This document shows, piece after piece, positions 1-64,000 of a DNA stretch of 64,000 bases (positions are counted from its first letter, which is position 1; the number at the start of each line of letters is the position of its first letter). Position numbers and translations under genes: made by a program. Origin of the DNA: an uncultured delta proteobacterium (lineage in GTDB: Bacteria > Myxococcota_A > Polyangia > Fen-1088); NCBI GenBank assembly GCA_963767925.1, contig CAVYGB010000002.1:1472001-1536000 (forward strand), written 5' to 3'. Below the pieces are notes generated by a model. That model saw only the letters and a list, made by a program, of their open reading frames with translations, was not told the DNA's origin and did no database searches.

Positions 1-96
1 CTCCTCGACTCGCGTGACGTGAGCCGCCAGGACATCGAGGAGATCAAGCGCCTCATCGAGGCCAAAGAGGGCAGCCTGCCAAGGAGGTCGAAGTGA
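1..96 (+). CDS. 3' end of BlaI/MecI/CopY-family repressor (partial)
   Basis: Frame 1 reads LLDSRDVSRQDIEEIKRLIEAKE...*, like a BlaI C-terminus; the stop overlaps the GTG of the M56 gene (GTGA). Confidence 0.7.
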   Translation, partial: LLDSRDVSRQDIEEIKRLIEAKEGSLPRRSK

Positions 97-3000
97 TCCA
101 CCTGGTCCTGGGAGAAGGTTTTCCAATCTGGGCGAGCTGGGCCATCACCTACCTGCTCCACAGCACCCTCTGCCTCGCCGCCGGAGCCCTGCTCTGCCAC
201 CCCCGCCTGCGCCTGACCGCGCGCGGTCGCAACCTGGTGTGGCGCGTGGTCCTCCTGGCCCCCCTCGCCACCACGACCTTCCACACCGCCCAGCAATCGC
301 CGTTTTCCTTCACCACCGTGCACCTTCACCCCCCCGCCCCAGTACTCTCCGTCCGCGCTCCCGCCCCCGCTTCAGTCCTCTCCGTCCGCGCCCCCGCCCC
401 AGCCCTCTCCGCCCCCGTCCCCGTCCTCCCCGTCCCCGTCCCCGTCCCCGATCCGGAGGAGGTCCCTGGCTGGCGCGCGCCGACCGAAACGATCCGTGGC
501 CCGCAACCGGGAATGGCGCTCGCCGCCCCGGCTCCCTCTGAGGGATCACCCGCGCGTGAAGCAGGGACCCCGCCCACCCGATCCGCAAGTCTCGGGTCGG
601 CCCTCTCTGACCGCGCCTCACCCGCGCGATCGGTCGCAGCCCCTCCCGACGCCACCGCTCTTCTCCAGCGGGTGGAACCGGCGCCCCAGCCATTGGCAGG
701 CCCGCTGGGCAGCGGTCCGAGCGCCCAGACCGGAATCCCCCTCGCGCTCATGCTCACCGCCGCGTTCGCCCTCGTGGCGCTCGGGCGGCTGGCCCGCCTG
801 GGCGGAGCCGTGGTCCGGTTCCGGCGCGACCTGCGCCCCCGGGTCGCCGTGCACGGCCTCCCGCGGCGCCTGCTCGATCGGCTGTGCGCCCGCGCCGGTG
901 TCTCGCAGGGCGTTCGCTTGACCAGCTCGGACCGGATCGACTGCCCCATCGCCCTGGGGACCACCGAGATCTGCCTGCCCGTCCGCTCGCTCGACACCCT
1001 CGACGAACGCCTCCTCGCCGCCGTCCTCGCGCACGAGCTGGCCCACCTCGAGCGGCGGGACAACCCCTGGCTCACGACAGGCGTCCTCCTCGAAGCGGTT
1101 CTGTTCTTCCAGCCGGCGCTGCGGGTCGCTCGCCGTCGCCTGCAGCAGAGCGCCGAGCTGGCCTGCGACGATCGCGCCGTCACCCTCACCGACGATCCCG
1201 TCGGCCTCGCGCGTTCGCTCGCCGAGGTCGCCTCCTGGGAGCCGGCCCCCTCCGTCCGGCTGGCCCACGCCATCGCCTCGCCGAGGCGCGGCCTGCTCGA
1301 GCGGGTCGAACGCCTGCTCGCCCCCACGTCCAGCCCCCAGCCCGGCAGCCCCCGCGCCGGCGTCGCCGCCGCCGTCGTGGCGTTTCTCGCCGTGGCCCTG
1401 GGCGCCCCCGCCGTCGTTCCGACCGCGCAAGCCCGCCCCCGGTTCCTGGCCCCATCGGCCGCCGCCGCGCTCACGACCGCCCTCGCCGTCCCCGGCCACA
1501 ACCCCGCCACCGCCTCCCCCCGCCCCCCCGCCGAGCGCCCCTCTGTCGCGCCCTCGGCGCCGAACCGAGCTCCGGAGGCAGCGCGGGCGGTCGAGCGGGC
1601 AACCGCCAAAGTCGCTCAGGCCGCAGCCCGGGAGGAGGCGCGGGCGAGGGAACAGGCAGCGGCTGAAGCGGCGCGAGCGGGTCAGGAGGAGGCGGCGGGC
1701 GAGGGAACAGGCAGCGGCCGACAGCGCGCGAGCGGCTGAAGAGGCTGTCCGGGAGGGCGCGCGGGCGCAGCAGGAGGCCGAGCGAGAAGCCGCCCGCGCC
1801 AGGCAGGCCGCGGAGGCAGAGGCCGTCCGTGCGGGGAACCAGGCGAGCCACGGGGCAGCCCGGGTCCGGCAAGACGCTGCCCGGGAAGCCGCGCGTGCCA
1901 GGCTGCACGCGGAGCAGGAGGTCGTCCGCGCGAGGCGCACGGCGCTCGAGGAGTCTGCCCGGGTAAAACGGGAGGCTCGTGAGATCGTCGAGCGAACGAG
2001 GCGAGAGTCCGCGCGCGACGCCGCTCGGTTTCGCCAGCTCGCAAGCGCCGAAGCCGCGCGCGCGAAGCGGGACGCCCTCGCCGGGGTGGCCCGCGCAAGA
2101 ACCCAGGCCATCGCCGAAGCCGCCCGAGCCCGGATGCAGGCCGCCAGCGATTCCGCGCGCGCGAAGCAACAAGCGAGGGCAGAGGCCGCGCGAGCCCAGC
2201 AGCAGGCGTCCGCCGATATCGCCCAGGCCAGCCAACGCGCCAGCGAAGAAGCCGCCCGGGCAAAGCATCGCGCCAGCGAAGAAGGTCCCGGCGCGCCCCC
2301 CGGAGCCGCCTCCCCGCGAACACTTTCGCCGCCCGCCGCTCCGTCCGCCACTCCCAAACCTCGCACCTGGTCACCCCTTCCCGTCTCACCCCCACCCCGG
2401 CCCCCCTCGCCGCCGCCGCCGTCCGCCTCGCCCCCGCCTGGGGCCTCCAGGACCCCGGCTCCGTCCCCGCCGCCGCTCGCCTCGCACGCAACGAACCCGG
2501 ATGTGCCGCCGGCACCCCGCCCGCCCCGCGCCACGTCCCCGGCCACCCAATCCAGCTCCCTTGCCTTCGCAACACCCCCTCTGCCTCCTGCCCCATCGCC
2601 CCCGGCAGCGGTACCAGCGCCAGTGCCTCTCGCCCTGCCGCCCGGGTTTCAGGTGGCGCCGCAGCCCCCGGTCCCGCCGTCGCCCCCGGCAGCGGTACCA
2701 GCGCCAGTGCCTCTCGCCCTGCCGCCCGGGTTTCAGGTGGCGCCGCAGCCCCCGGTCCCGCCGTCGCCCCCGGCAGCGGTACCAGCGCCAGTGCCTCTCG
2801 CCCTGCCGCCCGGGTTTCAGGTGGCGCCGCAGCCCCCGGTCCCGCCGTCGCCCCCCGCCGCGGCACCTGCGCGGCCCGCCGCGCTCGATTCACCACCTGT
2901 GCCTCCCGCCCCGCCCCGGCCACGCCGGGCGCCATCTGCCCGGCCGCCGGCGGGGCCAGCCATGTCTCCTGCTCCTCCCGCGGCCCCCCGACCGCCGCGA

Positions 3001-3102
3001 CCCGCGATGCCAGCAGCGCGGGGGTCTTCCGCTGCGGCTCCTCTTGCCCCGGCAGCTCCTGTGCCTGCAGCCGTTGTTGCCCCGGGCCCGTCGGGCCGGT
3101 GA
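93..3102 (+). CDS. BlaR1/MecR1-like M56 peptidase with Ala/Arg/Glu coiled-coil and Pro-rich tail; +1 frameshift at ~1694
   Basis: TM N-terminus, HELAH zinc motif, ELACD motif. One extra G in the second copy of an EEARAREQAAA repeat splits ORF 93..1739 from the frame ending at 3102. Confidence 0.8.
2596..2850 (+). repeat. 84-bp coding tandem repeat x3 (SPPAAVPAPVPLALPPGFQVAPQPPVPP)
   Basis: Three near-identical copies seen in DNA and protein. Confidence 0.9.
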
Positions 3103-3505
3103 CGAGGCTGCGCGTGCGGCTGCGGCGGTTAGCCCCTGACCGATGCCACCGGCCCGGCGAAGGACCGGGTTGAAAACGATTCGGGCGGGTTCGAGGGCGG
3201 CGGCGCAGGCATCAGGCAAGGGGAGGAGATAACGTCGGACCGTGCGCGGAGGATTGCTCGAGCAGCGGTGGCATCGGGCCAGGCTGAATCGGCCGAGGCA
3301 GGCGGGCGCCAGCCGAGAGAACGCGTGGCGATTCGCGAGCGGAGGGCGCGAGAGGGGCGTGCGCGGACGCACAGTCCTGCTGGAGCGGCTCAGGCCGGCG
3401 TTCTCGCGTCAACCCAGGATGCGCGCGCGCGAGCAAAACAGCGTACGATGCTATCGGTCCCGGCCAGGAGAACCGGACCTACCTATTGCTCGAGGAGACT
3501 CTTCC

Positions 3506-4378
3506 ATGAAATTACCTGGGCTCGCTTCTCTGCTTGCGGTGGCTGTCGCTTTCTCGACAGCCGGGTTCGGTTGTGAAGACGACATTCCCGTAAGGCGCGA
3601 CGCCTCGGCCGGGCGAGATGGCTCGACAGACAGGGGCACCGACGGGGCTGGCGGCCGGGATGGGTCGCTGGACACCGCTGGACCCGACGCCGCGGTCGAC
3701 GCCCCCGCCGACGCTACTCCCGACACGACCACGGACGTGCCAGTAGATTCACCCGTCGACACGGCGACTCCGGATGCGCCCCCGGACACCGTCCCGCCGG
3801 ACACGGCGCTGCCGGACACGCGCCCGCCGGACACGGCCCCGCCGGACACGGCCCCGCCCGACACCGCGCCGCCCGACACCGCGCCGCCGGACACGGCCCT
3901 GCCCGACACCGCGCTGCCGGACACCGGAACGGCCGACACCGCGACCGTCGTCGCGAGCTGCGCCGAGATCAACTGTCCGGCGCTCCTGGCCGCCACCAAC
4001 CAGTGTCCGGGTGACAACATCACCTGCCGCGTGCGGACCGTCCCCGCTTCCGACCCCGAGGTCAAACACATCTGCCTCATGAACGGGGTGAAGAAGGTGT
4101 CGACCGCCACCGACAACGGCGTCACCCTGGCGGTGACCACCATGGCCGGCGCCGCCTGTTACACCCTGGAGGTCGACCACCCGGCGGTCGGCCCGGAGCT
4201 CTGGATCTTCAAGGCTCCCGCCGGCGCCGAGCTGGCCCGGGTCGTCGTCGGCGCCAGCTCCGCCATCCTGACCTGCGCGGCCAACAACGCGGTCTACGAC
4301 ATCACGAACGCGGGCTGCGACGGCATGGAAGGCGAGGGCGACGGCTGCATCGCCGACCCCACCTGCATCGTCCCGTAA
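3506..4378 (+). CDS. Lipoprotein with PDT(A/R)(P/L) repeat linker and Cys-rich C-terminal domain
   Basis: GAGGAG RBS, signal ending AGFGC, 15-bp repeats at ~3780-3925, multiple Cys. Confidence 0.8.
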   Translation: MKLPGLASLLAVAVAFSTAGFGCEDDIPVRRDASAGRDGSTDRGTDGAGGRDGSLDTAGPDAAVDAPADATPDTTTDVPVDSPVDTATPDAPPDTVPPDTALPDTRPPDTAPPDTAPPDTAPPDTAPPDTALPDTALPDTGTADTATVVASCAEINCPALLAATNQCPGDNITCRVRTVPASDPEVKHICLMNGVKKVSTATDNGVTLAVTTMAGAACYTLEVDHPAVGPELWIFKAPAGAELARVVVGASSAILTCAANNAVYDITNAGCDGMEGEGDGCIADPTCIVP

Positions 4379-4486
4379 CACCCGCTCCGGCGCCCACCTG
4401 GCGCCCAGGCCCTGGCGCACCCACCTTCTGACGACGTCGACGTTCCCCCCAAAAGGAACGTCGACGCGTCAAGGCAGGGAGGGAAC

Positions 4487-5245
4487 ATGCGGAAGGGCTC
4501 CGGTGGTGGACGAGGCAACGCGGGCAAACCCCGCCGGCGCCCAGCGGGCGCCGACCGCAGGCCCCGCCCCGCCCCCAGACCCGGACCCGGTTTGCCCACC
4601 GCCAGCCCCCCGGCCCGGGCGGCCGCCGTTTCACCACCCCCATCCGAGAAGCCGCCAGCTCGTGGCGAGGCCCCTCCGCCCGCCCGTCCGAAGGCTGCCG
4701 CGCCCGCCCGCAAGAAGGCCGCCGTGACCGCCCGACCCGTCAGCGGATCGCCAGGCCAGCCAGAGACGGCCTCACCATCCCGCTCCGCCAAAGGGTCGTC
4801 CGCGCACACCGACGCGCCGCCGTCCCGTTCCGCCGGTGAACCGGAGGTGAAGCCAGCGGGCGCCGAAGCCCGTGAATCGCGCGCTGGCGAGCCCGTGCTT
4901 CGATCTCCGCGCCGAGTCGGTCCGGAATCAGGCCAGGGCGATCGGACGCTGCCAGCTCCCCGCAAGGGGCAGAAGAAGCGGGCCCCTGGGCACCCCGGCC
5001 CTGGGCCTTCCCTGCAGCGACCTTCCAGCACGGCGGCGAGCTCTCCCGCGGCTGCGCCGGGCTCCGGGAACATGGGTGCCGGGAAAGGCGCCACCGGGTC
5101 TGTCGACACGGCCGGGGCGCTCCTTGGCCGAGCCTTGGGCTGGCTGACCCGTCACCCCACCGAGGTGGCCCTCGGCGTCGGCAGCGTCGTCCTCGCCGTG
5201 CGGTGCCTGCGGGCGGTCGGCGGCCTCCTGCGTAGCCGGCGCTGA
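4487..5245 (+). CDS. Hypothetical Pro/Ala/Arg-rich protein with C-terminal hydrophobic helix
   Basis: GGGAGGG before ATG; C-terminal VALGVGSVVLAVRCL; otherwise low complexity. Confidence 0.4.
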   Translation: MRKGSGGGRGNAGKPRRRPAGADRRPRPAPRPGPGLPTASPPARAAAVSPPPSEKPPARGEAPPPARPKAAAPARKKAAVTARPVSGSPGQPETASPSRSAKGSSAHTDAPPSRSAGEPEVKPAGAEARESRAGEPVLRSPRRVGPESGQGDRTLPAPRKGQKKRAPGHPGPGPSLQRPSSTAASSPAAAPGSGNMGAGKGATGSVDTAGALLGRALGWLTRHPTEVALGVGSVVLAVRCLRAVGGLLRSRR

Positions 5246-5341
5246 ACCAGTAGTCGCCCAGGCTGCGTGGGTCTCGCTTCGACCGCGCTCCGGCAGCGTC
5301 GGGCCTCCCGGGCGGCCGTCGACCGCACTCACGGTACCCCG

Positions 5342-5386
5342 AAAAAACTCGACCCCGCTCCCTCCGTGAAGAGGGGCGGGGTCGGG
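5342..5386 (-). terminator. Intrinsic terminator of 5431..6429
   Basis: GC hairpin (CTCGACCCCGCTC.../...GAGGGGCGGGGTCGGG) followed by T6 on the minus strand. Confidence 0.75.
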
Positions 5387-5430
5387 TAGGGCTGAACAGC
5401 GGGTGCTGTCTAGCCTATGTGGGCGCTTTG

Positions 5431-6429
5431 TTAGCGACCCATGCCGTTCCAGGTGTAGAGGAGGGCGGCCTCGAGGAGCGCCTGGCCGTCAGCGTTGAGG
5501 TCGTCGTCATTGAGGGCTTCCTCGCTGACGAAGAACCCGACGCGGCGGTTGCGGGCCTCGCGGGTGGCGTTGTTGTCGTCCTCGGCCAGCTCGGCGCCAG
5601 CCTCGTACACGAAGATCGTGGCCTCGTCGTTGTCCCCGGGGTTGGTGGCAAGAATCTCGGCGTCGCCGGCCGGTTCGCCGAAAATGATGTCGTTGTCGTC
5701 GTTGTAGACCTCGACCTCCTCATCGCTGAGATTGCCGAGCGCGGCCGTGATCGGGTGTTTGTCGTCCTGGATCTCGATCTCCTGGTCGTTCTCGACGTCG
5801 CCGTCGTTCTCCTCGACCATCTGCATCTCTTCGAGGACGGCATCGTTCATGACGATGACGGGCTTGTTGCTGAGCAGATACTCGTCCTGCACCTGGTTCT
5901 GGTTTGCGCTGGAGGAGATGATGACGAGACCGTAGCTCTGGCCAGCGACGTTGGAGTCGTCGGCGTCGTCCACGACCACGACGAAGAAGTCCATGTCGTC
6001 CTCGAGGATCTGCTGGAGGACCTCGTCACCGGTGTTCTGGGTGTTGTCCCCGTCACCAACTACGATCAGGGCCTCCTTCATGCCGACCGGAGGCGTCGGG
6101 CGTGAGGGGGGCGGAGGAGCCGGCGGCGCCGCAGGCGGAGCCACCACCGGAGGAGCGGGCGGGGGAGCCGGGGCCGGAGGAGGAGCCGGGGCCGGGGGAG
6201 GAGCTGCCGGAATCGGAGCCGGAGCCGGAGGAGGAGCCGGCGGCGGGTACACGACCGGCGGAGCTACCGGCGATGCGTTAGTACCGCGCGTACCATCGAG
6301 GTTGCCTTGGCACGCCGTGACGAGCCCTGCTGCAAGCATCAGGGCAACAGCGCCCGCCCCATTGAGCGGGAACCGTAGGGAGGAGGTTTTGGATCGCGAA
6401 TTGGGGGCCGGGAGGTGTGTTTTTGCCAC
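5431..6429 (-). CDS. Lipoprotein, Pro-rich linker, highly acidic C-terminal alpha/beta domain (paralog family A)
   Basis: LVTAC lipobox, poly-PAP linker, motifs HPI..L, IFVYEAGAEL, RRVGFF. Confidence 0.85.
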   Translation of the reverse strand: MAKTHLPAPNSRSKTSSLRFPLNGAGAVALMLAAGLVTACQGNLDGTRGTNASPVAPPVVYPPPAPPPAPAPIPAAPPPAPAPPPAPAPPPAPPVVAPPAAPPAPPPPSRPTPPVGMKEALIVVGDGDNTQNTGDEVLQQILEDDMDFFVVVVDDADDSNVAGQSYGLVIISSSANQNQVQDEYLLSNKPVIVMNDAVLEEMQMVEENDGDVENDQEIEIQDDKHPITAALGNLSDEEVEVYNDDNDIIFGEPAGDAEILATNPGDNDEATIFVYEAGAELAEDDNNATREARNRRVGFFVSEEALNDDDLNADGQALLEAALLYTWNGMGR

Positions 6430-6984
6430 AGTACCCTTTCAGTGGCTCGAGGTCCGCGGAGGTGCTCTCAAAATGCATCCGCGGAGCGTCAAGCCACGCA
6501 TTGTTTTTGGTTAGCGCCTATACGTAATCTTTTTCAGATGGTGCACGCAGAGATGACACGAATGGCCAACTCGGCAAGGGCTCCCGCGTTCCCGGGAGGA
6601 TCCGCCACGTCATGGCGGATGGGAACACTGGTAAGTGGCTCGGAGCGCCCTGGGCCGTCACTCGATAGCGGAACCCGGGCCGTCGACCGATTGTCCGTGC
6701 AGTTCAAGGTACTTCTCTTTCTGCCCGGAACCCCGAGGCCTCCTGGCCCTCCTACCCCGGTCAGAGGGAGAAAAGCCAAAAAACCGCGTGGATTCGGCCC
6801 AACGTGGGCGATTCCTGAGCCGTCAGATCCCTACAAGTAACCCTTTCGGGTCCTGAGGGCAAGCGCAAGCAGGCTACTGGCCAGCATCGCCAAGCGAATT
6901 TTCTGCATCCGGGCCCACCGGTTTCCCGTGGCATCGTTCCCACGCGCTTTCGCCCGACGCCTTCTGTTGTTATGGTCTGGCGCG

Positions 6985-8076
6985 ATGTCCGAGCCTCCTC
7001 TGGCTTCTGCGCTGGTCCTCGCCGCCTTGCTCGCGGGCCCCGCCGCCCTCGCCACGCAGAGCGGCCCGCCGGTCGGCGAAGTGGAAGAGCTCATCAACGA
7101 AGCCAACCGCCTCCGCTACAGCGGCGACGACCAGGGGGCCCTCCCCCTGCTGGTCCGCGCCTACCAGATCGACCCCAAGCCTCGCACCGCCGTCCAGCTC
7201 GGCCTCGTCGAGACGGCCCTCGGACGCTGGGCGGACGCCGACCGGCACCTCACCGAGGGGTTGAAGGCGGGTGGAGATCCCTTCATCCAGAAGAACCGCG
7301 ACGTGATCGTCGAGTCGCTGCGGAACGCGAAGCTGAAGGTCGGAAGCCTCGAGATCAATGGGGACCCCCCGGGAGCCGAGGTGCTCGTGAACGGCGTGCC
7401 GGTGGGCACGCTGCCGCTGTCGACCCCGGTGCGGGTGAACGCGGGCACGGCCGACGTCGAGGTTCGTGCTACCGGGTTTCAGGCTCATGCGCGCAGCGTG
7501 GCCGTGCCTGCTCAGCATCTCCAGTCGATCGTGATTCGGCTTGCCCCACTGGTAGTAGCGACGGGGCAGGGCGCCGGCGGCGGCGTCCCCGAGCCGGTGG
7601 GCGGGCCGGATCCGGCTGGCACCGACCTCCTCGAGCGTGAAGCAGCCGCCCGCCCGGAGCGGTCGCGCGCCGCCTGGTGGTGGATCCGCATGGGCGCCAC
7701 GGCGGCGGCCCTCGGGTCGGCGGCCCTGGGCGCCTACGGTTTCCTATCTCACGAGCAGAAGGTCGGCGCGTTCCGGGACAAGACCGATCCAGCGAATCGA
7801 CCGAGATGCTTCGAGCGCGGCAACGCCGTCGTCGACGCTGACGGGAAGCCGGCCGGCTCGGACTGCGTCGCCCTGCGATCGGAGTACGAGCAGGCCCGGA
7901 CAGTCACGATGGCCGGCGCGGTCGGCGCGGGTGTGTCGTCGGCGCTGGCCATCGTGCTGTGGATCGTGCGGCCTGACGACCCCCCGACTCGGGCAGCGGT
8001 GGGCGCTTCGCCGCGGGGCCTGTCGGTTGCTGTCGGTTCAGCCGGTGTCCAGACCGCGTACCGGTTCGCCTTCTGA
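6985..8076 (+). CDS. TPR + PEGA domain protein
   Basis: Signal peptide, TPR-like helices, PEGA motif PPGAEVLVNG..VG.LPL, C-terminal YRFAF. Confidence 0.85.
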   Translation: MSEPPLASALVLAALLAGPAALATQSGPPVGEVEELINEANRLRYSGDDQGALPLLVRAYQIDPKPRTAVQLGLVETALGRWADADRHLTEGLKAGGDPFIQKNRDVIVESLRNAKLKVGSLEINGDPPGAEVLVNGVPVGTLPLSTPVRVNAGTADVEVRATGFQAHARSVAVPAQHLQSIVIRLAPLVVATGQGAGGGVPEPVGGPDPAGTDLLEREAAARPERSRAAWWWIRMGATAAALGSAALGAYGFLSHEQKVGAFRDKTDPANRPRCFERGNAVVDADGKPAGSDCVALRSEYEQARTVTMAGAVGAGVSSALAIVLWIVRPDDPPTRAAVGASPRGLSVAVGSAGVQTAYRFAF

Positions 8077-8081
8077 GCGTC

Positions 8082-9059
8082 ATGGCGACGACGATCACAC
8101 CCATCCTCGGCCATGGCGGCTGTCGGCTGCTCCCCGCGCTGGCACTCGTCGCCGCTTGCCTGTCCGAGCCTCCTCAATATGAGGAGCCCGCGCTCTCGCT
8201 GCCCACCGGCGGCGCCGCGGGCACGTCGTGGCCTGGCCCCCCAGCCGGCGGTGGTGCGGGCGGGGCGGGAGGAAACGGCCCGCTCGGGGGGCGCGGCGGA
8301 TCGAGCCCGCCCGTGGCAGATGCGGCCTTCGAGCTCGACTCGACGGGACCGACGCCTCCGACCGCCCCCGCCGTGCGGTCCGATGGCTCCGTGCCCGATC
8401 GGCCCGCTCCCGACGCAGCTCCCGACGTTCGACCTGCTCCGCCCGCCGCTCCAGCGGTGGGACCAAGAGAAGCCGTCCTCGTCGTGGGGAACGCCGACAA
8501 TATCGCCGGCACGCCCGACGAGGCCCTGGAGGCGTTCATCAGCCAGCAGCAGTTTTTCGTTCTTGTCGCCGACGACTCGGACAGCACGGCCGAGTTCGGG
8601 ACGAACATCGGCCTCTGGGTCATCTCTTCGAGTGTCGCCGGCATGGGAACAAAGTACGAAACACTCCGGCAGCCCGTGCTGGTCATGAACGCCAATGTCA
8701 TCTCCGGCATGGGCATGACCGGTTCACTCGCAACTGGCGTGAGCGCAAACGCCACAGTCCAGATTGCCGATCCCGGACATCCTCTGGCCGGCGGGTTGAG
8801 CGGCGCCGTTCGCGTCTTTGAAGGCGTCGCGCGCAGCCACTACGGAGGACCCAGGCCGGCTGCTGCCGTGGTTGGCACGGTCGATGAACCTGGTCGCGCT
8901 GCAATCTTCGCCTACGAGGCCGGGGCGATGATGGTCCGGAACCCCGCGCCGCATCGGCGCACGGGCTTCTTTTCCAGTGAGCCCAACCTCCTCACGCCAG
9001 AGGGAATCAAGCTGCTGAAGGCGGCCTTTTACTGGACCTGGTCCGGCCAGGTGCCCTGA
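8082..9059 (+). CDS. Lipoprotein, Gly/Pro linker plus family A domain
   Basis: VAAC lipobox; HPLAGGLSG, IFAYEAGA, RRTGFF. Confidence 0.85.
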   Translation: MATTITPILGHGGCRLLPALALVAACLSEPPQYEEPALSLPTGGAAGTSWPGPPAGGGAGGAGGNGPLGGRGGSSPPVADAAFELDSTGPTPPTAPAVRSDGSVPDRPAPDAAPDVRPAPPAAPAVGPREAVLVVGNADNIAGTPDEALEAFISQQQFFVLVADDSDSTAEFGTNIGLWVISSSVAGMGTKYETLRQPVLVMNANVISGMGMTGSLATGVSANATVQIADPGHPLAGGLSGAVRVFEGVARSHYGGPRPAAAVVGTVDEPGRAAIFAYEAGAMMVRNPAPHRRTGFFSSEPNLLTPEGIKLLKAAFYWTWSGQVP

Positions 9060-9081
9060 CTGCTCGCAAGCGCCCCACCGC

Positions 9082-9756
9082 CTACTTCTTGTAGGCTTCC
9101 GAGTCGGGGAGGGTGAGTTGGTTGCGGGGGAGGCCGGTCCACCAGGCGACCTCGAGGCCGAGGAGGAAGGTCAGGCCGGTGGCGCTGGTGCCGGGGATGA
9201 AGCGGGTCTGGAAGGTGGGGGTGAGGGAGAAGCCGCCGCTGGGGCGGCCGGTGAAGGGGTACCAGGCGTAGCTGAGGCCGAGGACGTATTCGGCGCCGAC
9301 GGTGCCGCGCAGGGGCTCGTCGGGGTCGCGGTCGTCGGTCAGCTGCAGGACGCCGAGGCCGATGCTGGCGTGGGCGGCGAGGTTGCGGACCAGCTCGTAG
9401 TGGGTCTCGAGGCCGAGGCCGAAGGTGGAGGCTGCCTGGGGGCCGTCGACGGAGGCGCCGAAGGCGAACTGCAGGCCCAGGCCGATGCGCGGGGTGAGGA
9501 GCTGGCCCAGGCGCAGGTTGAAGCTCGAGCTGCGCCAGGTGCCGAGGCTGTCGTCCTCGTCCCAGTTGTGGCTGGCGCCCGAGAGGAAGGCGGCCGAGAG
9601 GTAATAGCCCTGGCGCGCGCGCGGTGGCTCGAGCAGCTCGGCCTGGGCCCGGGCGGCGCCCGCGCCGGTGGTCAGCGCCGCGCCGCCGGCGAGCACGGCC
9701 ACCGCCAGCGCCAGCAGGGCGTGCCGCTCGGGGAACTGCCGGTCGCCCCCTCGCAC
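9082..9756 (-). CDS. Putative small outer-membrane beta-barrel protein
   Basis: Signal peptide, alternating aromatic/hydrophobic strands; follows the TonB-dependent receptor. Start uncertain. Confidence 0.65.
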   Translation of the reverse strand: MRGGDRQFPERHALLALAVAVLAGGAALTTGAGAARAQAELLEPPRARQGYYLSAAFLSGASHNWDEDDSLGTWRSSSFNLRLGQLLTPRIGLGLQFAFGASVDGPQAASTFGLGLETHYELVRNLAAHASIGLGVLQLTDDRDPDEPLRGTVGAEYVLGLSYAWYPFTGRPSGGFSLTPTFQTRFIPGTSATGLTFLLGLEVAWWTGLPRNQLTLPDSEAYKK

Positions 9757-9840
9757 GGCGTTGCCCGGCAGGCGGTTCTCGACCGTCCGATGCCGATCTC
9801 TTCGCGCGCGCGGCTGCCGCGTCTTGCACTCCGGTGATCA

Positions 9841-12687
9841 TCAGAACTCCCCTCGCATGCCGAGGATGGTGAGGATGGGAAGGCCCTGCTGCGGGCGGGA
9901 GTCGGAATAGTCGGCGTTGTACTGGAGGCCTTCGGGGTTGGCCCGGTTGTAGACGTTCTGGATGTCGAGGTACAGGCTCAGCATCCAGCCCTGGTAGATC
10001 CAGCGCTTGTCGATGCGCAGGTCGAGCTGGTGGAAGGTGCCGATGCGGGCGGTGTTCACCTCGCCGTAGATCGGGTCGTAGCGGTCGAAGCTGGCGTTGA
10101 ACACCGAGCCGACCACCGGGGTGATCGGGTTGCCGCTGACCAGGCGGAAGCGGCCGCCGACTTGCCAGTTGCGGGGCAGCAGGTAGCTGGCCACGGCCGA
10201 CAGGATGTGGGTCTGGTCGTAGTCGAACAGGCGCTCGCGCGTTTCGCCCGAGTCGGTGCGCAGGGCGCGCGACAGGGTGTAGGCCACCCAGCCGGTGAAG
10301 TTGTTGGCGAAGTCGTGGCGGGCCACCACCTCGAGGCCATAGACGCGGCCCTTGCCCCGGTTGTCGTAGATCAGCGGCCGGGGGCTGCCGTCGGCGGCCA
10401 CGTCGATGTCCTCGGTGCGGCTGATCAGGCGGCGCAGGTCCTTGTAAAAGCCGGTCATGTCGAGGGTGAGGTGGGGCAGGGGCTTGATCTCGTAGCCGAG
10501 CGAGTAGTGCCGGGCCCGCTCGGCCCGCAGGTCGGGGTTGCCGAACGTGGGGTCGTTTTCGCCCTGCTGGAGGTCGGGCTCCTGCACGAACAGGCCGGCG
10601 CCCCCCTTGACGGTTAAGCCGGGGACGAGCTGCCAGCGGGCGGTGAAGCGCGGCTGGGCGATGGTCTGCCCGGTGATGTCGAGGTAGTCGACGCGCAGGC
10701 CGGGCAGCAGGGTGAGGTCGGGCAGCGGATTCCAGTCGAGCTCGAAGAAGCCGGCCGGGCGCCACAGGGTCTGGCCCTTGCCCTCGCTGCGCCGGACATT
10801 CGAGGGGTCGAAGGCGCCCGGCGGCTCCCCCTCCTTGGGCGGCAGGGGGAGCTGCACCAGGAAGTCGGTCTTCGAGAACAGGAAGTCCAGCCCGTACACG
10901 AGGGCCAGCGACTTCGTGAGCTGGTTGCGGGCGGTGTCCCGGATCTGGCTGCTGTAGATGCCGACGTCGAGGATGAGCTGCCCGAAGCGGGCCTTGAACC
11001 AGTCGTGGCCCTGCGACAGGCGCAGGTTGTTCTCGAAGCTGCCTCCGGGGACGTAGCGGTAGGTGAAGAGCGACCGGTAAAACGTCGTCGAGGTGGAGAG
11101 CGAGGTCCCCGCCAGCAAGGGGTCGGCGTCGGCCGGGTTGGCGAACAGCAGGCGCAGGCGGTCGTCCGAGCCGAAGAAGAAGGCGCGCAGGTCGTGGGCC
11201 GCGCTGGGGCGGTAGTTGGCCAGGAGCTGGTAGTCGTAGTAGCGGGGCGCGGTCACCAGGTTGACGGCGGCGTCCGAGGGGACCACGGCGTCGAGGATGT
11301 AGTCGATGTACGACCGGCGGCCGGCCACCGCGAAGGACAGCTTCTCGTCGACCGGCACCTCGAGGTAGACGCCGGTGTCGAGCAGGCTGACGTCGGCGTA
11401 GCCCCCGATCTTCTTGGGGGCCAGCTTCTTGACCTGCACGTCGATGATGCCGCCGGTGGCCCGCCCGTACATCGGCGAGAAGTTGCCCGGGTAAAACTCG
11501 ATGGTGTCGAGCATGCCGGCCGGGATCACGCTGCGCAGGCCCCCGAAGTGATAGATGAGGGGGATCTCGATGCCGTCGACGAACACCTTGCTGTCCTCGG
11601 GGGCCGACCCGCGCACGATGAGCAGCCCGGCCAGCGGGGTGCGGGCCACGCCGGCGAAGTTCTGGACCACGGCGATGGGGTCGCCCATGGCGCCGGGGAC
11701 CTTCTCGATCTCCTTGGCGGTGAGGACAGTGCGGCTGACCTCCTTGCGCGGGCGGGTGGCGGTCACCGTGACGTCGAAGGGGTTGTACGAGCCGCGCTCC
11801 ACGTAATAGGTGGCGGTGACGGCCTCGCCGCCGGCGATGGTCTCGGTGGTGCGGAAGGGGAAATAGCCGGGGGCCTCGATCAGCACCTTCCACTCGCCGG
11901 GGGCCAGGTCGAAGAACTTGAAGGCCCCGTCGGCGTCGGCGGTGGCCTCGAAGCCGATCGGCGCGCTTGCCGGGAGGGTGCCGGGGGCGGCGCCCGGAGT
12001 GGGTGAAGGGGCGGGGGCGTCGGCGGGGGCGTCGCGGAACACGGTGACCAGCACGCCGGCCAGGGGCAGGCGGGTGCCCCGCTCGCGCAGCAACCCCTGG
12101 AAGTTGACCACCGGCTCCCGCACGGGCGCGGGCGGAGGTGGAGGGGCGGCGGCGCCGGGGGTGGCCGGGACCGGGGCGGGGGCCGGCTCGGGCACCCGGG
12201 GCTCGAGCTTGAACCGGTAGCGGTAGGTGAGCTGGACGGCGATCGGCTTGCCCTCGAGCTCGGCCGGCTCGAACTCGAACTGGTGGGCGGCGATGGTGGC
12301 GGCCTCGTCGAAGCCCATCCCGGGGGGGTTGGCCGGCTCGGCCACCCCCACCGCGGTCACCTGGCCCTTGTCGTCGATGTCGAGCAGCAGGACCACGTCG
12401 GCCTCGATCCCCTGGGCGGCGGCGGCCGCGGGGTACTCCGCCTTGATGAACCTGGTCTGCTTGGGGACCTTGCTCAGCTTGGCCGCCTCGATCTGCGCGG
12501 GCTGCCCCCCGGGAGGGATCTGCAAGCCGTCGGCGGTCTGGGCCCGGGTGCTCCCCGACACCCCCGCCGCGAGCGCGAAGGAGGTGAACGTGACGAAGGC
12601 CAGCGCGACCCTGCGGGCGGCGCGCGAGGCGCCGAGCGAGCGCCGGGGCGGCCGGCCCGCCCGGCGGGCGCGAAGGTCGGGGCTCAC
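9841..12687 (-). CDS. TonB-dependent receptor with N-terminal TonB-C-like and carboxypeptidase-regulatory-like domains
   Basis: YP..A...GIEADVVL TonB-C-like segment; plug motif IVRGSAPEDS..FVDG..IP..YHFGG; YGRATGGII; C-terminal GMRGEF. Confidence 0.92.
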   Translation of the reverse strand: MSPDLRARRAGRPPRRSLGASRAARRVALAFVTFTSFALAAGVSGSTRAQTADGLQIPPGGQPAQIEAAKLSKVPKQTRFIKAEYPAAAAAQGIEADVVLLLDIDDKGQVTAVGVAEPANPPGMGFDEAATIAAHQFEFEPAELEGKPIAVQLTYRYRFKLEPRVPEPAPAPVPATPGAAAPPPPPAPVREPVVNFQGLLRERGTRLPLAGVLVTVFRDAPADAPAPSPTPGAAPGTLPASAPIGFEATADADGAFKFFDLAPGEWKVLIEAPGYFPFRTTETIAGGEAVTATYYVERGSYNPFDVTVTATRPRKEVSRTVLTAKEIEKVPGAMGDPIAVVQNFAGVARTPLAGLLIVRGSAPEDSKVFVDGIEIPLIYHFGGLRSVIPAGMLDTIEFYPGNFSPMYGRATGGIIDVQVKKLAPKKIGGYADVSLLDTGVYLEVPVDEKLSFAVAGRRSYIDYILDAVVPSDAAVNLVTAPRYYDYQLLANYRPSAAHDLRAFFFGSDDRLRLLFANPADADPLLAGTSLSTSTTFYRSLFTYRYVPGGSFENNLRLSQGHDWFKARFGQLILDVGIYSSQIRDTARNQLTKSLALVYGLDFLFSKTDFLVQLPLPPKEGEPPGAFDPSNVRRSEGKGQTLWRPAGFFELDWNPLPDLTLLPGLRVDYLDITGQTIAQPRFTARWQLVPGLTVKGGAGLFVQEPDLQQGENDPTFGNPDLRAERARHYSLGYEIKPLPHLTLDMTGFYKDLRRLISRTEDIDVAADGSPRPLIYDNRGKGRVYGLEVVARHDFANNFTGWVAYTLSRALRTDSGETRERLFDYDQTHILSAVASYLLPRNWQVGGRFRLVSGNPITPVVGSVFNASFDRYDPIYGEVNTARIGTFHQLDLRIDKRWIYQGWMLSLYLDIQNVYNRANPEGLQYNADYSDSRPQQGLPILTILGMRGEF

Positions 12688-13643
12688 TGGGCCGCTCCCA
12701 GGGTGACGGCGCCTTCGGTCCAGGAGACGCCCCCCCGGTTGTCGCGCATCACCACGATGAGGCGCGAGCGGTCGCCGGCGTAGTCCTTGGTCTTGGCGGG
12801 CGTCCAGCGGTTGGAGACGGCGTCCAGGAACGGCACCTCCCCGGAGATGAAGCTTGTCTGCTCGCTGCGGGTGCTGCCGCTCTCGATGAACCAGGTGAAG
12901 ATCAGCAGCTCGTTCACCCGGGCCGGCTGCTGGTCGATGTCCTTGCCGTTGTACTCCTCGGAGGCCGCCTCGGAGGCCACCGCCCGGATCACGGTCTCCT
13001 CGTCGCGCGGCAGGGTCAGCGCGTTCTGCTCGGTGATGGGGACGAACCGGTCCTCCTCCTGCCGGGCCAGCAGCCCCTCGATGACCGGGTTCGTGTTGGG
13101 CTCGGTGGCGGGGTCGTAGCGCAGGCGCAGGTCGCGCACGGCGGTGACGGTCTGCTCGCCGCTGCGGATGACGAGCTTGATCTGCACCGGGAAGCCGCCC
13201 TCGCAGCTCGGGAGCTGGGGCAAAAAGCCGGTGGTGCCGGCGCAGAGCTGCCCGATCAGCGCCGGATCCACCGTGTGGGCGAAGCTGGCGGTGGCGCCCG
13301 CGCCGAGGTCGAAGGGGGGCAGGGTGACGCCCGCCTGCTCGAGCATCCCTGCCTGATCGGGGCCGATCAGGCAGGGATAGCCGTCGGTGGCGGGGCCGGC
13401 CATCGGGCACCAGCTCCACTCGTAGGTCACCGGCGCGGTGTCGGCCGGGGCATAGAGCAGGGCCGACAGCTCGGCGGTCTCGCCCGGGCCCGGGGTGGGC
13501 GGCTCGCTGCGGATGGCGAGCACCCGCAGCGCCGTCAGGCGGTTATAGGGATCGAACTCCTCGGTGCAGCCGGCGGCGCCGAGGAGGGCCGCGGCCAGCG
13601 GGACGACGAGCAGGAACGGCCGGAGAAGGAGTGGGCAGGGCAT
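12684..13643 (-). CDS. Receptor-associated lipoprotein
   Basis: AAGC lipobox, LRVLAIRSEPP, VVMRDNRGGVSW; stop overlaps the receptor start. Confidence 0.85.
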   Translation of the reverse strand: MPCPLLLRPFLLVVPLAAALLGAAGCTEEFDPYNRLTALRVLAIRSEPPTPGPGETAELSALLYAPADTAPVTYEWSWCPMAGPATDGYPCLIGPDQAGMLEQAGVTLPPFDLGAGATASFAHTVDPALIGQLCAGTTGFLPQLPSCEGGFPVQIKLVIRSGEQTVTAVRDLRLRYDPATEPNTNPVIEGLLARQEEDRFVPITEQNALTLPRDEETVIRAVASEAASEEYNGKDIDQQPARVNELLIFTWFIESGSTRSEQTSFISGEVPFLDAVSNRWTPAKTKDYAGDRSRLIVVMRDNRGGVSWTEGAVTLGAAQ

Positions 13644-13647
13644 CGTC

Positions 13648-14612
13648 TCATTCCTCTTGCAGGCGAAAGCGGTAGGTGAAGCTCAGCGAATAGGGGATGG
13701 GGACACCGTCGCGGGTGGCGGGCTCGTAGGTCTCGGTCAGGGCGTGGGCCCGGGCCGCGTCGTTGAAGGCGGGGTAGGGCGCCTCCTTGATGACCTTGAC
13801 CTCCTCGACGGTGCCGTCGGCGCGCAGGCGCACCATCACCGTCACGTCCGCCTCGATCCCCTGCACCTTGAGGGTCTCGGGGTAAGGGGGCGAGCTCGGC
13901 TCCCGCCGCTTCGGCTGGGTGTACGTGACGCCGCTGGTGGGGATCGGCGCGCGACCTGGTTGGGGGTGGCGGGCGCGGCCACCGGGGGCGCCTCCTTCGG
14001 CACCTCGGTGGGGTCGGCGGCGCGCTCGGCGGTCTCGCCGGCGCGGGTGTTGCCGACGGCGAAGCTGGGACCGCCGCCCCCCTCGGTCGTCGAATCGAGG
14101 CTCAGGCCGACAACCCGGGGGGGCGGGGCGGCCACCGGCTCGGGCGGCGGTGGCGGCTCGACCTTCGCCACGGGGGGCGGGCGGACGGGTTTTTTCACCA
14201 CCGGCTCGGGCTCGGGCGGCTTCTCCTCGGGGGGAGGCGGGGGCGGGGGCGGCGGCTCGCGCTCGCGCACCTGGATGTCGACCTGCTGCCGGATGGCCTC
14301 TCGACGGTCGGCCTGGAAGCCGGCCAGCACCACCCCCAGCACCACGACTGCCAGGTGCACCGCCGAGGATCCGACCAGGGCGGCCAGCGCGCGCAGCGCC
14401 CGGCCGCCGGTGCTCACCCGCCCGCGGGCCAGGGGATCGTTGTCCCGCTGCTGGGCGGTGAGGGGGGCGGGGTTGCGGGCGGCCACCCGCTCGCGGGCGA
14501 GCTGACGGGCCCGGCGCCGCCGCTCCGGGTAGGGCACCCGGGGCGCGCTCGGGACCACCCGCACCCGGGGCAGGGAGGGGCGGCGCTTCTCGTCGGGGGA
14601 CGGGGACTCCAT
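13648..14612 (-). CDS. tonB: Energy transducer TonB, frameshifted at ~13945
   Basis: TM anchor with SAVH, Pro-rich spacer, then one missing base (NQVAR/IPTSG) before the TonB-C domain YPETLKVQGIEADVTV. Confidence 0.85.
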
Positions 14613-14631
14613 GGCGGGCTGGTCGGGCGGG

Positions 14632-15069
14632 TCAGGGCGTGGGAACGGGGCTGGGGCCCCGCTCGATGTCGAGGGCGAAGGCCGAGACGCCGTTCTGCTT
14701 GACCAGATCGATCAGCTCGACAACCCGCCCGTAGGGGACGTTCTTGTCGGCGGCGATGACCGCCTGGGTCCTGGGGTTGGCGGTGGCCTCACTCCGGATG
14801 AGGCGCCCCGCCTCGGCCAGCGAGCCGACGTCGCGGCCGTTGAGCAGCAGCTTGCCGTCCCGGTCGTAGATCAGATTGATGGTCGACTCGACCCGGCTGC
14901 CGCCGCTGGCCGCCCTGGGCAGCTCGACCCGCAGGCTGGCCCGCACGATGGCGGCCGAGGTCAACATGAAGATGACCAGCAGCACGAGCACGATGTCGAC
15001 GAAGGGGATGATGTTGATCGAGGCCAGGACGCCTTCGTCCTCGGCGGCCGCGTCGTTGAGGGCGCCCAT
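14632..15069 (-). CDS. exbD: ExbD/TolR biopolymer transporter
   Basis: INIIPFVDIVLVLLVIFM, ADKNVPYG.VV. Confidence 0.95.
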   Translation of the reverse strand: MGALNDAAAEDEGVLASINIIPFVDIVLVLLVIFMLTSAAIVRASLRVELPRAASGGSRVESTINLIYDRDGKLLLNGRDVGSLAEAGRLIRSEATANPRTQAVIAADKNVPYGRVVELIDLVKQNGVSAFALDIERGPSPVPTP

Positions 15070-15082
15070 CGCGTCTGTTCCC

Positions 15083-15742
15083 CTACTCGGCGGCGGCCCG
15101 CTGCACGTCGGTCGACTTCAGCTCCGACAGCAGGATGCGGGCCAGGAGCTGCGAGCTGGTCACGGCGTCCTTGACCTTGCCCTTGAACACGTTGAAGGCG
15201 ATGACCGCCGGGATGGCCACGAGCAGGCCGACCGCGGTGGCGATCAGGGCCTCGGCGATGCCGGCCATCACCGCCGCGCTCGCCTCGGCCATGTTGGCGG
15301 CCAGGTCCCGGAACGAGCGCACGATGCCGAGCACGGTCCCGAACAGGCCGATGTAGGGGGCGTTGCTCGCCAGGGTGGCGAGGAAGTTGAGGCGCTTCTC
15401 GTAGCGGCCCCGCTCGTGCCCCAGGGCCCCGGCCACGAGATCTTCGACCGACTCGGGGCCCTTCTCGTAGGCCCGCAGCCCCTCGAGCACGACGTTTGTC
15501 TCGAGGGCGTCGTATTTCTCCAGCAAGGTGGCGGCGCCGGCGAAGTCGCCCCGGTGCAGCAGCTTGGACAGGGACTCGCGCAGCGAGGCGGTGTTCACCT
15601 GGTGCCGCTTGTAGAAGATCCAGCGCTCGAGCATGACCCCGATGGAGATGACCGACAACCCGAGCAAGAGGTAGAGCACCCACTCGGAGTTGAAGATGGG
15701 CAGACCCAGCAGGGTCTGCACCAGTGAGCCCGTGTCATGCAT
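15083..15742 (-). CDS. exbB: MotA/TolQ/ExbB proton channel
   Basis: APYIGLFGTVLGI and GIAEALIATAVGL.VAIPA. Confidence 0.95.
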   Translation of the reverse strand: MHDTGSLVQTLLGLPIFNSEWVLYLLLGLSVISIGVMLERWIFYKRHQVNTASLRESLSKLLHRGDFAGAATLLEKYDALETNVVLEGLRAYEKGPESVEDLVAGALGHERGRYEKRLNFLATLASNAPYIGLFGTVLGIVRSFRDLAANMAEASAAVMAGIAEALIATAVGLLVAIPAVIAFNVFKGKVKDAVTSSQLLARILLSELKSTDVQRAAAE

Positions 15743-16415
15743 GCGCAGCGCCTCCCTGAATTCCGTGCAAGAAGTAGTCGACGATCCGATCGGTCTGCTC
15801 GGCCAGCCGGCCGCCGGGGTTCGTGTCCCCGGGGTTGACGGCCAGCCAGCGCAGGAAGAAGCCGTGCATGATGCCGACCAGGACGCAGGCCGCCTCGTCG
15901 CGGTCCTGCCCGGCCAGCTCGGGGGCGCGCCGGCCCGCCAGGCGCAGCCACTCGGCCACCCGCGGGGTGTACACGTCCCAGCGGGGGGGCGGCGCCGGCT
16001 CGGGCCCCGATCCGGGCGAGCAGGGCAGCCCGAACCCACGCATGCGCAGGGCCATGAGGGCCAGCAGCAGCTCGCGCCGGCGGTCGGCCCAGCTCAGCAC
16101 CTCGCGCACCAGCAGGCGCAGCTTCTCCCGGAAGGGGAGGCCCCGGGGGGGCGTCACGAAGGTCTCGCCGATCTCCCGGCCCAGCAGCTCGACCAGGGCG
16201 GCGAAGATGCTCTCCTTGCTGGAGAAGTAGGCGTAGAGGGCAGGGGCCGTGAAGCCCACCTCGGCGGCGATCTCGCTCATCGAGACCGCCTTGTGCCCGC
16301 TGCGGGCCAGGGCCCGGGCGGCGGCCAGCAGGATCTCGTCGCGCGTGCGGGCCGCGGCGAGCGCGCGCCGGCGGGTGGGCGCTCGGGGGCGCTCGCGGAG
16401 GGCCGACTTAACCAC
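15735..16415 (-). CDS. TetR/AcrR-family regulator
   Basis: HTH SMSEIAAEVGFTAPALYAYFSSKESI; overlaps exbB start. Confidence 0.92.
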   Translation of the reverse strand: MVKSALRERPRAPTRRRALAAARTRDEILLAAARALARSGHKAVSMSEIAAEVGFTAPALYAYFSSKESIFAALVELLGREIGETFVTPPRGLPFREKLRLLVREVLSWADRRRELLLALMALRMRGFGLPCSPGSGPEPAPPPRWDVYTPRVAEWLRLAGRRAPELAGQDRDEAACVLVGIMHGFFLRWLAVNPGDTNPGGRLAEQTDRIVDYFLHGIQGGAAHA

Positions 16416-16441
16416 GGTTCAACCAACTTAACACACATTCA
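16406..16441. promoter_or_regulatory. Tandem putative TetR operator
   Basis: ACTTAACCACGGTTCA and ACTTAACACACATTCA, 20-bp period, imperfect palindromes overlapping the TetR start codon. Confidence 0.6.
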
Positions 16442-17020
16442 CCGGGGCTCCGGCGGGCGCCCCGCGCTCGGTCCACCGTCGCGGGCAGAAAGAGGGAGTG
16501 TGCCGCGCGCGCAGCAGAGTTTCGCCGAAGAAGCGCCCCGGTGTCCTCCGGTCCCGCCCCGGACTGTTGACGAGCGATGCAATTGTTCTCCGTGTGATCC
16601 CGGTCGCCTCACTGCGGGCGGCTCCTCCATGAACACCGGAGCGACGAAAAAGTGTCCCTGCCCGGCGTAGGTTCCCGGGGCAGGCGCCCGCACATCGCGC
16701 TGGCGGGGGATCTTCGGCGGGCGGGCCCCGGCGGGGGCGGGGGAGTCGAGCGGCACGTTCGAGAGGGAACGCGGCTGAGGGGAAGCCCGTTGAGGTCGTC
16801 ACCCGGTTTTCGAGGGGCGGGCCCCGGCGGGGCCGCTGTCACCCGATCGTCGCGGCGGTGCGCTTGTTCCCGGCGGACAGCGGGTGTTAGATCGGCAGCG
16901 CGTCTATTGGGGTCCAGCTTGCCACCCCGAGCAGGCGAGACCTGTTCGGGGAACCGGGCTCCCGGCTTCTCACCCCGAGCAGGCAGACCTGCTTGGGTTG
17001 GCTGTTCGGAGGAGGAAATC

Positions 17021-17995
17021 ATGCCTGCACACCTGCTCATCTTCGTTGCGGCGTTCGCGGTGTTGACGGTCGGGCCGGGAGCGATCCGGGCCGATGGGGG
17101 CGACAGCCCGGGGGAGGTCGACGGGCGCCGGCCCCTCCCCGCCGTCCTGGCCTTGCCCGACGGGTTCCAGCCCGAGGGGATCGCCCGCGGCCCGGGCGCC
17201 CGCCTGTTCGTGGCCGGGTTCGCCAATGGCGGCATCTACGCCCTCGACGCCCGCAGCGGCCGGGGCGACTTCCTGGTGCCCCCGCAGAGCAACGGACGCA
17301 AGGCGGTCGGGCTGAAGCTGCGGCGGGGGGCCAACCACCTGGTCGTCGCCGGCGGCGACACCGGGCACGCCTACCTCTACGACGCCCGCAGCGGCGCCTC
17401 GCTGGCCGACCTGGAGCTGGCCGTGCCGAGCGAGGCCGACCCCTCCTTCATCAACGACGTCATCCTCACCGGCGAGGCGGCCTACTTCACCGACTCGTTC
17501 CGGCCGGTGTTTTACCGGGTGGCGCTCGGCCGCCGCGGCGAGGTGCCCGACCAGGACGACGTCACGACAATCCCCCTGGGGGCCGACTTCGAGAGCGTGG
17601 CGGGCTTCAACTCCAACGGCATCGAGAAGACGCCCCGGGGCGATCTGCTCATCATCAACGGGGCCACCGGCAAGCTGTACCGGGTCGATCCGGGCAGCGG
17701 CGCGGCGACCCTGGTCGACCTGGGGGGCGGCTCGCTGGTCAACGGCGACGGCCTCGTGCTGCTGGGGCGCACCCTCTATGTGGTGGAGAACTTCAGCAAC
17801 CAGGTCGCGGTGGTCGAGCTGTCCCGCCGCTTCGACCGGGGGGAGATTGCCGAGACCATCACCGACCCGGGCTTCGACATCCCCGCCACCGCCGCCTTCT
17901 TCGCCGGGGCGCTGTACGTGACCAATGCCCGCTTCAGCACCCCGCCCACCCCCACGACCAGCTACACCGTCGTGCGGGTGCCGCTCGGCGACTGA
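17021..17995 (+). CDS. Secreted SMP-30/gluconolactonase-like beta-propeller
   Basis: GGAGGAGG RBS, signal peptide, FQPEGIA, FINDV, NSNGI, NGDGL motifs. Confidence 0.85.
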   Translation: MPAHLLIFVAAFAVLTVGPGAIRADGGDSPGEVDGRRPLPAVLALPDGFQPEGIARGPGARLFVAGFANGGIYALDARSGRGDFLVPPQSNGRKAVGLKLRRGANHLVVAGGDTGHAYLYDARSGASLADLELAVPSEADPSFINDVILTGEAAYFTDSFRPVFYRVALGRRGEVPDQDDVTTIPLGADFESVAGFNSNGIEKTPRGDLLIINGATGKLYRVDPGSGAATLVDLGGGSLVNGDGLVLLGRTLYVVENFSNQVAVVELSRRFDRGEIAETITDPGFDIPATAAFFAGALYVTNARFSTPPTPTTSYTVVRVPLGD

Positions 17996-19392
17996 GCGGC
18001 CGGGCTGGCGCTCTCGGTGGCCAGCGGGAGCTGGATCGCCACGAAGAAGGTGGCGCCCTGGCCGGGCTCGCTGTCCACCCAGAGGCGCCCGCGCATCAGC
18101 TCGACGATCCTCCGGGCCAGGGCCAGGCCCAGGCCGGAGCCGCCGTGGCGGCGCTGGGCCGAGCCCTCGACCTGGGCGAAGGCCTCGAAGATCATCTGCT
18201 GCTTGTCCCGGGCGATGCCGATGCCGGTGTCGCGCACCCGCAGCTCGAGGGCCAGGGTCTCCCCCTCGCGCTCGGTCAGGCGGGCGGCGAGGGCCACGCT
18301 GCCGGCGGGGGTGAACTTGACCGCGTTCTGCAGCAGCCCCAGCAGCAAGACCCGCAGGCGGGCGGGATCGCCCCGCAGCCGCACCCGCAGCTCGGCGGGG
18401 AGCTCCAGCGACAGGGCCAGGCCCTTGTCCCGGGCCAGGGGGGCCACCTCCCGCATCAGGCCGTCGAGCAGCTCGCCGAGCTGGAAGGGGCGGTCGGCCA
18501 GCTTCTCGTCTTTGCCCTGTAGCCGGGCCAGGTTCAGGAGCTGGTTGACGATGGCCAGCAGGTTGTCGCTGCAGCGCCTGGCCGTCTCGAGGTGCTCGCG
18601 CTGCTCGGCGGTGATCTCGCTGTCGAGCACCAGCTCGGTGAAGCCCATGACGCCAGTCAGCGGGGTGCGCAGCTCGTGGCCGACGTTGGCCAGAAACTCG
18701 GTCTTGGCCCGGGAGGCCTGCTCGGCCTGGGCCCGGGCCCGCTCGAGGGTCTCGGACTGGGCGCGGAGCTGCTCGACCAGGCCCCGGGCCATGTGCATGG
18801 CCTCGCTGGTGCGGCGGCGGAGCTGCTCGGCGGTGCGGGCGGTCGTGGCGATGTAGACCCCGGTCAGGTACAGGGTGGCCAGCTTGGCCAGCTCCACGCC
18901 CCAGCGGGGCGGGCGCCCGTCGACCCAGGTCTGCAGCAGCAGGACCCCCAGGTAAGAGAGGGCCGAGAGCTGCAGGAACCACAACACCCGCCGGAAGGTC
19001 GTGTTGGTCTGATCGGCCACCCGGATCAGCAGCAGGAAGATCAGGTAGCTCTCGTCGCCGCCCGAGACCCGGATGGCGTAGGCGAACCAGAGCACGTCCA
19101 CCGCCATGAAGAAGGTGCCGAGGTCGAAGCGCACCCGCGCGACGTAGCGAAACGAGATGGCCCAGGAGAGCAGGGCGTAGGCCAGGGAGCTGACGACGAA
19201 CCGGTAGTAGGGCGCGTCGGGGCTGGCGCCCCGGATGTAGACGTGGTGGAGCAGCACCACCAGGGACAACATGACCATCCCCAGCAGGCGCAGCAGGGGG
19301 ATCTGCTGGGCGTAATAGCGGACGTGCCGGCGGCGCTTGGCCTCCGCCGCTTCGTCGGCTTCTATGTGGACGATCGAGGGGTCCCCGTCCAT
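17962..19392 (-). CDS. Membrane sensor histidine kinase (HisKA + HATPase, no receiver)
   Basis: Multiple TMs, HELRTPL, NAVKFT, DTGIGI, GSGLGL. Start could be 19488. Confidence 0.92.
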   Translation of the reverse strand: MDGDPSIVHIEADEAAEAKRRRHVRYYAQQIPLLRLLGMVMLSLVVLLHHVYIRGASPDAPYYRFVVSSLAYALLSWAISFRYVARVRFDLGTFFMAVDVLWFAYAIRVSGGDESYLIFLLLIRVADQTNTTFRRVLWFLQLSALSYLGVLLLQTWVDGRPPRWGVELAKLATLYLTGVYIATTARTAEQLRRRTSEAMHMARGLVEQLRAQSETLERARAQAEQASRAKTEFLANVGHELRTPLTGVMGFTELVLDSEITAEQREHLETARRCSDNLLAIVNQLLNLARLQGKDEKLADRPFQLGELLDGLMREVAPLARDKGLALSLELPAELRVRLRGDPARLRVLLLGLLQNAVKFTPAGSVALAARLTEREGETLALELRVRDTGIGIARDKQQMIFEAFAQVEGSAQRRHGGSGLGLALARRIVELMRGRLWVDSEPGQGATFFVAIQLPLATESASPAAQSPSGTRTTV

Positions 19393-19478
19393 CTCCCCGC
19401 CGCCCACGCCATCGGCAGCGAACCGGGATACTTGAACAAAGCTCAAGGTGATCGGCGAGTTGCCGATGAGTAGGACGG

Positions 19479-19859
19479 ATGCGGTCAACCTCGCCCCCCG
19501 AGGGGGGGTACGTCACCATCATCGAGCAGCTCATCCGGGGGGTTCCCGTCCTCAAGGTCGCCGGCTCCCGCATCGACGCCGCCGTGGCCTTCACCTTCCG
19601 CGAGACCCTGGCCGCCATCGTCGAGCGGGGGGTGATCCGCTTCGTCCTCGACCTGTCGCTGGTCACCTTCATCGACAGCACCGGGCTGGGGGCGCTGGTC
19701 TCGGCGCTCAAGTCCTCGGGCTCGGCCGGGGAGGTGGTCGTCGCGGGGGCGCGCGCGCCCGTGCTGACGCTGTTCAAGCTGACCCGCATGGACCGCGTGT
19801 TCCGCATGTTCCCCAGCGAGGCCGAGGCGGTGGCCGCCCTGGTCCCCCGCGCGCCCTGA
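19479..19859 (+). CDS. STAS anti-sigma factor antagonist
   Basis: VLDLSLVTFIDSTGLGALV, LFKLTRMDRVF. Confidence 0.92.
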   Translation: MRSTSPPEGGYVTIIEQLIRGVPVLKVAGSRIDAAVAFTFRETLAAIVERGVIRFVLDLSLVTFIDSTGLGALVSALKSSGSAGEVVVAGARAPVLTLFKLTRMDRVFRMFPSEAEAVAALVPRAP

Positions 19860-19898
19860 GCCGTCGCGCGCGGTTCCGTCCGCGGACGCCGGAGCCGG

Positions 19899-20300
19899 TC
19901 AGCCGGGCGGGTCGGCGATCAGGCGCTGCAGGACCTCGCCCCGCAGCAGATCGGGGAGGCGCTCGAGCAAGGGGACCAGATCGCCGCTCAGGCGGTGGGC
20001 CTCGGCCGGTCCGGTGGTGCGGGCGGCTTGCAGGACGACGGCGGCCGAGCTGGCCACCCGGTCGAGGCCCAGGGTGGCGGCGGTGCCCTTGATGTCGTGC
20101 ACGCACATCTCGACGTCGTCCTTGCCGAGCTGGGCGGGGTCCTTGCGCAGCAGCGTGACGGCCTCGTTCACCCGGTCGGCGAAGAGCAGGTAGAGCTCGC
20201 GCAGCTCCTCGGGGGACATCAGCTCGCGCAGCTCCTGGACCCGGGCGTGGGCGGGCAGCAGGTCGTCGGCGGCCGGGGCCGGCTGGCTGGAGGGGATCAT
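19899..20300 (-). CDS. Stand-alone Hpt phosphotransfer protein
   Basis: HDIKGTAATLG, helical. Confidence 0.85.
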   Translation of the reverse strand: MIPSSQPAPAADDLLPAHARVQELRELMSPEELRELYLLFADRVNEAVTLLRKDPAQLGKDDVEMCVHDIKGTAATLGLDRVASSAAVVLQAARTTGPAEAHRLSGDLVPLLERLPDLLRGEVLQRLIADPPG

Positions 20301-20322
20301 CGGGGGCGTTTCCCTCGTCGGG

Positions 20323-21507
20323 TCATTCCGTCGCGGCGTACAGGTGATCCCAGATCTTCTTGGAGGCGCCCCCCATGGCGAACAGGCGGGCCTCGATCCG
20401 GTGCTGGCCGTCGGTCCGCTCGATCTTGAGGGGGGTAGCGAAGATCTCGAAGGCCTGGCCGGCGGCGGAGACGGCCAGCTTGATCACGAAGTTCTCCTTG
20501 GGGGCCTCGGGCAGGGTCATGGCGAGGCCGTCGGAGGCCACCGCGCTGATCACCCCGGGGACCGGCCGCTCGCGGTTCAGCCAGGCAACCTCCCAGCGGA
20601 CCGGCTTCACGGTCCCCCGCAAGGTGGCGCCGGGGTGGCTCACCTTGGAAGCGGCGGGGGGGGCCAGGGGTCTGGTGCCGGGGAACATCTCCAGGAGCTG
20701 GGAGGTCTCGGCGGCGATCTGGGGCAGGGCCCGGGCCAGGGCGGTCGCGAGATCCCACTCCACGCCCGACAGCTTCGCCAGGTGATCCTCGGTGATGGCG
20801 GGGTGCTGCTCGAGGAGGGTGACCAGCCGGTCAGAGAGGGCCACCAGCTCGACCATGGGCCGGTAGAGGAGGGAGGACTTCTCCGGCATGTGGTGGCAGA
20901 GGATGACCTCGGCGATGAGGGGCGGCAGGTCCCAGCGAACCGCGGTGATGTGGCCGAGGAGGATGTGAAACTGGTCGACCAGGGTCATCCAGCTCTCGGC
21001 GGTGCGCTGCTTCTCATCGGGGTAGTCGGCCAGCAGGTCCTCGAGGGCGCTGAGGGCGACGATCCAGCCGAAGTCGTGCAGGAGGCCGCAGGCGAAGGCG
21101 TCGGCGGCCCGCCCGCCCCGGTGCTGGGCGGCGAAGCGGCAGATCATGGCGCTGGTGACGCTGCGGCGCCAGGCGAGCAGGCGGAGCTGGGCCAGGGGGC
21201 CGTCGTTGGTGGCGAGATCGGCGGCCCGGACGGCCAGCGCGATGTTGGGCAGCGCCTCCACCTGGATGCGGGCGATGGCGTCGGGCACCGAGGCGACCGG
21301 GACCAGGTCCTTGAAGTCGCCGGTGTTGGCGGCGCGCAGGACGGCCGCGGCGAGCGGGGGGTCGAGCGACACCACCTCGGCCAGCGCGCTGGCGGTGCCC
21401 TTCGATTCGTGCATCACCTTGTGGATGCGCATCGCGCTGGTAGGCGCGGAGGGAACCCGCACCTTGCCGCTGGCGATCACGTCTGTGAGTATCGGTCCGT
21501 CGATCAT
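20323..21507 (-). CDS. HDOD domain protein
   Basis: DPPLAAAVLRAAN, GLLHDFG, RWDLP....EVILCHH. Confidence 0.9.
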   Translation of the reverse strand: MIDGPILTDVIASGKVRVPSAPTSAMRIHKVMHESKGTASALAEVVSLDPPLAAAVLRAANTGDFKDLVPVASVPDAIARIQVEALPNIALAVRAADLATNDGPLAQLRLLAWRRSVTSAMICRFAAQHRGGRAADAFACGLLHDFGWIVALSALEDLLADYPDEKQRTAESWMTLVDQFHILLGHITAVRWDLPPLIAEVILCHHMPEKSSLLYRPMVELVALSDRLVTLLEQHPAITEDHLAKLSGVEWDLATALARALPQIAAETSQLLEMFPGTRPLAPPAASKVSHPGATLRGTVKPVRWEVAWLNRERPVPGVISAVASDGLAMTLPEAPKENFVIKLAVSAAGQAFEIFATPLKIERTDGQHRIEARLFAMGGASKKIWDHLYAATE

Positions 21508-21534
21508 GCCGGCGGCCTCGCCTGTCCTTCTCCG

Positions 21535-22082
21535 TCAGGAACTTCGGATGAACGGGGCGCCGCTTGAGGCGGGGTGGGCCCACATGTCGGGCGGGAGCCG
21601 ATCGCCGACCAGCTTGGCGTCGGACAGCGCGACCGCGCCGTCGGCCTTGCTGGCGGCGGGGGCGCCGGGGCCGGCCTCCACGGTGCCCTCCACAACCTGG
21701 AAGATCTGGCTCAGGCGGACGGCGTAGGGGCGGGGGCCGGACGGCATCCGGTCTGCAGCACCGTCATGCGCGCCCAGGCGAACACGAACCCCACCCCCGA
21801 CCCCAGCGCCCGCGACACGAAGTGATACTCCCCGCCCGCGTGGGGGTAGGCCGTCGCCAGCTCCGCGTAGCAGAAGGCCCCCAGCAGCGAGACAACCCCG
21901 CCCGCCACCCAGAGCAGCAGGAAGGCCACCTCCGAGGCGCTGTTGCCCGCCACGAGCTGCGGCGTCCGGAAGATCCCGACCCCCAGCACCAGCCCCACCC
22001 CCAGCACCACCGCGTCGAGCGTGCTGAGCGATCGCCCCGGCGAGGCGCCTTCCCGACCGGGGCTGACCGGCGCCGCGTTCAA
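21535..22082 (-). pseudogene. Truncated APC amino-acid permease N-terminus joined to an unrelated fragment
   Basis: GVGIFRTP, YAELATAYPHAGGEY; breaks off after about three TMs at ~21750. Confidence 0.8.
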
Positions 22083-22510
22083 GGCGTCAGACCATCTCCG
22101 CGCGTGGCGCGGTCCAGCCCGACCGGCGGCCAGCCCGGTTGCAAGGCGCGAACCGCGCGGGCGCGAGCACGGCATCACCTTGCAACGCCCCGCCTCCGAC
22201 CGCAACAAGACCCACCCCGTTGCAAAGTCCCCCCGATACCGCGGTAGGTGGAGCGGGCGTGACGATCGACCTCGGCCGGCGATCGCGGTGCGTGGTTCCG
22301 GCGGGACACGCGGGTGGCGGGTGTGGGGCGTGGCGTTGGCGGAGCGGAAAGAGAATCGCCGTGAAAAAAGCGACGTTTGGAAATGGAGCGTCGTCGGTGT
22401 CGGGTTTATTGCACGGGCCGATCCGGTGTATGGGTGCACATGAGCGCTGGGGGGTTGGGTTCGTTGCGCGTGGCGGAGAGAGGGAGAAGGGGTGTGTTAG
22501 ATCGTCGGGG

Positions 22511-23980
22511 ATGTCGGCCCGCAGCGTCGTCGGTCTGCTGCTCCTGGGGGGCTGCGCCGCGACGCCCAGCGCTCACACCACCATGAGCATGCCGCCAGCC
22601 TTCGCCACCCGCACCGTCGGGGATCTCGGTGTCCAGCCGAAGAACCTCGAGCAGATCACCTCCTTCGTCGAATCGATCGGCCGGGGGTGGGGGGAGGTCT
22701 CGCGCTTCAACGGCATCGTCCTGGTGGCGCAGCACGATCAGCCGATCTACACGCAGGCCTTCGGCCTGGTGGATCGCGAGCGCAAGCGGGCCGCCACCGC
22801 CGATACGTCGTTCCGCATCGGCTCGATCACCAAGCAGTTCACGGCGGCGGCCATCCTCCGGCTCGAGCAGACCGGCAAGCTGTCGGTCGACGATCCGGTC
22901 CGCAAGCACCTGCCCGAATATTCCGGTCCGGGCAAAGACGTCACCATCCACCAGCTCCTCACCCACACCGCCGGCATCCCCAGCTACACCGCCGATCCCT
23001 CGGTCGTCGCCCGCAAGGGCGAGCGCTGGACGGTGCCCGCGCTGCTCAACACCTTCTCGCGCAAGCCGCTCGACTTCCCGCCCGGCACCGACCACGCCTA
23101 CTCGAACTCCGGCTACGCCATCCTCGGCGCCATCGTCGAGCGGGCGGGCGGCCGTGACTACGCCACCTTCCTGCGCCAGGAGCTGTTTTCACCGGCCGGC
23201 ATGACCCGCACGGTGGCGGGCGACGCCGAGCGCGACCTCGACCGCGCGGTCGGCTACACGGCCCGGGCCGGCGAGCTGATGCCGGCCGACCCCATCGACA
23301 TGTCGCTCCCCTTCGCCGCCGGGGGCGTCCGCTCGACCGCCAGCGATCTCGTGCGCTGGCACCGGGCCCTCGAGGGCGAGAGCATCCTGGCCGGGAAGGC
23401 CCGGGCCAAGCTCTACACCCCCGCGCTGGCCAACTACGCCTACGGCTGGGTGGTCGAGGAGATCTTCGGCCGCCGGGCCCTCTGGCACAACGGGGGCATC
23501 GACGGCTTTCACGCGGACTACTGGCGGGTGCCGGAGGCCGACCTGGTCGTCGTCGTCCTCGGCAACGCGGCCGAGCTCGACACCCAGCCCATCGCCAAGG
23601 CCGCCCTGGCCGCGGCCTTCGGGCAGGTGCTGCAGGCCCTGCCCCAGCCCCGGCCCATCGATCTCGACCCGACCCTCATCCCCCGCCTGACCGGCACCTA
23701 CCGCATCACGGTCGACAGCCGGCGGTCGCTGATCGAGGGCAAGGCCCCCACCAAGCTCATCAATAGCATCCTCACCGTGACCGTCACGGCGATCGACGGC
23801 GGCATCTTGATGAAGCCCAACGGTCAGGACGCCGTGCGCCTGGCGCCCACCGGCATCGCCGAGTTCTTCGACCCGACCTCCAACCTCAAGGCGTCGTTCG
23901 ACTTCGCCCGCACCCGCTCCGCCCTCCGCCTCACCGTCGAGCAGGGCTGGCTCAAGATCATCTACCGCCGCGCCCGCTGA
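22511..23980 (+). CDS. Serine hydrolase, beta-lactamase/AmpC-like family lipoprotein
   Basis: SITK, LLTHTAG, YSN, HNG; LLGGC lipobox. Confidence 0.92.
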   Translation: MSARSVVGLLLLGGCAATPSAHTTMSMPPAFATRTVGDLGVQPKNLEQITSFVESIGRGWGEVSRFNGIVLVAQHDQPIYTQAFGLVDRERKRAATADTSFRIGSITKQFTAAAILRLEQTGKLSVDDPVRKHLPEYSGPGKDVTIHQLLTHTAGIPSYTADPSVVARKGERWTVPALLNTFSRKPLDFPPGTDHAYSNSGYAILGAIVERAGGRDYATFLRQELFSPAGMTRTVAGDAERDLDRAVGYTARAGELMPADPIDMSLPFAAGGVRSTASDLVRWHRALEGESILAGKARAKLYTPALANYAYGWVVEEIFGRRALWHNGGIDGFHADYWRVPEADLVVVVLGNAAELDTQPIAKAALAAAFGQVLQALPQPRPIDLDPTLIPRLTGTYRITVDSRRSLIEGKAPTKLINSILTVTVTAIDGGILMKPNGQDAVRLAPTGIAEFFDPTSNLKASFDFARTRSALRLTVEQGWLKIIYRRAR

Positions 23981-24002
23981 GCCCGCGTCCGGGGCGCGCC
24001 GC

Positions 24003-24389
24003 TCAGGCCGCGTGTTGCTCGCGCACCCGCTCGATCGTGGCCATGAGCTGATCGCGCAGGAAGGGCTTCTTGAGGTAGGCCGCCGCGCCAGCGTCGAGGC
24101 CCCGCTGGATGTCGTTCTCCTTGCCCTCCGTGCTGACGATGATGACGGGGATCCGGGCGAATACGGGGTTGGCCTTGGCGTGGCCGAGGAACTCGAAGCC
24201 GTTGACCTGAGGCATGTTGATGTCGAGCACGATAAGGTCGATGTCCGCGTGCTCGGCCAGCCGCTGCAGGCCTTCCCGGCCGTCCATGGCGTACACCAGC
24301 ACGTGGGAGCGCAACATCAGCTCATACATCCGGTGGACGAGCTTGGAGTCCTCCACCACCAGGATCTTCTTGACCTTCTCCGTGTTCAC
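24003..24389 (-). CDS. Single-domain response regulator (CheY-like), copy 1
   Basis: ILVVEDS, LDINMP, VSTEG, KPF; GGAGGG RBS. Confidence 0.92.
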   Translation of the reverse strand: MNTEKVKKILVVEDSKLVHRMYELMLRSHVLVYAMDGREGLQRLAEHADIDLIVLDINMPQVNGFEFLGHAKANPVFARIPVIIVSTEGKENDIQRGLDAGAAAYLKKPFLRDQLMATIERVREQHAA

Positions 24390-24654
24390 AGAAACCCTCC
24401 TGCCGCCCAGTGCGCCCCTGCTGCCGGGTGCCAAGCTGTGCGTGGTCCCCCCAAGGCATAGTTCGTCCGCACGCGACGGTGACTTGAGCGTCCGGGCGCG
24501 TAACGCCCGCCGCAGGTGGTCGGCGCCCCAGGTCCGGTCCCGGGGGAGTCCCTGGTGGCTCCACCCCTCAAGTCTATTCAGCGCTCCGACGAATCTACGG
24601 AACGGTGGGTGGTAAGCGGAAATCTGTCCGGAGGCTTTCGTACCGGAGGCTGGG

Positions 24655-25044
24655 GTGAGCAACGAAAAAATCCACAAGATCCTCGTCGTCGACGATTCCA
24701 AGCTGATTCACAAGATGTACGAGGTGATGCTGCGGCCCCACGTCCTGATCTACGCCCTCAACGGCCGGGAAGGGCTGCAGAAGCTCGGGGAACACGCCGA
24801 CATCGATCTCATCCTCCTCGACATCAACATGCCCCAGATCAACGGCCTCGAGTTCCTGGGCCACGCCAAGGCCAACTCCGTCTTCGCGAAGGTCCCGGTG
24901 GTCATCGTCAGCACCGAGGGTAAAGACGACGACATTTTGCGTGGCCTCAAGGCGGGGGCAGCCGCCTACATCAAGAAGCCCTTCCAGCGCGAGCAGCTGA
25001 TCCAGGTCATCGGTCGGATGCAGGCGCACGAGAGCGCAGCATGA
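24655..25044 (+). CDS. Single-domain response regulator (CheY-like), copy 2
   Basis: ILVVDDS, LDINMP, VSTEG, KPF. Confidence 0.92.
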   Translation: MSNEKIHKILVVDDSKLIHKMYEVMLRPHVLIYALNGREGLQKLGEHADIDLILLDINMPQINGLEFLGHAKANSVFAKVPVVIVSTEGKDDDILRGLKAGAAAYIKKPFQREQLIQVIGRMQAHESAA

Positions 25045-25841
25045 CCCGCACCGGACCGGCATCGGCCATCGGCGTCACGCCGGCGCCGGATGCGGGCCCC
25101 CTCCGCGGGCCCGAGGACGAGGTGCTGGCCGGGGCCGCGGGGGCCCTCGATCGGGCCAAGGCCCTGCTGCCCCAGCTCGAGGCGGCCATGGAGATGGCCA
25201 CCGCCCACATGGACCGGGCCCGCGACACCTACCGCCGGGCCGAAGGGGTGGCCCGCCGCCTGCGCGATAACGAGGGGGAGCGGGAGGACCTGATGGCCCG
25301 CCTGCGCGACAGCGAGACGCAGATCGGGCGCCTCATGACCCTCTACGTCGCCACCTACCAGCTCCACTGCACCCTCAACCCCGAGGAGGTGCAGTCCACC
25401 ATCGTCGAGATTGTGCTCAACCTGCTCGGCGCCGAGAGCTTCGTCTTGCTGCTGCAGGCCCAGCAGTCCACCCACTACGACATCACCATCGCCCACACGA
25501 CCGACGGCGTGTTGCCGCCCCCCTTCGACGGCGGGCGCTACGAGAGCGGCGACCCTCTGGTCGACGCCACCTTGCACGACGGGGCCCTCATGTTCGGGCC
25601 GGCCGACGGCTCGGTGGCCCTGGCGGCGGTCCCCCTGCGGGTGCAGGACATGATCGTGGGGGCCCTGGTGGTGTTCAAGCTGCTGGCCCACAAGTCCAAC
25701 TTCCAGAGCGAGGACAGCGAGCTGTTCGACCTCATCGGGGCCCACGCCGCCTCTGCCCTGCTCGCTTCTCGCGTGTACGCCGGGATGGCGCGCAAGCTGC
25801 GCACGCTGGAGGAGCTCATCAGTCTGGTCAAGGGCGGCTAG
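25041..25841 (+). CDS. Coiled-coil + GAF domain protein
   Basis: LAAVPLRVQDMIVGALVV, DSELFDLIGAHAASAL. Confidence 0.8.
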   Translation: MTRTGPASAIGVTPAPDAGPLRGPEDEVLAGAAGALDRAKALLPQLEAAMEMATAHMDRARDTYRRAEGVARRLRDNEGEREDLMARLRDSETQIGRLMTLYVATYQLHCTLNPEEVQSTIVEIVLNLLGAESFVLLLQAQQSTHYDITIAHTTDGVLPPPFDGGRYESGDPLVDATLHDGALMFGPADGSVALAAVPLRVQDMIVGALVVFKLLAHKSNFQSEDSELFDLIGAHAASALLASRVYAGMARKLRTLEELISLVKGG

Positions 25842-25889
25842 TGGCGCCGGCGGACGGGGACATGCCCGGGACGGGACGCTGGTAGGCCC

Positions 25890-27530
25890 ATGAGCCTGAA
25901 GGGAAACCTCGAGGACGTCTCCGTCGTCGACGTTATCCAGTTCATTTACATCGGCGGTCGCACCGGCACCCTCGGGTTCCGGGCCAACGAGGCGGAGGCC
26001 CGCCTGGGCTTTCAGCGCGGGCGCATCACCAACGCCTGGCGCACGGGCGCGCCCCGCCTGGGCGAGCTGCTGGTGGCAGCCAGCGCCCTCGACGAGCCCA
26101 ACCTCAAGCGGGCCCTCATCAACCAGGAGGCCGAGCGCCCGCGCCGCTCGATCGGGCAGGTGCTGATCAGCCTGGGTTTGGTGCCCCAGGAGAAGATCCA
26201 CGAGGTCCTGGCCCGCCACTTCGCCTCGCTGGTGCAGGAGATCGTGACGCTCCAGCGCGGCACCTTCGAGTTCGTCCTCGACGACGTCTGGCCGGTCGAG
26301 GACCTGACCGCCTTCCCCGGCGACGTCGCGGCCAAGGTCGAGCTCGACACCCAGATGGTCCTGCTCGAAGCGCTCAGCGCCCTCGACGAGATGAGGCGCG
26401 ACGGCCGCCCGGGCCCCGGCATCGACCCGGCCAACGAGGAGTTCGTCTCCGAGCGCACCCTCACCGACGACGAGGTGGTGGCGGCCCTGACCGCCGAGCC
26501 GGGCGCCTCGCTGGCCGCCGCCGGGCACGCCACCCCCACCCCCACCCCGGTGGCCCGCTCCAGCTTCTCCAGCACCAGCCTGCCGGTGATGGCCACCTTC
26601 CCGCGCATCCAGGTGGTCACCACCGACACCGGCCTGGCCGAACGGCTGCGCAACGCCCTGGCCACCGAGAACGCCCGGGTCTCGGCGGTCCCCGCCCGCG
26701 ACGCCGGCTCCACCTTGCCGGGCGAGTCGGCCCCCATCGTCGTCATCGACATCCGGGGCTCCTCCCTCAGCGTCGAGTCGATCCGGGCCCTGCGCCGCAC
26801 CCGCCCCCGGGCCTCGGTGGTGGCCTATTGCCAGCCCCACGTCCCCCTCAACCAGGTCTACGACGCCGGCGCCGCCGCCGCCGTCCACGGCGACGAGACC
26901 GCCCTGGCCGCCTGCGTGCGGGGCATGTACCGCTCGCGCACCGAGCTGTCGACCGAGAGCCTGGTGGCAGACGGCATCCGGGAGGGCTTCGCCCGCCTGC
27001 GCCGGATCGTGGGGGAGCTGCGCTCGGGCCTGCTCAGCACCACCGTCTCGCTCAACCTCATGAACGCGGTGGCCGAGTCGCTCGACCGGGCCATCCTGTT
27101 CGTGATCCAGCAGGACCTGCTCATCCCCCTGGGCGCCTTCGGCGTCGTCTCCTCGGGCAAGAAGCTGTTCGAGCTGAGCCGCAACCTGCAGATCAGCCTG
27201 CGCGAGCCCTCGGTCTTCACCGAGTGTGTCGAGACCGGGCGGGCCCGCCTGGCCCGCTACGAAGAGGCCAATTTGCCGAAGTCCTTCAAGGAGATCGTCA
27301 ACCGCCCCCGGGCCGGCCAGATCGCCGTCTTGCCCGTCTCGGGGAGCCAGCGGGTCATCGCCATCATCTACGTCGACAACGGCAACAAGGATCGCCCCAT
27401 CGCCGACATCCAGGTGCTCGAGCTTGCCGCCTTCCAGCTGGGCCTGGCCCTGGAGAACGAGTTCCTCCGGCGTGCGCGCGACACCGCCCGCGCCGCCGCT
27501 CGTTCGCCCCAGCTCCGCAACGCGAGCTGA
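25890..27530 (+). CDS. DUF4388 (PatA-N-like) protein with degenerate receiver-like and GAF domains
   Basis: LKGNLEDVSVVDVIQFI..GGRTG.L, RLGELLV, IIYVDN. Confidence 0.85.
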   Translation: MSLKGNLEDVSVVDVIQFIYIGGRTGTLGFRANEAEARLGFQRGRITNAWRTGAPRLGELLVAASALDEPNLKRALINQEAERPRRSIGQVLISLGLVPQEKIHEVLARHFASLVQEIVTLQRGTFEFVLDDVWPVEDLTAFPGDVAAKVELDTQMVLLEALSALDEMRRDGRPGPGIDPANEEFVSERTLTDDEVVAALTAEPGASLAAAGHATPTPTPVARSSFSSTSLPVMATFPRIQVVTTDTGLAERLRNALATENARVSAVPARDAGSTLPGESAPIVVIDIRGSSLSVESIRALRRTRPRASVVAYCQPHVPLNQVYDAGAAAAVHGDETALAACVRGMYRSRTELSTESLVADGIREGFARLRRIVGELRSGLLSTTVSLNLMNAVAESLDRAILFVIQQDLLIPLGAFGVVSSGKKLFELSRNLQISLREPSVFTECVETGRARLARYEEANLPKSFKEIVNRPRAGQIAVLPVSGSQRVIAIIYVDNGNKDRPIADIQVLELAAFQLGLALENEFLRRARDTARAAARSPQLRNAS

Positions 27531-27537
27531 GGCCCCC

Positions 27538-29286
27538 TTGCTCGATCCCCTGCTCGCCGGGCTGTTGCAGGACTACGTCGACGAGTGCCTGCCCCTGGCC
27601 CAGCAGGTGGGGGCCGCCGTGCTCGAGCTGGAGTCGGCCTGGGACGGCGGCGAGCGGGTCGAGGACGAGGAGGGCTCGCAGCCGCACCTGCGGGCCATCA
27701 AGAGCGCTCTGCACACAATCAAGGGCGGCTCGGCCATGCTGGGCTACACCCCCATCGAGGCCCTGGCCCACGGCCTGGAGGACGTCTGCGCCGCCGTCAC
27801 CGGGCAGCCCGAGCGGCGGGGACCCCGCGAGGTGGAGCTGCTGCTGGAGGGCGCCGATCTGCTGATCGGCCTCATCCAGAGCTCCGGGCAGGGTGAGGTC
27901 GATCCGGCCGCCAGCGACGCCTTCTTGCGCCACGTGGCCGAGGTCCTCAGCGCCGCCCCCAGCCGCCGGAGCCGCCCGGCCGAGGGCAAGAGCGCGCCCG
28001 AGTCGGCCGGGCGCACCCGCACCCAGGCCACCCCCATCCCCGCCGCCGCCGAGGACGCCACCTCCATCCGGATCGACGACAGCAAGGTCGACGAGCTGAT
28101 GGAGCTGGCCAGCGAGACGGTGGTGACCCACACCGAGCTGCTGGCGGTGCAGGCCCGCGCCGCCAAGGGGGCGCTGGGGCCCGCCGACCTGGCCACCTTC
28201 GACGCCGTGGTGACCGATCTCGGGCGCACCACCCGCCGCCTGCGCGAGGAGCTGCTGCGCATCCGCCTGATGCCGGTCTCCTCGCTGTTCGTGCGCTTTC
28301 GCCGCTACGTGCGCGACCTGGCCCGCGAGCGCGGCCAGGAGGTGCAGCTCACCATCGAGGGGGCCGAGACGACCCTCGACCGGGCGGTGCTCAGCCGCCT
28401 GCACGAGCCGCTGCTGCACATGGTGCGCAACGCCTTCGCCCACGGCATCGAGAAGCCGGAGGCCCGCCGGGCCGCGGGCAAGCCCGAGGAGGCCAACCTG
28501 CTGCTGGCCGCCAAGCTGGTCTCGGGCCGGGTCAAGATCGCGGTCGTCGACGACGGGCGGGGCCTGGACCTGGCGGCCATCGCCCGCAAGGGCCGCTCGC
28601 TGGGGGTGGAGACCGACGGCATGAGCGAGGAGGAGCTGCGCCGCCTCATCTTCATGCCGAACTTCTCGACCGCCGCCACCGTCTCGAACCTGGCCGGCCG
28701 GGGGGTGGGGCTCGACGTGGTGGCGGAGGCGATCTACAGCCTCGGGGGCTCGGTCGACGTCGAGAGCGCGCCGGGGGCGGGCACCGCCTTCCTGCTCAAC
28801 ATGCCGATCACCATCTCGCAGCTCAAGGCCCTGGTGGTGAGCGTCGATCGCGAGCTTTACATCGTGCCCCTGGGCTTCGTGCTCGAGAGCGTGGCGGTCG
28901 ACATGGCGGCCATCCACGAGGTGGGGCACGTGCCGGTGATGACCTGGCGGGGCGAGCTCATCCCGGTGACCGACGCCGGCGTCCTGGTCGGCACCGTCGC
29001 CGAGCGGGCCGCCCGCCGGGGCTACTGCGTGATCCTGTCGTCGGGTAGCCGCCGGCGGGGCCTGCTCGTCGACCGGCTGCTGCGGCGGCAGGACGTGGTC
29101 ATCAAGGCCCTCGACGAGTCGCTGGGCCCCAGCCACGTCGTCTTCGGGCTGAGCATCCTCGGCGACGGCCGGGTCGCCCCCATCCTCGATTGCGCCCAGA
29201 TCCTGGGCCAGACCATGGCCCCGCGTTCGGGCGGCGGCTGGCGAAAGGGAGCCGATGTCGGAGGACACGACCAGACGCGGCCTTGA
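27538..29286 (+). CDS. cheA: Chemotaxis-type histidine kinase CheA (no obvious P2)
   Basis: HTIKG Hpt, HMVRNAFAHGIE, DDGRGLD, GRGVGLDVV, C-terminal CheW-like domain. Confidence 0.95.
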   Translation: MLDPLLAGLLQDYVDECLPLAQQVGAAVLELESAWDGGERVEDEEGSQPHLRAIKSALHTIKGGSAMLGYTPIEALAHGLEDVCAAVTGQPERRGPREVELLLEGADLLIGLIQSSGQGEVDPAASDAFLRHVAEVLSAAPSRRSRPAEGKSAPESAGRTRTQATPIPAAAEDATSIRIDDSKVDELMELASETVVTHTELLAVQARAAKGALGPADLATFDAVVTDLGRTTRRLREELLRIRLMPVSSLFVRFRRYVRDLARERGQEVQLTIEGAETTLDRAVLSRLHEPLLHMVRNAFAHGIEKPEARRAAGKPEEANLLLAAKLVSGRVKIAVVDDGRGLDLAAIARKGRSLGVETDGMSEEELRRLIFMPNFSTAATVSNLAGRGVGLDVVAEAIYSLGGSVDVESAPGAGTAFLLNMPITISQLKALVVSVDRELYIVPLGFVLESVAVDMAAIHEVGHVPVMTWRGELIPVTDAGVLVGTVAERAARRGYCVILSSGSRRRGLLVDRLLRRQDVVIKALDESLGPSHVVFGLSILGDGRVAPILDCAQILGQTMAPRSGGGWRKGADVGGHDQTRP

Positions 29287-30007
29287 GAACGCGCCCCCCG
29301 GGGGCGCCGGCGAAGCCGCCGGCAAGGTCAGCCTGCCCCCCTTCGGCCTGGCCCAGGAGATCCTGCGCCAGATGTCGACCCCCGAGGCCCTGCCCACCGG
29401 CCCGGGCACCGAGCGCACGTCCACCGGCGCGAGCGCCCCCGTCCCCGGCGCCGCGTCCCCCGAGGGCTACCGCGGCCGGGAGAGCCTGCTCCAGTTCGCC
29501 GACGCGGTGATGAGCGTCCCCACCCGGGAGGCCGCCGCCCCCGCGGCCCGCGAGACCGAGGAGCACCTTGTCACCTTCTTCCTGCAGGACGAGGAGTACG
29601 GCGTGCCGGTGCTACGCTCGCGTGAGATCGTGCGGGTCGGGGACATCACCCGCATCCCCGAGGCCCCGGCCCACATCCGGGGCGTCTTCAACCTGCGCGG
29701 GCGGATCTTGCCGGTGGTCGACCTGCGCACGCGCCTGGGGCTGCCCCCGGCGGCCCTCACCCCCCGCTCGCGGCTGATCCTCGTGGAGGCCCACAGCCGG
29801 GTGCTCGCCCTGCTGTGCGACGGCGTCTCGCGCATGACCCGGGTGGCGGCCTCCCTGGTGCGGCCGCCCCCCGTCGAGGCCCTGTCCGCCCAGGTCGACT
29901 ACGTCACCGGGGTGGCCCAGGTCGGCGGCCGGCTGATCATCCTGCTCGACCTGGACCGGGTGTTGCTGCTGTCGCCCGAAGGCGGGCGGGGCGCCGCCGG
30001 CGGCTGA
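29255..30007 (+). CDS. cheW: CheW adaptor with N-terminal extension
   Basis: ITRIPEAPAHIRGVFNLRGRILPVVDL, LIILLDLD. Confidence 0.95.
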   Translation: MSEDTTRRGLENAPPGGAGEAAGKVSLPPFGLAQEILRQMSTPEALPTGPGTERTSTGASAPVPGAASPEGYRGRESLLQFADAVMSVPTREAAAPAARETEEHLVTFFLQDEEYGVPVLRSREIVRVGDITRIPEAPAHIRGVFNLRGRILPVVDLRTRLGLPPAALTPRSRLILVEAHSRVLALLCDGVSRMTRVAASLVRPPPVEALSAQVDYVTGVAQVGGRLIILLDLDRVLLLSPEGGRGAAGG

Positions 30008-30034
30008 GCGCCCCCCGCCCGCTGCACCGGCGCC

Positions 30035-31264
30035 CTACAGCGCGCTCAGGAAGGCCACCAGATCGGCCTCCTGCAAGCCGTTGAACTGGAAGCCCAGCGC
30101 CACCTCGTAGAACGTGACCACCTCGTGCAAGGTGTCGGCGATGCCGTTGTGGAAGTAGGGCGCCCGGTCGGCCAGGCCGCGCAGGGTGGGGGTCTTGAAG
30201 CGGTCGACGTCGCTCCACAGCCCGGTGCTGCCGCCCCGGCCCCAGTCGGTGGTCTGGCGGGTCTCGCCGGTGCTCCGGTGCTTCAGGGTGTAGACGGCCA
30301 TGTCCGGCTTGCGGTACTGGGGCAAGGAGGTGCCGATGTCGAACAGCGTGCCGCTGACGTTCTGCCCGCTGTTGACGGCGTTGTGGCAGCCGCGGCAGCT
30401 CCGGCCGCCGGCGTTGACGGCGTTGAACAGCTCCTGGCCGCGGGCGATCTGGGCCCGCCGGGGGTTGAGCGCGCCGATCCAGGCGTCGTAGAGGTCGAAG
30501 CGCCCGGCCACCAGCGGCTGGGCGGCGTGGGCCTGGGGCCCGCCCTTGGCCCCGGCGGCGTCGAGGTTGCCCACCAGCAGGAGGGAGTTGCGGGCGTGAA
30601 ACAGGCTCAGCTCGTGGTCGACGATGGCGAAGATGACCGCGTCGGAGGCGGGGGGCCCCTGCTGGGCTCCGGTGACGTTGCCGCGCGCTTGTCGGATGAG
30701 GCCCTCGCGCAGGTTGGTCCCCACCGTGTTGGCCCCGTCCCACATCACGGTGTGGCTCTTGAAGTTGGCGGTGGGTAGCGGGCGGCGGAAGAACTGGAGC
30801 TGCTCGGTGGTGCCGAAGCCGAAGGGATCGCTGGCCGCGATCACGTCGAACTCGCGGGTGGCCGGCGGGCGGCGCAGGCGCACGAACTTTCCCTGCAGCA
30901 ACATCGTGTACGCCTGGCGGCGGGCGTGTTCGGTCGAGAGGTCGGCGTCGGGGCGGTCGGCGTCGAGGCGGTTGAACAGCGGGTGCAGGCCGTCGCTGTG
31001 CTCGAACAGGTGGTGGGCGGTAGCCGGAGTGATGCTCCAGCCGTCTTCGGGCAGGTGGCAGGTGCCGCAGCTCCGGCCGTTGCTCCCCTGGGGCGTGTGA
31101 AATTCGTTGTCGAGGTCGATCGGCCCCTGGGTGCTGTAGGAGGTCGAGACGCCCTCCAGGTTCTCCAGCAAGCCGAACGTCGTCTCGTCGACGGCGGCCT
31201 CCGGGGCACAGGCGAGGACAGGGAGCAGGACGAGCTCGACGAGCAGAGTGTGAAGACGCCTCAT
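30035..31264 (-). CDS. Di-heme cytochrome c peroxidase/MauG superfamily lipoprotein, copy 1
   Basis: CGTCH, CRGCH, MWDG, FKTPTLR, APYFHNG, LVAFLSAL. Confidence 0.9.
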   Translation of the reverse strand: MRRLHTLLVELVLLPVLACAPEAAVDETTFGLLENLEGVSTSYSTQGPIDLDNEFHTPQGSNGRSCGTCHLPEDGWSITPATAHHLFEHSDGLHPLFNRLDADRPDADLSTEHARRQAYTMLLQGKFVRLRRPPATREFDVIAASDPFGFGTTEQLQFFRRPLPTANFKSHTVMWDGANTVGTNLREGLIRQARGNVTGAQQGPPASDAVIFAIVDHELSLFHARNSLLLVGNLDAAGAKGGPQAHAAQPLVAGRFDLYDAWIGALNPRRAQIARGQELFNAVNAGGRSCRGCHNAVNSGQNVSGTLFDIGTSLPQYRKPDMAVYTLKHRSTGETRQTTDWGRGGSTGLWSDVDRFKTPTLRGLADRAPYFHNGIADTLHEVVTFYEVALGFQFNGLQEADLVAFLSAL

Positions 31265-31601
31265 GATCGACCTCCTGGGAAGGCGGGCCCGGCGGCGGAG
31301 GCGCCGACGGAAACCGCGCCAGGGTCACCGTCGTCGGAAGGTCGGGCCCACTGAACGCCGGCTTGCGTTCGTCCGCGCCGGGGGCGTTCATCGTCGGGCT
31401 TCGGTCCGGTCGTTCCCTGAAGCCCTGATCCGGCCGCGCGGAGCGCCCGCTGCGCGTCGATGGCCAGAGGCGCGGGATCCGGCGGCCGGGGTCAGCGCGG
31501 CTGCGCGGCGGGGGATCCCGGGCGATCAGGCCCCGCCAGTACCAGCGGCCCCTGGGCCCGGCGGAAGGGGCAACCCTCAGCGCGCGAGGGGCCGCGCGCG
31601 G

Positions 31602-32915
31602 TCACAGCGCGTTCAGGAAGGCGGCCAGGTCGCCCTCTTCCCGGCGGGTGAAGTCGAAGCCCAGGGAGTCTTCGTAGAAGCGGACCACGTCGCGCAGGGT
31701 CTCGGCGATGCCGTTGTGGAAGTAGGGCGCGCGCGCGGCCAGCCCGCGCAGGTTGGGGGTCTTGAAGCGATCGACGTCCCGCCACCGGCCGGTGACCCCA
31801 CCTTGACCCCAGTCGGTTGTCTCGCGGGTGGCCCCGGTGGCCCGGTTGCGCAAGGTGTAGACGGCCATGTCCGGCTTGCGGTGCGCCGGCAGCGACGCGC
31901 CGACGTCGAACAGCAGCCCGGCGACGTTCTGGCCGTTGTTGGCGGCGTTGTGGCAGCCCAGGCAGCTCCGGCCGCTGGCGTCGCCGGTGTTGAACAGCTC
32001 CTGCCCGCGGGCGATGCGGGCCCGGGTCGGGTTGCAGTCGTCGATCCAGTCGTCGAACAGATCGAACCGCCCCGCCACCAGCGGCTGGCGGGACTGCTCC
32101 GCGGGACCCCCCCGGGCCGGGCCCGCGCTGAGCCGTCCGGCGCCTTGCACCTGGATCTGAGCGTGAGACAGCGACAGCTCGTGGTCGACGATGGCGAAGA
32201 TGACCGGATCGGCGGCGGCGGTGCCCTGCTGAGCGGTCGTGACGTTGCCCCGGGCCTGCTTGATGAGGCCCTCGCGCAGGTTGGTCCCCACCGTGTTGGC
32301 TCCGTCCCACATCACGGTGTGGCTCTTGAAGTTGGCGGTGGGGAGCGGGCGGCGGAAGAACAGGAGCTGGGCGGTGGTGCCGAAGCCGAAGGGGTCGCTG
32401 GCGGCGACAACGTCGAACTCCCGGGTGCCGGGCGGCTGGCGCAGGCGCAGGAACTTGCCCTGCAGCAACATGCTGTAGGCCCGGCGGCGGGCCTTGCGGG
32501 TCGACACGTCGGCCAGGGGCGAGTTGGCGTCGATCAGGTTGAACAGCGGGTGCAGCCCGTCGCTCTCGTCGAACAGCCGCTGCGCCGTCTCGGGCCGGAT
32601 GCTCCAGCCGTCGTCGGGGAGGTGGCAGGTCCCGCAGCTCCGCCCGTTGCTGCCCTGGGCGGTGTGAAACGCATTGTCGAGATCGATGAACCCCTCGGTG
32701 CTGAAGGAGGCGCCCTTGCCGCCCGGATTTTCCACCGGCTGATTGTTGGGCTGCCGCGTGAGGCGCTTGCGCTTGAGCTGGATGTCGTCGGGCAGCGCCT
32801 CCGTCTCGGAGCCGTCGTCCGTCTCGGGGCCCTCCGGCAGGAGGTCCTCCCCCCCTGCGCAGGCGAACGCGCTTACCACGACGACCGGAAACAGCCGACC
32901 TGCGAGACGCCCCAT
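31602..32915 (-). CDS. Di-heme cytochrome c peroxidase/MauG superfamily lipoprotein, copy 2
   Basis: CGTCH, CLGCH, MWDG, FKTPNLR, APYFHNG; AGGAGG RBS. Confidence 0.9.
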   Translation of the reverse strand: MGRLAGRLFPVVVVSAFACAGGEDLLPEGPETDDGSETEALPDDIQLKRKRLTRQPNNQPVENPGGKGASFSTEGFIDLDNAFHTAQGSNGRSCGTCHLPDDGWSIRPETAQRLFDESDGLHPLFNLIDANSPLADVSTRKARRRAYSMLLQGKFLRLRQPPGTREFDVVAASDPFGFGTTAQLLFFRRPLPTANFKSHTVMWDGANTVGTNLREGLIKQARGNVTTAQQGTAAADPVIFAIVDHELSLSHAQIQVQGAGRLSAGPARGGPAEQSRQPLVAGRFDLFDDWIDDCNPTRARIARGQELFNTGDASGRSCLGCHNAANNGQNVAGLLFDVGASLPAHRKPDMAVYTLRNRATGATRETTDWGQGGVTGRWRDVDRFKTPNLRGLAARAPYFHNGIAETLRDVVRFYEDSLGFDFTRREEGDLAAFLNAL

Positions 32916-33013
32916 GACCACCTCCTGGGTTGCTCTTGCCGACGGAGAACAGACCTGCCGAGAGCGCCCAGAGGGGACCGATCGACGGAACGGCGAAGCC
33001 GCTTAACCAGAAA

Positions 33014-33028
33014 ATAGACGTGATCTAT
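33014..33028. promoter_or_regulatory. ATAG-N7-CTAT palindrome (OxyR/LysR-type half site)
   Basis: ATAGACGTGATCTAT in an AT-rich patch ~100 bp upstream of the peroxidase pair. Confidence 0.45.
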
Positions 33029-33317
33029 CTGTCACTTTTTCGAAACAGCATCATCCCTGTCCCCACCCCCCCGTGGTGCGGCCAGCCCCGCGCCCCGCGC
33101 CCCCACCCGGAGGCTCGAGCCACCACCCTGGTGATCAGCCCGAGAGGCTCGAGCCATCACCCCGGCGCGCAGCCGGTGGCTCTGCCCTCCACCCCGACCC
33201 TCGGTCGCCCAGCCAGCAGCGTGCGCCCCCGCCGAAGACTCCACACCCCGCCGCCAGGTGCATGGATCATTCCGAGGTGATCCGTCGGTGTATTCGCCCG
33301 GATCTCGGCTCCTCGCT

Positions 33318-33372
33318 GCCCGTTCGCCCTCGCCCCGCGGCAGCGGGGAGAGGGAGGGGTGAGGGGTCTCCG
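33318..33372. repeat. REP-like palindrome (partial)
   Basis: CCCTCGCCCCGC...GCGGGGAGAGGG.GGGGTGAGGGG, same family as 37258 and 52722. Confidence 0.6.
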
Positions 33373-33398
33373 CGGCAAACCGTCCGGTGCCCTGGCTT

Positions 33399-34652
33399 CT
33401 AGCTCTGCCCGGTGAGCGCGCGGAAGCTGCGGCGCAACCAGCGGGTCAACGGAGCCAGCGCCAGCACCAGCCCCAGCGTGCGATCGGGCGTGATGAGCCA
33501 GGTCTCGATCGGGCGGCGCTCGCCGTAGATGCGGTTGAACAGCGGATGCGTGCTCACGGCCGCGCTGTCGATCCAGTGCAGCGGCCGCGCGCCCTCACCG
33601 CGGCCCGCGAACTTCTCCATGAGATCGATCTCGAGCTGCAGCCCGGGCGCGAAGCGGGCGTACTCCTCGTCGTAACAGGTCTTGTAGCCGTAGGCCCCGG
33701 TGCCGGCGTGCAGGAGGATCTGCATCGCCAGCGGTCGGCCGTCGAGCCGCAGGGCGGTCGAGGTGAGCCCGCCGGCGGCCAGGGTGGCCGGGAACATCTC
33801 GCGGAAGAACGTGGCGTCGCTCTCCCGGCTGACGAAGGCGGTGCCGTGCCGGCCCTTCCAGCCGCTGGCCTCGAGGGCCAGGAACTCCTCCGCCCAGGCC
33901 GCCCCGTCGTCGCCCGGGCCGATGGCGACGATCTCCGCCTTGCCCAGCTCCTGCAGGCGCTTGCGCTGGCGCTGCAGCTCGCGCCGGTCCTTGGCCGGCA
34001 GCACCCGCTCGAGGTACGCCTCGCCCGAGCAGTCCGGCTCGAACAGGGCCCGGGTGTAGCTGTGCTTGACGTGCACCTGGGCTTGCCGGCGGGCCAGCTC
34101 GTCGATCAGCAGGCCGTGAAAGGGCCCGCCCAGCGGCAGCCGCTCCAGCTCCAGCAGGGCCACCGCCCGCCGCTGCCGCTCGAGCCAGTCGAAGAAGGCG
34201 GTGAGGGCCTCCGCCGCCCGCCCCCGCCGCAGCAGCGGGACCGGCACGTAGGAGTAGTCGCCTGTCCACAGGCGCAGGTAGGACACCGGCCACTCGGTCC
34301 CCGCCCGCCGCCGTTCCAGCGGGAACAGGCCCAGCAGCTCGGGGGGATCGGCCTTGCGCGCGCTCTCGGGCGGCTCGCCCAGCACCAGCACCAGGGCCAG
34401 GTCGGCCGTCGCGCCGAACGCGCGCAGGGCCGGCAACAGCACCGTCGGTTGATAAAACACGTTCGGCTCGACCGCGCGGGCGGCCAGCGCCTCCCAGGAC
34501 GCGCGGTAGGCCTCCAGATCGGCCACCCGCTCGAGCACCACCACCCGCGGTCCCGCCGGCAACGTCGCCGCCGTCAGCTCCGGCTTCGCCAGCGGCGGCG
34601 TCGGCTCGCCCACCTCACCCACCGCCCCCTGCTGCACCGCCTGCTGTTCCAC
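33399..34652 (-). CDS. CelD/BcsL-like GNAT acetyltransferase (polysaccharide-associated)
   Basis: EPNVFY, LEASGWKGR.GTA, LRLDGRPLA, KTCYDEEYARFAPG. Confidence 0.85.
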   Translation of the reverse strand: MEQQAVQQGAVGEVGEPTPPLAKPELTAATLPAGPRVVVLERVADLEAYRASWEALAARAVEPNVFYQPTVLLPALRAFGATADLALVLVLGEPPESARKADPPELLGLFPLERRRAGTEWPVSYLRLWTGDYSYVPVPLLRRGRAAEALTAFFDWLERQRRAVALLELERLPLGGPFHGLLIDELARRQAQVHVKHSYTRALFEPDCSGEAYLERVLPAKDRRELQRQRKRLQELGKAEIVAIGPGDDGAAWAEEFLALEASGWKGRHGTAFVSRESDATFFREMFPATLAAGGLTSTALRLDGRPLAMQILLHAGTGAYGYKTCYDEEYARFAPGLQLEIDLMEKFAGRGEGARPLHWIDSAAVSTHPLFNRIYGERRPIETWLITPDRTLGLVLALAPLTRWLRRSFRALTGQS

Positions 34653-34683
34653 TGCCCAATGGTAGCACCCCGGCGGGGGGCCT

Positions 34684-36153
34684 TCAGGCCGCCTCGCGCG
34701 GCGGCTCGGCCGTGTCGGTGCCGCCCGCGAGCATCGCCGCCACCCGGCTGGGCACCAGCACGCCGGTCGCCGCCAGCACACCGAGGAAGGCTACCGTCCC
34801 CGCCACCGCGCCCGCCAGCAGACCCATGCCCTGGCTGACGTCGAGCTTGCCGCTCAGCCAGAAGCCCGACTGCATGGCCGCGCAGGCCAGGAGCAGGCGG
34901 AACCAGGGCACGTCGAGGAACCCCCGCTTGAACCAGCGGAAGAAGGGCGGCATCAGCAGCACCATCGCCAGCCCGGCCCGCACCAGCCAGGACACGATCG
35001 CCCCCACCACCCCCAGCTGGGTCACGCAGATCGCGGTCACGGCGAAGCCGATCAGGATCGTCGCCAGCTCGACCCGGGCGGTGATCTCGATGCGCCCGCT
35101 GGCCTGCAGGGCGCAGGTGAAGCCCGAGGCGATCGCCACCAGCGGCAGCGACCAGGTGGTCCAGCGCATGACCGCGGCGCACAGCTCGGGCCCCTCCTTG
35201 AACAGGATCCCCGACACCCAGCCCGACAGGAAGGCCACCCCCAGCGTCGCCGGCAGGGTCAGCAGCAGCAGCAGGGTCAACATGTGGGTGATGGTCTCAT
35301 TCAGGTCACGCCCCTCGCGCTGCCGGCGGGCGATCTTCGGAAAGTAGAAGGAGGCCAGGCCGTAGGGGATCGAGATCAGCCGGCTGGCCGGGATGTTGCC
35401 CGCCGCGAACACGCCGGTGTTGGCGTAGCCCGCGACCTTCGGCAGCACCAGCGTCTCGGCCCGCTCCTCGAACGAGCCCAGCAGGGTGGCGCGCGACTGC
35501 AGGCGGCACTCCTTGAGCAGCGTCCAGTAGCGGGCCGGGCGCCAGGCCAGCCGGATGGGCGCCTTGCGGTGGACCGTCCAGCCCATCCCCAGCGCCCCCA
35601 CCAGCGGCCCCATCAGGTAGCTCACCGAGAGGGCCACCGGTCCCAGCCCGGCGGCGCAGACCAGCACGCTGGCCAGGGTGAGCGACAGCCCGGCCAGGAA
35701 GGTGACGTTGGTGTAAGCCAGGAAGCGCTCGAGCCCCTCGAGCACGTCGGCGAAGGAGTAGGCGATCGCCGTGAGGAGGTTGCCGACCGACGCCACCACC
35801 GCGCACATGAGCACCACCCGCGAGTAGCCGAGCAGCAGGCAGGCGCCGATGGCGAGCACGCCGCCCAGCACGGCGAGCATGAAGCGCAGGACGAGCTGCT
35901 CGCCGAGGCGCTCGCCGGCCACCTCGGGCGCCTGGGCGACCGCCCGGACGAAGTAGGGGCGCAGGCCGAGATAGGAGAGCACCCCCAGGGTCGTCGTCAG
36001 GGTGGCGGCGGTCTGCCACTGGCCGAAGTTGTTCTCGCCCAGCCGGTGGACCACGTAGCCCATCGACGGCAGGTTGATGATGTTCAGGAGCAGCGGCTGG
36101 GTAGCCAGGTACAGGCTCTCGAGCGACCGCGCACGTTGGCTCACGAACCCCAC
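34684..36153 (-). CDS. Wzx-type oligosaccharide flippase
   Basis: Many TMs, RLGENNFG, LGLRPYFVRAVA. Confidence 0.85.
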   Translation of the reverse strand: MGFVSQRARSLESLYLATQPLLLNIINLPSMGYVVHRLGENNFGQWQTAATLTTTLGVLSYLGLRPYFVRAVAQAPEVAGERLGEQLVLRFMLAVLGGVLAIGACLLLGYSRVVLMCAVVASVGNLLTAIAYSFADVLEGLERFLAYTNVTFLAGLSLTLASVLVCAAGLGPVALSVSYLMGPLVGALGMGWTVHRKAPIRLAWRPARYWTLLKECRLQSRATLLGSFEERAETLVLPKVAGYANTGVFAAGNIPASRLISIPYGLASFYFPKIARRQREGRDLNETITHMLTLLLLLTLPATLGVAFLSGWVSGILFKEGPELCAAVMRWTTWSLPLVAIASGFTCALQASGRIEITARVELATILIGFAVTAICVTQLGVVGAIVSWLVRAGLAMVLLMPPFFRWFKRGFLDVPWFRLLLACAAMQSGFWLSGKLDVSQGMGLLAGAVAGTVAFLGVLAATGVLVPSRVAAMLAGGTDTAEPPREAA

Positions 36154-36399
36154 CCCTCACCACCAGGAACGCTCGACATGTCGTTTCAGGGTATCGGCAA
36201 GCGCGGGCCGATCACGAAGATTCGCGTCGCAAGCCGTGGTTTCCCGCGGGTTCCGGGGCCGTCGCGGCGGGTGGGTAGGGGCCGCTGCGCTCCGTCAACG
36301 GAACGGCTGTTGCTTGGAGCCGGCTTGGTCGAAGATGACCCCGTCGCGCTCGGCGGCGGCCCCAATCCCCTCGGCTCCCACGAAACCGGAGACAACCCG

Positions 36400-37005
36400 A
36401 TGAAGCGTATCCTTCTCTTTGCAGCGCTGGCGATCGTCAGCGGCGTCGCCGGCTGTGCCGAGCCCCGCTCGGACAGCTCCAATGGCACCGGCGGCGCCGG
36501 CGGGCAGGGAGCGGGCGGCGGCGGCGCGGTCGCCACCGGTGGGCGGGGCGGGCAGGGGGGCGCTGGCGGGGGCGGCACCGGAGGCAACCGTCCGCGGGAT
36601 GCGGGCCCCGACGGAGTCGTCCGGCGGGACACGGCCGTGCGGCGCGATTCGGGTGCGGGCGGCGCCGACGGGCCGGCGGCGGCGGCGGGCGGCTGCGGCT
36701 TCTCGCAGTGTCCTTTCGGGACCACCTGCTGCGATCGCGGCTGCGGCACCTGCGCGGCGACCTGTCCGACCGCTCCGCCCGCCGCCTGCGGATCGTGCAC
36801 GACCAACGCCGACTGCCGCCTGTTCGACGACTACTGCACCGGTTGCAACTGCCGCGCCCTGGCCCGCACCGATCCCAACCCGGTCTGCAGCAGCCCCGGC
36901 GTCCAGTGCATCCGCCAGCCCTGCGGCTTCGCCGTGGCCCTCTGCCTGAACGGCCGCTGCGAAATGCGCGAGGTCCTCCGCTCCCCCCCCGGCGCCCCCC
37001 GCTGA
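36400..37005 (+). CDS. Gly-rich linker, Cys-rich lipoprotein
   Basis: GGAG RBS, VAGC lipobox, Cys-rich C-terminus. Confidence 0.85.
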   Translation: MKRILLFAALAIVSGVAGCAEPRSDSSNGTGGAGGQGAGGGGAVATGGRGGQGGAGGGGTGGNRPRDAGPDGVVRRDTAVRRDSGAGGADGPAAAAGGCGFSQCPFGTTCCDRGCGTCAATCPTAPPAACGSCTTNADCRLFDDYCTGCNCRALARTDPNPVCSSPGVQCIRQPCGFAVALCLNGRCEMREVLRSPPGAPR

Positions 37006-37022
37006 CCATCCACCAGCACCGC

Positions 37023-37250
37023 TCCATCATCCCCGCCCCGCCGCCTCATCCCGCCCGCCCCCCCCCATCATCCCCGCCCCGCCGGCCCCCCCCATCATCC
37101 CTGCCCCGCCGGCCCCCCCCATCATCCCTGCCCCGCCGGCCCCCCCCATCATCCCCGCCCCGCCGGCCCCCCCCATCATCCCCGCCCCGCCGGCCCCCCC
37201 CATCATCCCCGCCCCGCCGGCCCCCCATCATCCCCGCCCCGCCGGCCCCC
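37023..37250. repeat. ~27-bp tandem repeat (CCATCATCCCCGCCCCGCCGGCCCCC), about 8 copies
   Basis: Direct inspection. Confidence 0.9.
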
Positions 37251-37257
37251 CTTCATT

Positions 37258-37395
37258 CACCTCTCCCCGCGGTCTGCCGCGGGGAGAGGTCGGCGCGTCT
37301 GCGCGCCGGGTGAGGGGCCTCCGGCGCGGCAACCTCCCCTCACCCTCACCCTCTCCCCACGCCCGCAGACGGCCGCGGGGAGAGGGCAAACAGGC
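37258..37395. repeat. ~135-bp REP-like composite element, copy A
   Basis: Two CCTCTCCCC...GGGGAGAGG hairpins; near-identical to 52722..52853. Confidence 0.85.
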
Positions 37396-37586
37396 GGGGG
37401 GGGGCATGCGCCAGAGGTGAAGATGCCGGAACGGCAGGATTTCGAAGGAGGGGAACCGAAGGCAGGCCTTGCAGTGACGGACGAGGGCGGGCCTACAGGG
37501 TCTGACGCGGGTGGCGTCGGGGGGGGGGGGTGGGTTTGGGCTTTTTCCTTGGCTGCTGGGGGGGCCCAAAAGCAACTACCCACATC

Positions 37587-38603
37587 ATGCCCGCCTCCCG
37601 TTCCCGCACCCACCTGCTCCTCGTGTGCGCCGGCCTGGCCGCCGGCGCCTTTCTCGCGTGCACCCCGGACTCGGGCGCGCCCGCCACGCCCCAGCCGGGA
37701 CCGGCGGGCAGCGGCGGCAGCCCGGGACCCGCGCAGGCGGGGACCGGCGGCAACGCGGGCAGCGGCGGCTCGGTTAGCGCCGGCAGCGGCGGCGGCCCCG
37801 CGTCCGGTGGCAGCGGCGGCGGCAGCGCCGGCACCGGGGGCTCCAGCGGCAGCGGCGGCTCCGCCCCGGCGCCCGCCCCTCCCGCCCGCCCCGACGCCGG
37901 CGCTCCCCGCGACGGCGCCTCCGCCTCGGACGGCGCCCCCGGCGCCAGCCCGGGCCCGTTTCCGCCCGGCCCCCACCGGGTCGTCCTCATCACCGGCGAC
38001 CGGGCCAACCTCGACGACCGCTCGCGCCTCGACATGATCGCCATCCTCGAGTCGATGAAGGCCACCCACGGCATCGAGCTCGAGGAGATCGACGCCAGCG
38101 CCGTCCGGGCCGCCAACATGACCGGCAAGTCGCTGCTCATCGCCTCGCCGAACGCGAACTACTTCGGCGTCGAGCCCGATCCCGCCCTCAAGACCCTGGC
38201 CGTCCCGATCATCATCAGCAAGGACGGCAACACAACCGACTTCGGCATCGGCGAGTTCGACAACACCGCCGAATACACCACCAACCTCCCGGTCAAGCTC
38301 ACCATCATCAACCCCACCCACCCCCTGGCGGCCGGCCTCACCGGAACGGTGGGCGTGCTCTCCACCCGCTGCCGCCTGGTGCGCGCCCGCAACCTCGGCC
38401 CCGGCGCCATCAAGATCGCCACCACCCCCGAGGAGCCAACCTCGAGCTGGGGCATCTTCGCCTACGAGAAGGGCGCCGAGCTCCCCGGCGGCGTGAAGGC
38501 CCCCGCCAAGCGCGTCGGCTTCTTCTGGCACCGCCCCAGCGCCCCCACCCCCGACGGCCGCAAGCTCTTCATCGCCGCCGTCGAGTGGGCCCTGCGCCCC
38601 TGA
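37587..38603 (+). CDS. Lipoprotein, Gly/Ser linker plus family A domain
   Basis: FLAC lipobox; HPLAAGLTG, IFAYEKGAEL, KRVGFF, FIAAVEWAL. Confidence 0.85.
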   Translation: MPASRSRTHLLLVCAGLAAGAFLACTPDSGAPATPQPGPAGSGGSPGPAQAGTGGNAGSGGSVSAGSGGGPASGGSGGGSAGTGGSSGSGGSAPAPAPPARPDAGAPRDGASASDGAPGASPGPFPPGPHRVVLITGDRANLDDRSRLDMIAILESMKATHGIELEEIDASAVRAANMTGKSLLIASPNANYFGVEPDPALKTLAVPIIISKDGNTTDFGIGEFDNTAEYTTNLPVKLTIINPTHPLAAGLTGTVGVLSTRCRLVRARNLGPGAIKIATTPEEPTSSWGIFAYEKGAELPGGVKAPAKRVGFFWHRPSAPTPDGRKLFIAAVEWALRP

Positions 38604-38748
38604 GGACAGCGGCGACTTTCCGCTGACAGCACGTGCACGTCTGACGAAACCCGCGCACGGCTTTCGTGCATGTGCACGATACGTGCACGAGCACGTGAGA
38701 TGTGCACGTCTGACGGAACCTCCCGTCAGCGTGGCAAGATGGGCGGCG

Positions 38749-39894
38749 GTGGCGATGACGGACCTGGAGATCGCGCGGCTCCGCCTGCGGCGGCAACACC
38801 TCAGCGGCCCGCCGCTGGCCACGCCGGAGGCGGTTGTCGGCTGGATGGGGGCGGTGCAGGCCCAGGAGTTCACGGTGGCCAAGTGGTCGCTCGCCCAGCG
38901 CAGCCGCGGGACGGTCACCAGCGCCGCGCTCGACGCGGCCCTGGCGGCGGGCCGGATCCTGCGCACCCACGTGTTGCGGCCGACCTGGCACTTCGTGCTG
39001 GCCGCCGACCTGCGCTGGATGGTCCGGCTGACGGCCCCCCGGATCCACGCCCGCATGGGCTCGTATTACCGGCAGATCGGCCTCACCGACGCCCTGGTGG
39101 CGCGGTCCCAGGTGGTGCTGCGCAAGGTGCTGGCGGGCGGCCAGCAGCTCACCCGCAAGGAGATCGCCGCCGCCTTCACCCGCGCGCGCGTCGACTGCAC
39201 GGGGCTGCGGCTCGGCTTTCTCATGTTCCGGGCCGAGCTCGACCTGCTCGTGTGCAGCGGGGCTCTGCGCGGCAAGCAGCAGACCTACGCCCTCGTCGAG
39301 GACCGGATTCCGCCCGGGCTGACCCTGGCGGGGGACGAAGCCCTGCTCGAGCTGACCCGGCGCTACTTTACCAGCCACGGTCCGGCCACCCTTAAGGACT
39401 TCCTGTGGTGGTCCAGCGTGCCGGCCGCCGACGCCCGGCGGGCCCTGCAGCTCCTCGAAGGCCAGGCGCTGCAGCGCCTCGAGGCGGGCGGCCGCACCTA
39501 CTGGCTGCCCAGCGGCGCCCGGCGCCCGCCCGCGCCCTCGGCGGCGGTGCACCTGCTGCAGGCCTACGACGAGCTCATCGTCGCCTACACCGAGAGCAAG
39601 CCGGTGATCGCGGCCGCCGGGCCCCCCGGGATGCCGCCCGGCACGCCGCTGTACATGAACGCCCTCTTCCGCGACGGTCAGGTCGTCGGCCACTGGCGCG
39701 CGGTCCCCGACCGCCAGCAGGCGGTGATCGAGGCCCACGCCCCCCGTCCCCTCGACCCCGCCGCCGCCGCCTCTCTGGAGAAGGAGCTGACCCGCTACGG
39801 CCGCTTCCTGCAGCTCCCCGCGCGCCTCGACTGGCGGGCACGCGGGCCCCGCGCCCGCCGCGCGCGGCGTCCGGCTCAGAAGCGCCAGGCGTAG
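38749..39894 (+). CDS. AlkZ/YcaQ (HTH_42) family DNA glycosylase-like protein
   Basis: VQAQ (QxQ) motif, LRPTWHFV, RYFTSHGPAT.KDF.WWS, LLQAYDEL, VVGHW. Confidence 0.88.
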   Translation: MAMTDLEIARLRLRRQHLSGPPLATPEAVVGWMGAVQAQEFTVAKWSLAQRSRGTVTSAALDAALAAGRILRTHVLRPTWHFVLAADLRWMVRLTAPRIHARMGSYYRQIGLTDALVARSQVVLRKVLAGGQQLTRKEIAAAFTRARVDCTGLRLGFLMFRAELDLLVCSGALRGKQQTYALVEDRIPPGLTLAGDEALLELTRRYFTSHGPATLKDFLWWSSVPAADARRALQLLEGQALQRLEAGGRTYWLPSGARRPPAPSAAVHLLQAYDELIVAYTESKPVIAAAGPPGMPPGTPLYMNALFRDGQVVGHWRAVPDRQQAVIEAHAPRPLDPAAAASLEKELTRYGRFLQLPARLDWRARGPRARRARRPAQKRQA

Positions 39895-40085
39895 CCCAGG
39901 TAAGCCTGGGCGAAGGCGAACGAGATCGGCGGCGGGAACAGCTCGACACCGGCCGTCTCACCCCGCACGACGTCGCGGGCCTGATCGATCCCGAACAGCG
40001 GCACGTCCAGCCCGGCCACGAGCCCCCAGGGCGACTCGTAGCGCAGGCCGACCTCGAGGAACCCGAAGGTCTGCGTCTCGCGCGC
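39876..40085 (-). pseudogene. Orphan C-terminal fragment of an outer-membrane beta-barrel protein
   Basis: FLEVGLRYESPWGL...QAYLGYAWRF*, no credible start, abuts a REP fragment at ~40099-40135. Confidence 0.5.
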
Positions 40086-40178
40086 GTCGCACAGGCAATC
40101 GGCGCGGCTGCGCGCCGGGTGAGGGGCCTCCGGCGTTCGGATCCGACCGCGTTGGCGATCGTGGCAAGATGACGCCGC

Positions 40179-40718
40179 GTGGAGCCTTCCCAGGAACAGC
40201 CGGCGATCATCCGGGCGGCGCAGGTGGCCGATGCCGCGGCGCTGGCGCTGATCGGTCAAGCGACCTTCCTCGATGCCTTCGCGGGCGAGCTCGATGGAGC
40301 GGACATCCTCGGGCACTGCCAGAACCAGCACGCGGCGGAGGGGTACCGGACGGCCCTGGCCCGGCCGCGCACGCGGGCCTGGCTGGCGGAGGCGCCCATC
40401 GGGCGCGCGCCGGTGGGCTACCTGTTGATGGGCGAGAGCGACCTCCCCGTCCGCGATCCCGCGCCCGGCGATCTCGAGATCAAGCGCATCTACCTGCTCC
40501 AGCGCTTCCGCCGCGGCGGCATCGGCCGCGCCCTGATGGACACCGCGCTCGCCAGCGCGCGCGAGCTGGGCGCCAGCCGGGTCCTGCTCGGCGTCTACGG
40601 CCGCAACACCAGCGCCATCGCCTTTTACACCCGGGTCGGCTTTCACCCGGTCGGCGAGCGCCGCTTCCTCGTCGGCAGCACCTACCACGACGACGTCGTG
40701 CTCGCCCGCCCCCTCTGA
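40179..40718 (+). CDS. GNAT N-acetyltransferase
   Basis: EIKRIYLLQRFRRGGIGRALM, AIAFY.RVGF. Confidence 0.92.
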   Translation: MEPSQEQPAIIRAAQVADAAALALIGQATFLDAFAGELDGADILGHCQNQHAAEGYRTALARPRTRAWLAEAPIGRAPVGYLLMGESDLPVRDPAPGDLEIKRIYLLQRFRRGGIGRALMDTALASARELGASRVLLGVYGRNTSAIAFYTRVGFHPVGERRFLVGSTYHDDVVLARPL

Positions 40719-40983
40719 TCGGAGGGCGCGCCCCTCAGGGTGCGAAGGCCAGACCGAGGCCGACCTGGGAGATCTGGATGTCGCTGAAGGTGGATTGCAC
40801 CGTCGGGGCCGCCCCCTCCATCGACGTGCATCACACCCGCTCGGTCTGGCGCGAAAACCGCCTACCGTCCGAAAACGTTTCTGTCTAGACTCACCCTCTT
40901 GACCAGGGCTGCGACGATGGGCTGACTGCAAACCCATACGAGTCCAGAACGCATGCACAGGAACCTACACAGGACCCACAGGG

Positions 40984-43272
40984 ATGTCAGCGCGCGCTCG
41001 CCAACGCGATCGAGAGATCATCGATCGTTATACCGACCAGCCGACCCGGCTGCCGGCCGAGCTGCGCGCTGAGGTCGAACGCGCCTTCGCCGGCCGCCCG
41101 GTCCTGCTGTACGCCCTGACCGACCTCGACCCCGCCCTCACCCTCACCGAGACCTGGCTCCTCCTCGGCCCCGAGCAGGTGGCCATCGCCCGCCCGGCCG
41201 CCCGCGGCTGGGCCGTCGAGCGCATCGACCGCGCCCGCATCCGCAGCGTGCGCGAGACTCCCGGCCTGAGCTGCCACCAGCTCCACCTCCAGGGTGAGCC
41301 CGGCGAGCCGCCCCTGGCCGTCCTGCGCTACACCCACCGCCAGCAGCGCGCGGTCGAGGTCATCCGGGCCGTGCTCGAGAGCAAGCTGCCGGCCCAGGAG
41401 GCCGCAGGCGCCGTCGCAGCCGCCGACGCCGACGACCGCTACGCCGACGCGGTGGCCGGCCCCATCCGCGAGGCCCAGGCCCTCGTCGCGGGCAGCGACT
41501 CCGCCATCATCATGCGCCTGCTGAGCTACCTGCGCCCCTACCGCAAGCAGGTGGCCATCGGCCTGGGGGCGGCCGCCCTGGTCACCGCCCTCAGCCTGGT
41601 GCCCGCCTACCTCGCCGGCTACCTCATCGACAAGGTGGCCCGTCCGGTCCAGGAGGGCCGGCTCGCGCGCGAGGCCGCCAGCCAGATCGCCCTCCTCTGC
41701 GTGGGGGCCATCGCCGCCGCCTACCTGCTGCGCTCGCTCTTCACCTGGGTGCGCCTGCGCTTCATGGCCGTCCTCGGCGAGCTCGTCGCCCGCGACCTGC
41801 GCACGGCGATCTACGAGCACCTGCAGACCCTCAGCCTCAGCTTCTTCTCCCGCAAGAAGACCGGCAGCCTCATCACGCGCGTCACCTCCGACACCGACCG
41901 GCTGTGGGACTTCCTGGCCTTCGGCATCGTCGACGTGTCGCTGTCGGCGGTCATGCTGGTGGGCCTCGGCGCCGTGCTGATCAACCTCGACTGGCGGCTG
42001 GGCCTGGTGATGACCCTGCCGGTGCCGCTGATGTGCCTCTTCATCTTCCTCAACGGCAAGCACCTCGAGCGCTACTTTCTGCGCGGCTGGCGGCGCTGGT
42101 CGGCCCTGACCGACGTCGTGAGCGACACGATCCCCGGCATCCGGGTGGTCAAGGCCTTCAACCAGGAGGGGAGCGAGCGCCGCCGCTTCGGCGCGCGCAA
42201 CGCCTCCGCCACCGAGCAGTTCAACCAGATCCACCAGGTCTGGACCCGCTTCTGGCCGGCCCTCATGTTCGGCATCCACGCCCTCACCGCGGCGGTCTGG
42301 TACCTGGCCCTGCCCCGCCTGCTGGGCACGGCGGCGCCCGAGCTGACCCTGGGGCGGTTCGTGTCGTTCCTGCTCTACGCGACGATGTTCGGCGGCCCCA
42401 TCGAGGTCATCGGCCAGATGACCCGGGTGATGAACCGCGCGACGAGCTCCGCCCACCGCATCTTCGAGGTGCTCGACACCGAGCCGGAGGTGGTCGATCA
42501 GGTCTCGCCCGTGCGCATCGAGCCGGTCGCCGGTCGGGTCACCTTCGACGCCGTCTCCTTCGGCTACGAGCCGAGCCGCCTGGTGCTGCGCCAGGTGAGC
42601 TTCGACGTGTTGCCCGGGGAGATGATCGGCCTGGTGGGTCCCTCGGGCGGCGGCAAGACCACCATCGCCAACCTGATCGCCCGCTTTTACGACCCGCTGG
42701 GCGGCAGCGTGCGCATCGACGGCATCGACCTGCGCACGGTCGACACCGGCAGCTACCGCCGGCAGGTGGGCATGGTCCTGCAGGACCCCTACCTGTTTCA
42801 CGGCACCATCTCCGACAACATCCGCTACGGCCTGCCCGACGCGCCCATCGATCAGGTCGTCGCCGCCGCCCGCACCGCCAACGCCCACGACTTCGTCTGC
42901 CGCCTGCCCCACGGCTACGACACAATCGTTGGCGAGCGGGGGCACACCCTCTCGGGGGGCGAGCGCCAGCGCGTCTCCATCGCCCGGGCCCTGCTGCACG
43001 ACCCGCGCATCCTCATCCTCGACGAGGCCACCAGCTCGGTCGACACCGAGACCGAGCGCAAGATCGAGGAGGCCATGCACCGCCTGATCGGCGGCCGCAC
43101 CGTCTTCGCCATCGCCCACCGCCTGTCCACCTTGCGCCGGGCCAGCCGCCTGTTCGTCATCGAGGACGGGGGGCTGGCCGAGTCGGGCACCCACGGCCAG
43201 CTCATGGCCAACCCGGCCAGCACCTACCGGCGCCTGGTCGAGCTGCAACGAGAAGTGCAACACGCCATCTGA
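40984..43272 (+). CDS. ABC exporter (TMD+NBD) with N-terminal soluble extension
   Basis: [26 protein letters not shown]; six-TM domain. Confidence 0.95.
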
Positions 43273-43333
43273 GAGCCACTCACCCGGCTGCGACGAGAAC
43301 TGCAACACGGCAACTGAAGCCCAGTCACCCGAG

Positions 43334-43885
43334 ATGCCACCCGTGGAAAAGACCGCCGGAAATTCTGCTGCTGCCGCTCCGGGCGCCGCCACCGCCCCGG
43401 GCGGTGCCACCGCCCCTGCGCCGCCGCGCCTCCTGCGGCGCAACGACGGACGCCTGTGCGTCGCCCCGGCCGACGGCGCCGCCGAGGCGAAGCCGGTGCG
43501 TCCGGTCCGCTGCTTCCCCTGGTCGCGGCCGGGGGCCTTCGTGTCGCTGCGCGACGACAAGGACGAGGAGGTGGCCTTCGTCGACGACCCGGCCGCCCTC
43601 GATCCCACCTCGCGGGCCGTGCTCCAGGAGGAGCTGGCCCAGGTCGGGTTCGTGCTCCACGTCCAGCGCATCCTCTCGGTGCGCGAGGAGCTGGAGATCC
43701 GCATCTGGAAGGTGGAGACCCGGGAGGGGCCCCGCACCTTCCAGACCGCGCGGGACGAGTGGCCGCGCCTCCTCGCCGACGGCGCCCTGCTCCTGCCCGA
43801 CGTGGCCGGCGACCTCTACCTCATCCCGCGCGCCGCCGCCCTCGACCCCGCCAGCCGCCGCGTCCTGTGGGCCTTCACCGACTGA
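43334..43885 (+). CDS. DUF1854-like protein
   Basis: [14 protein letters not shown]....[19 protein letters not shown]....LD..SRR.L. Confidence 0.8.
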
Positions 43886-43886
43886 C

Positions 43887-44831
43887 ATGACCCCGCCTGA
43901 CGCCAGCCACGACGCCGGCCGGGCGGCCGAGGCCCGCTCCCGGGCCGGGCTGCTCTACGCCGGGGGGGCCTTCTTCCTCTGGGGGATCGTCCCCCTGTAT
44001 TTTTCCGCCCTGCACGCCGTCTCGGCGCTGGAGATCATCGCTCACCGGGTGCTGTGGTCGACCGTCTTCCTGACCGGGCTGCTGGCGGTGACCCGGGGCT
44101 TCGGCGAGCTGCGGGCCGTCTTCGCCGAGCCGCGCCGGGCGGCCATGCTGGCCCTGACCTCCGCCCTCATCGCGATAAACTGGCTGACCTTCGTCTGGTC
44201 GGTCAACGCCGGCCGGCTGCTCGACACCAGCCTGGGCTACTTCATGACCCCCCAGGTGAACGTGCTGCTGGGGTTCCTGTTCCTGGGCGAACGCCTGCGC
44301 CGCACCCAGTGGATCGCCCTGCTGCTGGCGGCGGCCGGGGTGATCAACCAGATCTGGCTGCTCGGGCAGCTCCCCTGGATCGCGCTCGTGCTGGCGCTCA
44401 GCTTCGGGTCGTACGGCCTGTTCCGCAAGCAGGTCCCGGTCGACCCGATCACCGGCCTGCTGGTCGAGACCTTGCTGGCCGCCCCCCTGGCCCTGGCCTA
44501 CCTGGTCTACCTGTGGCGCGCGGGGGCTCTCCGCTTCGGCCACGTCAACCTGCACCTCGACGCCATGCTGGCCTTCCTCGGCGTGGTCACCGCGGTGCCG
44601 CTGATGCTCTTCGCCGCCGGCGCCCAGCGCCTGCGCCTCGTGACGCTCGGCTTTCTCCAGTACCTGCCCCCCACGATGACCTTCCTGCTGGCCCACTACT
44701 TCTACGGCGAGACGCTGGGCCGGGCCCGCATCGTCACCTTCGCCTTCATCTGGGCCGGCATCCTCCTCTACGCCGCCGACAACTGGCGCCCCCGCGCCCC
44801 CGCTCCCCCCGCTGCCCCCGCCCCGGTCTGA
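43887..44831 (+). CDS. rarD: EamA-family transporter RarD
   Basis: [35 protein letters not shown]. Confidence 0.92.
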
Positions 44832-44894
44832 GCACGCCCGCGCCATCCTGGCCGCCTCACGCCGCGGGGGCTTCACCTTCGTTGCGCCACCCGA

Positions 44895-45383
44895 TCAAAG
44901 CGGGGCAGGGGGCAGGTCCTTGCCCAGGCAGATGCTGGTCTGGGGGGACTGGAGGTATTCGCCGTAGAGGGGGATGGGCTGGAACCCGAGCGCGCGGTAC
45001 AGCGCCAGCGCCGCGGCCTGCCGGGTCCCCGTCTCCAGCACCAGCCGCCGCACCCCCAGCCCGCGCGCCTCCCTCTCCAGCGCCGCCACCAGCCGCCGCC
45101 CGATGCCCCGCCCGCGCGCCTCCGGCGCCACGTACATCCGCTTCAGCTCCCCCGTCTCCTCGTCGATCAAGCGGAGGGCCCCACACCCGACCGCCGCCGC
45201 TCCCTCCCAGGCCACCAGGAAGGCCCCCCGCCCGGCGAGCACCTGATCCCGCCCCAGGTGGAAGTGGTTCGCCCCCGCCTCCGGGTAGATCGCGCTCAGC
45301 TCCGTGTTCAGGGCCCCGATGAGCGCCCGGCTGACCTCGTCGTCGAGCTGGGCCTTTGCGATGGTCGTCGAAGGTGGTGTCAC
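44895..45383 (-). CDS. GNAT N-acetyltransferase
   Basis: GELKRMYVAPEARGRGIG, LETGTRQ..ALALY. Confidence 0.92.
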   Translation of the reverse strand: MTPPSTTIAKAQLDDEVSRALIGALNTELSAIYPEAGANHFHLGRDQVLAGRGAFLVAWEGAAAVGCGALRLIDEETGELKRMYVAPEARGRGIGRRLVAALEREARGLGVRRLVLETGTRQAAALALYRALGFQPIPLYGEYLQSPQTSICLGKDLPPAPL

Positions 45384-45483
45384 GATCGCCCTCTCTGAGA
45401 TCGACCGACCGGATGATACCCGCCCGGCGGGCGCCAGCGAAGCCCGGGTGAAGCGCGAGCGCCCTACCCGGAAGGGCGACAGC

Positions 45484-47286
45484 CTACTGCGTGCGGGTGC
45501 GGAAGCTCTCGGCGCGGGCGAGGCGGACGTAGAAGTCGACGACGTTGATGGTCCCGGCGCGCAGCTCGTCGCTGGCGGTGCGGGCCAGGCAGGCCGCCTC
45601 GCTGTGGTCGATGCCGAAGGCGTGGCCCGTGATGTAGTCGGCCAGGCAGTCGGCGGTCTCGGGCAGGGGGGCCAGGGCGCGGGCCAGCTCGTCGGGGCCG
45701 CGGAAGCTGACGTCGCCCCCGCTGGTGCCGATCAGCAGGCCGCTGTCGTCGATGTCGAAGCGGCCTTCCTTGGCCCGGTAGCGGCCGGCGGCGTCCAGGT
45801 GCTCGAAGGCGAAGCCGATGGGGTCCATCAACATGTGGCAGCCCTTGCAGGCGGCGTCGGCCACGTGGATGACCTCGTAGCGCTGCCGGGTGGTCTCGGC
45901 CGCGGTCGGCTCGGGCAGCTCGGCCACCACCGGCGGGGGCGGCGGGACCTTGTTGCACAGGAGGCGCTCGCGCACGAGGTGACCGCGCTTGGTCGGCGAG
46001 GTGCTGAGGCTGCCGCCGCCGATCGACAGCAGGGAGCCCTGGGCCAGCAGGCCGACGCCCCATCCGGCCGGGCGGGTGGCGCGGGCGAAGACCCCCGCGC
46101 TGCCCTGGCCGTAGCCGTAATACCGGGACAAGGTGGCGTCGACAAGCGTGAAGGGCGCCAGCAGCAGGTCGCTCAGCTTGCCCCGCTCCTCGAACACGAC
46201 GGTGGCGAAGAAGCGGCGGGTCTCGTCGGCCAGCGCCTTCTGCACCTCGGGCGAGAAGTCCGGGAACGCGGCGGTGTCCTTCTTGATGTTCTCGAGCGGC
46301 GTCAGGCTCAGCCACTGGTCGGCGAAGCCCGCCACCAGGTTGCGGAAGGCCGTCCGGGGCCGCCCGTCGGCGCCGACCACCAGCGGGCGGGCGGCGGCCT
46401 CGACCTGATCGGCGGTGGCCAGCCGGTTGGCCGCCGCGAGCTGCAGCAGCTCGGGGGTGGGCGGGCCACCGGTGTAGGCGAAGCTGATCTGGCTGGCGAC
46501 CTCGTAGGGAGTCAGGCGGAAGCGCCCGCCCGCGATCGCCTCGCCGAGCTCGCTCCGGTAGACGGTGTTGGGGGACTTGATGAGGGCGACCGTCGCCCAG
46601 TAGACCCAGCTCTTGAAGTCGCCCGACTGGCGGACCTTCGCGTATAGGGTCATGTAGCGCCCGCGCTCGGTGGGGGTCAGCGGCCGGCGGTACAGGCGGG
46701 GGGCCACCCCGTCGAGGAAGGTGGCCGCGCAGGCGTCCGACCCCTGCGGGGCGCAGGGGAGGATGCGGGCCAGGTTGATCGGGCTGGTCACCGCCGCGGC
46801 CACGTCGTTGGCCGCCTCGGCCAGCCGACGGGCGTATTCGTCGCCCACCGTGAGGCGCTGGGCGTTGTTGTTGAACCCGTCGCCCGAGGCGGGATCGGGC
46901 AGGAAGGCGGGGCCCTTCCACTGGGTGGCGTCGAGCCCGAAGGCGGCCCGCACGGTCGTGTCGAACTCGGCGGTGGTCAGCCGGCGCAACACCCGCGTGG
47001 CCACCCGCTCGGTCTCGCAGCGGTTGGGCGAGCCCGGTGGCGGCGCGGGCGGGGCGGCCGGTCCGGGCGGAACGCCGGGGGCGCCGGGTGTGCCGGAGGC
47101 GGGCGGGACGCCCGGCGCGCCGGGGGCGCCGGGCGCGCCCGGGGCACCGGGAGAGGAGGGGGCGCCGGGAACGCCGGGGGCGCCGCCGCCCGGATCGTCC
47201 GGGCCGATGAAGGTGCCGCCCACGCAGCCGCCGGCGAAGGTCGCCAGCGCGAGAGTTCCGAGGAGAAAGCCGCTCGACCGGGTCAT
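45484..47286 (-). CDS. DUF1592/DUF1588/DUF1595-type cytochrome c-like lipoprotein
   Basis: LRRLT..E, RLTPYEVASQISF, SPTKRG, CKGCH, MDPIGFAFE. Confidence 0.9.
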   Translation of the reverse strand: MTRSSGFLLGTLALATFAGGCVGGTFIGPDDPGGGAPGVPGAPSSPGAPGAPGAPGAPGVPPASGTPGAPGVPPGPAAPPAPPPGSPNRCETERVATRVLRRLTTAEFDTTVRAAFGLDATQWKGPAFLPDPASGDGFNNNAQRLTVGDEYARRLAEAANDVAAAVTSPINLARILPCAPQGSDACAATFLDGVAPRLYRRPLTPTERGRYMTLYAKVRQSGDFKSWVYWATVALIKSPNTVYRSELGEAIAGGRFRLTPYEVASQISFAYTGGPPTPELLQLAAANRLATADQVEAAARPLVVGADGRPRTAFRNLVAGFADQWLSLTPLENIKKDTAAFPDFSPEVQKALADETRRFFATVVFEERGKLSDLLLAPFTLVDATLSRYYGYGQGSAGVFARATRPAGWGVGLLAQGSLLSIGGGSLSTSPTKRGHLVRERLLCNKVPPPPPVVAELPEPTAAETTRQRYEVIHVADAACKGCHMLMDPIGFAFEHLDAAGRYRAKEGRFDIDDSGLLIGTSGGDVSFRGPDELARALAPLPETADCLADYITGHAFGIDHSEAACLARTASDELRAGTINVVDFYVRLARAESFRTRTQ

Positions 47287-48683
47287 GCGCGCAGCTCCGA
47301 GAAGGTGCCGCTGCCGAACTGGGGCGCCGAGCCGGCCCCACATAGCTGCAGCACGGTTTGCATCAGGGTCTTGTTCGAGGCCGACCGCAGGTCGACGTAG
47401 CCCGGCTTGAGGGCGCCCCCGGCGCGGCCCGCCAGCAACACCGGGACGGAGTTGCTCTCGTGGCCCACCGGCATGCACTCACTCATCATGAGCACCAGGC
47501 TGTTGTGCAGGACGGTCTTGCCGGGATCGAGCGGGTCGGGCACGTCGAGCGCCCGCAGCAGGCGCAGGAACTTGCTGGCGTAGAACCGCTGGCACTGGGC
47601 GAAGATGTCCTGGTTGCCGTGGGAGGTGTTGTGGTGCGGGTAACCGGGCCCCACCGGGTCGGTCACGTTGCCGTCGGCGCTGCCCGCCTGGATGGTGGCC
47701 ACCCGGGTCAGCCCGCACACAACCGCCCGCGACAGGACGTCGATCTGGGCGTCGAAGATGTCCGAGAAGTGCTGGTGGCGGTAGGCCGCGGCGTCGTTGC
47801 CCTGCAGGGCCGCGCGCAGCTTCTCCACCGAGGCCAGGGCGTCGGCGCTGCAGCCGGGAGCCGGCCCCATGGGGGCGGGCGCCGAGGGCATCATCGGGTT
47901 CGGGAGCATCGGCCCGGGCGGCATCGGCGTGCCGCCGACGATCGGCGCCGGCCGGAGCGCCCGCAGGGCATCGCGGTGCTGCTCGAGCTTGCCGAGCTCG
48001 CGCGATCCGCGCAGCCGGTTGCTGAGGTCGGTCAGCTCCGCCTCGGCGATGTCGATGACCTCGTTGTCGAAGCTGGCGGGCGCCACCGGCGCGGGCGCGG
48101 GCGGCTGGCCGGGCGCCGCCGGCGGGGTGGGCGCCGGCGCCGGACGGCCGCCGGCCTGGCCGCGGAAGGTGCGGTCGAACGCCGACACCGGGTTGGCCTC
48201 GTAGTCGACCGGCCGGGGCGAGAAGAAGAAGGTCGACCGCCCATAGAGCTGGTAAAGCTGGATGGAGTCGGCCGGGATGACCCCCAGGTGCAGCGACCGC
48301 AGCCGGGTCGCGCCGGTGGCCGCCACGTGGTCCGCCATCACCTGGTCGACCGACTTCACCGTCGGGTCGGGCGACAGGTAGTCGGGCACCGGCGCGCCGG
48401 TGAAGATGCTCCGCACGGCCATGTGGTTGAACGACCCCGTGACGTCGATGCCGCGCACGAAGGTGAGCTGGCTCTGGTAGGGGGAGAGCGGCTCGGTGAT
48501 GAGGCTCATCGCCCCCAGGTTCCCCGGGCTGGGCCAGAAGAACCGCGGCTCCGCGCCGTTGAGCAGCGGAAACACGATCAGGCGGATGGGCGGCCCCGCC
48601 GCATGCGCAGGACGCCATCCATTCAACCCCAGGGTCGCCGCCGCGGTACCCGTCGCCGACAACAGCTTTCTACGGGTCAGCAC
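47283..48683 (-). CDS. DUF1552 protein with Tat signal
   Basis: TRRKLL, SVDQ, NPVSAFDR.F, HHNTSH; upstream of the DUF1592 partner. Confidence 0.9.
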   Translation of the reverse strand: MLTRRKLLSATGTAAATLGLNGWRPAHAAGPPIRLIVFPLLNGAEPRFFWPSPGNLGAMSLITEPLSPYQSQLTFVRGIDVTGSFNHMAVRSIFTGAPVPDYLSPDPTVKSVDQVMADHVAATGATRLRSLHLGVIPADSIQLYQLYGRSTFFFSPRPVDYEANPVSAFDRTFRGQAGGRPAPAPTPPAAPGQPPAPAPVAPASFDNEVIDIAEAELTDLSNRLRGSRELGKLEQHRDALRALRPAPIVGGTPMPPGPMLPNPMMPSAPAPMGPAPGCSADALASVEKLRAALQGNDAAAYRHQHFSDIFDAQIDVLSRAVVCGLTRVATIQAGSADGNVTDPVGPGYPHHNTSHGNQDIFAQCQRFYASKFLRLLRALDVPDPLDPGKTVLHNSLVLMMSECMPVGHESNSVPVLLAGRAGGALKPGYVDLRSASNKTLMQTVLQLCGAGSAPQFGSGTFSELRA

Positions 48684-49181
48684 TGCCGAAGCCTCCTAGA
48701 AAAACAGGGAAAACCAGGTCCAACATTTGTAGCCCCCGGCACGAGAGCCTGCCGTGGCGCTTCGGGGCAAGTTCATGGACGTTTCCGACCCTCCCATCCC
48801 CACCCCCCAACGCCCAGCGTCTCAGCCACGCTCCCCCAGGGTACACGTCTGCCCCACCCCAGGAGACGCCTCACCCCGCCCCCCGGCTCACCCCCCCGCA
48901 CCTTTTTCCGACGCCGGATCGGCACGGGACGGCGAGCGCGGAAAGGCGAGATGAAATCGTTTGCAGCGTCACCGCTGGCGCGGTCGCCCCGCACCGACGA
49001 TTCATGCCGCCCGACGGCGGCTTTCGCCCGGACGCGCCTTCGTCGACCATGCCGCCCCGCCGTCCCGGACCACGGCCCCGCCGCGAGGCAGGGCGAAGAC
49101 ATCTTCTCCCTGCCGAACGACATCGCCGACGCCGGGGTCCGACCTGGCCACCGCCCCCGTCAACAGCCAGCAGACGCGCCT

Positions 49182-49318
49182 GACCGTTGCATGCGCTCTC
49201 GCGCGCGAACGCTAGCGTCTGTCCTGGACCGGTGCATGCGCTCTCGCGCGCGAACGCTAGCGTCTGTCCTGGACCGGTGCGTGCGCTCTCGCGCGCGAAC
49301 GCTAGCGTCTGTCCTGGA
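49182..49318. repeat. 45-bp tandem repeat x3 spanning the M28 stop codon
   Basis: GACCGGTGCATGCGCTCTCGCGCGCGAACGCTAGCGTCTGTCCTG units. Confidence 0.9.
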
Positions 49319-50351
49319 TGCCGGCGACGGTGGCCATCGAGGCGGCGACGAGCTTGAGGATGCGGGTCATGGTGTCGAAGTTGATGACGTCGACCGTGTC
49401 GGCGGGCGTGTGGCGCATCGGGAAGTAGCGGGACTCGAAGACGAAGCCGGTGTCGTAGCCCTGCCGGAAGAACGAACAGTCGTCGGAGGAGTTGCAGCCG
49501 TCGGTGCTGGCCCGGCTCGGCGTGAGGCCGATCTGATAGGTCCGCTCGGTCTGGCCGAGCAGGTCGAAGATGGCGGGGACCGCGGTGAAGAGCTGGACGC
49601 GCTTCCGGTTGTCCGGGTCGTGGCCGATCATGTCCATGTTGAGGAAGAACTTCAGGCAGCTCTTGGGCGGGCAGGCCATCGCCAGGTTCCGGGCGTAGTA
49701 GGTCGACCCCACCAGGCCGTTCTCCTCGGCGTCGAACAGCACGAAGCGCAGCTCGGCCGCGAAGCTGTAGTGCCCCAGCGCGCGCGCCACCAGGGCGGTG
49801 CCCAGGGAGCCCGAGCCGTTGTCGTCCATCCCCGGCGTCCGGACCACCGAATCCAGGTGCCCGCCCACGATGTACACGCCGGCGGTCGGATCGGTCCCTG
49901 GCAGCCGGAGCTCCACGTTGCGCAGCTCGCCGCGCTCGTCGAACCGCACCTCGAGGGCCGGGGTCGAGGCGTTGACCAGCTCCTTGATCCACTCGGTGAC
50001 CCGCCGGTAGTTCTCGGTCCCGGTGGCCCGATTCGGCAGCGACAGCGCCTGCAGCATCTCCGCCAGCGCCCGCACCTCTTCCTGGTCGATGCGCCCGATC
50101 AGCTCCTCCACGAGAGGATGGGCTGCGGCTTGCGGCGCCTCCGCCCCGGTGAGGTCCATTGCTGCGTCGGCGGTTGCGGCCGCATCGGGTCCGGTCGCCT
50201 CCATTGCCCCCGGCGCCTCCGCGCTAGCGCCGTCGGAGGGCCGCGCTGCATCTGCCGTAGCCGCCGCGCTCGGTCCCCCGTCTCCATCCGAAGCACAGCC
50301 CGCCCCGGCGCCCGCGAGGGCCACCAGGACACCGACCAGGCGGACCCACAT
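49302..50351 (-). CDS. M28 family metallo-aminopeptidase lipoprotein
   Basis: GHLDS, GMDDNGSG, DAEENG, NMDMIG, HTPAD. Confidence 0.92.
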   Translation of the reverse strand: MWVRLVGVLVALAGAGAGCASDGDGGPSAAATADAARPSDGASAEAPGAMEATGPDAAATADAAMDLTGAEAPQAAAHPLVEELIGRIDQEEVRALAEMLQALSLPNRATGTENYRRVTEWIKELVNASTPALEVRFDERGELRNVELRLPGTDPTAGVYIVGGHLDSVVRTPGMDDNGSGSLGTALVARALGHYSFAAELRFVLFDAEENGLVGSTYYARNLAMACPPKSCLKFFLNMDMIGHDPDNRKRVQLFTAVPAIFDLLGQTERTYQIGLTPSRASTDGCNSSDDCSFFRQGYDTGFVFESRYFPMRHTPADTVDVINFDTMTRILKLVAASMATVAGIQDRR

Positions 50352-50524
50352 CGAAGAGCTTTTCAAGCGGCACACCGGCCCATGGAACACCTCCAGGCTG
50401 GCACGATGCCAACCTCATCACGGGGCCATGTGAACCGTCCTTCTACCACGCGCCCGCCCCCGCCTACCCGTGCTCCCGGCTCCGGTGGCCCGGTAACTCG
50501 GCATGGCGGCGTGACCTTCGCTAA

Positions 50525-50842
50525 GAGCGCGCCGCAGAAACCTGTGGAAATCTGCGGTGGCCTTGGACGTGAGATACGGAGATCGGTACGCGTGGTCGTG
50601 TGCGAGCCCGTGTTCGTGTTCGAGTTCGTGTGAGGCTAGCGGTTGGCGGTTCTCGTGCGCGGAAATTCCGCTGGCCGAGGCCCGCGAGCCGAGACACGCG
50701 CACCACACACGAACTCGAACTCGAACACGCGCTCGACCACGACCACGACAGCCGCGGCAGTGATTTCGTTCACCTCGCCTGCGCCCTGATTGCCTTCAAC
50801 GCTGCGTCTCGTGCGTAATTCGCAGGTTTCTGCGGCTCGCTC
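50525..50842 (+). mobile_element. Non-autonomous IS5-family derivative (MITE), 318 bp
   Basis: 20-bp TIRs GAGCG(C/A)GCCGCAGAAACCTG (19/20 match), TAA on both flanks, residual transposase-like C-terminus FVHLACALIAF. Confidence 0.8.
50591..50747. repeat. 42-bp inverted repeat nested in the MITE
   Basis: 50591-50632 pairs with 50706-50747 with 4 mismatches. Confidence 0.85.
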
Positions 50843-50974
50843 TAAACGCGGCGCAGCCCGAAGCACCTCGGCACGGCGCCAGGTCCTTCGCTCGAAGCGG
50901 CCTAGGATGTCGCTGCCTGGCATGGCGACCGGTCTTTCGTTCGGGTAGCGGTTGTTGTCTCCGCTCCGTGAATT

Positions 50975-51215
50975 CCGGCGGGGGGGCGCGGGGAGGGGGG
51001 GATGTCCCTGGCGGGGGACGGCCGCTCACGCGCGGCTGGGGGGAACCTCACGGGCCTCGGCGGGGGCTGGCGCTCGGGAGATCGTGGGGGGCCTCGCGGG
51101 GGCGCGCGGCCTCGACTCGCGCCAAGGCAACCGCCGCAGACGGCGGTGCAGGCGCTCCACGCCCCCGCCAGAGACATCCCCCCTCCCGGTGCACTGGGGT
51201 GGCTTACATTTTCTC
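50975..51215 (+). repeat. ~240-bp dispersed element with ~26-bp internal inverted ends, copy 1
   Basis: GGGAGGGGGGGATGTCCCTGGCGGGGG ... CCCCCGCCAGAGACATCCCCCCTCCC; second copy inverted at 55284-55528. Confidence 0.85.
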
Positions 51216-51526
51216 CACTACCGGCGGGGGGCGGCCTCTGCTGCGGGCGGGAGGTGGCAAACAGGCAGCATGGCCCTCGCCATCACCTCTCCCCGGCGGT
51301 CTGCCGTGGGGAGCGGTCGGTGCGGCTGCGTGCCGGGGGCGCTCGACCCGGCACTGCAAGGAAGGCCTCTCCTCGAAGGGGGTGCGGGAGGGGCCGGCTG
51401 CCGCGGGGCGAAGTGAGCTGCGGCGGCGTGGGGGGCGTGTCGAGCTTGTGACGGGCCCGTACTTGAAAAGGGCGAAACTTTTTTGGTTGAACCTCACGTG
51501 GCGTGAGGGCCTAGGGTTGGGGGGTC

Positions 51527-52216
51527 ATGTCGGCGCGGTTGAAAGAACGGGGTGGGGGGGCTTCTGCGCGGGGGGGAGCTGATCTACTGGAGGGGGAGCG
51601 GGAGGTGCTGGCGCCGGAGGAGCGGGGGCAGCTTCTTGAGAGTGGGTGGGTCGTGTTGCGGGGGGTGTTGACGCTGGGGGAGGTGGATGGGTTGAACGCG
51701 GCCTGGGATCGCGCGGCGGCGGGGCCGCAGGATCGCGTTGCGGAGGGGAACTGGGGGCCGCGGCTGGGGGAGGATCCGGCGTTTGCTGGGTGCTTGCGGC
51801 ATCCGCGGGTGCTGGCGGCGGCGCGGGTGTTGCTCGGGCCGGAGATCCGGGTGACGGGGTGCCACGGGCGATCGCCGCCGCTCGGGCACGGCGGGCAGGG
51901 GCTGCACGTCGACTGGCCGGGGGTCTTGCGGCCGGATGAGCACCGGCTGGCGAACGCGTTCTGGGTGCTCGATGGGATGGACGCCAGCAACGGCGCCACC
52001 CGGATCGTCCCCGGCAGCCACCGCTGGGCCCAGGTCCCGCGCGGTACGCTCGCCCAGCCCCACGGCACCCACCCGGCCGAGCGCTCGGTCGAAGCGAGCC
52101 CCGGCGACGTCCTCGTCTTCAGCGCCCACCTCTGGCACGCGGGCGCCCAGAACCGCTCCGGCCACCGCCGCCGCCTGGTGCTCATGCCGATCGAGCGCAT
52201 CCGAGGGCGTCGGTGA
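51527..52216 (+). CDS. Phytanoyl-CoA dioxygenase (PhyH) family Fe/2OG enzyme
   Basis: LHVD, NGATRIVPGSH, GDVLVF...LWHAG..N.S..RR. Start uncertain. Confidence 0.85.
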   Translation: MSARLKERGGGASARGGADLLEGEREVLAPEERGQLLESGWVVLRGVLTLGEVDGLNAAWDRAAAGPQDRVAEGNWGPRLGEDPAFAGCLRHPRVLAAARVLLGPEIRVTGCHGRSPPLGHGGQGLHVDWPGVLRPDEHRLANAFWVLDGMDASNGATRIVPGSHRWAQVPRGTLAQPHGTHPAERSVEASPGDVLVFSAHLWHAGAQNRSGHRRRLVLMPIERIRGRR

Positions 52217-52359
52217 GTCGCTCCTCACCGACCGGCGTCTCCAGCGGGCCGCCGAGGCCCGACTGAATACCCGCCTCGCCCCCGGCGCACGAGCGGCAAT
52301 GAGGTTCATCCCACGCGGGGAGGTCGCCTCTGCCCGCCCGGGCCAGCTCATCACCCAAC

Positions 52360-52721
52360 AGCCATCGGCCAACAGCCATCGGCCATCAGCCCATCGGCCA
52401 TCGGCCATCAGCTCGGCCATCGGCCATCGGCCATCAGCCCATCGGCCATCGGCCATCAGCCCATCGGCCATCGGCCATCGGCCATCGGCTATCGGCCATC
52501 GGCCATCAGCCCATCGGCCATCGGCCATCGGCCATCGGCCATCGGCCATCAGCCCATCAGCCCATCGGCCATCGGCCATCAGCCCATCGGCCATCGGCCA
52601 TCGGCCATCGGCCATCGGCCATCGGCCCATCAGCCCATCAGCCCATCAGCCCATCAGCCCATCAGCCCATCAGCCCATCAGGCCCATCAGCCCATCAGGC
52701 CCATCAGCCCATCAGGCCCAT
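52360..52721. repeat. 7-9 bp simple tandem repeat (CCATCGG / CCATCAGC / CCATCAGGC)
   Basis: ~360 bp array. Confidence 0.95.
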
Positions 52722-52853
52722 CACCTCTCCCCGCGGTCTGCCGAGGGGAGAGGTCGGCGCGTCTGCGCGCCGGGTGAGGGGCCTCCGGCGTGGCAACCTC
52801 CCCTCACCCTCACCCTCTCCCCACGGAGGACCGCGGGGAGAGGGCAAACAGGC
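52722..52853. repeat. REP-like composite element, copy B
   Basis: Near-identical to 37258..37395; degenerate third copy at ~51283-51340. Confidence 0.85.
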
Positions 52854-53045
52854 AGTGGGGTGACCGAAGCGGGTCCACGAGGGTTCCGACTGCCGGCGTG
52901 ACCTGGTTCCGGACGCGCTGCCAGCGTCGGGCCGCGGGTGCGATTCCGTCCGACAGCGGCGGGGGGCCCGCCATTCGCGGGTAACCCAGCGGCTGGCCAC
53001 GCGGGGGTGGCGCTCCTGGTCCAGGTCGGTCAACGTCTGGGGCTC

Positions 53046-54986
53046 GTGACTCCGGATCCCCGCGACAAGTCTCCCCTTCCCGCCTCGTCCGAGGCCACGC
53101 CGACCAGCCCTTCTGCGTCCGCGCCGCCTCCAAGCGCGGCGAACCCTGCTTCCACCAACGGCAACCCTGCCGCCGGGGTGGGGGGGGTGCCGGTGTTGCC
53201 GGATTTGCCGACGCGGCCGCCGCCGCCGCGGGTGTTCAAGTTGCCGTCGCGGCTTTCGGTGAAGCGGCTGGTGGCGCTGGCCAGGCCGGAGTGGCCGCGG
53301 CTGGCGCTGGGTACGTTTTTCTTGCTCATCGGTAGCGCGGCCAGCCTGGTCTACCCGCAGGGGATCCGGGTGGTGATCGATGGGGCGCTCAACGGGACCA
53401 GCACGGCGACCATCGACCGGGTGGCGCTCGGCATGGCGGCGGTGTCGCTGGTGTTCGGCGTGTCGATCGCCCTGCGCTTCGTGCTGTTCACGGTGGCGGG
53501 CGAGCGGGTCGTGTCGCGCCTGCGCGAGCAGCTCTATCGATCGATCATCGACCAGGAGATCGGCTTCTTCGATGCCCGCCGCACCGGGGAGCTGACCAGC
53601 CGCCTCTCGGGCGACACCGGCGTCCTGCAGAGCGCGGTCAGCGTGAACGTGTCGATGGCCCTGCGCAGCGGGGCCCAGGCGGCCGGCGGCGTGGCGCTGC
53701 TATTTTACACCTCGCCGGTGCTCACCGCGCTGATGCTCTCGGTGGTCCCCGCGGTCGCCATGGGGGCGGTGTTCTACGGTCGGCGGGTGCGCCGCCTCGC
53801 CCGCGACGTGCAGGACGCCCTCGCGGTGGCCGGCGAGATCGCCGAGGAGAGCATCGCCAGCGTGCGCACCGTCCGCTCCTTCGCCGCCGAGGAGATCGAG
53901 AGCCGGCGCTACGGCGCGGCCATCGCCCGCGCCCTGGGACTGGCCAAGCGCCGCATCCACGCCGGCGCGGCCTTCATGTCGGTGGCCTCCTTCGCCAGCT
54001 ACGCCGCCGCCGTGCTGGTGTTCTGGTACGGCGGCCGCCTGGTCGTGCAGGGGCAGATGACGGTCGGCGCGCTGACCTCCTTCCTCGTCTACACCCTGAT
54101 CGTCGCCTTCGCCCTCGGTGGCCTGGCCGACCTGTGGGCCGACTTCATGCGCGCCACCGGCGCCGCCGAGCGGGTGTTCGAGCTGATCGACCGGGAGCCC
54201 GCCATCGCCCCCCGCGGCGGCGCGATCCTCCCCGGCACCCCCGTCGGCAAGGTCGAGCTGGCGAAGGTCCGCTTCGCCTACCCCACCCGCCCCGACGTCG
54301 GCGTGCTCGAGGGCCTCGACCTGCTGCTGGCCCCCGGGCAGGTGGTGGCGGTGGTGGGCCCCTCCGGCGCCGGCAAGTCGACCATCGCCGGCCTCATCGC
54401 CCGCTTCTACGATCCGCAAGAGGGCCAGGTCCGCTTCGACGACCACGACGTGCGCACCCTCGACCCCCACTGGCTGCGCCGCCAGATCGGCACCGTGGCC
54501 CAGGAGCCGGTGCTCTTCTCCACCTCGATCTCCGAGAACATCCGCTACGGCCGCCCCGAGGCCACCGCCGCCGAGATCGAGGTCGCCAGCCGGGCCGCCA
54601 ACGTGCACGGCTTCGTCACCGCCTTGCCCCAGGGCTACGACACCCAGGTCGGCGAGCGCGGCATCCAGCTCTCCGGCGGCCAGAAGCAACGGGTGGCCAT
54701 CGCCCGCGCCGTCCTCAAGGACCCCCGCCTGCTGATCCTCGACGAGGCCACCAGCGCCCTCGACGCCGAGAGCGAGCACCTGGTCAAGGAGGCCCTCGAC
54801 CGCCTCATGTCCGGCCGCACCACGCTGATCATCGCCCACCGCCTGTCGACCGTGATGGGCGCCGACCGCGTCGTCGTCCTCGACGGCGGCAAGATCGTCC
54901 AGACCGGCCCCCACGCCCGCCTCATCAAAGAAGAAGGCCTCTACCGCCGCCTGGTCGAACGCCAGTTCGCCCGCGACGTCGCCTGA
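53046..54986 (+). CDS. ABCB-type ABC exporter (TMD+NBD)
   Basis: FFD.RRTGELTSRL, GPSGAGKST, LSGGQKQR, LDEATSALD. Start uncertain. Confidence 0.95.
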   Translation: MTPDPRDKSPLPASSEATPTSPSASAPPPSAANPASTNGNPAAGVGGVPVLPDLPTRPPPPRVFKLPSRLSVKRLVALARPEWPRLALGTFFLLIGSAASLVYPQGIRVVIDGALNGTSTATIDRVALGMAAVSLVFGVSIALRFVLFTVAGERVVSRLREQLYRSIIDQEIGFFDARRTGELTSRLSGDTGVLQSAVSVNVSMALRSGAQAAGGVALLFYTSPVLTALMLSVVPAVAMGAVFYGRRVRRLARDVQDALAVAGEIAEESIASVRTVRSFAAEEIESRRYGAAIARALGLAKRRIHAGAAFMSVASFASYAAAVLVFWYGGRLVVQGQMTVGALTSFLVYTLIVAFALGGLADLWADFMRATGAAERVFELIDREPAIAPRGGAILPGTPVGKVELAKVRFAYPTRPDVGVLEGLDLLLAPGQVVAVVGPSGAGKSTIAGLIARFYDPQEGQVRFDDHDVRTLDPHWLRRQIGTVAQEPVLFSTSISENIRYGRPEATAAEIEVASRAANVHGFVTALPQGYDTQVGERGIQLSGGQKQRVAIARAVLKDPRLLILDEATSALDAESEHLVKEALDRLMSGRTTLIIAHRLSTVMGADRVVVLDGGKIVQTGPHARLIKEEGLYRRLVERQFARDVA

Positions 54987-55283
54987 CCCGCGCCCCCGGC
55001 GCCCGATAGAGGTAGCGCCCGCCCCGAGAGAGGACCCGCCCAGCGAGGTCCCGCTCACAGCGGAGAAGAGGCGCGCCAGAGCGCACGGCCGCTCGGTTGC
55101 TTCCCCTGCTATGGAAATCGGGCCGTAACCGCCCGAGATCAATCTCGGCGGTCCCGAGCGCGATGGCGCAGTCGATCCGGTCCGATCCGCTACAAGCACC
55201 CAGCGAGGTTCCCGTCCGGCACGGGAACAGATGAAGGCCTCCAGCCACAAAGGCCGAACACGTCGGGCAAGCCCGTTCGCAGC

Positions 55284-55528
55284 GGAGAAAATGTGGGCCA
55301 CCCCGGGGCGCGGGGAGGGGGGATGTCTCTGGCGGGGGCGTGGAGCGCCTGCACCGCCGTCTGCGGCGGTTGCCAAGGCGCGAGTCGAGGCCGCGCGCCC
55401 CCGCCAGGCCCCCCACGATCTCCCAGCGCCAGCCCCCGCCGCAGGCCCGTGAGGTTCCCCCCGCCCGCGCGTGAGCGGCCGTCCCCCGCCAGGGACATCC
55501 CCCCCTCCCCGCGCCCCCCCCCCGCCGG
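55284..55528 (-). repeat. ~240-bp dispersed element, copy 2 (inverted)
   Basis: Reverse complement of 50975-51215 with few differences. Confidence 0.85.
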
Positions 55529-55557
55529 AAAGCACGGAGCGCCCCCAACCCCCGCCC

Positions 55558-57968
55558 TCAGATTCTGCATGCCGACCACGAAGCCGGGGAACATCCGCAC
55601 CTGCTCCGAGCCCGCGTCGATGTTCCACTCGAGCTGGCCCAGCCCGGGCCGGTCGGTCTCGCCCCGGTCGGAGACGTGCACGTTGAACGTGGGCCCCCCG
55701 AACACCGCCAGGTGCCGCTGGATTCTGGTACCCCACCATCAGGCGGGCGGTGTTGATGCCGCTCGAGCTCCAGCGCTGGGTCGTCCCGGTCGAGGCGGTC
55801 CCCAGGTCGAAGTCGACGAACAGCCGCTCGCCCTGGGGCAGCAGGTGCACGCCGATCGCCCCCTGGGCGTTCATCCGGGTGCGGTCGTCCTCGGTGCGCC
55901 CCACCCCGAAGCCGAGCTGGGTGTACACCCAGCGCCCGCCCAGCTTGAAGCCGATGTTGGCCGGCGACAGGTCGCTGGCCCACACCTGCAGCCCGTAGTA
56001 GCCGTCGCGGATGAAGTTGAGGACCCCGATCGGCGCCGCGCTCGAGTTGGCCACGTTGATCACGCCGATCTGCGTGCCGTCGACCCGGTCGGCGATGTTG
56101 ATCACCCCGATCTGGGCTCCCGAGACCGCCCCGCCCACGTTGAGCACGCCCACCTGCAACCCCTGCAGCCCCCCGCGGGCGAAGCTGCCCACGCCCACCT
56201 GCAGGCCGCGCAGCCCGCGGTTGTAGGCGGCCACGCCCACCTGCAGCCCCTCGACCTTGCCGTTCACCCAGCCGGCGGTCGCCACCTGGAACCCGCGCAG
56301 GTTGCCGCCGATCGCGCTCGCCACGCCCACCTGGGCGCCCCGGGCGTTGCCCGCGACGTAATCGATGAGGCCGACCTGCAGCCCCCACAGGTCCCCCCCG
56401 ACGACGTTGGCGAAGGCGCCCACCTGCAGCCCGTGCATGGAGCGGTCGACCCGGTTGGCCCCGGCCGCCACCTGCAGCCCGTGCATGTCCCCGCCCACCC
56501 CGTTGTAGCCGGCGCCCACCTGCAGGCCCCACATCTGCCCCTCGACCGTGTTGGCCCCGGCGGCGACCTGCAGCCCGTGGCCGTCTTCACCAACCCGGTT
56601 GGCCCCCACCGTGATCTGCATGCCGTGCATGCCGTGCTCGACCGTGTTGGCGGCCAGCGACAGGTGCATCCCGTGCAGGGCGTGCGAGTGCCCCACCACC
56701 CCCAGCACGAAGTTGTTGAGCACCAGCTCGTTGGCCCGCCCGCCCGTGCGCAGCGGCGGCCCCAGCATCAGCTCGAAGGGGACGTGGTGGTAATTCCGCG
56801 GCGCGATCGAGGCGGCCGCCAGGTCGGCGCTGCCCGGCGCCCCCGGCGGCACCGCCGGCCCCCCGCGGGTGGCGGCGACGAGCGGCGTCGTCGCGCTGAA
56901 CTGCGCGCGGGTCAGGCGGGCGGTCTTGCCGTTCTCCAGCGTCACCGCCGCCTCGAACGGGCGCCCGTCGGCGTCGAGGAACACCCGGTACCTGCCCGGC
57001 CCCAGGCCCAGCTCCACCGGATAAAGCGGCTCCTTGCGCAGCTCCACCAGCAACCGGCCGCTGGCGTCGCGCACGTAGATGCGCCCCGCCACCGTCTCGT
57101 CGATCAGCAGCCCGGCCCCGGTCGCCCGCAGGTCGGTCATCACCAGCAGATCGCCGGTCCCGGCCATCTGGATGTCGTAGTTGGCGTGCTGGGGCCCGCT
57201 CACCGTGCGCTCGGTGCGGAGCAGCGTCTCCTGGTAGGCGAACTGGTACGCCTCTCCGAGGGTGACCCGCCCGTCCCGGCTGGTGTCGGCGGCGCCGCGC
57301 AGGCCCGACAACAAATAGTGGGTGAAGAAGGCGCCCCCGACCCGGTCCGACTCCTGGGCCGCCTCGTCGGCCGCGCTGGCCGTGAGGAAGGCGTGCCCCC
57401 GCGCCGCGATCGAGGCGTCGTTGAGGAACGAGGCCCGGCGCGTGCCGCCCCGCTTGCGGATCAGCGCCCCCGAGGCGCACGAGTCGAGGATGGCGATGCG
57501 CACGTCCGCGTCCGCCTCGTTGATCCAGCGGCGCAGCTCCTCGTATTCGACCTGCTCGCGCCCGAGCAGCAGCCCCTCCTCGTTCGAGTGGCCCGAGTAA
57601 TAGATGAAGAGCTCGCGCCGGGCGTTGCCCCCCGCCGCCCCCGCCAGGGCCTCCTTCATGCGGGCGAACCCCTGCTCGAGCGAGGCCCGGGTGACCGCGG
57701 GCAGGACCACGGTGTCCTCACCCTGCAGGCCCCCCAGGCTGCGCAGCACCTCCGACACCGCCCGGGCGTCCGAGTCGGCGTAGCGCAGGCGCGGCCGCCC
57801 CGGCCCCCCGTCGTTGGTCGATGCGATGAGGGCGAACCGCCGCAGCGACGGGCCCCCCTCGGCCGGCGTCTGGGCGGCCCGGGCCCCGCCGGTCGCCAGG
57901 ACGAGCAGCAGCGCCAAGGCGGCGGTGGAGAGCGGAGCGGTGCGTGGCCGGAAAGAGCGGGTCGGCAT
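55558..57968 (-). CDS. Caspase-family (peptidase C14) protein with GLQVG..N beta-repeats and C-terminal beta-barrel-like region; two +1 frameshifts near the 3' end
   Basis: YYSGHS and ILDSCASG dyad, AQESD..GG.FFT; extra A at ~55724 and ~55564 (CAG A ATC). Confidence 0.88.
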
Positions 57969-58069
57969 GGTGGTCCTTCCTATCCCTGTCTCCCTGGTAA
58001 CACCGGGGACCGGGAAACCTGTCACCGGCTGGCTCCGGCGGCCGGACGACGCACGCCCCCCGGGGATTC

Positions 58070-58643
58070 GTTTCTGCAGGACGATCTCTCGCACGTCCAG
58101 CTCCCGGGGTAACCATCCGTGGCGCAAGGCTTCAACCACAACCTCGGTAGAGAAGGGGACGTCCCCGGTCACGAACACGAACCGCTCGAACCCCGGGGTG
58201 TCGTCGAGCTCCAGCGCCGACGGCACCGGGTGGGGCCCCTGCCCGTCGAGCGGCGCCGCCTGCCCCGGCGCCTCGGGCAGGTGCAAGGTCACCTGCCCCC
58301 GCGCGTCCACCGAGGCCACCACGCCGAAGCGCCGCCCCGCCGAGACGTAGGCCAGCTGGACCACCTCCCCCGGCCGGACCGCGCTGTGAGAGGGCAGCGG
58401 CCGCAAGGGCGCGTCCCCCTTGCGGTAGATCGCCAGCCGGGGGGCGCCGCCGCGCGCGGCCGCCAGCTCGTCGTCACTGTCGCGCTGGCGCTTGTCGCGC
58501 CGGTCGCGCTGGCGCTTGTCGTGCTGGTCGCCGGCCTCCCGGCGCGCGATGCCCGCCGCCAGCGCCGCCGCGCCCAGCACGGCGACCGCCGGCACCACCC
58601 GGATGAGCGCCTGGCGGCGCGTGCGCGGCGAACCCGTCGACAT
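58070..58643 (-). CDS. ActD/DUF4384-like membrane-anchored domain, reading in frame into the caspase gene
   Basis: TM helix, RPGEVVQLAY, SVDARGQVTLHLP, LELDDTPGFERF; no stop before 57968. Confidence 0.7.
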
Positions 58644-58842
58644 GACCCGTCTCTGAAGAAAAAACACCGGGCCGGAGAAAAGGTGTCACTCTGCCGAGCC
58701 CGCCCGCCTCCGCCCCGGCTCCCGGCCGCAGCCCGCGCGGCGCGACCGGCGCCCAAGCTCCCGGGACCCGACGCGTTTTGGGTCCAACTCCACGTCCGGG
58801 TGGGAAGGGCGCCTACCGTAGCTCCATGTTAACCTCGGGCCC

Positions 58843-59697
58843 GTGCCCCTGGTGTCGGTGCTCTGGGTCAGCGCGCTTGGCATCACCGTCGAAGGCAATA
58901 CCAAATGCCCGGAGCCCGGTGAGGTCTCCGCGCGCCTGGAGATCGTCGCGCCGGCCGCCAGCCGCACTCCGGGCAGGGCCGTCTTGATGGAGAGCGAGGG
59001 CTCGCTGCGCGTGCAGCTCCTCCGCCCCAACGGCACCGTTGTTGGCGAGCGGCTGCTCGACACCCGCTACCCGTGCCCCGATCTCGCGGACGCCGCGGCC
59101 CTCGTGCTGGCGAGCTGGCAGGGCGAGTTCGACGCCTCCCCGGTGGAGGCGCCCGCCCTCGAGGCCGCCGGCCGCCCCCTGCCGTCGCCCACCGGCCTCG
59201 CGCCGGAGCTCGGCATCGGCCTGGTCGCCGCCGGTCCCCGCCCGCTGTCGGCCGGCGGGTCGCTGTCGTTCGGGCTCAGCCGGGGTGTCTGGGGCCTCGG
59301 CGTCCGGCTCACCGCCGTCGACTTTCACCGCCAGCCCATCGGCGTCGGAGAAATTAGCTGGAACCGTTCTCCCGTCGCCCTCACCGTGCGGCGCCGGTTC
59401 AAGACCTCGAAGGGCCTCGTCTTCGGGCTCGACGCCGGCATCGCCGCCGCCGTCCTCTTCTCGCGCAGCCAGCGGCTGGAATCGAACCACGCCACCTGGA
59501 CCACCGACTTCGGCCCGACCGCCGGGGTCCAGTTCCTCTTCGACACGGGCGGACCGATCTTGCCGTTTTTGGGTATATCTACCGCCGCCTGGATCCAGCC
59601 CCGCCTGATCCAGGTCACCCCAACCGACACCCGCACCTTGCCTCAGGTGGACTCCTGGCTGGTGCTGGGGCTCTCCTGGCGGCTCGATGCATCCTGA
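58843..59697 (+). CDS. Hypothetical exported/outer-membrane protein
   Basis: N-terminal Cys pair domain, amphipathic strands, LGLSWRL end; upstream of ECF sigma. Confidence 0.7.
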   Translation: MPLVSVLWVSALGITVEGNTKCPEPGEVSARLEIVAPAASRTPGRAVLMESEGSLRVQLLRPNGTVVGERLLDTRYPCPDLADAAALVLASWQGEFDASPVEAPALEAAGRPLPSPTGLAPELGIGLVAAGPRPLSAGGSLSFGLSRGVWGLGVRLTAVDFHRQPIGVGEISWNRSPVALTVRRRFKTSKGLVFGLDAGIAAAVLFSRSQRLESNHATWTTDFGPTAGVQFLFDTGGPILPFLGISTAAWIQPRLIQVTPTDTRTLPQVDSWLVLGLSWRLDAS

Positions 59698-59751
59698 GTG
59701 CAAGGTTTCTGGCAGGCAACGGCACAGACGTGCCAGCCCGTGCGTGCCGAG

Positions 59752-60336
59752 ATGAAAAGATGGAGCGAAGACCAGCCGGAGGGCGTGGTGCCCCCGCTGG
59801 AAGTCGGCGCGCTCTACCGCCAGCACGGCGCGCAGGTGGCGTCCTGGGCCGCCCGCCTGATGGGCCCCGGCACCGACGTGGAAGACGTGGTGCAGGAGGT
59901 CTTCCTGGTGGTGCAGCGCCGCCTGCCGGGCTTCCGCGGCGAGGCCAAGGTGACGACCTGGCTGTACGAGATCACGTTCCGGGTGGCCCAGGGCTGGCGG
60001 CGCCGGCGGCGCTTCCGCTCGTGGCTGGGGCTCGATCAGGCCGATCCCGCCGGGGACCTCGTGTCGGAGCGGGCCAACCCCTTGCAGGAGCTGGAGGTCC
60101 GGCAGGCCACCGAGACGGTATACGCCGTGCTGGACCGGTTGCGCGAGCGCGACCGCACCATCCTGGTCCTCTTCGAGATCGAGAAACTATCCGGGGAGGA
60201 GATCGCTGCCCTCGAGCGCACCTCTCTCAATAACGTATGGTCCCGAATCCACCGTGCGCGGGCCCGCTTCCTCCGCGCATACGGTCTGCTCGAAGGGGAG
60301 CGCCGACGTTCGCAGAAGTTGAGGACGGCGCCATGA
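59752..60336 (+). CDS. ECF sigma-70 factor
   Basis: EDVVQEVFL, TTWLYEI, EEIA......NVWSRIHRAR. Confidence 0.92.
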   Translation: MKRWSEDQPEGVVPPLEVGALYRQHGAQVASWAARLMGPGTDVEDVVQEVFLVVQRRLPGFRGEAKVTTWLYEITFRVAQGWRRRRRFRSWLGLDQADPAGDLVSERANPLQELEVRQATETVYAVLDRLRERDRTILVLFEIEKLSGEEIAALERTSLNNVWSRIHRARARFLRAYGLLEGERRRSQKLRTAP

Positions 60337-61511
60337 GCGATCAAGAACGCCTCCGCCCCTGGGCGGAGAGAGAGAGACCGGTGGGCTTCGGCCTGCAGCA
60401 AGAGGACGAGGCGGCGGCGCTGTTCCGGCGGGTGGACGTGGCGGTGCGCTTCGACCCGCAGCGGGTGGCGCTGGCGGTGCTGGCCCGGCGCTCGGCCGGG
60501 AGCACGGTCCGCATGCGCTTTGCCGTGGTGGGCGCGGCGGCGGCGGTGCTGCTCGGCAGCGCGGGCGCCATCGCGGCGGTCCGGCGCATGCCCAGGCTCG
60601 GCCTGTGGCTGCTGACCGTATCGTCCTCGCATCCGCCGCGGGCCCGGTCGGAGGACCTGCCCCCGCCCGAGCGGGCCCTGCCGCCCGCGCCGCCCGAGTC
60701 GATGCCGGCCATCGTGGTCGAGCCGCCCCCGGTCGCGCCGGTGCTGGCCAGCGAGACACCCGCCCGCCGCCACGCCGGCGTCCACAAGCGGACCCGCCGC
60801 CTGGCGATGCACCGGCAGCCGGGCAGCGCCCGCGCCAGTCGCGCGCTCGAGGCGGTCGCCGAGCCGCCGGACGTCGAGACCTTCGCCCTGGCGCCCGCCG
60901 CCGGGACCGGCGCGCCCGCGACGCCGGATCTCTCGGCGCTGGGCTTGCTGGGCCTGCCGCCGGCATCGCCCGGGACCGGATCGGAGCCGGCCGCGACCGC
61001 GCCGGCCGCCGCGCCCGAGTCGCAGCTCGCCCGGGAGACCCGCCTGCTCAACCAGGCGTATTCGCAGCTTCGCAGCGACGACGACCCTGCCGCCGCGCTC
61101 GACTCGCTCGACGAGTACCTCAACGTTCATCCGCTGGGCCTCCTGCGCAAGGAGGCGAGCAGCGCCCGGGTCGAGGCGCTGATCAAGCTGCGGCGCCGGA
61201 ACGACGCGCTGGCGGTCCTGCGCAGCTTCCCCTTCGGAGAGGGGGCGCGCGACGCCGAGCTGCGGGTCCTGCGCGGCGAGCTCACGGCGGCCCACGACTG
61301 CGAGAGCGCGATCCGGGACTTCGTGGCGGTGTCGGACAAGGTGGCACCCCCTCCGATCCTCGACCGGGCGCTGTATGGCCGGGCCGCCTGTGAGGCACGT
61401 CTCGGTCAGCGGGCGCAGGCAGCGGCCAGCTTTCGCGCCTACCTGCGCCAGTTCCCCGACGGAAATTTTGCGGCCGAAGCGAAACGCCAGGTCGGAGAAA
61501 CCGCAAAATAA
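60333..61511 (+). CDS. Putative anti-sigma factor, TM + Pro-rich linker + TPR
   Basis: ATGA overlap with sigma, single TM, YL..HP.G.L..E, YLRQFPDG.FA.EA. Confidence 0.8.
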   Translation: MSDQERLRPWAERERPVGFGLQQEDEAAALFRRVDVAVRFDPQRVALAVLARRSAGSTVRMRFAVVGAAAAVLLGSAGAIAAVRRMPRLGLWLLTVSSSHPPRARSEDLPPPERALPPAPPESMPAIVVEPPPVAPVLASETPARRHAGVHKRTRRLAMHRQPGSARASRALEAVAEPPDVETFALAPAAGTGAPATPDLSALGLLGLPPASPGTGSEPAATAPAAAPESQLARETRLLNQAYSQLRSDDDPAAALDSLDEYLNVHPLGLLRKEASSARVEALIKLRRRNDALAVLRSFPFGEGARDAELRVLRGELTAAHDCESAIRDFVAVSDKVAPPPILDRALYGRAACEARLGQRAQAAASFRAYLRQFPDGNFAAEAKRQVGETAK

Positions 61512-61621
61512 ACTGCAAGGTCACTCCGGGCTGGGAGCACGAATCAGCACGGAGGGGCCTCATGAAACATTGGTTCCGGGATACGCCGCCCTAGGGTCAT
61601 GGTTGGGCGGGTTCCTGGAAC

Positions 61622-61784
61622 CGACTCGGAGGGATTGGATCGGAAACCGGCGCCGGGGTTGCCACAGTACCAGCCTCGGATGCGGTGCAGGTGGTGAGCT
61701 TAACCCGGGAGGTGAGCATCACCACCTGCGCCGCCCGCCGGGGGCTTTCCGGTCCAATCCCTCGAGGTCTCTCCCCCACTTTTT
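61622..61784 (+). ncRNA. Structured intergenic RNA, Pxr-like candidate
   Basis: 18-bp closing stem, two internal hairpins, all wobbles G-U on the + strand, 3' T5 tract. Confidence 0.65.
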
Positions 61785-61979
61785 GCGTGCCTGTCGCTTC
61801 CCTCGTTTCGACGAGGTGACTGACCTTCTTCCAGCGCGGGCCGCCTCCTCGTCTGCTTCGACGTGATTGACGCCCCACCACTCGGGGGTTCCAGGGCCTG
61901 CTGGCCGGACGGCGTCACCGTCGCGGACGAGGGTTTTCCCCGGGCCGTAGGGCGTATCCAGGTCGGATAAGATGCCGGT

Positions 61980-63755
61980 GTGACACCGGTAGCGCCCACC
62001 CTGCTGTACTTGCTGCTGGCGCAGCCCGAAGTCGGCGGCGCCCCGCCTCCCCTCCCCCCGGGGTCCGAATCCGGAGCGCCGGTTCCGGACGGGCCGGCCC
62101 CGCTGGCGGCCGAGGCGAGCGCGGGCGACGCCTTCGCCGTCGACCTCGCGCGCGGGCGGCCCCGGCTGAGCGGCGGCGCCCGGCGCTTCACCGCCGCCGG
62201 GCCCGATCGGGGCACGCTCGCGGTCCGCCTGCGGGGCAGCCTCACCGGCGTGCCGGGCAAGTGGGGCGAGGTGCTCTTCGATCTGCGCGGCACCCCCATC
62301 GCCCAGGTGCCCTGGAACAACCGCACCCAGGTCGAGGCCCAGGTGCGCGTCTCGCCCGCCTTCGTCGGCGACGGCAAGCGCAACTGGTACCGGGCCCACA
62401 GGGCGCGGCTGTTCGTGGTCGACCTGCGCGGGCGGCGCCTGTACCTACCCCACACCGCCATCGTCGACCGGCCCCGGTCCAGCGACGGCTGGCTCGTCCT
62501 GCGCGGACAGCCCACCACCGACGTCCCCATCCCGCTCGGGCGGATCGACCGCGGCATCAACCTGAGCCGCATCACCGGCCTGGGCCTCAACGTCGAGGCC
62601 TTCAACCGCGAGGGCGAGCCGGTGGCCGGGTTCGTCGAGCTGCGCAACCTGCGCGTCACCTTCGGCCCCGCCGTCCCGGTCCGCACCCTCGGCGTGCAGC
62701 CCGCCATCGTCGCCGGGGAGGCCGAGCGCAGCGCCGGGATGATGGCCCGCCTGAGCCAGCGCTGCGGCTTGCGCCCGGGCCAGATGGCGGTCGGCGTGAA
62801 CCTGGCCTGGCCCACCGCCGAGTCCCCGGACGGCGAGCCGATGCAGCTCTACGGTCGCATCCTCGACGGCGGCACCCCCTGGTACAACCGGCTTTGGGAC
62901 GTGGGCGAGGAGGCGGTGGCCATCTCGGTGCGCAACGACTTCCGCGAGATCCGCGAGACCTTCGGCCCGGGGGCGGTGGTGCGGCTGTGGCTGTTCTCCG
63001 ACCTGCGCAGCGGCCTGGCCCTCGACGACGCCGGCGACCCGGTGGCGGTGACCGAGCGGGCCCGCCAGAACATGCACGGCCTGCTGCGCATGGCCGCCGA
63101 GGAGCAGGTGGTGCTGCTGCCGGTGCTGCTCGACTTCCAGATGGCCGACGGTGTGGTGCGCACCGGCCCCGACGGCGCCTGGCAGGTGAGCGAGCGCCCC
63201 GAGCTGATCATCGATCCGGCCCGCCGGGCCAAGCTGGTCAAGGCGCTGGAGGACTTCGTGCGGCTGTTCGCCGGCGACCCGGCCGTCCTGGCCTGGGACG
63301 TGATGAACGAGCCCGAGAACGCCGCCGGGGTTGTCACCCCCGCCCACTTCGCCCAGGTGCAGGCCTTCGTCTACGAGCTTGTCGAGGCGGTCCACCGCGC
63401 CGGCGACCTGGCCACCGTGGGCCACCGCAACGCCGTCGACCCGCGCGACCACTTCCGGGGGCGGGTGGCCAGCGACCTCGGCCAGGCCCACTACTACCCG
63501 CTCGTCGACAGCCGCCCCAACCCGACCCCCTTCGGCCTGCCGATGGCCAACATCTTCGGCCTGTTGCCCGCCGGCTGGGGCGAGCTGCAGGTCCGCCCCG
63601 GAGGCGTCGCCGCCCAGCTCGCCACCGCCCAGCGCGCTGGCCACCGCCTCTTCCTGTTCTGGAGCTGGCGCGGCCACCAGGAGACGGGCGATGGCTACGC
63701 CGTCCGCCCCCACGCCGCCGAGATCCGCCGGGCCGTCGCTGCGCTCCGCCGCTGA
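61980..63755 (+). CDS. GH-A clan (GH5-like) glycoside hydrolase with N-terminal beta-sandwich-like domain
   Basis: VRLWLF.D, AWDVMNEPE acid/base, HYYP, GE nucleophile region, LFWSW. Confidence 0.8.
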   Translation: MTPVAPTLLYLLLAQPEVGGAPPPLPPGSESGAPVPDGPAPLAAEASAGDAFAVDLARGRPRLSGGARRFTAAGPDRGTLAVRLRGSLTGVPGKWGEVLFDLRGTPIAQVPWNNRTQVEAQVRVSPAFVGDGKRNWYRAHRARLFVVDLRGRRLYLPHTAIVDRPRSSDGWLVLRGQPTTDVPIPLGRIDRGINLSRITGLGLNVEAFNREGEPVAGFVELRNLRVTFGPAVPVRTLGVQPAIVAGEAERSAGMMARLSQRCGLRPGQMAVGVNLAWPTAESPDGEPMQLYGRILDGGTPWYNRLWDVGEEAVAISVRNDFREIRETFGPGAVVRLWLFSDLRSGLALDDAGDPVAVTERARQNMHGLLRMAAEEQVVLLPVLLDFQMADGVVRTGPDGAWQVSERPELIIDPARRAKLVKALEDFVRLFAGDPAVLAWDVMNEPENAAGVVTPAHFAQVQAFVYELVEAVHRAGDLATVGHRNAVDPRDHFRGRVASDLGQAHYYPLVDSRPNPTPFGLPMANIFGLLPAGWGELQVRPGGVAAQLATAQRAGHRLFLFWSWRGHQETGDGYAVRPHAAEIRRAVAALRR

Positions 63756-63886
63756 CGCGCGCCCCCGCCAGGAGACGTCAAACCCACAAAACTCCAGGAA
63801 TGTCGGGGGATGACCGCCCGGCCGCGGTGCCCGGGTGTGCGCCGACACGCGCCTGAGGTAAATTGACGGGCCGACAACGGACCACT

Positions 63887-63960
63887 GCGCCCATAGCTCA
63901 ATTGGATAGAGCAGCGGCCTTCTAAGCCGCTGGCTGGGGGTTCGATTCCCTCTGGGCGCG
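63887..63960 (+). tRNA. tRNA-Arg(TCT), CCA not encoded
   Basis: GCGCCCA/TGGGCGC acceptor stem, anticodon arm GCGGC-CTTCTAA-GCCGC, GGTTCGATTCC T-arm. Confidence 0.97.
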
Positions 63961-64000
63961 CGAAGGATCGACCCATGATCACCGTGCCAGTCCCCATCGA

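Follow-up and report, generated by a model that had tools for sequence, protein, structure and literature searches.

What is the structured RNA that appears to lie behind an ECF sigma/anti-sigma operon in this uncultured delta proteobacterium, and what might it act on? Reading the letters of the window (the whole stretch of 64,000 nucleotides analysed here), the original prediction had placed an RNA of ~160 nt with a three-way junction at 61622-61784 and likened it to Pxr, the developmental sRNA of Myxococcus. The fold at 61622-61784 is real. Its two arms (61629-61646 and 61746-61763) constitute an 18-nt inverted repeat with 94% complementarity, and the + strand MFE fold of 61622-61790 recovered the proposed pairing of 61647-61652 with 61736-61741, the hairpin at 61653-61679 with its loop CCACAGUAC and the hairpin at 61682-61734; the T5 run was confirmed at 61780-61784. 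The MFE of the + strand was -104.4 kcal/mol, compared with a shuffle mean of -70.1 (z -7.46), and none of 200 shuffles folded as well. The minus strand folded more weakly (-89.3 kcal/mol, z -4.25) because wobble pairs turn into A-C mismatches, in agreement with the + strand orientation that had been proposed from the G-U pairs.

These elements had been placed correctly but cover only part of the structure. Conserved and paired sequence, as judged from the alignment with G001 (a genome of the same genus) and from the folds, spans ~61550 to ~61775, and the element is best modelled as a structured + strand RNA of about 225 nt, larger than originally proposed. In the MFE fold, the extended transcript (61546-61790, -152.8 kcal/mol) contains the helices P1, HP0, P2, HP1 and HP2 (Table 1), arranged as a closing helix (P1), a hairpin (HP0) and a three-way junction (P2, HP1 and HP2), which gives two multi-helix junctions. 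P1 sequesters a Shine-Dalgarno-like GGAGG in this fold. A conserved small ORF candidate behind GGAGG-N6-ATG (61563) was rejected: its product would have 10 aa here but 24 aa in G001, and the two versions are separated by a 2-nt indel. Scanning of 61400-62100 found no canonical terminator. No run on record as RNA was found for the stretch, and three soil DNA runs yielded short contigs. A low-depth contig covering 61551-61734, which came from a run guessed to be RNA and is unusable as transcription evidence, carries two substitutions, 61629 G>C and 61701 T>C, the latter replacing U-G by C-G.

Table 1. Positions, in the window, of the genes, candidate promoter motifs, RNA helices and proposed target sites
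Feature	Position	Strand	Details
Predicted lipoprotein gene	5431-6429	-	GTG 6429-6427, signal peptide, lipobox ..LVTAC; proposed target mRNA
Target site 2, mRNA CACCUCCCGG (+13 to +22)	6408-6417	-	Perfect complement of HP2 apex 61705-61714
Target site 1, mRNA GGUACUGUGGCAA	6423-6435	-	Perfect complement of HP1 13-mer
Motif copy 1, TGCAAGGT-N16-CACAGA	59699-59728	+	Candidate autoregulated ECF promoter
ECF sigma factor gene	59752-60336	+	Sigma70_r2 PF04542, E 1.3e-12; Sigma70_r4_2 PF08281, E 4.7e-12
Putative anti-sigma factor gene, C-terminal TPR domain	60237-61511	+	TPR_6, E 3.4e-6
Motif copy 2, TGCAAGGT-N16-CACGAA	61514-61543	+	Candidate RNA promoter
P1, 5' strand, GGAGGGGCCUC	61551-61561	+	Pairs with 61764-61774; MFE fold of 61546-61790
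HP0, 20-bp hairpin	61570-61624	+	13-nt loop UAGGGUCAUGGUU at 61592-61604
P2, 5' strand, 18 + 6 bp	61629-61652	+	Partner 61736-61763
HP1, 9-bp hairpin	61653-61679	+	13-mer UUGCCACAGUACC (61659-61671) spans the loop; proposed seed 1
HP2, long hairpin	61682-61734	+	Apex CCGGGAGGUG (61705-61714), proposed seed 2
Contiguous 3' strands of P2 and P1	61736-61774	+	P2 61736-61763, P1 61764-61774
T5 run	61780-61784	+	5 nt past the end of P1; possible 3' end; not a canonical terminator

Many dispersed copies would have pointed to a repeat of the REP/MITE type, as the original prediction had pointed out. The element (61547-61785) gave one BLAST match in its own genome, itself, while two dispersed repeat families of the same window, used as a control, gave 14-18 and 135-146 matches; the covariance model also found one match in the host genome, and a dispersed repeat was ruled out. 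With its closing stem, small hairpin and long hairpin, the element superficially resembles the topology of a retron. A retron msr-msd RNA was rejected, as the neighbouring ORFs of both species contain no reverse-transcriptase domain and the downstream genes differ. Rfam, applied to the whole window at gathering thresholds, detected only a tRNA at 63887-63960.

If the element were a divergent Pxr homologue, it would be sigma54-driven and gate fruiting-body development. Pxr itself blocks this development, and a long form of it is processed to a short one. Both are intergenic multi-hairpin RNAs of Myxococcota lying beside a presumed transcriptional regulator, and a 10-nt stretch, TGCAGGTGGT, is similar to TGAAGGTGGT of Pxr positions 13-33. 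However, a search of 521 bases at E<=10 returned no Pxr match but only sub-threshold miRNA and Scr4115 noise, although the existence of a Pxr model in Rfam 15 is unconfirmed and a literature search found no Rfam accession for Pxr. Sequence similarity to Pxr is also at background level: three published oligos were compared, for Pxr positions 13-33, for the SL1 probe target and for positions 48-111, and in turn 68, 196 and 487 of 500 random pieces of the host's own genome scored at least as high as the element. The SL1 probe target is absent from the host genome at <=3 mismatches. The Pxr probe target was found in 0 of 151 genomes of a phylum-level sample, a search without positive control, as the sample evidently contained no genome with the sequence, and hence uninformative on the distribution of Pxr.

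Size, topology and gene neighbourhood differ as well. Pxr is described as ~111 nt long with three tandem stem-loops, SL3 having a conserved 8-bp segment and a U-tail, and its locus as lying between the gene for the sigma54 response regulator pxrR/nla19 and an NADH dehydrogenase gene (PMC5684412, PMC5568312). In contrast, the two ends of the ~225-nt element pair with each other and enclose two junctions, and the element stands behind an ECF sigma/anti-sigma pair where Pxr adjoins pxrR/nla19 with a sigma54 promoter; no sigma54 regulator gene was found among its neighbours. A GG-N10-GG element had been proposed as a variant sigma54 promoter, and the two GG dinucleotides are present (61605-61606 and 61617-61618), but the pattern is trivial in 71% G+C DNA and the case for a sigma54 promoter is weak, the -12 GC being missing from the window. 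In favour of such a promoter, G001 has TGG-N9-TGC in the conserved block (TGGTTG-N5-GTGC), whereas the window reads TGGTTG-N5-GTTC and so lacks the GC; the two genomes differ by a 2-nt indel at this very place. This putative promoter block is, moreover, the loop of the covarying hairpin HP0, inside the longer conserved RNA. We consider the Pxr reading very improbable, and the element is not evidence for Pxr outside Cystobacterineae.

The comparison of relatives for covariation, which had been recommended at the outset, revealed compensatory stem changes with conserved loops in one congener, G001. There, 165 of 257 aligned columns are identical to the window element, and folding of the G001 sequence independently, by MFE alone, produced the same five helices. 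P1 of G001 appears in this fold as CGGAGGC paired with GCCUCCG (pair probability 0.94). Its HP0 loop, UUGGGUCAUGGUU, is identical to the window loop at 12 of 13 positions on a stem of different sequence, and its HP1 carries UUGUCACAGUACC, which shares 12 of the 13 nucleotides of the 13-mer, on a different, longer stem. Eight of the 24 pairs of P2 changed on both sides between the two genomes, and all 15 base pairs of the HP2 lower stem are invariant. Across the junction domain, 87.5% of the cells of the model-fitted alignment pair, and 9 of 56 pairs changed on both sides, compared with 0-5 in slid controls and with 0/500 shuffles, counts that come from two sequences of one genus, and so from one divergence event, in an alignment fitted to the structure.

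Searches beyond the genus returned no further homologue. BLAST against 41 relatives found G001 only, plus a 27-nt chance match in one other genome (G010), and the exact motif pattern matched twice in 401 class genomes, in the host genome and in G001. Among public genome contigs the pattern matched G001 and, by chance, the methionyl-tRNA synthetase gene of an unrelated MAG; among public metagenome contigs it gave three A+T-rich chance matches. A covariance model (R1) applied to 28 loci downstream of paralogous anti-sigma genes detected nothing new. A second model (R2), run over 89 family genomes, recovered the host genome, G001 and one match in G291, which was rejected as an assembly artefact, as it is a perfect palindrome at a contig end that scores equally on both strands and has no HP1. 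The HP1 13-mer matched eight times outside the genus in the 89 family genomes, in coding sequence (for example, in the gene of a Cys-rich repeat protein) and not above the reversed control. The element seems to be a small RNA that is new and confined to this genus, encoded behind the operon of a stress sigma factor. What has held of the original prediction, besides the fold, is its fallback of a new sRNA family: the element is single-copy and strand-asymmetric, with compensatory changes, conserved loops and a conserved mRNA site.

The upstream context had been described as an ECF/anti-sigma pair. Pfam identified the ECF domains, and the anti-sigma assignment is putative. We infer that the sigma factor starts at the ATG at 59752; the true start of the anti-sigma factor is probably near 60330, overlapping the sigma stop. 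The anti-sigma factor belongs to a large paralogue family, and of the 89 family genomes 86 contain its C-terminal domain. In G001, the orthologue shares 69% identity and occupies the same position relative to the RNA. No orthologue of the sigma factor was found in the G001 assembly, where the best match is 48% identical.

A candidate promoter motif occurs twice at this operon. Copy 1 starts 2 nt after the stop of a 284-aa ORF and lies 24 nt before the sigma ATG, and copy 2 starts 3 nt after the anti-sigma stop and would put a candidate transcription start at ~61547-61551; the G001 equivalent of copy 2 is TGCAAGGT-N15-CACGGA. The pattern TGCAAGGT.{14,17}CAC[AG][AG]A, defined post hoc from the two sites themselves, has three matches genome-wide, two of them at this operon in the same orientation, and the reversed control has one. 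In a shuffle test the motif was reproduced in 102 of 20000 shuffles and the shared 8-mer alone in 2199 of 20000. A relaxed motif (TGCAAGG-N15-18-CAC) gave 43 sites, mostly random. The motif does not match the AAC..CGT pattern that has been described for M. xanthus ECF promoters (PMC6061681). It is also missing in front of four sigma paralogues in G001, as would be the case were specificity to differ from one ECF sigma factor to the next.

The position of the RNA raises the alternative that it is a structured 3' UTR, terminator or stabiliser of the sigma/anti-sigma operon with no role in trans, its match to a distant lipoprotein gene being an old inverted duplication or chance. The RNA begins 40 nt past the anti-sigma stop and follows the anti-sigma gene in both species, despite downstream genes that differ (a 591-aa protein without Pfam family in the window, a convergent gene resembling DNA-alkylation-repair genes in G001). 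Long G+C-rich helices followed by a T-run suit a 3' end structure, and a scan for sigma70-type promoters near the RNA found none. A terminator or stabiliser, on the other hand, needs helices and not loops of 12-13 nt that are kept on diverging stems, and the properties of the lipoprotein mRNA described below would be left unexplained. We regard a purely 3' UTR role as rather unlikely; an origin as a 3' UTR and a function as an sRNA are not exclusive.

The proposed partner is the mRNA of a predicted lipoprotein gene (Table 1), whose product belongs to no Pfam family. The G001 orthologue (E 1.3e-52, 45% identity) conserves the reading frame from the GTG. The HP1 13-mer has only two perfect complements in the 9.34-Mb genome, one in the RNA gene itself and the other at minus-strand positions 6423-6435, with a composition-based chance expectation of ~0.12 extra perfect 13-mer matches per genome. 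Target site 1 takes in the last part of the Shine-Dalgarno sequence together with the spacer, the GUG start codon and codon 2. G001 likewise has exactly two perfect 13-mer sites, and the second lies where the lipoprotein orthologue starts; as this complementarity was inherited, it is not an independent case. Why the unique complement of this loop should fall, in both genomes, on the stretch from the Shine-Dalgarno sequence to the start codon of one orthologous gene is not explained by a 3' UTR.

The HP2 apex adds a second block, which would pair 10 nt downstream of site 1. Site 2 of G001 is CUCCUCC, complementary to GGAGGAG; relative to the window, an A-U pair between the two molecules is exchanged for U-A at the same mRNA position, another feature for which a 3' UTR offers no explanation. 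The same holds for the conservation of the mRNA, in which the start block is identical at 47 of 50 positions between the window and G001, compared with 55 of 107 in the upstream flank and 68 of 110 in the downstream flank (~50-60% identity). Only 1 of 6000 random genome pieces had runs of >=13 and >=10 against the sRNA, and 15 of 6000 reached the summed run length. The two-block duplex has a predicted energy of -39.8 kcal/mol in the window and -56.3 kcal/mol in G001. Energy alone is non-discriminating in this G+C-rich genome: with RNAduplex, 37 of 3000 random pieces bound HP1 as well, and whole-molecule runs, which were discarded, gave meaningless long G+C duplexes. Both proposed seeds lie partly within short stem segments that would need opening. 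In silico, a conserved candidate seed is complementary to the translation start of an envelope mRNA in both genomes. No target was found for the HP0 loop, though it is equally conserved. One-mismatch complements of this loop, at four sites in the host genome (two at apparent start codons) and two sites in G001, were rejected, as the genes are not orthologous.

The similarity between the two loci extends beyond the seeds. Positions 61627-61671 of the sRNA are collinearly similar to the + strand of 6381-6435, which is antisense to the 5' end of the lipoprotein gene; a score as high was reached by 3 of 1000 random pieces for the window and by 0 of 1000 for G001. From this we infer common descent. 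The collinearity would also fit a DNA-level feature, with TTGCCACAGTACC and CCGGGAGGTG bound by one protein at both loci, or an inverted copy of part of the lipoprotein 5' end that has no function. A DNA-level feature does not account for the strand-specific wobble pairs (~15 kcal/mol in favour of a + strand RNA), for stems that covary between the species, or for the conservation of HP0, HP2 and P1, which the lipoprotein locus lacks; with the lipoprotein at 45% identity and the flanks about half identical, a relic under no selection would be expected to have decayed. We judge this explanation to be clearly improbable.

A protein-binding or decoy RNA, acting for example via the HP2 stem or the GGAGG-rich apex, with mRNA pairing secondary or absent, has about the same low likelihood. 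The HP2 lower stem is more invariant than structure alone would demand, pairing of the 5' end with the 3' end is a trait of many stable RNAs that are bound by protein, and the HP0 loop has no identified mRNA target, all of which would suit a protein partner. However, the two species share no linked candidate for the partner gene, and the conservation of a complementary start region in the lipoprotein mRNA would remain unaccounted for.

The reading that we favour, and to which we give an even chance, is that of a single-copy, structured + strand sRNA of the antisense type that is coupled to the ECF sigma factor and represses the lipoprotein, in a logic similar to that of MicL. The RNA would be made together with the ECF sigma factor, either from the second copy of the sigma gene's promoter motif or by read-through of the operon. 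The HP1 loop (UUGCCACAGUACC) would pair with the Shine-Dalgarno-to-GUG region of the lipoprotein mRNA, which is encoded 55 kb away, the HP2 apex (CCGGGAGGUG) would pair 10 nt downstream of that, and the duplex would be lengthened by part of the P2/HP1 arm. Such pairing would block ribosome loading and perhaps invite double-strand cleavage; with ribosome loading blocked, lipoprotein synthesis would fall when the ECF sigma factor is active. On the evidence of complementarity and conservation, the lipoprotein gene is probably silenced by the RNA. The RNA would work without Hfq: no hfq gene was found in the host genome (83.8% complete), and M. xanthus, the host of Pxr, is also reported to lack hfq (PMC5684412).

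For the origin of the gene we offer a more tentative proposal, which we think possible but doubtful as a whole. The sRNA gene may have arisen when ~50 nt at the start of its target were duplicated in inverted orientation; it would then have landed behind the ECF operon, captured a copy of the promoter of that sigma factor and gained hairpins, and it would now clamp the start of the target via two or three loop or arm contacts.

Regulatory RNAs described from Myxococcota are, to our knowledge, very few. The literature consulted here centres on Pxr, the direct targets of which are still debated (PMC11928866). The present candidate has a specific partner (one lipoprotein mRNA with two pairing sites) and a plausible ECF input, and it is therefore directly testable although the host is uncultured. 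If true, the proposal would describe a self-contained circuit of ECF sigma factor, sRNA and lipoprotein in Myxococcota.

In its proposed logic the element resembles MicL, RybB and MicA: an ECF sigma factor switches on an sRNA, which base-pairs at the translation start of the mRNA for a lipoprotein or porin of the envelope, so that less of the protein is made. The gene for MicL is located within the coding sequence of cutC, and MicL depends on Hfq. It is a sigmaE-dependent sRNA of E. coli acting on Lpp (PMC4102768). The element is unrelated to MicL in sequence and fold, lies directly behind the sigma/anti-sigma operon and presents its proposed seeds in hairpin loops, and its ECF dependence is presumed. 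If the likeness is true, the shut-off of a lipoprotein by an envelope sigma factor through an sRNA would have evolved independently outside enterobacteria and without Hfq.

GsrN uses an exposed loop for target recognition. This post-transcriptional sRNA of Caulobacter depends on sigmaT (EcfG) (10.1101/344820, PMC5869019). It shares with the element its control by an alternative ECF-type stress sigma factor, presumed in the case of the element, but it belongs to another phylum, differs in sequence and targets and is encoded away from the sigma operon.

Plasmid and chromosomal antisense RNAs make loop-loop 'kissing' contacts, and plant miRNA genes are born by inverted duplication of their targets. 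The element resembles these in its proposed loop-presented seeds and in a multi-block complementarity which extends over ~45-55 nt and runs collinearly with the target 5' end in antisense. Unlike them, it is trans-encoded, 55 kb from its target, and its duplication origin is read from similarity alone. If that origin is true, the element might document the birth of a bacterial sRNA from its own target, in parallel to the birth of plant miRNA genes.

The element was folded over 61622-61790, and the minimum free energy (MFE) structure recovered exactly all stems and hairpins of the original prediction; the run of five Ts beyond them was also present. The + strand folded at -104.4 kcal/mol (shuffle mean -70.1, z -7.46), and none of the 200 shuffles was as stable. 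The minus strand reached only -89.3 kcal/mol (z -4.25), because the wobble pairs turn into mismatches there, in agreement with the + strand orientation originally proposed. A repeat finder independently recovered the arms of the outer stem (pair I20). Folding of 61546-61790 yielded five helices at -152.8 kcal/mol, in which P1 and HP0 precede P2, HP1 and HP2 as previously described, and the RNA is longer than first predicted.

Features of the candidate RNA, its proposed target and the repeats encountered
Feature	Position	Strand	Remarks
P1	61551-61561 with 61764-61774	+	fold of 61546-61790
HP0	61570-61624	+	13-nt loop UAGGGUCAUGGUU; fold of 61546-61790
Outer stem, 18 bp	61629-61646 with 61746-61763	+	MFE fold of 61622-61790
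Stem extension, 6 bp	61647-61652 with 61736-61741	+	MFE fold
HP1, short hairpin	61653-61679	+	loop CCACAGUAC; MFE fold
HP1 13-mer	61659-61671	+	UUGCCACAGUACC
HP2, long hairpin	61682-61734	+	MFE fold
T5 run	61780-61784	+	
Target site 1	6423-6435	-	spans end of Shine-Dalgarno-like GAAAGGG, spacer, GTG start and next four bases
PEGA/TPR protein gene	6928-8076	+	
Motif copy 1	59699-59728	+	2 nt past stop of ORF preceding sigma gene, 24 nt before sigma ATG
Motif copy 2	61514-61543	+	3 nt past anti-sigma stop
Structured repeat, ~130-165 nt	37240-37405; 52720-52850		arms CCTCTCCCCGCGG.. / ..CCGCGGGGAGAGG
Second repeat, ~200 nt	50990-51190; 55300-55520		mutually inverted
Sequence with MRAILGR.. ORF	C1:397746; C2:686563; C4:138308; C9:31689		contigs of own genome, outside window

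The original prediction had named a dispersed repeat (REP or MITE) as the alternative, recognizable by many copies. BLAST of the element against its own 9.34-Mb assembly (13 contigs, 83.8% complete) returned the self-match only; the window's own dispersed structured repeat families, used as positive controls, gave 14-18 and 135-146 matches. Since both true repeat families were detected, BLAST would have revealed a REP or MITE, and the single copy rules out a dispersed repeat. The control family of ~130-165 nt (37240-37405 and 52720-52850), with 135-146 blastn matches (E<=1e-5), is therefore MITE- or REP-like. The second, of ~200 nt and with 14-18 matches, has terminal inverted arms GGGGGGATGTC[CT]CTGGCGGGGG, 144 nt apart, and its two window copies are 95-96% identical.

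Upstream of the element lie genes for a sigma factor of the ECF type (domains Sigma70_r2 and r4_2) and for a putative anti-sigma factor containing TPRs; the protein encoded downstream belongs to no Pfam family. The sole other genome found to carry the element is G001, a congener, where it again follows the orthologous anti-sigma gene (C-terminal domain 69% identical). The downstream gene in G001 is a different, convergent one, so that a leader of the downstream gene was rejected; with the anti-sigma gene constant, the RNA is linked to the sigma/anti-sigma operon. The C-terminal TPR domain of the anti-sigma factor (61020-61508) represents a large paralogous family present in 86 of 89 family genomes, mostly in several copies (up to 11 matches); this pattern suggests that one type of ECF sigma/anti-sigma module has expanded specifically within the lineage. 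A 284-aa ORF (58843-59697) with no Pfam family immediately precedes the sigma gene, and the 54-nt gap between them contains a candidate promoter motif.

Beyond the window and G001, no homologue was found by BLAST in 41 relatives or when 401 genomes of the class were scanned for an exact motif pattern, and a similar pattern gave chance matches only in public genome and metagenome contigs. Covariance models found no new homologue at 28 paralogous loci and no further true one in all 89 family genomes. One extra match, in genome G291, was rejected as a palindromic contig-end artefact: locus L077 (contig C143, 1440-1629) ends in a perfect palindrome of ~150 nt preceded by a GGCGGCGCGATC-type tandem repeat, which looks like an assembly fold-back that produced the false match.

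The intergenic regions of the two genomes are alignable from the anti-sigma stop codon onward, and G001 folded alone gave the same five helices. Its P1 pairs CGGAGGC with GCCUCCG (pair probability 0.94), and its HP0 loop UUGGGUCAUGGUU is carried by an unrelated stem. When the junction domains of the two genomes were aligned by fitting to the model, 87.5% of the cells pair and 9 of 56 pairs are changed on both sides (slid controls, 0-5; shuffles, 0 of 500); as two sequences entered and their alignment was fitted, this covariation is supportive, not conclusive. HP2 shows no change in its lower 15 bp. We consider it likely that the element has some function as a structured RNA.

The element is not Pxr, the developmental RNA to which it had been likened. 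Rfam 15 at gathering thresholds detected a tRNA alone in the whole window, and at E<=10 a 521-base region gave sub-threshold noise only. Because Rfam 15 may hold no Pxr model, a direct comparison was added with the oligonucleotides printed in the available part of PMC5568312, which cover Pxr positions 13-33, the SL1 probe target and positions 48-111. Local alignment to 61546-61790 was equalled or exceeded by 68, 196 and 487 of 500 random own-genome pieces, respectively, and the SL1 probe target does not occur in the own genome with up to three mismatches. As portrayed in the available parts of PMC5684412 and PMC5568312, Pxr is ~111 nt long with three tandem stem-loops, a sigma54 promoter and a locus flanked by pxrR/nla19 and an NADH dehydrogenase gene; the element shares neither the length, the stem-loop array nor the locus, and a sigma54 promoter is doubtful here. 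The block GGGTCATGGTTGGGC, formerly read as a possible sigma54 promoter, lacks the -12 GC in the window, a 2-nt indel separates the species at this point, and since HP0 is found in both folds it is a conserved hairpin loop. The other part of the prediction, a new sRNA family, is supported; the sequence and fold belong to no described family.

A candidate target was found within the window. The HP1 13-mer (UUGUCACAGUACC in G001) has two perfect complements in the own genome, the RNA gene itself and the start of an ORF encoding a signal peptide with a lipobox and no Pfam family (target site 1). G001 likewise has exactly two perfect sites, the second where the orthologous lipoprotein gene begins (E 1.3e-52, 45% identity). 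The reading frame from GTG is preserved in both, and 47 of 50 nt around the mRNA's start codon are identical, against 55/107 upstream and 68/110 downstream. In a second perfect run, the HP2 apex CCGGGAGGUG (61705-61714) pairs with mRNA +13 to +22; relative to the window, G001 carries U for A in the mRNA and A for U in the apex, so that pairing is retained. Further runs of 9 and 8 nt occur in the window. Runs of at least 13 and at least 10 nt together were found in 1 of 6000 random genome pieces, and the summed run length was reached by 15 of 6000. Two-block duplex energies were -39.8 (window) and -56.3 kcal/mol (G001); 37 of 3000 random pieces bind HP1 equally well, and in this genome duplex energy by itself discriminates poorly. 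The argument therefore rests on site uniqueness, start-codon position and conservation of both partners. The lipoprotein 5' UTR could form a small predicted hairpin (GCCAC..GUGGC) with the GUG in the stem and the Shine-Dalgarno in the loop, and an unusually A+T-rich intergenic region of ~500 nt (6440-6930) separates the gene from the PEGA/TPR gene.

The sRNA segment 61627-61671 (P2 5' strand, HP1 5' arm and loop) is collinearly similar to + strand 6381-6435, the antisense of the first ~50 nt of the lipoprotein gene; 3 of 1000 random pieces scored as high for the window and 0 of 1000 for G001. This resemblance suggests that an inverted duplication of the 5' end of the target gave rise to the seed-bearing part.

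A motif, TGCAAGGT-N16-CAC(A/G)(A/G)A, occurs twice around the sigma/anti-sigma operon. G001 retains the copy behind the anti-sigma stop, the one covered by the comparison as its sigma gene is not assembled. The motif, noticed post hoc with both sites already in view, has 3 matches genome-wide on both strands (reversed control, 1); in generic shuffles an 8-mer plus 4-mer at matching spacing was shared in 102 of 20000 and an 8-mer alone in 2199 of 20000. It differs from the AAC..CGT pattern of M. xanthus ECF promoters in the available part of PMC6061681. Transcription starting ~7 nt past the second motif element would begin at the foot of P1; should the motif have no promoter function, the RNA would remain tied to the sigma factor through transcription running on from the operon. 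The motif scan also met one sequence in at least four near-identical copies, each with an ORF of 99-162 aa (MRAILGR..) behind it; this sequence is probably a small mobile element.

We infer that release of the ECF sigma factor from its anti-sigma factor would let the RNA be transcribed and accumulate. The HP1 loop would contact the lipoprotein mRNA from the Shine-Dalgarno sequence to the GUG, the HP2 apex and adjoining arm would lengthen the duplex, and translation initiation would be blocked. Hfq was not found in the own genome (83.8% complete), which fits loop-presented seeds. The proposed mechanism does not account for the invariant 15-bp HP2 stem, and the equally conserved HP0 loop has no target common to the own genome and G001. 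The analysis shows the fold, its strand bias, the copy number, how the element is conserved and the complementarity, whereas transcription, the promoter and the repression with its direction are inferred. We give this whole chain, from ECF sigma factor to lipoprotein repression, an even chance of being correct. The known reach of the RNA is two MAGs of one uncultured genus. The closest systems in logic are sigmaE-MicL-Lpp, as presented in the available part of PMC4102768, and sigmaT-GsrN, as far as its available description goes; sigma dependence and repression are putative in the present case.
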